NCBI GenBank assembly: GCA_010093605.1
Contig: MU004188.1
Location: 1,677,673-1,721,038, forward strand
Source: Lophium mytilinum
Taxonomy: Eukaryota
Length of the DNA: 43,366 bases
Direction: 5' to 3'
Shown here: positions 1 through 43,366 of the stretch, one piece after another
Layout of the letters: the number at the start of each line of letters is the position of its first letter
Numbering within the stretch: position 1 is the first letter of the stretch
The notes under the pieces: model-generated
What the model was told of the DNA's origin: nothing
The model's database searches: none
The model's input: only the letters and a program-made list of their open reading frames with translations
Made by a program: the position numbers and the translations under genes

Positions 1-548
1 AGTCGACCCAGAGAAGGTTTCTGGAGGTGATAAGGTGTTTTGGTTGCCGCCAGGGGAGGAGTGCTATGTGCCGTTCCAAAAGGGGGATTGGGAGGGCCTA
101 GGTTCGGGGAGGGTGAAGCTATAGGTGTAGAAACAAGCAAGAGTGGCTCATTAACATATCGAATGAGACATTATTCAAAGTTTTATTGGACCAATCCACC
201 GCTTGCATGTGCGGGTTTTCGAGATTCAACTATTGCGTCAGAGTCAGAAAAGACTTGGCAAACTAATGTGCTATCAGTATCTTCTCAAACCATAGTCGCT
301 ATCAGTGTGATAACACGGGCTTAATACCGCAACCGGGATATGTTGCCCTGAAGAGAGTCGTGCTGAGTGTTCATCTCACAATGGCTGTTCATAGAAATCC
401 GTACTCTCGTTGACAACTACTTGAGGAGCCCCATGGTGTTTTCAGCGTTCCGAATAAGAGAACAGCACGATATTTTAGACTACGAGTAAACTCATGAGGC
501 TCCTCCAGGCAGCGTCAACATAGTGTCAACAAGTTGAAGGCATATACG

Positions 549-618
549 TTACCCCCGGTTTCTAGTAATACGTTGGGGCCCCTCCAGCATTGGTAGGTAA
601 GCGTACGGATATCTATGG
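549..618. repeat. ~70-bp repeat, copy 1 (inverted relative to 6817-6885)
   Basis: Matches the reverse complement of 6817-6885 at about 64/70 positions by eye, with the last 30 bp identical. Confidence 0.9.
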
Positions 619-645
619 GTGTATGCTCCACATCGGGTCATGTTC

Positions 646-2016
646 CTAATATACAGAACGATGCCCAGGAGATGGCACCTAGTGTAAGAGAACGCAGTTA
701 GCTTCCCTAGCGCGACTACGAACAATTGATCGGAAACTCACGTAGTATCTTTCTCCTCCTGCTCCTACTTGAAGCTGCCCGCTGTATGTAAACTCCCTCA
801 TTTCTGCCTCTGAGAGATGGGCAAAGATTCTTGACCCCACTACAGCTTCGTGAACTTTCGAGATCTCAAAGCTATCGATATGGGTAGTTCTCAGTATGCT
901 ATCCACGACGTCTGACCACTTTCCTTCGATGAGGCTACATCTTGAGTAACGGACTTCACGAAGCGTGCTGGCGTGTCGAAGCGCAAGATCAACAAGTTCT
1001 TGAGCAGAAGCATGCACGCCTCCGAGGCTCAGAAAGCGCAGGTGGGGCCAGGTAGTGGTCTTCCCCAACACAAGTGAAACGGCTGAGGTGTTCGGTGCCC
1101 ACGACTGTGGACTCGGGTGCCATTTGTGCAGATGAAGAGATAGAGTCCGCAATTCCTTAGCGCCACGAAGAAGTCCCCGAAGCGCTGTAAGGTGACTAGG
1201 TATTGACGATGACGTACCGAGTATCGCTAGTGAAAGAGGTAAGTCTAGATTGTGCAGCGTGCTGAACAGATGAAGGCCGGCTTGTAGTTGTGCCTGGTCG
1301 GGCAACTCAAAGGCGTAGCTAGTGAAGATCGTGCCCTGGGGCTCGGAGGGTCTATCCGCGGCTTCTACGCGAAAGGTTCGAATGCCTGAGTATTTGACTA
1401 GAGCTAGGGCGCCGATCAGGTAGTGGAAGCCGCGATGGCTGCACTGCTGAACAATGCCCTCAGAGCCACCGAATGATGGGGTAGAATGAGGCTCTCCGCG
1501 TGGAAGAATGTCCTTTGCCTCTTTCTTTTCGATTGGGACGTTCCGTGGCCCGGGCGAGTAGGTGATTGTGGTGACATTTGGCAGCGATTCGAGGCCTCGT
1601 TCCAGAGTACGAAAGAGAATGAGGGAGTCCTGAATGCCTTCCTGGTCGTGGTAGAGTTGTTGGTACTGCTTGAATCTCTTACGTCGGCCCCAGCTGTCCA
1701 AGCGATAGGCATCACACTCGGCTCGACTCAAGTGAGCCATGTAGACTTGCTCATTAGTAGCGAGGCCCGCGTCGTACACCGAGCCATCGTAGACAATCTC
1801 CTTCACGTACTTGTGATATACAGCATGCTGGAAAATAGTTTGGAACGCGCCCAATGCTTGATACCTCGGAGCAACGAGCACACGTTGGAAAATGCTGGGC
1901 GTTGATATCTCAGCAAACCTTCTGCAGACGCCTCTAACAGCTTTCAAGTCGAGGCGATCCAGATAGGCGAAGGTGTCGATGAGTAGCTCCGAGGGGAGAT
2001 CGGTGATGGTAGCCAT
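646..2016 (-). CDS. F-box domain protein (exons 2016-742, 678-646)
   Basis: N-terminal F-box motif ITDLPSELLIDTFAYL..DLKAVRGVCRRF and an LRR-like C-half (WPHLRFLSLGGV). Intron GTGAGT(741)..GCTAAC..TAG(679) gives terminal exon VPSPGHRSVY*. Confidence 0.8.
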
Positions 2017-2329
2017 GGCGCGACTCGACAGAGGTCAAGCGAACTGGATGCACAGCACTTTTGCACGGCTACGCGAGAGGAAGAGCGTGCCGAAAGGTGT
2101 GATGTTGTGGCAGAGTTGATGCGGAGGTGGGCGATGAAAGAGGTACGTAGGCTGCAGCGCCATTTTACGGCAAGGCTGAAGCTAGAAGAACCATGGGTCA
2201 TTGACGGTGGGGCAATCGAGAAGGTCAATCGGAATCGCTATTGGTTCACCATATTCTGGACAGTTTTGCAGCTGCAGATCAAACGACACAGGCACTCAAA
2301 CATGCTGTCTTTATAAGAGTATCTATATA

Positions 2330-3409
2330 TCAGCCTTGCTGTCTCAACTTCGCCAATGCTGCCATGACTCCCTCGCTGAGCTCCTCGTCTCCAGATTTGC
2401 GCTCCGCTGGGGGATCAGACACAGGCCGTCTACTTTCAGCTCCTTGAAGGGGGCCGCTCTGCTCTCCAGCCTGCCGCATTACCTCGTCTTCATCCTCATC
2501 TAGAGTCAGCCCAGGCTGTACTTCTGGGATCTCCTCACGCTGTGATTGGTTGGGGCTGGCATGCTCAGTATTGAGACTACTTTCCATAGCAGGAGCTGCA
2601 GTCCCGATGCTCGTAGCTGCAAAATCGTTCGTGATAGCTGCTGTCCTAGGAGCCTGCGTGGGTGCCGATGGACGCCCAGTCCGGCTGTCTTCTCTATCAA
2701 GACCCCGCTGGGCCGCCTTCTTGACCCTGAACGGCTCGCGCACGGTATTGCACCAGCGCTGGACCTTCTTTTCGCCCCAGCCGGCGATGAGTGCGACTTC
2801 ATCAGGCCCGGCGTTGACCGCAGTGCGCACACTCCCAAAGTTGGAGACTAAGCCCACGGCGTCGGTCTTGTTGATGCTACGCGGGGTAGTTATGAACTCG
2901 ACGAGCTTGTCGGGATAGCTGGTGGACTGGTGAGCGCGAATGGCCGTGGGCGCAGTGTGCTCAAACGTCTTGAACAGCTCAAGGTAGCGGCCAGCTTCCT
3001 GGGCGCTCCAGCAGAGCATGACGGTGACATTGTTGTGCAGAGACGTCTTGGACAGCTCTCGCAGCGACTCCTCGTGGTTGTCGATGTCGACGAGGGTGAG
3101 CAGCACGCGGAGCTGGTACTGGCCCCGCAGATCGCGTATGCGGTTGTAGATGTACTCGGGATGCAGGCGGTGGTACTTCAGCGAGAGGAAGAGCGCGCAG
3201 GTGGTGGCGCCGAGCACATAGTCGGCGGGGATGTCGGAGTACTCCCAGGCGACGGCCTTGACGCCGTTGAGGATGGGATTGCCCTTCTGACGCGGCGACA
3301 CGAGCAAAGCACTGGGGCCGGATCGTTGAGGCAAGGCCTGCGGTTTAGGCTGCTGTACGGGCGTGACGGGCGGCGGGATCGAGGGCGATTGCGCGCCGCG
3401 GTCGTCCAT
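2330..3409 (-). CDS. RAD10: DNA excision repair protein Rad10/ERCC1/Swi10
   Basis: VSPRQKGNPIL..WEYSDIPADYVLG..CALFLSLKYHRLHPEYIYNRI central domain and HhH2 region (INKTDA..FGSVR..GWGEKKV). Start taken at ATG 3409; ATG 3490 is an in-frame alternative. Confidence 0.93.
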   Translation of the reverse strand: MDDRGAQSPSIPPPVTPVQQPKPQALPQRSGPSALLVSPRQKGNPILNGVKAVAWEYSDIPADYVLGATTCALFLSLKYHRLHPEYIYNRIRDLRGQYQLRVLLTLVDIDNHEESLRELSKTSLHNNVTVMLCWSAQEAGRYLELFKTFEHTAPTAIRAHQSTSYPDKLVEFITTPRSINKTDAVGLVSNFGSVRTAVNAGPDEVALIAGWGEKKVQRWCNTVREPFRVKKAAQRGLDREDSRTGRPSAPTQAPRTAAITNDFAATSIGTAAPAMESSLNTEHASPNQSQREEIPEVQPGLTLDEDEDEVMRQAGEQSGPLQGAESRRPVSDPPAERKSGDEELSEGVMAALAKLRQQG

Positions 3410-3528
3410 GAGGGCTGCCGCGTGGACGTGGCATTGGCGTGGTGCGGGCGGCGGACGTGGGCTGCAACGTGACGGGTGACGACGAAGCATGGATGTGAAT
3501 GCAAGTCGGCGTGGTGTTGGCTTTCACT

Positions 3529-3540
3529 AGTCACGTGACT
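3529..3540. promoter_or_regulatory. Palindromic E-box AGTCACGTGACT (Cbf1-type bHLH site) in the RAD10/MED19 divergent promoter
   Basis: Perfect 12-bp palindrome containing RTCACGTG, between head-to-head start codons. Confidence 0.5.
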
Positions 3541-3866
3541 TTTGCTCCCTCGCAAACCAGGCCTTCACCACCTGAACCCAGGCATCGCAGACCTCTCCGC
3601 TCCAACCTCACCACCACCCACCGCCGCGACACCCCGTCTCGCCCACCACCGCCGCCTGCGCCCATTGTCGACCCTCCTCCTCGACCTCACTCACACTCTA
3701 TGAACGCCGCCTAGGTCTGTCCGGCTCGACGCTGCTGCGGTGCAGCCCCCGGCCTGGCCGTCAGCCCAGTCCCGCTCCATCGGCCTCCATCGCACCCCCA
3801 TCCCTATCGCATCTCACCCTCGCCGCCGCTGCCCCGCGGACTCGCATTGCCTCGCCGGCCGCGCCT

Positions 3867-5212
3867 ATGTCGACCAGCCCGAATAAACGACAGCGCCTGG
3901 CAGGATCCTTTTCGCCAGCCTCTCCGCCGTATCACCTCGCCAAGCCGGCCGAGCAGACAAAGCCGCCTGTCCACCCTAATACTCCCACGTCTCCACCGTA
4001 CATGTCAAACATAACGCACCCAAATGGCGCTCCGTCCTCGATCGCGATCTCGACTGCGCATCCGCCAGACATGACGCCGCCCTCGTCCACGCCCGTGTCG
4101 CAGCACGCCTCCCATCCGCCCCCGCCCGTCGCGAACCACGCCTTCCCCACCCCGGCGAGCAGCATCGCGGGGACCGTCTCTTTTGCCGTCAGGGACGGGG
4201 ACGGAGATGCCCAGATGACGGACGACTCCACCGAAGAGGTTGCCAGGGCCAGCGGAGACGATGCCGCCGTGGAGCACAGGCGTTCCAATCACGACCGGCA
4301 AGGCGATGCGCCGTTAGCAGGTGAGAAAGCAGGCTTAGACCGGTTGAAAGCCGATATGGGCTCGCTTTTCAAGCTTTGTCAAACTCGTAAGGACCCTCTT
4401 TTGCTGTGCTGTCTTGCCCGATGTTTTGGTTAACACAGGCTGCCGGATAGCACATCCTATCTCGCGACCGCACGCCTCCCAAAACCTCGTCACCCTCTAC
4501 GGCTTGAATGATATCGCTACCTCCGTTCAGAGGATAAAGCCAGGCACTGCCAACGAGAAGAATACGCTGCGCAAGACCTACCTCGGCCACGTCAAGAACC
4601 TCCAGCTCGCTGGTAAGAACAAGCCATATAACAATCCGAACGAGGACTTCCGAGATCTTCTATCATGGCCAGTCGAAGAATGGCACAACCAAAAGGAGCA
4701 CGGCAAGAGGATCAGTGATGGTTTGGGCGATGAAGTTCTTGACTTGCTCGACCGGGCGCTGCAGATGGCGCCCGGGAAGCTACCACATGAGCAGGCTGAA
4801 AAATGGAAGGGCATAGTAGCCCCTGACGAGACCGTTAAGCCCAAATCGATTGCAGATATGCCCGGGAAACGACCTCTACAGCCTGCCCCCGCCGGAAGGA
4901 ACCCGGCCGCTATGTCTCCTGGTCTCAAATCTGCCCGACCAGAGCGATCAGGGGTGAAGCGCCGTTACAACGAGACCAGCTTTGTTGGCTACGGAGAAGG
5001 TTATGCTGATGATGACGTTGCCGACTCAACCGGTGGGGAAGATGACGGCCGCGGTTCGTCGAAGAAGAAGCGTCGGAAGGTATATTGCGAATGATGGCTT
5101 TCTCCTGTAGAATCTCGCTAATGTTGCTGCAAAGGAGTTTTCTGCTGCCAGTCCGCTTGGCATGAATGATAGGGGAATGTCCGGTATGGGCATGATAGGC
5201 TCCCGGAGATGA
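3867..5212 (+). CDS. MED19: Mediator subunit Med19/Rox3 (exons 3867-4386, 4451-5079, 5135-5212)
   Basis: Spliced product reads LCQTPHPISRPHASQNLVTLYGL..EKNTLRKTYLGHVKNLQLAGKNK, then SFVGYGEGYADDD and a KKKRRK tail. Both introns are GT..AG with branch sites and keep the frame. Confidence 0.88.
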
Positions 5213-5680
5213 GCTTCACAAGCTTGCTCAAGCCCCCTAAGGTTCTTATTTTTCCATTGCCTGGTAATCTCCGGCATTACTATGGTCTCACTCTTGCTAC
5301 TCTCTTTCCACGACAAAATGGGGTTTGGGACACAATTCACTAAAAACGCCGCTTCATGTCTCTTTTTCTGCTATACCCGTCAAAATGAGCGTTTCCTGCA
5401 TGGGTCTTATATGGACATACACACCAAGGCGTTTGGAGTGGGTGGCCTAGCTATGGATTGGCTAGGCTTTTGGTTCTTCACACGGTTTGGTACTGGTCAA
5501 CGTACCATGAAATTTGCTGCTCGGCTGAGTACGAAGCTGCCTAATATAGAGGCGATGAATGCGATTGATCGCATAATGTCAGTGTCAGGTATTTCACAAT
5601 ATCAGCATTGTGATTTTCTCATTCCCAGACAGTGATCAACCTACTGTAACGGGTTACTCTACATGATGTGGCACTACTTG

Positions 5681-6526
5681 TTATTTCGCTAATTGCTCCT
5701 CTACCATGGCTGCGAGCTCCCCAAGACTATGCACATGCCATCCAAAACTCGCCTTCTCTTTGATATCTTCACCTTCCATAGTCCGACCAAGAATGTTGAC
5801 CTCACGGTCGACCCACACGCTCTCCAGCTTCAGGGCTTTCGCTGGGACGTGATCGTGAAACAACGCCATCGCAACGTGCAGAAGCTGGCCCTTCACCTTC
5901 TCTCTCATGACCTCGTCGCTGTCCCCCTTTCCTATCCCAAAGTCCTCTGCAAAGTCTTCTCCAGCGTGTTTGATGAGGTACTCGAAGTTTCGAAGGTCGG
6001 GCTTGTACGATCCAATATCCTCCGCAGTATACAACGTATCGAACGAAGCTCCTGCGAGGCCGTTCTCGAGCGTCAACTTCAACGATGCATTGTCGATGTT
6101 TGACAAAGGCGCGAGCTTGAAATGCTTCGCCAACGACTTCAATGCTGGGACTGTATCTGGGAAGGCCTGCCAGTCTTTTATCGAGGCTCCGAATTGTTCT
6201 GCGGCGGCGTCGAGTGGCTCGTCGCCGAGTGCGGTGTCAGATGTAGATATCAGGTCCTCCACCAGGCGCTTGTAGGTGCGTGCGAGCACATCTTTATACA
6301 GCAGAGTCGGGTGCGACTTCTGGATGGGATGCTCATGTTTTTTGAAGGCGTTCAGCAGTTCCGACCGGGATGATTTGAATGGGTGAGAGGATGGGAGTTT
6401 GGATATGTGGGGGGAGCTCAGGAGAGCGGTTACTATTCCCGTTTCCTGGTCAATTAGAGTCCCATAGATGTCAAAGGTGAGGAGGCGGAATTGGGAGAAG
6501 GGTGTCGATGAAGGAACAAGAGTCAT
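5681..6526 (-). CDS. HAD-superfamily hydrolase, haloacid dehalogenase type II-like
   Basis: Motif I LTFDIYGTLID, LSN motif, IGSYKPD and HVAMALFHDHVPA. First ATG is at 6526; the track start at 6583 is TTG. Confidence 0.88.
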   Translation of the reverse strand: MTLVPSSTPFSQFRLLTFDIYGTLIDQETGIVTALLSSPHISKLPSSHPFKSSRSELLNAFKKHEHPIQKSHPTLLYKDVLARTYKRLVEDLISTSDTALGDEPLDAAAEQFGASIKDWQAFPDTVPALKSLAKHFKLAPLSNIDNASLKLTLENGLAGASFDTLYTAEDIGSYKPDLRNFEYLIKHAGEDFAEDFGIGKGDSDEVMREKVKGQLLHVAMALFHDHVPAKALKLESVWVDREVNILGRTMEGEDIKEKASFGWHVHSLGELAAMVEEQLAK

Positions 6527-6816
6527 TTGGAAGGTATTGTCTGTAGTTTGTGAGAGCTTGCAATGTTTAAAGAAGGCTGCCAATGATTAGGTGTTTTATA
6601 GTCGTCGTCACATCGAGCTTCCAGAACCGGCCACTATATGTATTGCCACGATGATGCGTGATCACCGTCAGTAGGCGGGGTATCAATCATTGCAGAGTAC
6701 AAGCACGACGAAACGCGCCCTTTAAGTTGCGTGCTACGCCAGGTTGCGGGAGATGGACTTTACTGTATTAGGTAGGTACACCTTTGGCATATCCCATTCT
6801 GTGTTACAGTGCCTTG

Positions 6817-6885
6817 CCATAGATATCCGTACGCTTACCTACCAATAACAGAGGGGCCCCAACTATTACTAGAAACAGGGGGTAA
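6817..6885. repeat. ~70-bp repeat, copy 2 (inverted relative to 549-618)
   Basis: Near-identical reverse complement of 549-618. Confidence 0.9.
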
Positions 6886-7231
6886 TAGAAATACTTTTAG
6901 CCTGTATATACTATATTAACACGTAAACAAGTGTATAGATTTCTATAACAAGACCTTGTAAGGAAAGAGCCGAGATGACAGTGATTGATGTCACAATGGC
7001 TGAAATCGTCTCCTAATTTCAATATTCATGACCGAACGTCCTCCACTGAGGAACGCGACATTCTAATGTTGTCTGCTTTGTAGCAGGAACTACAGCAGGG
7101 CACGAAAACTCAGACCGAAGTCTCAAGTATGATTACTACTTCTAGCACTTCCATTTAAGTACCAGCTGTCGAGTTCCTTGATAGGGTATCGTGTCTCAAG
7201 TCCAGTTTCAGATCTGTAACTAGACAAGAGG

Positions 7232-7345
7232 ATGACTCACGCGCCCGCTCATTATATTCAGTCAACTTTGATTACGTGGTCATGGGTGTAGCAAGTATGA
7301 TTCAGCAGTCAAGAGTCACGACCAGTCACAGTCATCAAGAGTCAT
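7232..7345. promoter_or_regulatory. Cluster of Gcn4/CPC1 response-element-like sites
   Basis: ATGACTCA 7232-7239, variant ATGATTCA 7297-7304, GAGTCA 7313-7318 and AGAGTCAT 7338-7345. Confidence 0.45.
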
Positions 7346-7725
7346 GTTTAAAGAAAGTGTTTAATTTAAAGAAGTACTAAAGTAGTCGCGGTCCCTCCTT
7401 AGAGGAAACCGTCCGAAATCAAGGAAAGGAAAGAAGCCTTGTGAAGTTCGCGAAGAGCGACACAAGAAATCTGCAGCAAAGAAGAGGCCAAACCACGAGT
7501 CAATCCCCGAAGAGAGACATCAGAACGGCCGGCGCAAGGAAGAACAGAGAAGGTGAAACCATTCCGAACCCCATACAAGACGCGACAAGCACGCCAAATG
7601 GAAGGGAGGATAAACCCAGAGAACCAACATAAAGAAACCATAACTTTTCGGGAACACGACCGTAGTCAAAAAGGAGAAGCTCCCAGCTTCTCAAGCCGAC
7701 AAAGCGCACACGACGCTGTGGGCAA

Positions 7726-8514
7726 TCACGAGCCACTGTAACCGTGTGCAAAAGCAATGCTCTTCCACTTCTCCAACTCGCTCTCCAACTCCGCGTTCTT
7801 CTTCTCTAGGGTGGAGACATGGTCGAATTTCCGTTGGCGTGAGTCACGAGCAGCAAGAGTATTGCGAGCGCGCTTCAAGGCGACCTTGTCAAGAGGGTCA
7901 ACAGCAATAGGGGGAAGAGGGCCCTTGCGACGTCGGGCTTTGACACCATTTGCAGCAGAATGGGTGGCTGGCGATCCCTGGACCGATGACTTGCGCCTGT
8001 GGGAGCCGTCTAGAATCACAGGAGAGTTGGTGCTTGACGAGCTAGATCGCGCCATGGAGTTGCTGCTAGCAGTGCGCTCCAGAGGATTGGATGTTGGCTG
8101 CGAATTCTTGTCGTTGCTCTCAGGAAAAAGTGTGAACCAGGCGTCAGAGCCTTGGAGGTCGCTCTCTCCGTTGTACAGTGGGGAGGTGTCATAGCTATCC
8201 GTGATGAAAGGCGAGTCGCCGATGTCGGGAGACGTGAGGTTCGTGAATGCGGCGGACGGTGGAGCCGATGCTAGAGGATCCTGGAAAATGTCCTTAGGAG
8301 ACACAGTCCGGGTCGAGCCAGCCGCCGAAACGTCGTTGACAGGCGTGAAGGTCGAGGGCGAGAAGTCCCACATATCCGCGCTGGTGTCAAGGTGTCCGTA
8401 GGCCGCGCCGAGCCCCGTACCCATCGAGTCGTATGCCACGTTGATGTCTGAAGCGTGCGTTAGATTTGTGCGTAGATGCGGACGACGCGCAGATGGGTAG
8501 GTATTACCAGCCAT
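7726..8514 (-). CDS. cpc-1: Cross-pathway control bZIP transcription factor CPC1/CpcA/Gcn4 (exons 8514-8508, 8447-7726; 242 aa from the AUG)
   Basis: Basic region and zipper DKVALKRARNTLAARDSRQRK..LEKKNAELESELEKWK; conserved TVSPKD, SAPPSAAFTNLTSP and WxxLF (AWFTLF) motifs; 60-nt intron GTAATA..CTAAC..CAG after ATG GCT G. Confidence 0.95.
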   Translation of the reverse strand: MAGNTYPSARRPHLRTNLTHASDINVAYDSMGTGLGAAYGHLDTSADMWDFSPSTFTPVNDVSAAGSTRTVSPKDIFQDPLASAPPSAAFTNLTSPDIGDSPFITDSYDTSPLYNGESDLQGSDAWFTLFPESNDKNSQPTSNPLERTASSNSMARSSSSSTNSPVILDGSHRRKSSVQGSPATHSAANGVKARRRKGPLPPIAVDPLDKVALKRARNTLAARDSRQRKFDHVSTLEKKNAELESELEKWKSIAFAHGYSGS

Positions 8515-8662
8515 ATTTCCGGGGTGATGCAGTTGCTGATGAATGTTTGGTGTGCTATTGCCAGAGAAAAGAGGTACCGGTGGACGAGTAGAAGTGCGTT
8601 GTTGATGTTGCTGGAATCCTACTGATGATGAGGGAGCAGAATTTGCGTAAAAGTGTTGGAGG

Positions 8663-8824
8663 TTAAACGAATGCCCAGGCTGAGGAGCGCTCGGTCGACG
8701 TTGGGGCCTTGAGACCTCTGCCGGCTGATCGAACAGGACAAAGTCCACTTGCGGTGGGACGAATTCGGTTTGGGACAACGGTGGTAGCGGCCGTGAGGCT
8801 TGAGAAGCTGGTGAGGGAAGCCAT
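8663..8824 (-). promoter_or_regulatory. cpc-1 uORF2 (53 aa, MASLTSFSS...AWAFV*)
   Basis: One of only two upstream AUGs between 9169 and 8515; out of frame with the main ORF; stops 148 nt before the main AUG. Confidence 0.85.
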
Positions 8825-9023
8825 GTTTGTTGGGAAGCCGTGGTGAACGACGTGAAGTCGAACTGAGAAATTGTTACTTGGGGCGAACTGAAGCTGCGCG
8901 GGGCTAGGCTTGGGTTCAGAGGTCCTGGTGAGGGAGACTCTGAGGGGGGTTGGTGAGTGGAGTGGGTTGGTGTTGCGTTGGTAGCTATAGTGTCGGCGGG
9001 GGGCGACGGAGTGGGAGGGGTGG

Positions 9024-9035
9024 TTAGACAGCCAT
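9024..9035 (-). promoter_or_regulatory. cpc-1 uORF1 (Met-Ala-Val-stop)
   Basis: ATG GCT GTC TAA; a three-codon uORF1 like that of Neurospora cpc-1. Confidence 0.85.
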
Positions 9036-10642
9036 GCCTGTGGATGTCTATGTGTTGTGTTGTATGTGAAGAGGATGTAAGATGGAGAAAGAAAAAGGAG
9101 GCAAGGCAGCGAGGAATTCGCAACCTTAAGTGCGACCGCTGCCTGATCGCTTACGAAGGGCCTTGGCACGTTATGACTCTTACTTTTGTGGAACTGGCTG
9201 TGCGCTGCCGAATGAGAGCCGGAGGATGCGCCGTCAGCCCTTGAAACAGCCAGCGCTTAGCCTCACCGGGCAAGGCCACGCACGCGCCTCGAGCTGAGCG
9301 AGCCGGCTTTCTGCGCAGCCACACGCCTGTCCGCGGTGGCTCTCAGGCTTGCCGGACGGTCGCTTCACCGTTCGGAATGCTGTGCCAGCGGGGCAGAGGA
9401 CCTCAAACAGTGCTAATCAACTGGACACCAGCTTAGACAGAGCGTTCATTTCAAAGGGAAAATGTTGTGTCGGTCTTGGCATGGATTCGCGGACTGCCAC
9501 TTTCTGCGCGGTGGGCGGAGTCGGCCCGGCCGCGGATCCCTGCACACTCGGCGTCCCGATGGATTTATCGGGGCGAGAGGCCGAAGGGGAGGCCGAGGGG
9601 CACAAAGTGGAGGCCTGCTGCTCGAGAATGGATTTCTGTTCGACCCGCCCATTCGCAACGCCGCTGCACTTCCCATTTGCTTCCAATCGTCTCCAGGAGC
9701 ATTCAACGCTCCAAAAGCAGCTCCGGTCGACGGCCGCGCATGTGAGCCGGGTAAATTCCGCCCTTGCGCCGCAGTATCGCAAGCTTTGCCCAAACTAGGC
9801 GCCGGCGGCCCATGTGCATCGCCCCGCAGCACGCCCTACCGTCGACTTGCGCACGCATCAGGGACGCACGGCGACCATGATACGAACGCGGGACAAACGG
9901 GCAGTGCACTCCAGCGCCCTTTTCGATTGCGACCACTCCGCCGGCCGCGGGCGTGGGGAACGAGGTGCTACGTACAGCAGGGAGAAGCGGCGGTGAACGC
10001 CCTTTTCTGCGAGCCTCACCAGCCCCAGAAGGGCAGCACAATATTTCGTAATCTGCGCCGTCTAACCTTGCGACGTTCCAACAAGGTTGCAATCTGACTC
10101 ACCAAGCAGCTGCAGCCCGTGCGTATCAGATCCCCGCTCCCCACTCTCCACCAACCACTCCGTCGATCCCGTCGTGAAGCACTCCATCGTGAAACAGATG
10201 TCACGTGCTTATACATCTCAAGATCCATTTTCACTACCACCTACATTCTCATCTCCCCTGCCTTCTTTAGCGAGGAGCGTATGTGTGATTGCCGTTTGTA
10301 TAATTTCTACACCGAATAGAGTGCTCATACCCCAGCTCCCTCGAACAGAAAGTGGTAGTTAATTCTGTGGGTTTGAAATTCAAAAGCTTGCCTAACTCCA
10401 CTCCTCCAGTGCATACTTTCTCTGTGTTGTGCGCGCTTGCCTAACTCCAATTAAGGTCCTTTGATGATGGTATAAAAACTGTAAAGTGACGCTTTTAGCA
10501 AGCCTGATAGAAGTACCGTCCATCTCAGACAGTCTTAAACTACCACCTCATGTTCCATGGAGCTTGTCGCATAGCAAGATACGAATGTCCGTTGCGAGAA
10601 CACCAATGCCCACTTGTGGGACGATGTCAGACTGCCATTCAC

Positions 10643-11814
10643 CTACGCCCAGTTCATCGAATCAATCATCATTCTCACCTGCCTGACCATCCTCAGACAA
10701 GTGGCATCCTCGTTCCGGTTCACATCCTTGCAGCTCCCAAACATCTTCTCTCGCTCCGGATCCATCCTATGCATCTCAGAGTGCCACTCCGTCTGCCGCT
10801 TCTGCATCTGCTCCACAACCTCGATGAGCGGTGTCGGGCTGCTGCCCTTACCTAGAACCTCCGTCTTGACCACCTTCTTTGCAAGCTTCTTCCATTCTTC
10901 AGCCCCAAGCTCAACGTGGAACCCCATTGGACAGTCTACTTCGCCAGTGTGAAGATGCAGCGTATCCACTGACATGTCGCCGACCCGGAAATCCTTTTTT
11001 CGACCAGACTTCTCTAGCTGCTCTGCTTCTTCGTCTATGGCCTTTAAAACTCGATGATAGCGCTCGGCGATCGCTGTTAACAGCGACGTAAGTGTTATTA
11101 CATTTTGAATGCCAGAGAACGTCTCTCGAGGGCAATCTGTGCAATGTAGAATTTGCAATGTCGATGCTAGGGCTGAACGTAGGGGGGGTATAACCGCCGG
11201 AAATGAGAACGACGGCATTGACTGGAGACTTGACAGCGTCAAGTACATAGTTGATAGGCACGAGCATGACAGTTTTGGGAACTGGCCAGGTAGAACACTC
11301 GCAGCCCCATCAAGTTCTAGCATAGTGTCCAAGGCGGGCCATTCGAGTGTCGTCGAAGGCACACTTCGCCCCACGTCAGCATTGCAGCTCAGAAAACTAA
11401 CCCTTCTCAAAGCTACTCACCTATGAACGTGTGGTGGCTCTCCAAACCAATCCGTCATAGTTCCATCTATCCCGCCACTACTCAGTCCTACCGAACTATC
11501 TGAATCTGGAAGCATAGTGGTGGCGCTGCTCCCTGATCGTGAGCCATCGCCTTCAATGCGTGCTGGAGGCCGGTCTCTGGACTCATCGCGTCGCCTTTTC
11601 CTGGGCCTACCCATTGATTTTTGAAGAGAATATTCACATTGTATGCTTTCTTTCAGACATCGACTGCATCGAGGGATCCCACCAGAGCACTTCAACTTCC
11701 TGGTTCCTAGTGTATTGCTGAGTTTATGATATCTGAGTTGTGCTAAACCGGCATGTTGCACTCACGACACTCATCACACGCTGCATGACGTTTCCCGTTG
11801 GTGGGATCAACCAT
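10643..11814 (-). CDS. Zn(II)2Cys6 transcription factor (exons 11814-11766, 11706-11421, 11363-10643)
   Basis: Spliced N-terminus ACDECRTRKLKCSGGIPRCSRCLKESIQCEYS..MGRPRKR; both introns are GTGAGT..AG and keep the frame. Confidence 0.9.
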
Positions 11815-12711
11815 ATCTGATACGGGAAAACCAAGATGAAGGTTAGAAAGAATAAACTTTTAAATAGTGAACAAGAGGAAGAACGTCTGACAGTAGCCAT
11901 TAATTAGGCGAAGGTGGAGTACGTAAGCACAGGCTGATGAAAATAGGGCCGCATGAGGCGAGACTTTGCGAGGGGTCAGCATGGAAGCATGCCGGGCGTG
12001 ATATCACTAGAAGAGACAAGCATTGAGGGTAATACCCGAGAGATTTGCATACGCTTGTGTATTACGGCTTAGAGCACAGTAGGCAGAGCGTGTAATATTA
12101 GTTAAGCAACAAGGCACCAAGAGTCTCCACCTCCATAATATATAGCAACCAACGGTTAATACTCTACAAAGGGTGCGGCGCGGAGCACAATCCGATCTCC
12201 ACCAGCTACGCGAGGCGAGGAACATCAAAACCACCGGTTTTCAGTATCTCAGAAGAGCTACAACACGACGATCACCGCGACCAGATACAATTTAAATTAC
12301 TAGAAGTATCTTTTAGTGCTTCTTGATAGTATTGCTCGAAGAAAGTAAAATTATTAACCAATGGTGGGTGGTGCAAAGCAAATTTTGAGATTTGGGTGAG
12401 ATGCTTACGTAACCGGATTATGCTCTGGGCTGCACCCTTTGTAGGAACAGTAGCTATATAGGCTAATGACCCTGTTTTATTGCATGGACTACTTTTTACA
12501 AATAATGCTAGCCACTCTTTAAATTTAGCTAGGAAGGAGTCACCTTAGTATTCTAACCTATATCATAAACTTTGCCTATCTTAGTACTTTACTAACTTTA
12601 AGAATAGGATTTAAGCTTAGTATATAGGTAATATAAGAAAATAAATTAGTAGTAATAATTAAATAGGCTCTATAATAGCTTGCATAATTAAGTAAGTAAT
12701 AGGCTTATTTC

Positions 12712-12924
12712 TATAAGTTTTATAATATTATAAGCGCTATATCCTTATATATAATAGGTTTAAAATTTTTTAAACAAAACAAAACTATAAGCGTTTAAAC
12801 GTGATACAATAAGTACTAGATAACGTTATAAGAATATTAGAGAAACATCTTATAATGCATTAAATACTATATATATAGAACTCTGTTACTATTAATATAG
12901 AATAGAACTAAAGCAATCTAATTC

Positions 12925-12959
<35 letters not shown>

Positions 12960-12980
12960 CTCTTACATTAACTCTATATA
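12712..12980 (+). mobile_element. Solo copia LTR, RIP-degraded, 3' end eroded
   Basis: Co-linear with the reverse complement of 13725-13976 (..AAGCGTTTAAACGTGATACAA..AATGCATTAAAT..). Confidence 0.8.
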
Positions 12981-13154
12981 TAATAATCTCTCAGTAATCT
13001 CTTCTAGATAACAAGTTTTAATAATAAATATATTAGTTAAGGCCAATCTCTATATCCTTCTAAAGATACTATATGGAGTAATGTCCTATTTAAATAGATA
13101 GCTAGATAGATAGATCAATAAATAGATAGATAAGTAGATTAACTTATGTTATTA

Positions 13155-13234
<80 letters not shown>
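13155..13234. repeat. (ATCT)20 microsatellite
   Basis: Perfect tetranucleotide array; it explains the spurious YLSI-repeat ORF. Confidence 0.95.
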
Positions 13235-13236
<2 letters not shown>

Positions 13237-13724
13237 TTTTCTTTATCTCCTTAGTAGTCTATCTAGTTATTAAATTCTTTTTACTATATAGCGCTTCTAA
13301 TTTACTATATAGTAAACTTATAGCCTTTCTATATACTCTTTATACTATTTATTTTATACTATATCTCTATACTAGAACTGCTGCTGCCTATACTATATAT
13401 CTATTTTTAATAGCTAGTCGCTATATACTATCTATATACTATAGCCTTTCTAATTACTATAGCTAATATAACCTCTACCTACTATCTAGTTTAACTTGAT
13501 AGCGCTAATAAAGAGTATGTATAAGTAATATTAGCGCATACCTTATACTAATGTTAAACTAACTTACTATTCTAGAATATACTTAACCTAAACCTAAAGG
13601 AATAAGTATAACTCTATCTAGACGGTCTAGAACTATATATTATAATAGCTTATTCTATTATAGAATTATTAAATCTACTACATATCTCTTATAGCTATAT
13701 AGTACTTTAAAAAGTACTTATTAT

Positions 13725-16700
13725 TGTCAAAGGTATAGAGTCGATGGGAGAATAGATGGATAGGAATTGTATTGCTTGAGTTCTATTCTACATTGACAGC
13801 AACGGAGTTGTATATATACAGCATTTAATGCATTGTAAAACGTTTCTCTAACGTTCTTGTAACGTTATCCAGCGTTCGTTGTATCACGTTCAAACGCTCA
13901 CGGTTTCGTCCCGTTTGAAGGCTTTTGAGCCTATTATGCGTAAGGATATAACGCTTATGCTATTATAATCCTTACACACTCCCTTAAGCGTTATATGCTT
14001 ATTTTGTATATTCTTTTTCNNNNNNNNNNNNNNNNNNNNNNNNNNNNNNNNNNNNNNNNNNNNNNNNNNNNNNNNNNNNNNNNNNNNNNNNNNNNNNNNN
14101 NNNNNNNNNNNNNNNNNNNNNNNNNNNNNNNNNNNNNNNNNNNNNNNNNNNNNNNNNNNNNNNNNNNNNNNNNNNNNNNNNNNNNNNNNNNNNNNNNNNN
14201 NNNNNNNNNNNNNNNNNNNNNNNNNNNNNNNNNNNNNNNNNNNNNNNNNNNNNNNNNNNNNNNNNNNNNNNNNNNNNNNNNNNNNNNNNNNNNNNNNNNN
14301 NNNNNNNNNNNNNNNNNNNNNNNNNNNNNNNNNNNNNNNNNNNNNNNNNNNNNNNNNNNNNNNNNNNNNNNNNNNNNNNNNNNNNNNNNNNNNNNNNNNN
14401 NNNNNNNNNNNNNNNNTTCAGGATTATTAGCTAATTCTATAGCTGATTGACTATCCGTAAATAGATAGAAGTCTTCTGTATTTTTAATATTAAGTTGTTT
14501 TAATATACTTATTAAGTATATATATTCTTTTATAGTTTCTTTTAAAGCTATATATTTAGTTTCACAACTAGATAGTGCTACAGATTTCTGTAGTTTACTA
14601 TTCCAGCTAATAGGGGTTTTTCCATAGAAGAAGTAGTAGCCAGTTGTTGTTTTTCTTCCTATTATATCACCCCCGTGATCTGCATCGGAATATCCTAATA
14701 AATAGGGTGCTGGATTACTAGGAGAAGATTTAACGCTAATTCCGTGCGTAGGCCTATATAATAAGTATTTCCAGATCCTTTCTAAGGCTTTAAAGTGAAT
14801 AGGACTAGAATTAGACATAAAATAAGCGCATAGATTTACGCTATAGGCTATATCTAGTCTTGTTTTTATAGATAGATAAATAAGACTTCCAACTTATTGC
14901 TAGTATAGTTTTATATCTTCTTTTAATGCCTGTTTATTGTTTTTCTCTAGTTTTATACCTATTTCTCCTGGTATAGAAACGGGATTTAGTTTCTCTTTAT
15001 TAAATCTTTTTAATAGACTTTTTATATATTTTTTCTGGCTTAGTAATAGTGTTCTTTCTTTTCTATTACGTATAATTTCCATGCCTAGAAAATAGGATAT
15101 AGGCCCTAAGTTTGTTAATTCTAAGTCTTTGCTTAGTTTTAATTGTAGATTTTCTATATCTTTTATATTTAGGCTAAATACTAATAAATCATCTACGTAG
15201 CAGACTATTATTATATTTTTATTTTTAAATACTGCCTGCTCTGCAATAGTACTTTTAAAACCGTACTTTTCTAAATATATAGCTAAATAGATATACTATT
15301 GTCTAGGGGACTGTTTTAAGCCGTATAATGCTTTATTTAGCTTACAGACTTTATTATTTCTATTAAAACTATATAGTTGTTCCACGTATAGTTCTTTATC
15401 TAAGTCTGCATGCGTAAATGCGTTTTTAAAGTCCCATTATATTATTTCCTAGTTATAATAAGTGGCTAATATAAGTAATAGCCTATATACTTCTAGGCGG
15501 CAGGTATTAGCAAAGGTTTCTTTATAATCTACGCCGTAGACTTGGCTAAAACCTTTTACTACCCATCTTGCCTTATATTTAGATATATTATTATCTATAT
15601 TAGTTTTAATTTTATAAACCCAGCGTCCTTTTAACGCATTTCTATTTACTGGTAAGTCTACTAACTCCTAGGTATTTTACTTAGTAAGCTGGTCTATTTC
15701 TATTTGCATAGCTTCTTTCCACTTATTATTATAAGGAGATTCTATAGCTTGTTTATATGTATTTGGCTCGTTGTTATTATTAATAATAAAGGCCAATTCA
15801 TCTTCAGATAGATCATCTATGTATGTATTTATAGATGATTAATTTTTATCTATATATCTATTTATTGAATTTAGATTCTATATATATCTTTAAATAGATA
15901 GATTTTTAGATGGTTTTAAAGCTAATTTATCTTCAGAGCTTTCATCTATTATTGAATTATTACTACTTATAGTATTATTACTTATAGTATTATCTTTTAG
16001 TGACTCTATATTAATAATATATTCTAAAGGATTTTCCTTTTTATTAACGTTGTTGTTTTTATTCCTTTTATTAAGAAAGCCTTCTATTATAGATACATCT
16101 CTTGCCTAAAAGATCTTTTTAGTTTCTATATCTAATAGTCTATACGCATTTAAACTATAGCCTAATACTATAGCCTTTTTAGCTCTTAGTTCTAATTTAG
16201 TTATTGGCGTTTTAACCTTATAATAAGCTGTAGAGCCGAAGATTTTTACATTATCTATTTTAGCTTTTCTTTTATAATATAGCTTAAATGGCGTTTTATC
16301 TTTTAAGCTAGAGTGCGGCGTTCTATTATATATATATACGGCCGCATTTACAGCTTCTCCCTATAGATTAAAAGGTAAATTAGCTGTATATAATAGAGCC
16401 CTTACTATATTAAATATAGTTAAGTTAATTCATTCTATTAAGCTGTTTTGTTCCGGCGTATAGGGGCTTGAGAATTAGTGGGTTATACCCGTTTTTTTAA
16501 AAGAGTTGTTTTAAACTTCTTATTTATATATTCTCCCCCATTATTAGTTTTAAAAATTTATATTTTTCTTTTATCTCCTATATTTATATTTTCAGCCTTA
16601 GCTTTATATTCTAAAAAGGCGTTATAAGCTTTATCTTTAGATTTTAATAGTTTATATTCTATATATCTTAAAGCTGTATCTATAAAGAAGATAACGTATT

Positions 16701-19186
16701 TATTACCCCCTAAACTAGGTGGATTTATAGGCCCTGCTAAATCTAATAAGACTTTTTATAAAGGAATTACTGTTTTTAGTATTATTTCCTTACTTCTCTT
16801 ATTTTTTGTCATTTTAGCTTTTATACAGGCTTCGCATTATATAGGTTCTTTTATATTTGTACCTAATAGTATACTAAGCTTTCTAGAGCTTATATAGCCT
16901 ATTCTTTAGTACTAAATAGATAGAGTATTTCTATCTATATATATATTTATTAAATCGCTTTTATCTATCTATTTATATATTTGATTTATTTACTTTATAA
17001 AAAGCGTTATATTTTCTATATTTATATAGTATAAAGAGTTTTTAAGCGATGCTATTGCTAGTATATTATTCTTTTTATATATAATAGCTGTTTTATTCTA
17101 AAACGTAACATTTATTCCTGCAGAATCTAATTTACTTATAGATATTAGATTATATCTAAAGTTAGGTATAAAAAGGCACTTTTCTAGTATAAATATATTC
17201 CTATTTAGTTTTAATTGTACATTTCCTACACCTTCTGCGGTTGTAGTTTTATTTTCTCCCTAATTTAATATAGTAGCTTGCTCCTTATAACTAATAAATA
17301 GATTTCTATCTACTATTATATGGCTTATGCTCCCGGAGTCTAATATATAATTAGCTTCGTTATTAGGGGTATAATAGGATGCTAGAAATACCTTTACTTT
17401 AGCTGCATCTAGTTCTATATCAAAATTGTCCTATCTAGGGTTAGATTCCTCTATAATTAAGGATTCTTCCTTATTTTCTTTTAGTGGTTTAAAATATTCT
17501 TTAGTTCTAAACCACTTTGGTGCCCTTTTTGGAAATAGATAGAAATAGTCCTTTGTAAGGTGCGTAGCTGTTTTATACTTCTTATAATATCTTGTTTTTT
17601 CTACTCTATTTTTATTTTTAGGCAAGAACTTTTTAGTTCTATTAAATAGAGCCGTTTTATACTCTTTAGACTCTTGTCTTCTTGCTTTATCTATTAAATT
17701 AGAGAATAAATTATCTAATTTAATATTAGATAAATTTTCCCTATAGAATTGCGTAACTATTGTTATAAAGCTATTATAGGGGTCCGTTAGGTTATTTAAA
17801 ACCTAGGCTACAATAACTTAATTTAGTAATTTAAGCTTTTTCGCTTTTAATTAATCTGTTAACTATTTTATCTTATTTAAGTAATCTTCTATAGTTAAAA
17901 ACTTAGATAAAATAGTATTAAACAGCTCCTTGTAAATAAGGAATTTAGAACTAAAGCCCTTTAGGCTATATAGCTTCTTTAGTAGCTTCTAAGCTTCTAT
18001 TACAGTAGCAGAATACTGTAATTGTAATAGAGGACCATCCTCTATAGTAAGCCTAATAGTGGCTAATGCTTTTGTATTGTTTTCCTTATTAATAGAAATA
18101 GGAGTAGTGCTGCTAATAGTATTACTATAACTTTTTTCTACTAAGAGAGATTGTACTCTTAGAGCCCAGACTTTATAGTTAGATTAACTAACTAGCTTGG
18201 TAATACTAATTTTATCCATTTTAGGTTAAATAGATAGATAGATAGCCCGTTAGGCAAATAGATAGATAGATAAATAGATGGATTTCTATATATCTATGGA
18301 TTTTTATTTAAATAGATAGATTTCTATCTATATATTTGGCGAATAGATAGATAGATAAATTCTATGTATCTATGTATTTAATAAATAGATAGATAGATAG
18401 AAAGAGAAATATTTCGATTTTTAATCAATTTATCTTCTTGTATTAGATAAGATGATAGGATAAAAGGTTATAATCTAATCTAGAGTATCTGGATTTAATA
18501 CGTAATAGATAATAGAGTTTAGAAGGTTAATTACGTAGTTTATAACGTAATATAAGCTTATAGAAGCTTCGTGATGGTAAATATAAATTTCTTTAGTCTA
18601 ATTTTATTTGTGATGGATTTGCAATTCTAGATCGCGTTCTAGCTATTATATGGCGGGTTTATAATTAATAACTTTGTTCTCTTCTTTAATTTTGGCTTCG
18701 TTCTAAGCTTAAAACCACTTATACGGTGGTGTAGTAGGTTTGTATGCTGGTAATAGTAAACGAGATAGTAAACGGCGTTGTTTTCGTCCAATATTTAGTT
18801 GATTTGGATGATTCTCGTCGATATTTTATTAATTTGGATGATTTTAATCGATATCTAGTTAATTTTAAGATGGAACCTGCCCGTTGGTGCTTTGTATAGC
18901 TGTAGATTGCGTAGTGCAATCCGAGCTCATAGCCTGTCAAAGGTATAGAGTCGATGGGAGAATAGATAGATAGGAATTATATTGCTTAAGTTCTATTCTA
19001 TATTAACAGTAATAGAGTTGTATATATACAGCATTTAATGCATTGTAAAACGTTTCTCTAACGTTCTTGTAACGTTATCCAGCGTTCGTTGTATTACGTT
19101 TAAACGCTTACGGTTTCGTCCCGTTTGAAGGCTTTTAAGCCTATTATGCGTAAGGATATAACGCTTATGCTATTATAATCCTTATA
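13725..19186 (-). mobile_element. Full-length Ty1/copia LTR retrotransposon, RIP-inactivated
   Basis: 252-bp LTRs at 13725-13976 and 18935-19186; ATTAT TSD (13720-13724 and 19187-19191); PBS-like GGCTATGAGCTCGG; PPT AAGGGAGTG. Minus-strand order gag (ATG 18219, KLV..NY), protease (ILDSGS ~17340), integrase (SPYTPEQN ~16460), RT (YVDDLL ~15190), RNase H (GYSDAD..VALSSCE). Many TAA/TAG stops. Confidence 0.95.
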
Positions 19187-19283
19187 ATTATTATAAACTA
19201 TAGAGAATACGGCTTCTACTAGTATGCTATATAGTTGTAAATACTTTCTTCTTCTAAAGTACCCTTAATAGATAGCTATATAG

Positions 19284-19775
19284 TGTTAAAGGTATAGAGT
19301 TAATATAAGAATAGATAGATAGATAGATAGATAGGAATTATATTACTTAAGGTCTAGTCTATATTAATAGCAACAGAGTTATATATATAGATAGTATTTA
19401 ATGCATTATAAAATGCTTCTCTAATGTTTATTATATTCTATTTTATTCTATTTAAAGACTTTTAAGTCTATTACTGTAAGGATTACAATAGCATAAGCGT
19501 TATATCCTTACGCATAATAGGCTCAAAAGCCTTTAAACGCGACGAAACCGTGAGCGTTTAAACGTGATACAACGAATGTTAGATAACGTTATAAGAACGT
19601 TAGAGAAACGTTTTATAATGCATTAAATGCTGTATATATACTCCGTTGCTGTTAATGTAGAATAGAACTCAAGCAATATAATTCCTATCTATCTATCTAT
19701 CTATTCTTACATTAACTCTATACCTTCGACAATTATATATAAAGATACAATGCTTATGCTATTATAAAACTTACA
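19284..19775 (-). mobile_element. Solo copia LTR interrupted by a second LTR
   Basis: Starts TGTTAAAGGTATAGAG, breaks at 19474, resumes near 19737 and ends TTACA at 19775. Confidence 0.8.
19475..19731 (+). mobile_element. Solo copia LTR nested in opposite orientation
   Basis: TGTAAGG...CGACA termini; flanking 5-mers ATTAC and ATTAT, consistent with a TSD carrying one C-to-T change. Confidence 0.88.
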
Positions 19776-20360
19776 TTTAGACTCTAATAAAAGGTATACT
19801 TCTATTTAATTATAGTAGAATATAATTTTAGTAACAGCAATAGTAATAGTATTAGTATTAGTATTAGTAATACTAGAAGCTATACTAAATAGTATAGCTA
19901 AGTAAAGTAGATAGTATATAGTTTAGCCTATAAAACTTTATAAGGCTACTATCTATAGTAAAAATAATAACTTGTAAGGTAAAAGTAGGGATAATATAGA
20001 TATTAATACTATCTAGACACTCTTAGTTTTTAAGCCCTAGACCTATTAATATAGTTAAAGTATAAGTATATATATACCCTTCTTTTTACTACCTCTATAT
20101 TTAACCTCTCGTCTTATACTATAATTAGCTAGACTAGCTTATAGAAGTACCCTAAAGCTGCTACTTAGCTACTTACTATTAATAAATACTCTTTTTCTAA
20201 ATATAGTATAGCTAAATAAGATTATAATAATATAGGTACATCTATATTACTAAATAATATAATTAGGTAGATATAGTTACTACCTAATATTATAAAGGCT
20301 ACTTTATATATATAAGTAGACAATATATAGACTTTATTAAGAAAAAGTAGACCTAAGTAC

Positions 20361-20624
20361 TATTAAAGGTATAGATTTAGTGTAATATTAGATAGATAAA
20401 TAGATAGATAGAAATTATATTACTTAAGTTCTATTCTATACTAATAGTAACAGTGTTACATATATATACTATCTAATGCACTATAAAATACTTCCTAAAT
20501 ATCCTTATACCTTTATCTAACGTTTATTATTATATATATAAACGCTTATAGTTTTATTCCTATTAAGAGGCTTTTAAACCTATTATATGTAAGAATATAA
20601 CGCTTATACTACCTTAAAACTGAC
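20361..20624 (-). mobile_element. Solo copia LTR, heavily RIP-degraded
   Basis: TATTAAAGGTATAGA...AACGCTTATA, co-linear with the 13725 LTR. Confidence 0.75.
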
Positions 20625-21208
20625 TAATACTATATTTATATACTTATAAGTATATTAAGAGAGTAAAATAGTATAAGCATCGAGAGTAGGATATTTATAG
20701 TAGTAACAATTAGGTTTACTAATAGATAGAGCTAGTAGGAGAGAATAACCTTAATAGGAGTATATTAAACAAGAGGCTGTAGCCATAGCAGTGTAAGAAG
20801 AAATAATAGATAATACAGCGCGGCCCTCTACAATTAGGAGGAGGTCTAATTGCTTACTAGCAGAATACATCTATCTAGGTACATATTTCTTGTACTAAAA
20901 TAGATTAACATACAACTAACAAGTACATTACTTATCCTTCTAGTACTACGAAGGATTGCACCATCACACCCTCACCTAACACAATTGTTCTCGTTGTATT
21001 TCATGAATTTGTACTTGACGGCATTCAAGCCATGCTCGTCTATTGGAAACCATAGAATATCTCTGGAAAAAGCATGTGGAAGGGATAATGTCCAGCATAT
21101 TCCGCACTACACACTCTACATGGCCCAAGGTCTTGCTAGAACAGCGACATACTGCTAGTCAACCAATATCTGCCAGCAGACATTGACAGTTTGTGCCTTC
21201 CAGATCTT

Positions 21209-21679
21209 TCAAAGACGGTCTCCCCCCTTCTTCGTCGTCCCTGTTCCATCCTCAAAGATATGGCACACTTTCCTCCCGTTCTGCGCGGAAATCTCCGCAC
21301 TGATGATCGTTCTCTTGTCGGCTGGGTTGAAGTGCGATTGATGAAGTGGGTTGCCCTGCCTCGATCTTTTCCCAGGTTAGGATTGCTTGAGATATCCCCA
21401 GGAAGTTATGCTTGCCTAATGTAGACGCTCTTGACTGGGCCGAGTTTCTAAGAGTCCAATGTTAGTCACTCTCGAAGTATAGACGCCTCATCATGTTTAT
21501 AGGGTTGGGAGGTTACGCTTGACTATTTCCAAGCTCAATATTGGTCATACCTGTTCAGCTCCTCCACCGGGTCCTGCGAACTTCTCAACCGCCGATTGCC
21601 AAATCGAAGGCAGCTTTGTCCGATCAAACCCCATCCACTTGAGCAGATTGCGAGCAGTTGTGCTGAAGAATCGCGACAT
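21209..21679 (-). CDS. Small uncharacterised protein, 105 aa (exons 21679-21551, 21447-21416, 21365-21209; second intron GC-AG)
   Basis: Intron 1 is GTATGA..CTAAC..TAG and intron 2 is GCAAGC..CTAAC..AAG. Spliced ORF MSRFFSTTARNLLKW...KLGPVKSVYIRSRQGNPLHQS...CHIFEDGTGTTKKGGDRL* totals 318 nt. Confidence 0.65.
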
Positions 21680-22704
21680 TGTGCAGGAATAGAGGCTATA
21701 GATCGAGTACGTTGGGATATAAGACTGATCTGAAATGTAATGCTTTGGTCTGGACTTGATAGAGGACTCAAGCCGCTCTTTTATATGAAGGTGCCAGCCC
21801 GCAGTCCTCAGTCTCACGGTGCATACTAAAACGCTCATCTTAGCCGACATTAGCCGGCTGAAGCTTTGTGAGGTCTCATGTATTCTTAGGAGTGATTGGA
21901 CTCCACTCATCGGCAGCCACGGAGTTACCAAGCCTCAGTATACGCGCCAGTTATCAGCTGCGGCACAGAATATGTATTCATGAGAAGCTCTTGACCAACC
22001 TGTAGGCGCTCTACCCACTGAGGCACAGTACTGACAAATTTTCGCCTTCCAAGTCGTGTTCCGAGCGCTAATTGTGACGCTGCGGCACAGCAAAGCGGTT
22101 GGAACAGCGCCTGAAGGTTGGTGTATGACACCGAACCGAATCGACGTTTTTGCTGAATACTTTCAAGGCCATTTTGAAATGGGGCACAGCGACAACAGTT
22201 GGTTTCTTCGTAAATTTCAGAGGAGCTTGAGATGTTGAGATGAAACTGAGACTAAGAATGACTGAACAAAACGATGTATGACCGACAAATTGCCACCGGA
22301 ACTATAGCGGCTAACTATCCTTCATGGGCAACCTAGTTGTTTTAAAAATGCAAACACATCGGAAACGGAAGGCCAATCTCCGATTGCAAGAAACATAGTT
22401 TGACAGCCTCAGTGGCTGGTCTATTGACAAGCTAATTCTGGCACAGAACCTTGGACTCAATCATTTGACGAATTGGGGACAGCTGCCACGACGCATCATA
22501 CCACCTGAGAGTGAACGTTTGTATATTCTGATGTCCGGGCGTTTGGAGGGCGGCGAAGTTCACGCGCTACAGCAAGGTGAGCTTAAAGGGGATTAGCGTG
22601 GATCCCCGGGCGTCCTAAATCCTGGGCGGTCCTCCCTCATCAAAGCCTCAGCCCCATGAGTTGATTGCGCTCAAAAGACTCATTTGATTATTTCTGCCAT
22701 CCCA

Positions 22705-24165
22705 ATGGCTGGCTTGTTGAAATGGGGGAAGAGTATCCTTCGAAGGGCTCCTTCTCCGCCCATGCGATTTCCCACTACTGGCTTTGAGGTCTTCGCCCCC
22801 TCAGAAATTCTTGATGAGGAGCGATTCGAAGAATTCAAGTCGGGACGGTATTATCCAGTGAACATAGGAGAAATATTTGATTCGAAGTACCAGGTCATCG
22901 GCAAGCTGGGATTTGGCGTTACATCCACAGTATGGCTTGCCCGCGACCTTCAGTCAGTCTTCCCGTCTCCGGCTAGGACCACCCTCCAGGCATGACTAAC
23001 AAACTTTAGAGCGCATCAACACGTGACTCTAAAGGTCTACACACGCGACGAGGATAACAAAGAAGAGTTTGAAATATACAAGCAGTTGAACAAGGGCGAC
23101 TCATCTCATCCAGGGTATGCCCACGTCAGGACAGCCTTGGACATTTTCACCATACATCGCTCCGGCGGGGACCACCAATGCCTCGTTCAGAAACCCATGT
23201 GGGAAAGCTTCAGGGACCTCCTTTACCGGAATCCCGCGCATCGATTCACAGAAGAGCTCCTCAGGACAGGTCTCATGCAAGTGTTCCTTGCACTTGACTA
23301 TTTACACACAGAATGCAAGCTTGTCCACACAGGTATGAAAGCTTTCCACACTTGCCAGTAGTGGACACTGACATTCAGATTGCTAGACGTCAAAGGTGAC
23401 AACATTCTTCAAGAGATAGCCGATAAGTCAATTCTTGATGCTTTTACCAAAGCCGAACTTCAGCAACCTTCACCACGAAAGTTCTTCAACGATGCACCAA
23501 TATATGCATCACGGCGTTTCGAGCTTCCAAAAAAGTTCGGCGTGGCTGTTCTCAGTGACTTCGGGTCTGCTGTACGCGGAGACGAGAAGAGAAATCACGA
23601 TGCGCAACCCAACGTGTATAGGTCACCGGAGGTGATGCTCAAGGCAGAATGGAGTTACCCCATCGACATCTGGAACGTAGGTTGTATGGTACGTCCCGTC
23701 TTTACTACTCTGGAGTTACTACCAGCCTGAACTCGCTGACCGTCAACGACTAGGTCTGGGACTTGTTCGAAGGCAAGCACCTATTCCATGGATACGACCT
23801 TGGACATAAGCAATACGCAACTCGTACCCATCTTTCCGAAGTGATCGGCTTGCTAGGACCACCACCAGTAGATCTGATTAATCGCGGCACACGAAGCCCA
23901 GAATTCTTCACAGAGGATGGTACGTTTGATAAACACTTTGTGATACGGTTGTAAATTCATTTTCTCATGCTTGGCAGGACAATGGAAAGCGGACGTGGAG
24001 ATCCCGGGAGACACGAGCCTAGAGAAATCGGAAGAATATCTCGACGGGAAGAATAAGGAAATGTTTCTCAAGTTCATGAGAAAGATGTTGCAATGGCGAC
24101 CAGAGGACAGACAGACAGCCAAACAATTGCTCAAAGATCCATGGCTCAACGACCAAGTTGAGTAG
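22705..24165 (+). CDS. SRPK-like (CMGC) Ser/Thr protein kinase (exons 22705-22952, 23010-23332, 23387-23688, 23754-23919, 23978-24165)
   Basis: YYPVNIGE..KLGFGVTSTVWLARD, VTLKVY, HTDVKGDN, DFG, QPNVYRSPEV, IDIWNVG and WRPEDRQTA motifs; four GT-AG introns keep the frame. Confidence 0.92.
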
Positions 24166-24318
24166 AAAGCATGGCTAGGTTCAGCTAATGTTTTTGCTTC
24201 AATGTGTCCTCCAAGTAGTGCTGTATAGTAATAGTATTCTCCGACAACAACCCCATTCAAGGTAAATAAAACGATAAATAGAGGTCTAGTTATAAGCTTT
24301 CTATATCTCAACAGCTAT

Positions 24319-25150
24319 CTATAAATAGATATAGCAGAAGGGGCCGGATGTCGTGCTCATCAGATCGCGCATAGTGACCTGTGGGCCGGCGGCATAGCCA
24401 AGGTCTATAACAGTATCAAGTGTGGTGTTCGCAGATGGAGGAGAGTCCAGGAAAGTTCCAGTCCCTGAGATACCCTGTGCACCAGTCCGTTTCCGAACAT
24501 CCAAGGTTTGCCAGATCCACCAAGTGCGATCAATCATTCCATAATGCAGATAAAAAACGTCATCGCCAGGGGAGACAAACAAGTCACGGCCTGGGTCACC
24601 TTTGATTGTATAGTGCCCTGGGAAAATTAGGGTCGGAAACTCGGAATCAGACGTAGGTTTCAAGACTCACCACCACCGTGAACACCAATGTTTCCGCTAC
24701 CAGGGTAGCCTTGCATGGTCATCTGAAAATCGTACACATCCTTTGGCTTGAGAATTTGGTTGACGACGGCGGTCGCGTTCGCATACTTCTGGTTGATAGC
24801 GGTGGTGAGGTCGCGCTTTAGACAGCGAGGGTTGTACGACAGACCATCTCCGTTCGATACGGTCGTCCCATCGGTCAATCCAAGAGAAACTGGTCTTAGG
24901 TTCACCGTCATGTCTTTGAAAGGCTCACTTGCATCCGCCTCCCGACCCGTGAGGAAGATCTATCTCCGGCAGGCCATTTCCACCGAGGACAACGTCGCCT
25001 TGACCGGCGACATAAGCGCCGTTGCCGGACATGGACGTGTCCGATCCATCAAAGATGGCAGACGATTCAACACTTGTCTGAGCGGTCTTGGCCAGTTCTA
25101 GTATGGCTGAGTACCACCAATCCACACTCATTGCGCAATGCCTGCTCATA
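24319..25150 (-). pseudogene. Tyrosinase-like (type-3 copper) pseudogene, 5'-truncated
   Basis: YEQALRNECG/GTQPY*NW with a TAG in place of Trp and frameshifts; a frameshift at GGGC/PFKDMTVNL (~24925); YNPRCLKRD; spliced HGGGHY..SPGD-DVFYLHYGMIDR. No CuA half or signal peptide upstream. Confidence 0.85.
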
Positions 25151-25280
25151 TCACCACGTGCGGGCCCCGAGACCCGGGGACCGCCCTGTGAATCCAGGTT
25201 ATTCAACACACACGCTGATCTGTCGCTTTTCGAGCTTTCCACAACACATCCTCACTCAATTTCAAGTTGTTGTCGTTGCT

Positions 25281-27029
25281 ATGGCCACTCCACCAATCCC
25301 CAACTATCCCAATGAGAATGCAGGACCCACCATTCTTGCAACATGCGGAACAGTGACTGCGCTGGCATTGATCACCCTTGCTATTCGACTGTTCGTGCGC
25401 ATAAGGATGATTCGGAATGTAGGATGGGATGTAAGTGTCGCTGGCGACCGCCTCAAATTGTGAAGTCTCCTACTAACTAAGCTCAAGGACTACACCATGA
25501 TCGTGGCAGTGGCATTGTGCATCACGGGATTCTTCCACATTGTAGGACGCCGTTAATATGTGCAAACCAGCAATCCACTCACCTGTCGACAGGTACCGGA
25601 AGTCGCTTATGGTGCTGGCAAGCATATCAATCATATTGATCCCGCAGATTTCCGCCGCGGTCTCAAATTGAACTTCATAACTCAGCCAATCTACTTGTGG
25701 GCAATCTGCATGGTCAAGATGTCAATTGGCTTCTTCCTTCTTCGAGTTGCAGCTACAAGCTTCTTTAGACGAGTAATCATTAGCATCATGGGTATGTTTG
25801 AAGGGCCCACATACGAGTGGCAGATTGCTAATTGGCAAAGTCTTCATGCTGGTATATACTCTAGTGTCTTTCTTCGTAAGTGAAACTAGTTCTTGTTGCT
25901 TAGCTTCATGTGTGTCTTTCACTAATTTGTACAAACTCACACAATTTGCTAACGGCGAGGAAATAGACCATCGTGCTTCAATGCACAAACATCCAAGTGA
26001 TGTGGGATCCCACAGTCGAATCAAAGTGTTTTGCGCCAACCACGCTTAGAGTTTTGAGTTACACCAATGTTTGTACGTTGCTCCGACGAAATCAGCGGAT
26101 GGGCCGATACATCATACTGATATAGATTGTCCAGCACTGAACATCCTAACCGATTTCATGTTTTCCATCTTCATCCCTGTAAGTGAGTCCTTAAGATTTT
26201 AAAGACTATGGCTGATACGGAACACAGATCCCGATGTTATGGTAATAAACCTTGTGTTGGACGACTGGGAAGAATATTTGCTGACTGCTGGGTCAGGCAC
26301 GTTCAAATGAACACGAAAACGAAGAGCTCTATTATTGGAATCCTGGCTTTAGGCATTTTGTAAGAGATTTCGTTTCTATCTTACGCTGTGCGCAATTGCT
26401 AATCCCATGTGCTACCGCTTAGTGCTACTATTGCCGCAATTGTCAAGACGAGCTACCTCCCAATGTACGGCCTCCACGGAGACTTGCTTTGGGATTCTCG
26501 AAACCTAACGATCTGGATCGTGTACGTTGCTCGCCCTTCTTCCCAAACTATGTTCAATAGCGTCTGATTGAACAAATCACACAGCATCGAATCTTGCATC
26601 GGCATCGTAGCAGGTAATCTTCCATGCATGAAACCTCTTTTCAAGCACGTGCTGGGCAGCACCTATGGCCGCAGCTCGGCCAACCGCTCCTCAGGTCTTC
26701 AGTATTACCGGAGCGGATATGGAGGAGGCACTGGCCTTTCAGCCAAGAACTACAACTCACTGGAGTCTCGCATGACAAAGGATGGGGTAGTGGTGGGGCC
26801 AGATGCAAACGGCGACAACGAAGCACACATGATGACGCGGATCACGGCGCGGAGCAAGTCTACGACTAGCCTGGATAATCAGAGCCATACGAGTGACGAC
26901 AGCATTACACGGTTGGAGGGCAGACGGTTTGGCATCACTAAAACAACTACCACCAAGGTTCTGTCCACCAAAAAGTCAGAGGGTAAAGAGGAGGTGGCCC
27001 CCGAGAGGAAGGAAACACACCTAGTATAG
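25281..27029 (+). CDS. PTH11-like rhodopsin-domain integral membrane protein, 10 exons, no CFEM domain
   Basis: IRLFVR..GWDDY, YGAGKH, VKMSIGFFLLR, LQC..W, NILTDF..IPIPMLWHVQM, IW..IESCIGIVAGNLPCMKPL. Nine GT-AG introns are frame-consistent, including a 14-nt exon at 26228-26241. Confidence 0.9.
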
Positions 27030-27800
27030 TGTCGATGTACGAGCACTGATTGATGTCTCCTGTAGATGGATGTCTATGTCAAGGCGAGTTGCAATCTCTG
27101 CAACACGGAGAGCTTAGTTCATCAACTCCTCTATTCGACCCTGCATCATCGCCTCGCAACACTGCCTCATGTTGTAGAGTTTGTGCTACCCGTCCCATTC
27201 AAAGTGTGCAGGAACATTCATTTGGCCTATAGCCTGCGAGCAAACGCTTAGCGGTGGATCGGCTCGGGTTGCTTGCTTACGGCGGCATGTAGTGAAACGA
27301 TCCTGTGTCAGGATGTATATCGAAACCATCTCCAGGGTTTCTCGTAAATCGTGAAAGAATCGCAGTGAGGTACTCTTTTGCGTCGCTCGAGCGCTTCAAG
27401 CTAGAAAGTAGACGCCTACTAGCAGTAGATTAGTGTATATCAATTTATGCAGACGGTATCAAGATACGGCTCTCCAAAGTCACGATCTGTTGGAAGACTA
27501 TTCCCAGCGCCTGCAAAATAAGAGATTGAACACTTCCATACCCTAATCGAATTCAAAGCGTAGAACGAACAAAACTTTAGGGGCATTTCTTAGATTCTCA
27601 GAACGCCCTCCGATCTCGTCGAGGAACAATTGAACAATATGGAGGTGTTCCCTTTAATAGGCAAAGACGATACATGGACAAGTACAACGACTGGATGAAC
27701 TGGCTGATGTGACCTGGCAATGGATTGGCACGCCATCCAGGACATTAAGGGGGAAACTGAGTCGTTGTGTACTCCTATGCCATTACTCAAATCGGTGCTA
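27030..27800 (-). pseudogene. Possible degraded gene remnant
   Basis: Protein-like stretches on the minus strand broken by single stops (FEWDG*HKLYNMRQCCEAMMQGRIEELMN*ALRVAEIATRLD; EHLHIVQLFLDEIG). No family recognised. Confidence 0.3.
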
Positions 27801-28191
27801 GCTTAGAATAAACAGCTCAGTCATGACTTAGGGCCCCTATAAAGCTTTTGCGGGTATACGAGTATGTAGTATTCCGGCGGTCAATTAGCGTAGCGTGGCT
27901 TGTGAAACGAGGGCGTTGTCGAAGTGTTCAGATGGGGCATCCTCTGCGGTTGCTGAGGTCAGGTACTTGTCGGGCTGAAGTATCTCGATCCGTTTTCAGT
28001 CTAGCGCATCATTCCTGCAGTCAGGTCAGCTGGCTAGCTTTGCCCCCGGATAGATGCTCAACTTGTCAGCAATGCTTGTTCAACCGCTTAACCCTCTTCG
28101 TGCCCTGATAGGTGCGCTCTGCTCGACCCGAGGCGGAATGGCGCGTCAAAGTTACAGTAGAGCCGCATTTCCTTTCAACTCCGCATGATTG

Positions 28192-28784
28192 CGATAATAG
28201 TCTACAATGCTGGTAAATAACCCCTATATAGTCTTCAATGCTTGCAAAACGCCACCTTCAACACCGGCGCTTCGCTCTAAGCTAAAAGCAGCTGGAGCTT
28301 TAAGCACCTATGTCTATGCAGCGTTTTGCAAGCATATATAACTTACCTAGCTTTATATAGAGCTACTTAAACATTACGTAACCTAAAGGTAATAGAAGTA
28401 AATATTTAAGGCACGCGCAGACAATACCCATCTAAGGTGGAACTAGGTTAGGTATTATTCTTGCGTGCTAGTAAGGTATATAAGAGGGAGAGAAGAGGGT
28501 TAGAGTGCGGCTAAGTATTATATTATAGTATTATTGCTCTAATAATAGCATTAGCATATACCGGGCACGGGGCTGCCCCCTTATCTTCTATTATTACCTA
28601 CCCTCTCTTCCTCTATCTTGCACCTTACAGGTAACTCTGCGTAAGTTATACACGCCTATAAAACGCTGCATAGGTAAGGGTCGCTTAAAGCTACAGCTAT
28701 TTTAGCTTAGTGTAGCCCTGGTGGCGTTTTGCAAGCATTAAAGACTATATAGGGTATATTTACTAGCATTATAGACTATTGTCG
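28192..28784. mobile_element. Non-autonomous Mutator-like (MULE) MITE, 593 bp
   Basis: Imperfect ~150-bp TIRs (CGATAATAGTCTACAATGC.. and ..GCATTATAGACTATTGTCG); exact 9-bp TSD GCATGATTG at 28183-28191 and 28785-28793; RIP-like interior. Confidence 0.88.
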
Positions 28785-29233
28785 GCATGATTGTAGTACT
28801 AGCGGCAGCTCCGCTTATCTTAACTTGGAGCCAAATGCTCGATCTTGATGTCCCTTTCCGGCCAATGGGCCATTGAACGTGACAAACTGGCCCCCATGGT
28901 GCCTTTCCAACGTTGTTCTGACTGGACGTCCAGCAAACCTTTTGTGGAATCAAATCTTGGAACTCGAGGACTTCGCATGGCCCTGCGAGAAGCACAACAG
29001 CTGGACGGGTCGATGATGTTTCGAGACGATATAAAATCTTGAGAGGCACCTAGGGGAATTCTTCTTCAGTATCCACCAGACTCCAATCCTCCATCCGCTT
29101 ACCAGGTGCAAAGTCTTTCTTTCAAATTTCCCTGCTACCTGCATCAAGTACTTTACGGTCTTTACCTCTCTATACTTTCATTCCACGCACCTCGACGGAC
29201 ACGCCAAGGACCTTATACACCACGACAAACACC

Positions 29234-29875
29234 ATGCAACTCTCCCATTTCACCATCCTCGCCGGAGCTCTCCTCGCCTCCGCTAGTCCTCTCCAAAGCG
29301 GCCTCTTGGGCGGCCTCGTCGCTCGTGGGCGTGATTGTTTGCCTTCCGACTGCAGCCCACACTACGAATACACCAACGACTGGGAGTACGACTGGAAGTC
29401 GCCCTTCCAGCTTATCCACGGCGCCACCTGCCAGTCCACGCCAGATCTCCCGTGCTCCATATCTGCCGGCTACGAATACAGCGTGACCAACGGCTTCAGC
29501 GTCGGCGCAGATCTTGGCATGACCTTTGACGAAGTTATCGGCGCGGGATTGTCCGTGGAGGTGACGCACGAGGAGACGACCTCCATCACGTCTCAGGTGC
29601 AGGTGTCATGCCCTGTTAACGCCCAATGTGGAGCCATGCACCAGGATGCCATCACCATAGTTGGCGGTACGCGCAACCAGTACACTTATTGCACTGCCGA
29701 ATGTGGCGGTAACAGCAAGGGTCCAACCGCCACGGACAATTACACTGCTACGATGGTCAAAACGGGCGACAGCGGAGCGCCCGTGAGCGAGATCCTTATC
29801 TGCATTTGCCCGGAGTCGCCCTTCATTCCGGAAGGGATTTACGTCTGCCCAGAACTTTGTTCCAGTTCGACCTAG
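29234..29875 (+). CDS. Secreted Cys-rich protein (213 aa, 12 Cys), effector candidate
   Basis: Signal peptide MQLSHFTILAGALLASA, short pro-region ending in AR/GR, single exon, GC3-rich codons, TATAAAA near 29030. Confidence 0.85.
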   Translation: MQLSHFTILAGALLASASPLQSGLLGGLVARGRDCLPSDCSPHYEYTNDWEYDWKSPFQLIHGATCQSTPDLPCSISAGYEYSVTNGFSVGADLGMTFDEVIGAGLSVEVTHEETTSITSQVQVSCPVNAQCGAMHQDAITIVGGTRNQYTYCTAECGGNSKGPTATDNYTATMVKTGDSGAPVSEILICICPESPFIPEGIYVCPELCSSST

Positions 29876-31663
29876 TCGAGGTTTGGCCTAGTCGAATAAC
29901 ATGGACTCCAGTGGGTGGGTGTAGATCTTTCGAAAGCTCCGAGCTCTTTCCCCTTCTTATCCCTTGTACTGAATTGTTTGCTTCTGTACTTGGATCTTTT
30001 GATTAGTCTGATTTTGTACATATTCTAATAACCCTATCTGAGCTTCTCCATACTCTTGGTCTGCTGTCGTGCTTAACTGGCGTGAGCGTAACTGAGCGAA
30101 GCGGCAAGATTGAAGAAATTCGAGCAAAGGATGTCAAATTCAGATGCCCTTGTTTTCTAGAAGTTCGGAACAATGCTCACCTTTAAACACTCCATTTTAG
30201 CATCTCACGGCAGCTTGCTTGCAGCTTGTCAAGCTTCGAGCCACTTGTTCCATTGCCATCCCGAGCACTTTCATGCGCCAAACGGCGCACAGAGCTCTGG
30301 CATCCCTCGGCACGTCGCTGTGCGATAGTCGCCGCCTAGCTTGTCAGAGCTTATTTCGTCAAGTATGGTTGATGTACAATTTGGGAGTCTAGAATCTCAC
30401 GACCAGCCATTTCAGGCATTGCGGTAGGCCCGCGAACTCGGGGTACATCTCGCATCAAGCTCTTTAGGATGCGCTCTCTCTTACATCTCTACGTGCCAGG
30501 AGGCAACGTGTGTCGCCCAATTTCTTGGGAGCCCCAGCGCATCCAACACTGGTCGAATTCTTCCTCGACGATCTGAAGCTACAATCTCAGGTTCTCGTAT
30601 GGGCGACGGAGAAGCTTCTTCATTACCCGCGCTAAACGGCTCAGATTAGGGGCGGGGGAAACGACGTCTTTTAGTAAGTTTGTAGCAACGAGTTGCTAGT
30701 CCCTTCCCACGGTATACTAGAGAGGGGTGTACTACCACTGCGCACACCTCAAACTCCGTAGCCTATGGATTGAATTGGAGGTCTTCAAAGGGTTGGGGAA
30801 GAATGAGGTACTGAGATTCGGTCATCCCAACGAAACCCAGTCAAATCCACATTGCACGGGGTGATGGACGCGGTGGCGACCAGGGTCTTTACTCTCTTGT
30901 TGATATAGCGCCGAGAATTGGGTCCGAAATCCGTTGAGATGTACGAAGTCGAGCGAGGGAAAGTTCTGGAGCCCTGGGGATTGGGTAGAGGAAAATGGCG
31001 TTGCGGAGGAGAGGATGAGAGTTGCGCATAGTCGATTGACGTCGTTGCGTTAGCGTGCCTTGAAGAGTCTAGCTGCGTTTACTTGGCTCGTGCGCCTGTC
31101 GACTCCTCACCAACACCATTGCTCTTCTTTTTTGACTCTTAAGATGCCACCACATCATACCGAGTGTGTAAGCCAAGCTTGCGGTCGGTGATAGTGAGTG
31201 ATAGCAGGATTGGCAACGACGAGGGCGTGCAGACAAATCTAATGGATGGCACGACCGACTTGCGCCCGCAGTAACCTCGTATCATTTTCTCTTCTTGACT
31301 CTGGCAGTACCGGAGACTTCTTGCTATGCCTCAAAAATCAAAATGAACAATTAAGGTTGCAGGCTACAGGAGCCAAAGTTGTTCTGATTCATGTCTCAAT
31401 GAGAATTAGGGGAAGCTTTAGTAAACACCTACCTTTTCTAAAACTCGTTACTACTGCCTTTTCTCATTCTTTCTACCTTTTAGAACTTCCAAAGATTGCC
31501 TTTTTCTCATCGTTACTACCTTCCAGGTCTTCCCAAAATTGACCTAGTCTCGATCCAAAACACTGTGAACAAAATGTGAATTTACATCATCCAATTTCAA
31601 AAATTCAATGCCAGTCCAGTCTGTTGGTAGAGCCACCAAATTTAATATTCCAGGGCCATTATC

Positions 31664-32422
31664 CTACTCCTCTACCCTAGACGCCAGTTTCTGAACTATC
31701 TTCACAATAACTTCCGGCTGGCTCAAGAAGGGCGAATGACCCGAGCTACATTTTTCCTTCTGGAAAATGGCACCGGTACCTTCGACCTTGCCCACCATCA
31801 TCTCCTGGATCTGGATCGGGAGTGCCTGATCGTTTTCGCAGAAAAGATACGTCGAGGGATGAGCCATATACGAAACTTGAGTGATGCGTGTCAACTGGGC
31901 GATAGCCGGAGACTCAACCAATTCTTCCACCCAAAAGCGTTGCTCCGCCTCTCCCAAATCGTTGTAGAATCGCTGGCCTGGCTCAAGCATGGTACACATG
32001 CCGTGGATTTTGACGGGGATGAACGGAGGGAGATGATCCGGATCACCTAAAGCTGAGCCTAGACTTTCTCCTAGCGGTAGCACGAATGCAGAAACGAAAA
32101 GGAGATGAATCACGCCTCCAAGCATCCCGTGCACCTCACGCTCCCTGCGCGAAAACTTAGAGTCCACGGCTTGCGAAATCACCACCCCGCCGTATGAGTG
32201 CCCGATCACGATCACGCTCTTGCCCTCCTCCTCTATGAGTGTCATCAACTCTTCTCGAATTGCCTGGGCGTCTTCCATCAGCCCTATTGGTGGCGGCTTT
32301 CCGAGAGACGGCTGTCGCGGACATGAAGACGGGAATCCGGCAATTTCTAGAGCTTCGAGTAGTCGTTGATAAGGCTTCGGTGAGTGCCATGCGCCATGGA
32401 CAAAGAGAATAGTGGGAGCCAT
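31664..32422 (-). CDS. Alpha/beta hydrolase (Abhydrolase_6 / methylesterase-like)
   Basis: FVHGAWH oxyanion motif, GHSYGG nucleophile elbow, acid in CENDQA and His in GHSPFLSQP. Confidence 0.92.
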   Translation of the reverse strand: MAPTILFVHGAWHSPKPYQRLLEALEIAGFPSSCPRQPSLGKPPPIGLMEDAQAIREELMTLIEEEGKSVIVIGHSYGGVVISQAVDSKFSRREREVHGMLGGVIHLLFVSAFVLPLGESLGSALGDPDHLPPFIPVKIHGMCTMLEPGQRFYNDLGEAEQRFWVEELVESPAIAQLTRITQVSYMAHPSTYLFCENDQALPIQIQEMMVGKVEGTGAIFQKEKCSSGHSPFLSQPEVIVKIVQKLASRVEE

Positions 32423-32796
32423 TGAGGTGGCATGAATATTAAGTAGCGAGAAAGATATTCCTCAGCGGGAGACCAACGACGTTTACATATAAATGGTATT
32501 ATGCGAACTAGCAATAACGTCAGCCGCTAGGCAATGGTTTTGAACTATAACCCCGCGTCGTCAAATTTACTAACCTTATGCCAGCTAGATAGGACACCGA
32601 GTCCAAGTATATGTGAGAAATTGAGATGCAACTAGGAATCTAATACTTACTGGGCCTAGCCGGGCTTACCGACTGCATTAGGTATACGCTCATTGACCGC
32701 AACAAAGCTATGTGTACAATTGTATATTAGCATTCATACATAAGCTCCAGGTATAGAGAGGTTTTGACGACCTATATATAGGTATAATAATTTGTA

Positions 32797-33020
32797 CTAG
32801 CACAGTAGGCGAAGCACGCGAGTGTAGTCTAGCAAAATAAGACCGACCTATTTCTATTAAAAATAGGCCGAATTCATCGGAAAAGGTCGTGCATGCATGA
32901 AAGAGGCCTCAAACTTCAGAGCCAGTCTCTTTTCAGTGTCAATTCAGCGCTAGTTGCCGTATTATTAAGGTTAAATTTATATACCTAGACTACACTTGCG
33001 TGCTTTACCTACTATGCTGG
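32797..33020. mobile_element. MITE-like element with ~36-bp inverted repeats
   Basis: CTAGCACAGTAGGCGAAGCACGCGAGTGTAGTCTAG versus its inverted copy ending at 33020, differing only by C/T and G/A changes. No clear TSD. Confidence 0.6.
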
Positions 33021-33194
33021 CCCTAGCTAAGCTCCTTTATTATCTTAAGTATAAACCTATTTATCTATAAAAAGATATATAGAACTAGTTATCTTATACC
33101 TATATCTAAAAACTATTTAAAAGTAATATTTAGTAAAGATATATATAGATTTAGTTATACTTATAAAAAGTAAGACTAGTAGCCTACCCTTTAG

Positions 33195-33375
33195 TATTAA
33201 AGGTATAGAGCTAATATAAGAATAAATAGATAGATATATAGAAATTATATTACTTAAGTTCTATTCTATATTAATAGTAATAGAGTTATATATATACTAT
33301 ATTTATACTATAAAATACTTCTTTAATATATATTATATTATATTATAATACTTATAGTTTTATTCTATAAGAATA
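33195..33375 (-). mobile_element. Partial solo copia LTR of the same family as 13725-19186
   Basis: TATTAAAGGTATAGAG..AAGTTCTATTCTATATTAATAGTAATAGAGTT matches the LTR. Confidence 0.75.
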
Positions 33376-36300
33376 TTATTAGGAATTTCTAAATTAAGAA
33401 ACGCGCAGAGAATACTAGTTACTTACGTAACCTTCTAGAAGACTATATATTTTACTACTCTATAGGCTTTACGCTACTCTATAAAAGTTTATCTACTTCT
33501 TATATAAAATTTATATATAGGCTATATAGATAATTCTTAATTATAGATAATTTAGTATTATAGATAATTATTATAGTTAATAACTACTTTATAGTTCTTA
33601 TAAATATAGCTATCTACCTTCTCTATCTAACCTTCTAAAACCGCCTAATCTACCTAGATTATAGATAGATAGATAATAATATAGATAGGGCCTTATATAC
33701 TAAATATATAATTATTATATATAGTAGAAAATTTAAAGTTACACTAGTATATCTAGTTATCTCTTCTTACTACCTCTACTAGAACTTTATAGTCTATAGT
33801 AACTTTATATATATTATAGACTTTATATATTATATAGATAGTAATGCCTATATATATTTCTAAGAATTATATAACTATTACTAACCTTAATAATTTTAAT
33901 ATTCTAGTAGACTATTAGAGCTAGCAACGCGTGCGCTAGATATCTAGGCTAGAGAATAGCACGCGATATATATATTACGTGTTAGATAGTAGACTATATA
34001 GTAATTTAGAATATATTTAATTGCGGTATATATATTATAAAATAGAAAGATAATACTAAGTATAAAATAGAGCCTACTTATATTCTATTTACTAATTCTA
34101 TACTACTATTTCTTATCTCTAATACTCTTAAGTAACTTAATAACTAGCCGCAGGCTTTCTTCTCTAGAATTCTATACCTTAATATAGGTAGCTATAAACT
34201 TTTAATATTAGTCCTTATTAAATATAATTATAGTATTATTTTTATACTAGCTGTATTTATCTTTCTTTATATAAAACTACTATCTAAATTATATAAATAA
34301 GAGATTAAGAGGGCACTACTTCTAGTAGTTCTTTATTTTAATACTCTTCTTAGCCTTTCTATAAATTAGAGCTAAGTAGTATAAGTTATTATTAGTAAGG
34401 GGCTCTATATTATTAATCTTATTATTCTATAGTTAATATAATTAGTATATTATACTTTAGCTCTCTACCTTATATAATTACCTATACTATCTATAATATC
34501 TAATAAAGTATTTCTAAGAGGGGGGCTAAATAGAATTAAACGCGGTAAGAATAAGTATCTAGAGTTAAATAGTTATACTTTACTTTTAATATACTTTATT
34601 AGCGTATATATCTTCTTATATTAGTTAATAAGGTTCTACTACTAATTCTACTTCTTTACTTCTATTCTTACTACTCTTATAGTAAAGGCCTATTATTATT
34701 CTAGTATTATATCTTTAGTTAAATCTAATATATTATAGCAGTTAGGGTTATTATATATATTCTTATTATTATCTTCTTTATAGTTTATATACTAACCTAC
34801 CCGTTTTATAATAAATTCTTACTAGTAGAATAATAGTTAGTACTTATAGCGTAAGCTAAGTACCTACTATTAGGTAAGATATTTATTATAATTTACTACT
34901 CTAGCTTATAGTTAGTATAGTCTTATATAAGGGGGGCGGTAGTTAATACTAGTAGTAGTAACTCTATAAATTAGGTTTATATACTTCTAGCCTAAGGTAT
35001 ATTTACTAATAGTATAGTAGAGGTAAGTATATATATATATAATAGTATTACCTAAAAGAGGGTTAAAAAACTCTTTTAAGTATCTTTATATCTCTAAGGT
35101 ATTTATAGACTATTCTATAAAGAGTAGGTCTATAACTACTATCTAGATAGCCTTAGCTATAAAAATTACTAGTAGCCCCTATAATCTATTAGAATACTAT
35201 CTAATACTAGGTTAGTAACTAATCTTAGCTTAGTCTTTATCTACTCTAAAGAGATAGTTCTAATTCTTTATTAGCGTTAACGCAGTGCTAGTAATATCTA
35301 GAGTTATAGAACTAAGACTATAGTATTCTTATATAATATTATAAGTAACCTTTATTATAGTATTATAGAAATAACTAAAAGTATTATAAATCTAGATTAT
35401 ATATTATAATTAGCTATTATATAAGGTTATAGAAGTAGGGAGAGAGTAATATACCTTCTATATATAAAAAGGGTCTAGAGTAGTAGAAATATTAGCTTAA
35501 GTATAGAATAGTTAGTCTTTATAGACATCTACCTATATTTATATTAGTACTTACTAAAATATATCTAGCCTAATACTTTTAGTCTAGGCTATAAGATTAT
35601 TACTATATTTTCTAATTATATTAGTATCTAATACTATACTTTTAAGTATCTAGTATTTTATTTATTCTTCTACTACTATATATTTTACCTCTATAATTAG
35701 TACTTTAGTATACCTATCTATACTATTCTATATCTATATTATTTTACTATATTATTTTATACTAAGGGAGCTAATATAGTTATAAATAGGTATGCCTCTA
35801 CCTATATCTAAGAAGTAGCTAGTAGAAGAGGAGGATAGTAAACCGCTTAATATAAAGGTATTAAATCTAGTTATTTAGTTAATAGCTCTATAGGCTTCTA
35901 TTCTAGCTACTATTTTATCTTAGACTATAGCGGTACTCTAATAGATATTTATTAGTATATACTACTTAGTAGAGTAGCTATAATATATATATAAGCTAAT
36001 CTTACGCTTAAAGTCTATTTATACGCGGAAGTTAGTATTACTAGATTAGAAGATAGATATATGCCTATTCTTATCCTCTATACCGCGTTTTCTCTTTCTA
36101 GTAAGAGATAAGGTGCGGCTAAATAGCTAAGATAATATAGCATTACTGTCTTAGAATATTCTAGTAGTATATTCTTTTTTACTTATTAAGTTCTATATAT
36201 TTATTATTAGTTAGCAGGCGTTAAAGTTAAGAGAGCTAGGCGCGTTACTATATTAATTAGTTTTAAGGCAGTGCATTTTTACTTCTTTACTATCTATAGT

Positions 36301-38166
36301 TATATATATTAGCTATATATATATTAATATATACTATAGATAGGGTATATAGTATAGTATATTTAAGTTATATAGTAAGTTTCTATTTAGAGTAGAGAGA
36401 AATAGTTCTATATTACTTTTTACTATATTTAAGTAGATAATATTAAGCCTTACTAAATAATAGATAGAGGGCGTATAGTAAAAGAATATTCTATTTTTTA
36501 AGGTAGAGTGTAAGAATAATAACTATAAAGAAAAGTAAAGTAGATTATAATTAAGTAGTATAGAGAGAAGAAAATAAAAGAGAAGTAAGTTACGCGTTTA
36601 TTATAATAGAATATAATAGAGCTAGCCGGATATAGTCTATATATATTAACTTAGTATTTTTAGCTAGTTATATACCTCTTTTCTATCCCCCCCTTAATAA
36701 AGCCCTATTATTTTATATAATTAAATACTTCTATCTATATAATTACCTCTTCTATTATATTACTTTAGACTAGAGCTTATACTTATATACTTATATTAAC
36801 TTCTACTAATTACTATATACGCACTACTACCTCCCGCTATTATTTCTAGATAGTATCTCCTATACTATTAGAATAGTAGTTAGTTAAGAGATTATAGACT
36901 TTATATTCTATATTATTAGATAGATAGCTAGCTAAGTTAGAGACCCTAATAGAGGTATTAATATTATAACGCGTAGCTATCCCCTTATTACTAACTTTAT
37001 TTCTAGTTAGGCAACCTACTTAGATATAAATAACCCGCTAGCTATTTTCTTTAGCTATAGTATATATTTCTCTTTTATATTATCTATAATAAACGCCTCT
37101 ACCTTTACTAACTAAATTATGCAACCTTAAGCTATTATATTTTTCTCTCTCTTAGCCTAAAATACTCTCTTTACTACTATTTAGGCCTTCTTTCTATAAT
37201 TCTAGCCCTCTATTAGTTACTATACTATAAGTAGTTATATACTATATTATAGAGTACTCCTCTATAGTAGAGAGGTTTCTAGATAGAAAAATAGAAGGGT
37301 AGTCTACTAGTAGTAAATTCCCCCTCTATAGAATCTATATATCTAGTTAGAATATTTAGCTATATAGCTATACTTCTAGTTTTAATAATAGCTATAGTTT
37401 AGATAACTCTATACTACCTATATATAGGGATATTAAGCTATCTATATTCTAGTCTAGTAAGATAGTATAAGGTTATAATAAGGCCCCGCCTTAGAGTAGT
37501 ATAGTTCTAGTCTAGTTCTCTTAGTAAAGCGGGCTATAGAATAGTCTAATTATAAATTAGATTAGCTAAGTATATAGACTTTTATACTATTTAAGTTTTC
37601 TACCTTTTATAATTTTATACTTTTATTTTTTATATAACTCTTATATTCTTTTTAACTTTTTCTATAGCTCTAATCTCTTACTTATTTATTTTATTATATA
37701 GGTATTTATAACTAGTAGAGGCTAATATAGGTATAGATAGAAGAATAGTATAGTACTAGCTAGAGTAGATAAATATAGGGGTATTATCTATCTATATTAG
37801 CTATATTAATTAAAATTATTATATATATTTAATATACTATTTAGCTAAGGCTTAATAATTAGAGTAATATAGTCTAGTTCTCTTAATAAACTCTAATATA
37901 CTATTACTATATATTTTTATTATTAAATTCTATTACACTAGTATAGCTCCCGTTAGAGTCTATATAGCTGTTCTATCTAGGCTAATTTATAAGGGGAAAC
38001 TATTTACTACCGGGCAGCGTTTAGATAAAAACCTTATCCTCTATTATATCTAGTGTTAGGCGCCCTTCTTCTTTATATTTTACTGTAGGGGATATATAGT
38101 AGGTCTATAAGAACTACTATAGAATAAGCTATTAAGATGCGTCTTTCTATATCTATCTAGAAAGGT
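33376..38166. repeat. Heavily RIP-degraded repeat-derived sequence, family unresolved
   Basis: Near absence of CpA/TpG; no convincing RT, integrase or transposase motif recovered by eye. Confidence 0.6.
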
Positions 38167-41100
38167 TTATTATTATTCTTCTAGGTTTAGGCTAAGTAGA
38201 ATCTAGATGCGAGGCTGGTATAGAATTAGCGTAAGGGCCCGCGTATAAGTAGTGCGCTTGCGGGGCCTTTATCTAAGGTAATAAGGTAAAATAAATAGTA
38301 GCTATATAGGCTATTAGAGATAGAAAGGCTGCGTAGTATATAGATAGTATATAGTAGAGGTATATAGAAAGTATATAGTTTATAGGTAGGCTATAAGAGT
38401 AGAAGGGCTATAAGTAGCTATATAGAGTTTATAGCTATAGTAGTATATATAAGCCTCTATAGTATAGCTAATAGCTATAGAAGGGCTAAGAGTATAGAGT
38501 ATATAGTTTATAGTCTATAATTAGAAAGTATATAGCCGCTTATAGTAAGTATAAGCCCTTATAGTATAACTAACTAATAGTAGAAGAAAGAGAGCTGCGT
38601 GTATATACTATTATAAAGTAGGTAGGCTATTTAGAAATAGAAGGGCTATAAGAAACGGGAAGTATATAGAAAGTATATATTATAGGGTATATAGTAGAGA
38701 CCTAAAGCTAACTATTTATACTAAGTACTAGTTAAGAGGGGGCGCTAAGGCCCGCTATAGTATAGTTAGGGGTAATAGTAAGGCTATAGGTAATATAAGG
38801 CTGTAGATAATAGTAAGGCTATAGGTAATAGTAAGGCTGTAGGTAATAGTAAGGCTATTAGTAATAGTAAGGCTATTAGTTATAGTAAGGCTATTAGTTA
38901 TAGTAAGGCTGTAGGTAATAGCAGGGCTATAGTATTAAGCGGGAGGGCTAGATCTACTTTCTTTCTATCTCTCTCGCTATTAAGAGGTAGGGTAGCAGGT
39001 CTATTTTCTATAGAAACTACCTAGCTACTACCTTAGGTCCCTTTTTACTTTTATATATTTTCTTATATATCTAAGTCTTTACTTTCTTAAATAGTTCGCC
39101 TCTACCCTTTATATACCTCTTACAGTTTATTACTATATAGCGTGGTAATTAGAGGCTATGCCCGCAGGGGCAGGCTAGTATTAGGTAGCCTAGCACCTAT
39201 ATATAGTGCAGGTATCTATTAAGCTCTATATACTCTATTTATAGGTTTATAAGAATAGTACTTTTAACCTTTATAAGCCCTTTATATATAGTCTCCTATT
39301 ATTTACTCTATTTAGTATTAAGGGCCGGCGTTAGTAGCCTGCGCTATTCTATTTTATAAAAGGACTTTTATACCTTCTTCTACCTTTCTTTATATTTATA
39401 TTTAATTGTAAATTGCCTTAAGCGCTTATAGGCTTTATTTAATTTATCTTTATACCTAGTGTATAACCTTATAGCCTTTACTATAAGGTTGCGGAGTATA
39501 TTATAGTGGCTAGGGCTATACTTTAGCCTTATAAGTAGTCTATAGTAGGTGTAGATTTCCTATTATATATTACTGCATGCTATTTTAATATACTAGCGTG
39601 CTGGCCCTTTACGCGTATAGTCCACGTAAGCTACTATAAGTTCCTCTAGTTTTAGCTAGAGTAGTAGGTATAATATTTTATATTCTAGTACTATAGTACT
39701 TATAGTCTTATAGGCCCCTAAGATTCTCTAGAGGTATTAGTTCTAGGTTATTTTAAGCTACTTAATCTTTATCTTGCTAAGCTACTCTAGTATGCCTAGT
39801 ATAGTATACTAGGTAGTGCATCTATATATAATAGCAGGCTAGACCACTACTAAGTATATTAGGCGTGCTTTTCTAAAGCTAGCGCCCTAGATAGATACTA
39901 TAAGCCGCGTAAGTACCCCTATCTAGGTTATAGCTTTATTCTTTATAATGCTAATATGCGGGCCCTATTTAAGCTTTAAGTCTATCTATACTTCTAGTAC
40001 TTTTAGGTTTATTATAGGGCCCTCTATAAAGCCTTATATATTAACTATAGCTTTTAGATTAACTTCTTTACGGGCTCTTATAAAGTGTATTAGGTGATAT
40101 TTATCTAGTATAAATACTATGCTATACTTTCTTACCTATTCTATGCATCTATTATAGGCTCTCTTAATAGCCCTATAGTTTACCTCTATAGTTCTACTAT
40201 ATATAAGAATGTTTATATTATCTATAAACCCGTAGGCTATTATATTACTATTCTAAAGGGTTAGCAGTAGTATACTAGTAAAGAAAAGGAAGAGAATAGG
40301 TAATAGAAAGGAGCCCTATAGAATACCTATAGTAACTATAATTAGTTCTACTATATAGCTTTCTATAGAGAGCCTAGTTATATAGTCTTATAGAAAGAAC
40401 CTAGTAAACCTTATTATCTACTCTAGTATACTCTAGACCCGTAGGTTATATATTATTTATTTATATAAGACTTAATTAAACGCTTTTAATATATCTAGGC
40501 TAAGAAGTAATACTATAAGCTATAGGTTTTCTTTCTATATAGTATAGATTTATTCTATAAAAAGTTTAAGTGCTATCTATATAGAGCGTTCCGGCCGTGC
40601 CCCTATTTAGCTAAGTAGTAGTATGCCCTTTTCCTCTACTATCTTAGAGAGCCTCTTAGCTATAATATATTTAAATAGCTTACCTATTATTTCTAGTAGC
40701 GTAATAGGCCTATAGGCTTTTACTATTATATAGAATACTTTCTAGGGTTTATATAGAACTACTATAATTAATTCTTTAAATAGGCGGGGGTAGTATCCTC
40801 TATATAGGCACTTTATAAAGAAGCGGGCAAGCACTAGTACTAGTTATATCTTACACTTTTTTAGGAATCTATTTATAATTCCTATAATTCTAGAGGCCTT
40901 ATCTAGCGCAATTTCTATTAGTACTAAGAGTATATCTTCTATAGTAACTTCTATAGAGGTAGTATATAGTNNNNNNNNNNTCTAGATTAAATAGGTTAGC
41001 TTCTACTAGTAGTAGAAAGAACTATTTAGTAAGTATATATACTTTTATCTTATTATCTATATATAGAGTAAGGTTACCTAGCTAGAAGAGGGGGGGAAAT

Positions 41101-43366
41101 TAAGGAGGGGGCCTTAATTTCTTTCTAACTATATAGCTCTATTTAGCTAGTTTCTATACCCCTTTAGGGTTATTTATTACCTTCTCTACTATATAGTACT
41201 ATATCTTAGTACTCTCTTTCTATATAGCTCTTTTCTTATAGTTATACTAGACCTAGTATAATATCTAGTTCTCTATAGAGTATAATAAGCGCTATATTCT
41301 ATATACCCGCCTAGTCTTATATACCTTCTCTAAGTACTTCTTAGTCTAGAATAGTAATGCGTGCTATAAGGGCCGTGCTATTAGTACTATAGTGTTAATA
41401 GTAATTTTAATAAGTTAGTAGAGAATGCGTATAAAGTTATCTAGGTCTTCTTCTTCTTTATTATCTAGGGGGTTATTCTAGTTTTCTAGCTTAACTAGCT
41501 AGGCTATAAGGTACTTCTATATATTCTTCTATATAATATTCTTCTATAGCTAGCGTAGGGGCTATTTAGTTACTAGTAGTAGTATAATATTAAATTCCGT
41601 ATATATAGGGCGGTAGTCTAAGTAATAGTTCTACTCCTCTTAAACTATATAGAATATTATATATTCTATTAGCTATTTAGATATAAATATAAGGTTAATT
41701 ATAGTCTACTATATTTCTCTTATCTATATTTCTATACCCTTCTCTATAGCTAGGGTTAGGCCTGCTTCTATTATAATGTAAATAAGCTTCTTAGCTTACT
41801 CTTCTACACTAATTACCCGTATTTCTCTCTAGAATAGGTAGTATAGATTTATATTACCTATAAGTATATACTCTACCTTCTTATATAGTATAGGGGGTAG
41901 CGTGGCTATAATTCTATATAGCTTTAAGTTATAGATATTATAAATTTAAATATTCTCTTCCCTAGCCTAGAGAGAGAGGGTAATAAGGTCTAGTAAGTAG
42001 TACTCTATAGTCTATTAGCCTAGGTTTAGGCACTTATTAATATATATATATGTTCTAGCTTTTAGGCTTTCTCTATATAGTAGGTAGTATAATTTTATAT
42101 ATAGTAAGATATATTTCTAGGTATTCTTCTATAGTTCTTATATAGCTAGCACTAATAGCTAGGGCTAGGCCGCCTCTACCTTCTTAAGGAACTCTCTTTA
42201 GGTCTCTTAGCTCTTATTAATATTATACTATATAATAGTAAGTATATTAGGTTACTCTAATATTAGGTATCTATAGAGTCTTTAGAGTTATTTATTACAG
42301 CCCGGCTAGCCTTAGTATAGAGCTAATAGCTTACTACCTCTTCTTTCTAGGTGGGCGGCACCTAAGTTATATTAAATTATAATAGTCTAGCGTTATTACT
42401 ATAGGTTGTTGTTTAAGAGTAGTGTAGTATTTTATAGGTAGGCTGCGGGGTTCTATAGAAAGGCTATAGGCTATTATAGTAAGGCTATAGGTTATTATAG
42501 TTAGGCTGCTACGTTAAATAGAAAGTATATATTAATTAGGTAGTCTGCGTAGCATAGGTAGACTATAGTACTCTATTTATCTTTAGTTATTTTAGATTCT
42601 TATACGCGGTAAATGTAGTAGATATAGGGGGGCGTTCTACTCTTCTTAAGGTACTACCGTCTAGTGCGTTACTATTCTTAGTAGCCTTTCTCTTCCTACT
42701 TACTATATTAAGAGCTTATAATTCTATTATAGATTAGAATATTACTATGCCCGGCGTGTTATTAGTATTATTATTAGGGCTATTATTAGCCCTATAGTAG
42801 GTTAATACTACCTACCTCTTTATATTAGCTTTTAGTTAAGTATTCTTTCTTATAGTATATACTACACTATATAATAGGTAGCTTCTCTTATAGTTAGTAT
42901 ACTTTCTAATACTTTCCTCCATGCATTATCTTATATTGTAAGCTCCTGCGTACGCTGCGTATACCGCCTCCTTCTTATAGTATCTAGCGATGTACCTATA
43001 GCCCTGGCATTAGAAGTATTAGATAGCTATAAAGCCTACCTTATACTTTACAGTCTCTAGTATATATCTATTCTATGCTAGCCCGCTATCTATAATCTTA
43101 TTTACTATTGCCTCCGTGCCTATAGTAACTATAGCTAATAAGGCGCGCCGTTTAGAGTTATTTCTAATAGCCTAGATCTAATTTAGGTGCTTCTATATAA
43201 TTTTATATATAGCTAGGCCTAGGTATAGTGCCTTATTATTTTATATAATACTGCTTTATAGTATTAGGTTCTCTAGGTCTATCTCTTTAGGTACTCCGTG
43301 CACCTCTAGAAGGACCTTAGGTAGTTAGATTTATACTATTTTACCTAGAACCTTTATCTATTCCTT
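38167..43366 (-). mobile_element. Tad1-like LINE, RIP-inactivated, 5' end outside the window
   Basis: De-RIPed minus-strand motifs: ORF1 zinc knuckles CFQCQGYGHIARHC (~43010) and CAACAGAH...C (~42940); APE AIQEPW (~42140) and GDxNLHHP.W (~41850); RT KAYRPITLL (~40720), GIPQGS.LSPILF (~40310), GFVDD (~40225); C-terminal CPCG..H...C (~39150); (AAT)n tail near 38167-38177. Confidence 0.88.
38771..38931. repeat. 18-bp tandem repeat, about 9 copies (GGTAATAGTAAGGCTRTA)
   Basis: Array read directly near the 3' end of LINE ORF2. Confidence 0.85.

Follow-up and report, generated by a model that had tools for sequence, protein, structure and literature searches.

Does the cpc-1 gene of Lophium mytilinum encode, in addition to the protein that begins at its annotated AUG, longer forms whose N-termini are hidden in the 5' leader and start at non-AUG codons? 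The response to amino-acid starvation has CPC1/GCN4 as its master regulator, and control of this factor by upstream open reading frames (uORFs) is a textbook case of translational regulation. If a conserved isoform with a non-AUG start evades the second of these, uORF2, the circuit would have a second, poorly understood output. A preliminary description of the 43,366-nt stretch of DNA studied here (the window) had proposed such an extension, as an instance of a described Pezizomycotina mechanism that usually goes unannotated. The whole locus lies on the minus strand of the window, which that description did not mention and with which all its coordinates agree.

The mechanism is known from a study of cpc-1 in Neurospora and about 100 related fungi, in which extensions initiated at near-cognate codons were reported (Ivanov et al., 2017, mBio; PMC5487733, cited throughout for its accessible part). 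According to this study, Pezizomycotina cpc-1 leaders carry a uORF1 of 3-6 codons and a uORF2 of 35-70 codons, stops included. Two of the near-cognate codons, NCC6 (CUG/UUG) and NCC7 (AUU/AUC/AUA), are present in only 77 and 74 of 100 species, respectively, and are therefore not obligatory. For the extension, dN/dS values of 0.348 and 0.285 were obtained in the regions that we also consider in the window. In Neurospora crassa, near-cognate initiation was demonstrated in vitro and by ribosome footprints, and permissive and inhibitory roles of the uORFs have been shown for Neurospora as well; in vivo, luciferase expression from the upstream near-cognate codons amounted to less than 1% of the main-AUG activity (PMC5487733).

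To judge from its sequence, the gene in the window is the CPC1/CpcA/GCN4-type bZIP orthologue of a Dothideomycete (Table 1). Many of its 486 homologues are named cross-pathway control protein 1 or general control protein GCN4 and have a precomputed PF00170 assignment, and the C-terminus of the stop-to-stop translation matches bZIP_1/PF00170 (residues 421-464, E 7.3e-06) with 26.4 bits, just below the gathering cut-off of 27.6 bits. The Lophium mytilinum protein P0002 is 100% identical to the window product; its model is spliced and begins at the main AUG, such that a long CPC1 form is missing from the public annotation of this species.

Table 1. Features of the cpc-1 locus in window coordinates.
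Feature	Position	Strand	Description
Upstream in-frame stop TAA	9151..9153	-	bounds the open frame; beyond the apparent main RNA 5' end
Apparent main mRNA 5' end	9052..9057	-	contig ends: X1 9053, X2 9057, X3 9052
uORF1	9024..9035	-	ATGGCTGTCTAA; M-A-V-stop; 4 codons, stop included
ATA	8986..8988	-	gacactATAgct; A-3/G+4; in frame; +158 aa; fourth conserved near-cognate position
CTG (NCC6)	8917..8919	-	ggacctCTGaac, ggacctCTGa; in frame; +135 aa
ATT (NCC7)	8869..8871	-	gtaacaATTtct, gtaacaATTt; in frame; +119 aa
ACG 8853	8851..8853	-	gacttcACGtcg; unfavourable context (T at both -3 and +4); +113 aa
ACG (NCC8)	8839..8841	-	ttcaccACGgct, ttcaccACGg; A-3/G+4; +109 aa
N-terminal extension	8515..8841	-	109 codons, P/S/Q-rich; DFVLFDQP, HFYANSAPSS, RPPVPLF; coding signature in CPC1 frame
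uORF2	8663..8824	-	53 codons + stop (8665-8663); -1 frame relative to CPC1; overlaps extension
Main annotated AUG	8512..8514	-	start of P0002
Main CPC1 ORF	7726..8514	-	C-terminal bZIP; 242 aa once spliced; includes stop codon
GT..AG intron, 60 nt	8448..8507	-	follows ATG GCT G immediately; stop-free and in frame

Upstream of the main ATG, the CPC1 frame continues for 212 sense codons (9150-8515) with neither a stop nor an ATG, in agreement with the roughly 200 codons noticed initially; the start given at that time, 9123, falls on a TTG of this frame that precedes the main ATG by 203 codons. The peptide motifs that had been singled out (VDFVLFDQP, HFYANSAPSSS and RPPVPLFS) are all found in the translation. 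When the 636 nt were shuffled with their dinucleotides preserved, 531 of 20000 shuffles were stop-free in frame over 212 codons (p about 0.03), and 3746 of 20000 were free of stops over the 109-codon stretch that begins with ACG 8841 and runs up to the ATG (p about 0.19). Within the window, considered by itself, this open frame is weakly unusual but not compelling. Since these shuffles are only weakly significant, it is the relatives, and not the length of the open frame, that carry the case against its having arisen by chance.

The region is transcribed and spliced. Contigs of the RNA run X1 match the window with zero mismatches and cover 8813-9053 at high depth, with parts of the leader between 8751 and 8813 left uncovered, and a single contig of X2, which comes from a related organism, spans 7347-9057 and is colinear with the window apart from the 60-nt intron. 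Spliced contigs identical to the window include all near-cognate codons listed in Table 1, up to about 9053; the 5' end therefore does not lie downstream of 8841, where, according to the preliminary description, it would have spoken against the proposal. Upstream of 9053, X1 cover drops from a depth of about 23000 to one of 474, with low-depth contigs spanning 9024-9412. The contig ends, which cannot prove a start, give a weak hint of a main transcript start near 9052-9057. Among relatives, the frame is not maintained upstream of the ATA 8988 column; as the stretch from 9150 to about 9056 probably also lies 5' of the main transcript start, its openness is probably incidental.

An ordinary AUG could provide the N-terminus of a long isoform if it were joined to the extension by an upstream exon or in an alternative transcript, as several automatic models of relatives assume. 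In many database models of relatives, the initial methionine lies far 5' of the extension (for example P0004, P0006 and P0010), and P0001, from an 80%-identical relative represented by its protein record alone, starts with a methionine five residues before the ATA column; the low-depth X1 contigs, moreover, extend as far as 9412. The N-termini of these database models, however, do not align with one another (columns 1-260), and the sole joint in the contigs of four RNA runs is the intron downstream of the AUG. In the window, an in-frame ATG is absent from the whole open stretch and a stop codon precedes it. Likewise, the open stretch lacks an in-frame upstream ATG in 41 of 55 non-redundant related loci, while ten of the 69 loci that contain the anchor motif described below possess one (L012, L015, L016, L018, L019, L022, L029, L057, L058 and L070), mostly 124-241 codons upstream. 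We thus regard an AUG-initiated origin of the extension as exceedingly unlikely.

For the comparison with relatives, a search gave 80 metagenome loci, of which 11 were removed for want of the anchor motif PPVP[LMIF]F (seven contigs that end before the extension and four distant loci with 33-41% identity, L071, L073, L074 and L077) and 14 as duplicates. Four more end short of NCC8, which leaves 51 non-redundant loci or, together with the window, 52 sequences. Since the anchor motif sits inside the extension, this selection favours loci that conserve the extension, and all counts in the following are to be read accordingly. From NCC8 to the AUG, the CPC1 frame contains neither a stop nor an AUG in any of the 51 loci and is stop-free in 52/52 sequences with the window included, whereas 15/52 and 0/52 sequences lack stops in the other two frames, which hold 47 and 132 stops in total. 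In-frame stops in orthologues, which had been named as a possible objection, are thus absent from this set.

The near-cognate codons are conserved to different degrees. The best-supported start of the extension is ACG 8841, which corresponds to NCC8 and lies 17 nt ahead of the uORF2 ATG: 50 of the 51 related loci have an ACG with A-3/G+4 here, five of them one alignment column off, and the exception, L070, has AAG. Its context in the window is UUCACCACGG, the consensus in Fig. S2A of PMC5487733. ATA 8988, ATT 8871, ACG 8853 and ACG 8841 had all been listed correctly as in-frame near-cognate codons, but CTG 8919, the counterpart of NCC6, had been missed. We anchored the NCC6 and NCC7 columns by L072 and L080, which show the very contexts given for Sordariomycetes in Fig. 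S2A; CTG occupies the former in 46 of the 47 related loci that cover it, and ATT or ATC the latter in 14/43. At the column of ACG 8853, the codon is ACG in 36/52 sequences. The distance from NCC6 to NCC8 takes eight different lengths and is in frame in all 47 sequences.

Downstream of NCC8, the arrangement of uORF2 is constant. Its ATG lies 17, 20 or 23 nt past NCC8 and its frame is -1 relative to CPC1 in all 52 sequences, with lengths of 44-55 codons; in the window, it occupies a different frame from the extension, as proposed. By contrast, the frame of uORF1 varies among relatives, in which it typically reads ATGGCTG(C/T)CTT(C/T)TAG/TAA, has four codons and is located 123-231 nt upstream of NCC8; the window uORF1 is one codon shorter than most. 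The interval 8663-8824 had been called dual-coding. Both of its frames are probably translated, but the uORF2 peptide shows no selection in its own frame (dN/dS 0.78-1.25), so the term probably holds for translation and not for a conserved second peptide.

We assessed selection on a frame-agnostic nucleotide alignment by Nei-Gojobori dN/dS, in window-versus-locus comparisons that share phylogeny and are not independent. In the CPC1 frame, dN/dS is 0.37 for 8841-8663, 0.28-0.30 for 8781-8663 and 0.16-0.25 for 8662-8515, as against 0.78-2.98 overall and at least 1.06 within 8781-8515 in the other two frames. Over 8781-8515, the entropy in the CPC1 frame is 1.18-1.27 at third positions versus 0.73-0.85 at positions 1 and 2. 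The codon-level conservation anticipated for this frame is therefore present, and purifying selection acts on the amino-acid sequence encoded past ACG 8841. In 34 database proteins, chosen for covering the extension, W, DF.L, F..Y..SAP and PPVPLF are invariant. The signal is not uniform: it becomes clear only from about one third into uORF2, and from NCC6 to about 20 codons beyond NCC8, conservation is similar at all three codon positions. For 8919-8842 and 8988-8920, where alignment quality is poor, neither dN/dS nor codon periodicity indicated a preferred frame; since no frame stands out there, starts upstream of ACG 8841 are argued for only by the conservation of the codons and by frame maintenance.

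The equal conservation around NCC8 would fit constraints on start contexts, and it could be supposed, also given the weak shuffle statistics of the window, that ribosomes never read the leader in the CPC1 frame, that RNA-level or uORF constraints keep it conserved, and that the open frame is a by-product. Such constraints, however, leave the contrast between frames across 8781-8515 (0.16-0.30 in the CPC1 frame) and the unequal distribution of stops unaccounted for, and neither of their presumed sources is apparent, as the uORF2 peptide is unselected and a consensus RNA structure is lacking. In 25 sequences, RNAalifold found no conserved hairpin around NCC8 and the uORF2 AUG (-1.41 kcal/mol, 4 pairs, 0 compensatory changes), which rules out such a hairpin both as the cause of the nucleotide conservation and as an enhancer of non-AUG initiation. 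An untranslated leader is hence very improbable.

Ivanov et al. (PMC5487733) themselves raised another alternative, in which ribosomes start at the uORF2 AUG (8824 in the window) and reach the extension by a +1 (or -2) frameshift, with no near-cognate initiation. This would be in keeping with the constant -1 frame of uORF2, which they report for all of their species as well, and with a coding signal that is clear only some way into uORF2. But a shift inside uORF2 fails to explain what is kept upstream of its AUG, namely the CPC1-frame peptide (PLN...FDFTS.TTAS) and the in-frame NCC6-NCC8 spacing despite its eight lengths. An ACG in optimal context lies 17-23 nt upstream of that AUG in 50/51 loci, and RNAalifold gave no conserved structure near the site. 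In Neurospora, moreover, mutation of NCC5-8 abolished specific in vitro products (PMC5487733). We consider a frameshift origin unlikely.

It appears likely, then, that the CPC1 extension is made by non-AUG starts upstream of uORF2 and that the resulting isoforms escape repression by uORF2. The anatomy, the reading frame and the codon conservation of the leader are observed; initiation at its near-cognate codons and the accumulation of isoforms would follow by analogy with Neurospora cpc-1. The cpc-1 mRNA leader carries a GCN4-like pair of uORFs, of which, as in N. crassa and yeast, uORF1 would permit reinitiation and uORF2 would prevent it in the absence of eIF2-alpha phosphorylation, in a delayed-reinitiation mechanism of the GCN4 type. 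A minority of the scanning ribosomes would probably initiate in the CPC1 frame upstream of the inhibitory uORF2, with ACG 8841 as the main non-AUG start owing to its optimal context, to which CTG 8919, ATT 8871 and possibly ATA 8988 may contribute further starts. These ribosomes would cross the uORF2 region in the CPC1 frame and produce a CPC1 longer by 109 to about 158 residues, whose synthesis escapes the repression, alongside the AUG-initiated protein. Given that near-cognate reporters in Neurospora yielded less than 1% of the main-AUG activity, the long isoforms may be rare.

A start at ATA 8988 is less well evidenced than one at ACG 8841. The codon lies 35 nt past the uORF1 stop and 49 codons before NCC8, and its column holds a near-cognate codon (ATA, ATT, TTG or CTG) in 42 of the 43 related loci where it is readable; of the 41 aligned sequences, 39 have an A at -3. 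Codon usage at this column is also strongly skewed: among 26 Ile codons, 21 are ATA, as against 3-5% elsewhere in these genes, and among 15 Leu codons, 14 are CTG or TTG, as against 32-39% elsewhere. Frame maintenance begins exactly at this position and not already from uORF1 onward. If used, ATA 8988 would give rise to the isoform with 158 additional residues; it might correspond to NCC5 of Neurospora, although this is a guess.

Compared with the cpc-1 genes of Neurospora and other Pezizomycotina, the window displays every sequence feature in the accessible part of PMC5487733, which bears out its assignment to the known mechanism. Both have two AUG uORFs of the right size with uORF2 in the -1 frame, a CPC1 frame without stop or AUG from upstream of uORF2 as far as the main AUG, a CUG as NCC6, an AUU as NCC7 and an ACG as NCC8, comparable dN/dS values that indicate purifying selection in the CPC1 frame, and a weaker coding signal with raised synonymous conservation from NCC6 into early uORF2. 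As the findings match those already published, the locus adds nothing new in principle. Lophium is absent from the species of Fig. S2A, in which all Dothideomycete rows have NCC8 only; by contrast, the window has NCC6, in a context identical to that of Eurotiomycete entries, NCC7 and NCC8, and thereby extends the full conserved set of non-AUG codons into a Dothideomycete lineage. Pleosporales-like related loci, including L024, which is 92% identical to a Pyrenophora tritici-repentis protein, also have CTG at the NCC6 position.

More distant systems share parts of this arrangement. Saccharomyces cerevisiae GCN4, controlled by delayed reinitiation through uORF1 and uORF4, is an orthologous bZIP regulator in which an inhibitory uORF likewise comes after a short permissive one, their function in the window being our inference; according to PMC5487733, an in-frame extension is absent from GCN4 and from the other homologues in Saccharomycotina and Taphrinomycotina. 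Basidiomycota cpc-1 homologues resemble the window in their stop-free in-frame leader with near-cognate codons before a long inhibitory uORF, but in Agaricomycetes there is a single such codon, located 5' of uORF1 and conserved in position while variable in identity, and the extension, a possible homologue of that in Pezizomycotina, is shorter (about 120 aa; PMC5487733). The same study draws an analogy to mammalian C/EBP alpha and beta, bZIP proteins whose isoforms come from alternative starts, one of them non-AUG, around a uORF; this is an unrelated gene in which shorter isoforms arise from downstream AUGs, and we claim no homology.

For annotation pipelines, the locus offers a clean, transcript-supported example. 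For work on cpc-1 translation, it provides two small leads, the fourth conserved start position and the intron behind the AUG. The splice joint 8447/8508 is present in RNA contigs of all four runs and P0002 is spliced too; X1 contigs contain the spliced form only, although contigs drop rare variants. The length of this intron is invariably divisible by three, and its sequence never contains a stop, so that spliced and unspliced mRNAs alike keep the extension in frame with the body of the protein. We regard it as tentative, and on balance doubtful, that the family reaches beyond the published account in all these respects, with ATA 8988 added to the three published starts, NCC6 kept in Dothideomycetes and NCC7 in the Lophium lineage, and the intron always in frame. 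The exon junction left by the intron lies some 155 nt past the stop of uORF2 and, as we infer, could link uORF2 translation with EJC-dependent mRNA decay. Finally, the Plenodomus lingam model P0028 contains an intron-like in-frame segment, at odds with the accessible part of the L. maculans paper, in which cpcA is described as intronless.

The CPC1 locus is laid out in the table. The translation from CTG 8919, used as query in a protein search, yielded 486 homologs, many of which carry the names cross-pathway control protein 1 or general control protein GCN4. One protein, the Lophium mytilinum hypothetical protein P0002 (242 aa), is 100% identical to the window product. Given that it begins with MADINVAY, this public model starts at ATG 8514, splices the 60-nt intron and omits the extension, i.e. 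the CPC1-frame leader codons upstream of this ATG. The preliminary description had proposed that these codons form a non-AUG-initiated extension made by a known mechanism. Its coordinates and peptides are all right, but it left the strand unstated, and its list of near-cognate codons, correct in those it gave, overlooked CTG 8919.

Features of the CPC1 locus, with pairwise Nei-Gojobori dN/dS values of the CPC1 frame (window versus 51 loci, eight closest in brackets; comparisons not phylogenetically independent)
Feature	Position	Strand	Remarks
CPC1 stop-to-stop frame	9150-7729	minus	474 codons, bZIP domain at end
Open upstream frame	bounded by TAA at 9153-9151	minus	212 sense codons, 0 ATG
uORF1	9035-9024	minus	ATGGCTGTCTAA, AUG uORF in leader
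Near-cognate codons in CPC1 frame, 5' of uORF2	ATA 8988, CTG 8919, ATT 8871, ACG 8853, ACG 8841	minus	
uORF2	ATG 8824 to stop 8665-8663	minus	53 codons, one base off CPC1 frame
First in-frame ATG (main)	8514	minus	start of annotated ORF
GT..AG intron	8448-8507	minus	60 nt, directly after second codon, ATG GCN G/GT
dN/dS, CPC1 frame	8841-8663		0.37 (0.37)
dN/dS, CPC1 frame	8781-8663		0.30 (0.28)
dN/dS, CPC1 frame	8662-8515		0.25 (0.16)

In 100 cpc-1 homologs of Pezizomycotina, Ivanov et al. (2017; PMC5487733) described two AUG uORFs of 3-6 and 35-70 codons, the second in the -1 frame without exception, and an in-frame extension free of stops and AUG. Its near-cognate codons include NCC6 (CUG), NCC7 (AUU) and NCC8, which is ACG in 98/100 species, with invariant A-3/G+4. 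The authors reported dN/dS values of 0.348 (NCC8 to AUG) and 0.285, and a coding signal that is weaker from NCC6 through the first third of uORF2. Work on N. crassa showed in vitro initiation at NCC5-8, CPC1-frame footprints in the interval from uORF2 to the AUG, and an in vivo reporter output from near-cognate codons of <1% of AUG output (PMC5487733). The window agrees with all sequence criteria of that study, which supports the proposed interpretation; its CPC1 extension is a further case of the described mechanism, not a new one.

Taken by itself, the open frame of the window exceeds chance only weakly: when its 636 nt are shuffled with dinucleotides preserved, 531 of 20000 shuffled sequences are stop-free in frame, as are 3746/20000 over the 109 codons 3' of ACG 8841. 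The case therefore has to rest on relatives. Among the 120 database matches listed, about 44 span enough of the query (at least 85%) to include the extension. In an alignment of 34 of these, picked for covering it, W, DF.L, F, Y, SAP and PPVPLF are invariant in the extension, where invariant residues are as numerous as in the protein body outside the bZIP domain. On the DNA level, we retrieved 80 metagenome loci encoding relatives and left out 11 without the PPVP[LMIF]F anchor (seven contigs end before the extension, four are distant, with 33-41% identity), 14 duplicates and four loci cut upstream of NCC8, which leaves 51 loci plus the window. In all 52 sequences, the CPC1 frame is free of stops from the NCC8 column to the main ATG; over the same stretch, the other two frames are interrupted by 47 and 132 stops, with 15/52 and 0/52 sequences open throughout. 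The uORF2 ATG, in A-3/G+4 context, lies 17, 20 or 23 nt 3' of NCC8, always in the same frame, and opens a uORF of 44-55 codons.

Selection was assessed on a nucleotide alignment built without regard to any reading frame. Column entropies at CPC1 codon positions 1/2/3 are 0.75/0.85/1.18 over 8781-8663 and 0.73/0.77/1.27 over 8662-8515, a clear third-position excess in both; just 3' of NCC8 they are 0.60/0.45/0.69, and upstream of it the profile is flat. Over the three segments of the table, the other two frames reach dN/dS values of 0.78 to 2.98, with the uORF2 frame at 0.78-1.25, and upstream of NCC8 no frame is preferred by dN/dS. The three substitutions listed for close relatives within the extension region, at 8557, 8650 and 8752, each hit the third position of a CPC1 codon; 36 further differences over 7300-9900 lie outside this listing. 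Both dN/dS and codon pattern reproduce those of PMC5487733, and the frame specificity of the selection disfavours the view that the extension is not translated at all.

Among the five near-cognate codons, A-3 and G+4 occur together only at ACG 8841 (ttcaccACGg) and ATA 8988 (gacactATAg). NCC8 is ACG with A-3/G+4 in 50/51 loci, five of them shifted by one alignment column, and AAG in the sole exception, L070; its context in the window, UUCACCACGG, is the commonest entry of PMC5487733. NCC6 is CTG in 46 of the 47 loci covering its column and NCC7 is ATT or ATC in 14/43, both columns being anchored on loci L072 and L080, whose contexts equal Sordariomycete entries of that paper. All Dothideomycete rows in its Fig. 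S2A have NCC8 only. In the window, the context of CTG 8919, GGACCUCUGA, equals the Eurotiomycete NCC6 entries, and ATT (NCC7) is present too; NCC6 and NCC7 in a Dothideomycete are a small addition to that study, as are the ATA 8988 column and the intron described below. Likewise, gaacctCTGa stands in the NCC6 column of Pleosporales-like metagenome loci, and L024 shares 92% identity with a Pyrenophora tritici-repentis protein. A few relatives carry in-frame ATGs in or near the extension; counted upstream from the main ATG, they lie at 41 codons in L015, 147 in L016, and 127 and 124 in L070, where the ACG is absent. These are possibly lineage-specific switches to an AUG start.

At the column of ATA 8988, 39 of 40 related loci have ATA, ATT, TTG or CTG, and L013 has CTT; in three further loci, an ATA is displaced from it by one residue. 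A-3 is present in 39/41 sequences and G+4 in 34/41. ATA accounts for 21/26 Ile codons at this column, versus 3-5% elsewhere in these genes, and CTG/TTG for 14/15 Leu codons, versus 32-39%. When motifs were searched for irrespective of frame, 34/35 matches of the ATA 8988 motif and 47/47 of the NCC6 motif proved to lie at an in-frame distance to NCC8, and the uORF1 ATG falls into phases 22/3/13 relative to NCC8; frame maintenance therefore begins between uORF1 and ATA 8988. We regard 8988 as a putative fourth near-cognate site, of conserved position and variable identity, 49 codons upstream of NCC8, which may correspond to Neurospora NCC5. Counting against a start at ATA 8988, dN/dS gives no signal over 8988-8920. 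In P0001, a relative with 80% identity that stems from an assembled run, the gene call begins at an M five residues upstream of this column (MSTPADNIATNATP); this M is either an ATG or an alternative start of the gene caller. A frameshift out of uORF2, the alternative raised in PMC5487733 itself, is disfavoured relative to near-cognate initiation, given the conserved ACG and a frame that is kept upstream of the uORF2 AUG.

Contigs of the public RNA sequencing run X1 are identical to the window and join 8447 to 8508, GT..AG on the minus strand, and thus come from spliced RNA. Their depth is ~23000 over 8813-9053 and ~20000 over the gene. A contig of run X2, from a related organism, is colinear with 7347-9057 except for the same intron, and a contig of run X3 ends at 9052. 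This cover places all five near-cognate codons and uORF1 on the mRNA; a transcript start 3' of 8841, which would have spoken against the extension, is not supported, as contigs reach ~9053. The main mRNA 5' end probably lies near 9055, contigs being a weak hint of a start, and the open stretch 9056-9150 is probably off the main transcript. X1 contigs at 9024-9412 (depth 474) and 9557-9900 (depth 82) reach beyond this apparent 5' end and could reflect minor upstream transcript starts or a neighbouring transcript. A hidden upstream exon supplying an AUG is disfavoured by the colinearity of the RNA contigs and the TAA at 9153.

With anatomy, transcription, conservation of frame and codons, and amino-acid-level selection 3' of 8841 observed, translation may be envisaged by analogy with Neurospora: ribosomes scanning past uORF1, or resuming after it, would sometimes start at ACG 8841, and more rarely at CTG 8919, ATT 8871 and perhaps ATA 8988, then cross uORF2 in the CPC1 frame and run through the main AUG. 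The resulting isoforms would be 109-158 residues longer, and uORF2 would not block their synthesis. The extension's richness in P (17%), S (14%) and Q (14%), its short conserved motifs and the lack of a Pfam domain suggest a disordered regulatory or activation segment. In the window, uORF1 reads M-A-V-stop, while nearly all relatives are one codon longer (M-A-(A/V)-F-stop); if the main 5' end lies near 9055, only ~20 nt would separate the uORF1 AUG from the cap, a distance that could promote leaky scanning.

The intron, found in loci L001, L002, L013-L015, L021, L022, L024, L029, L031, L035-L037, L039, L041, L043, L048, L050 and L063, could be placed at both ends in 21 unspliced loci, where its length is 48, 51, 54 or 60 nt. 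Since these lengths are multiples of 3 and the CPC1 frame passes the intron stop-free in all unspliced loci, spliced and unspliced mRNAs share the frame. The intron is removed in RNA contigs of four runs, and its position puts an exon junction ~155 nt 3' of the uORF2 stop, for which a tie to EJC-dependent decay is a possible, if speculative, role. The paper on L. maculans cpcA describes that gene as intronless.
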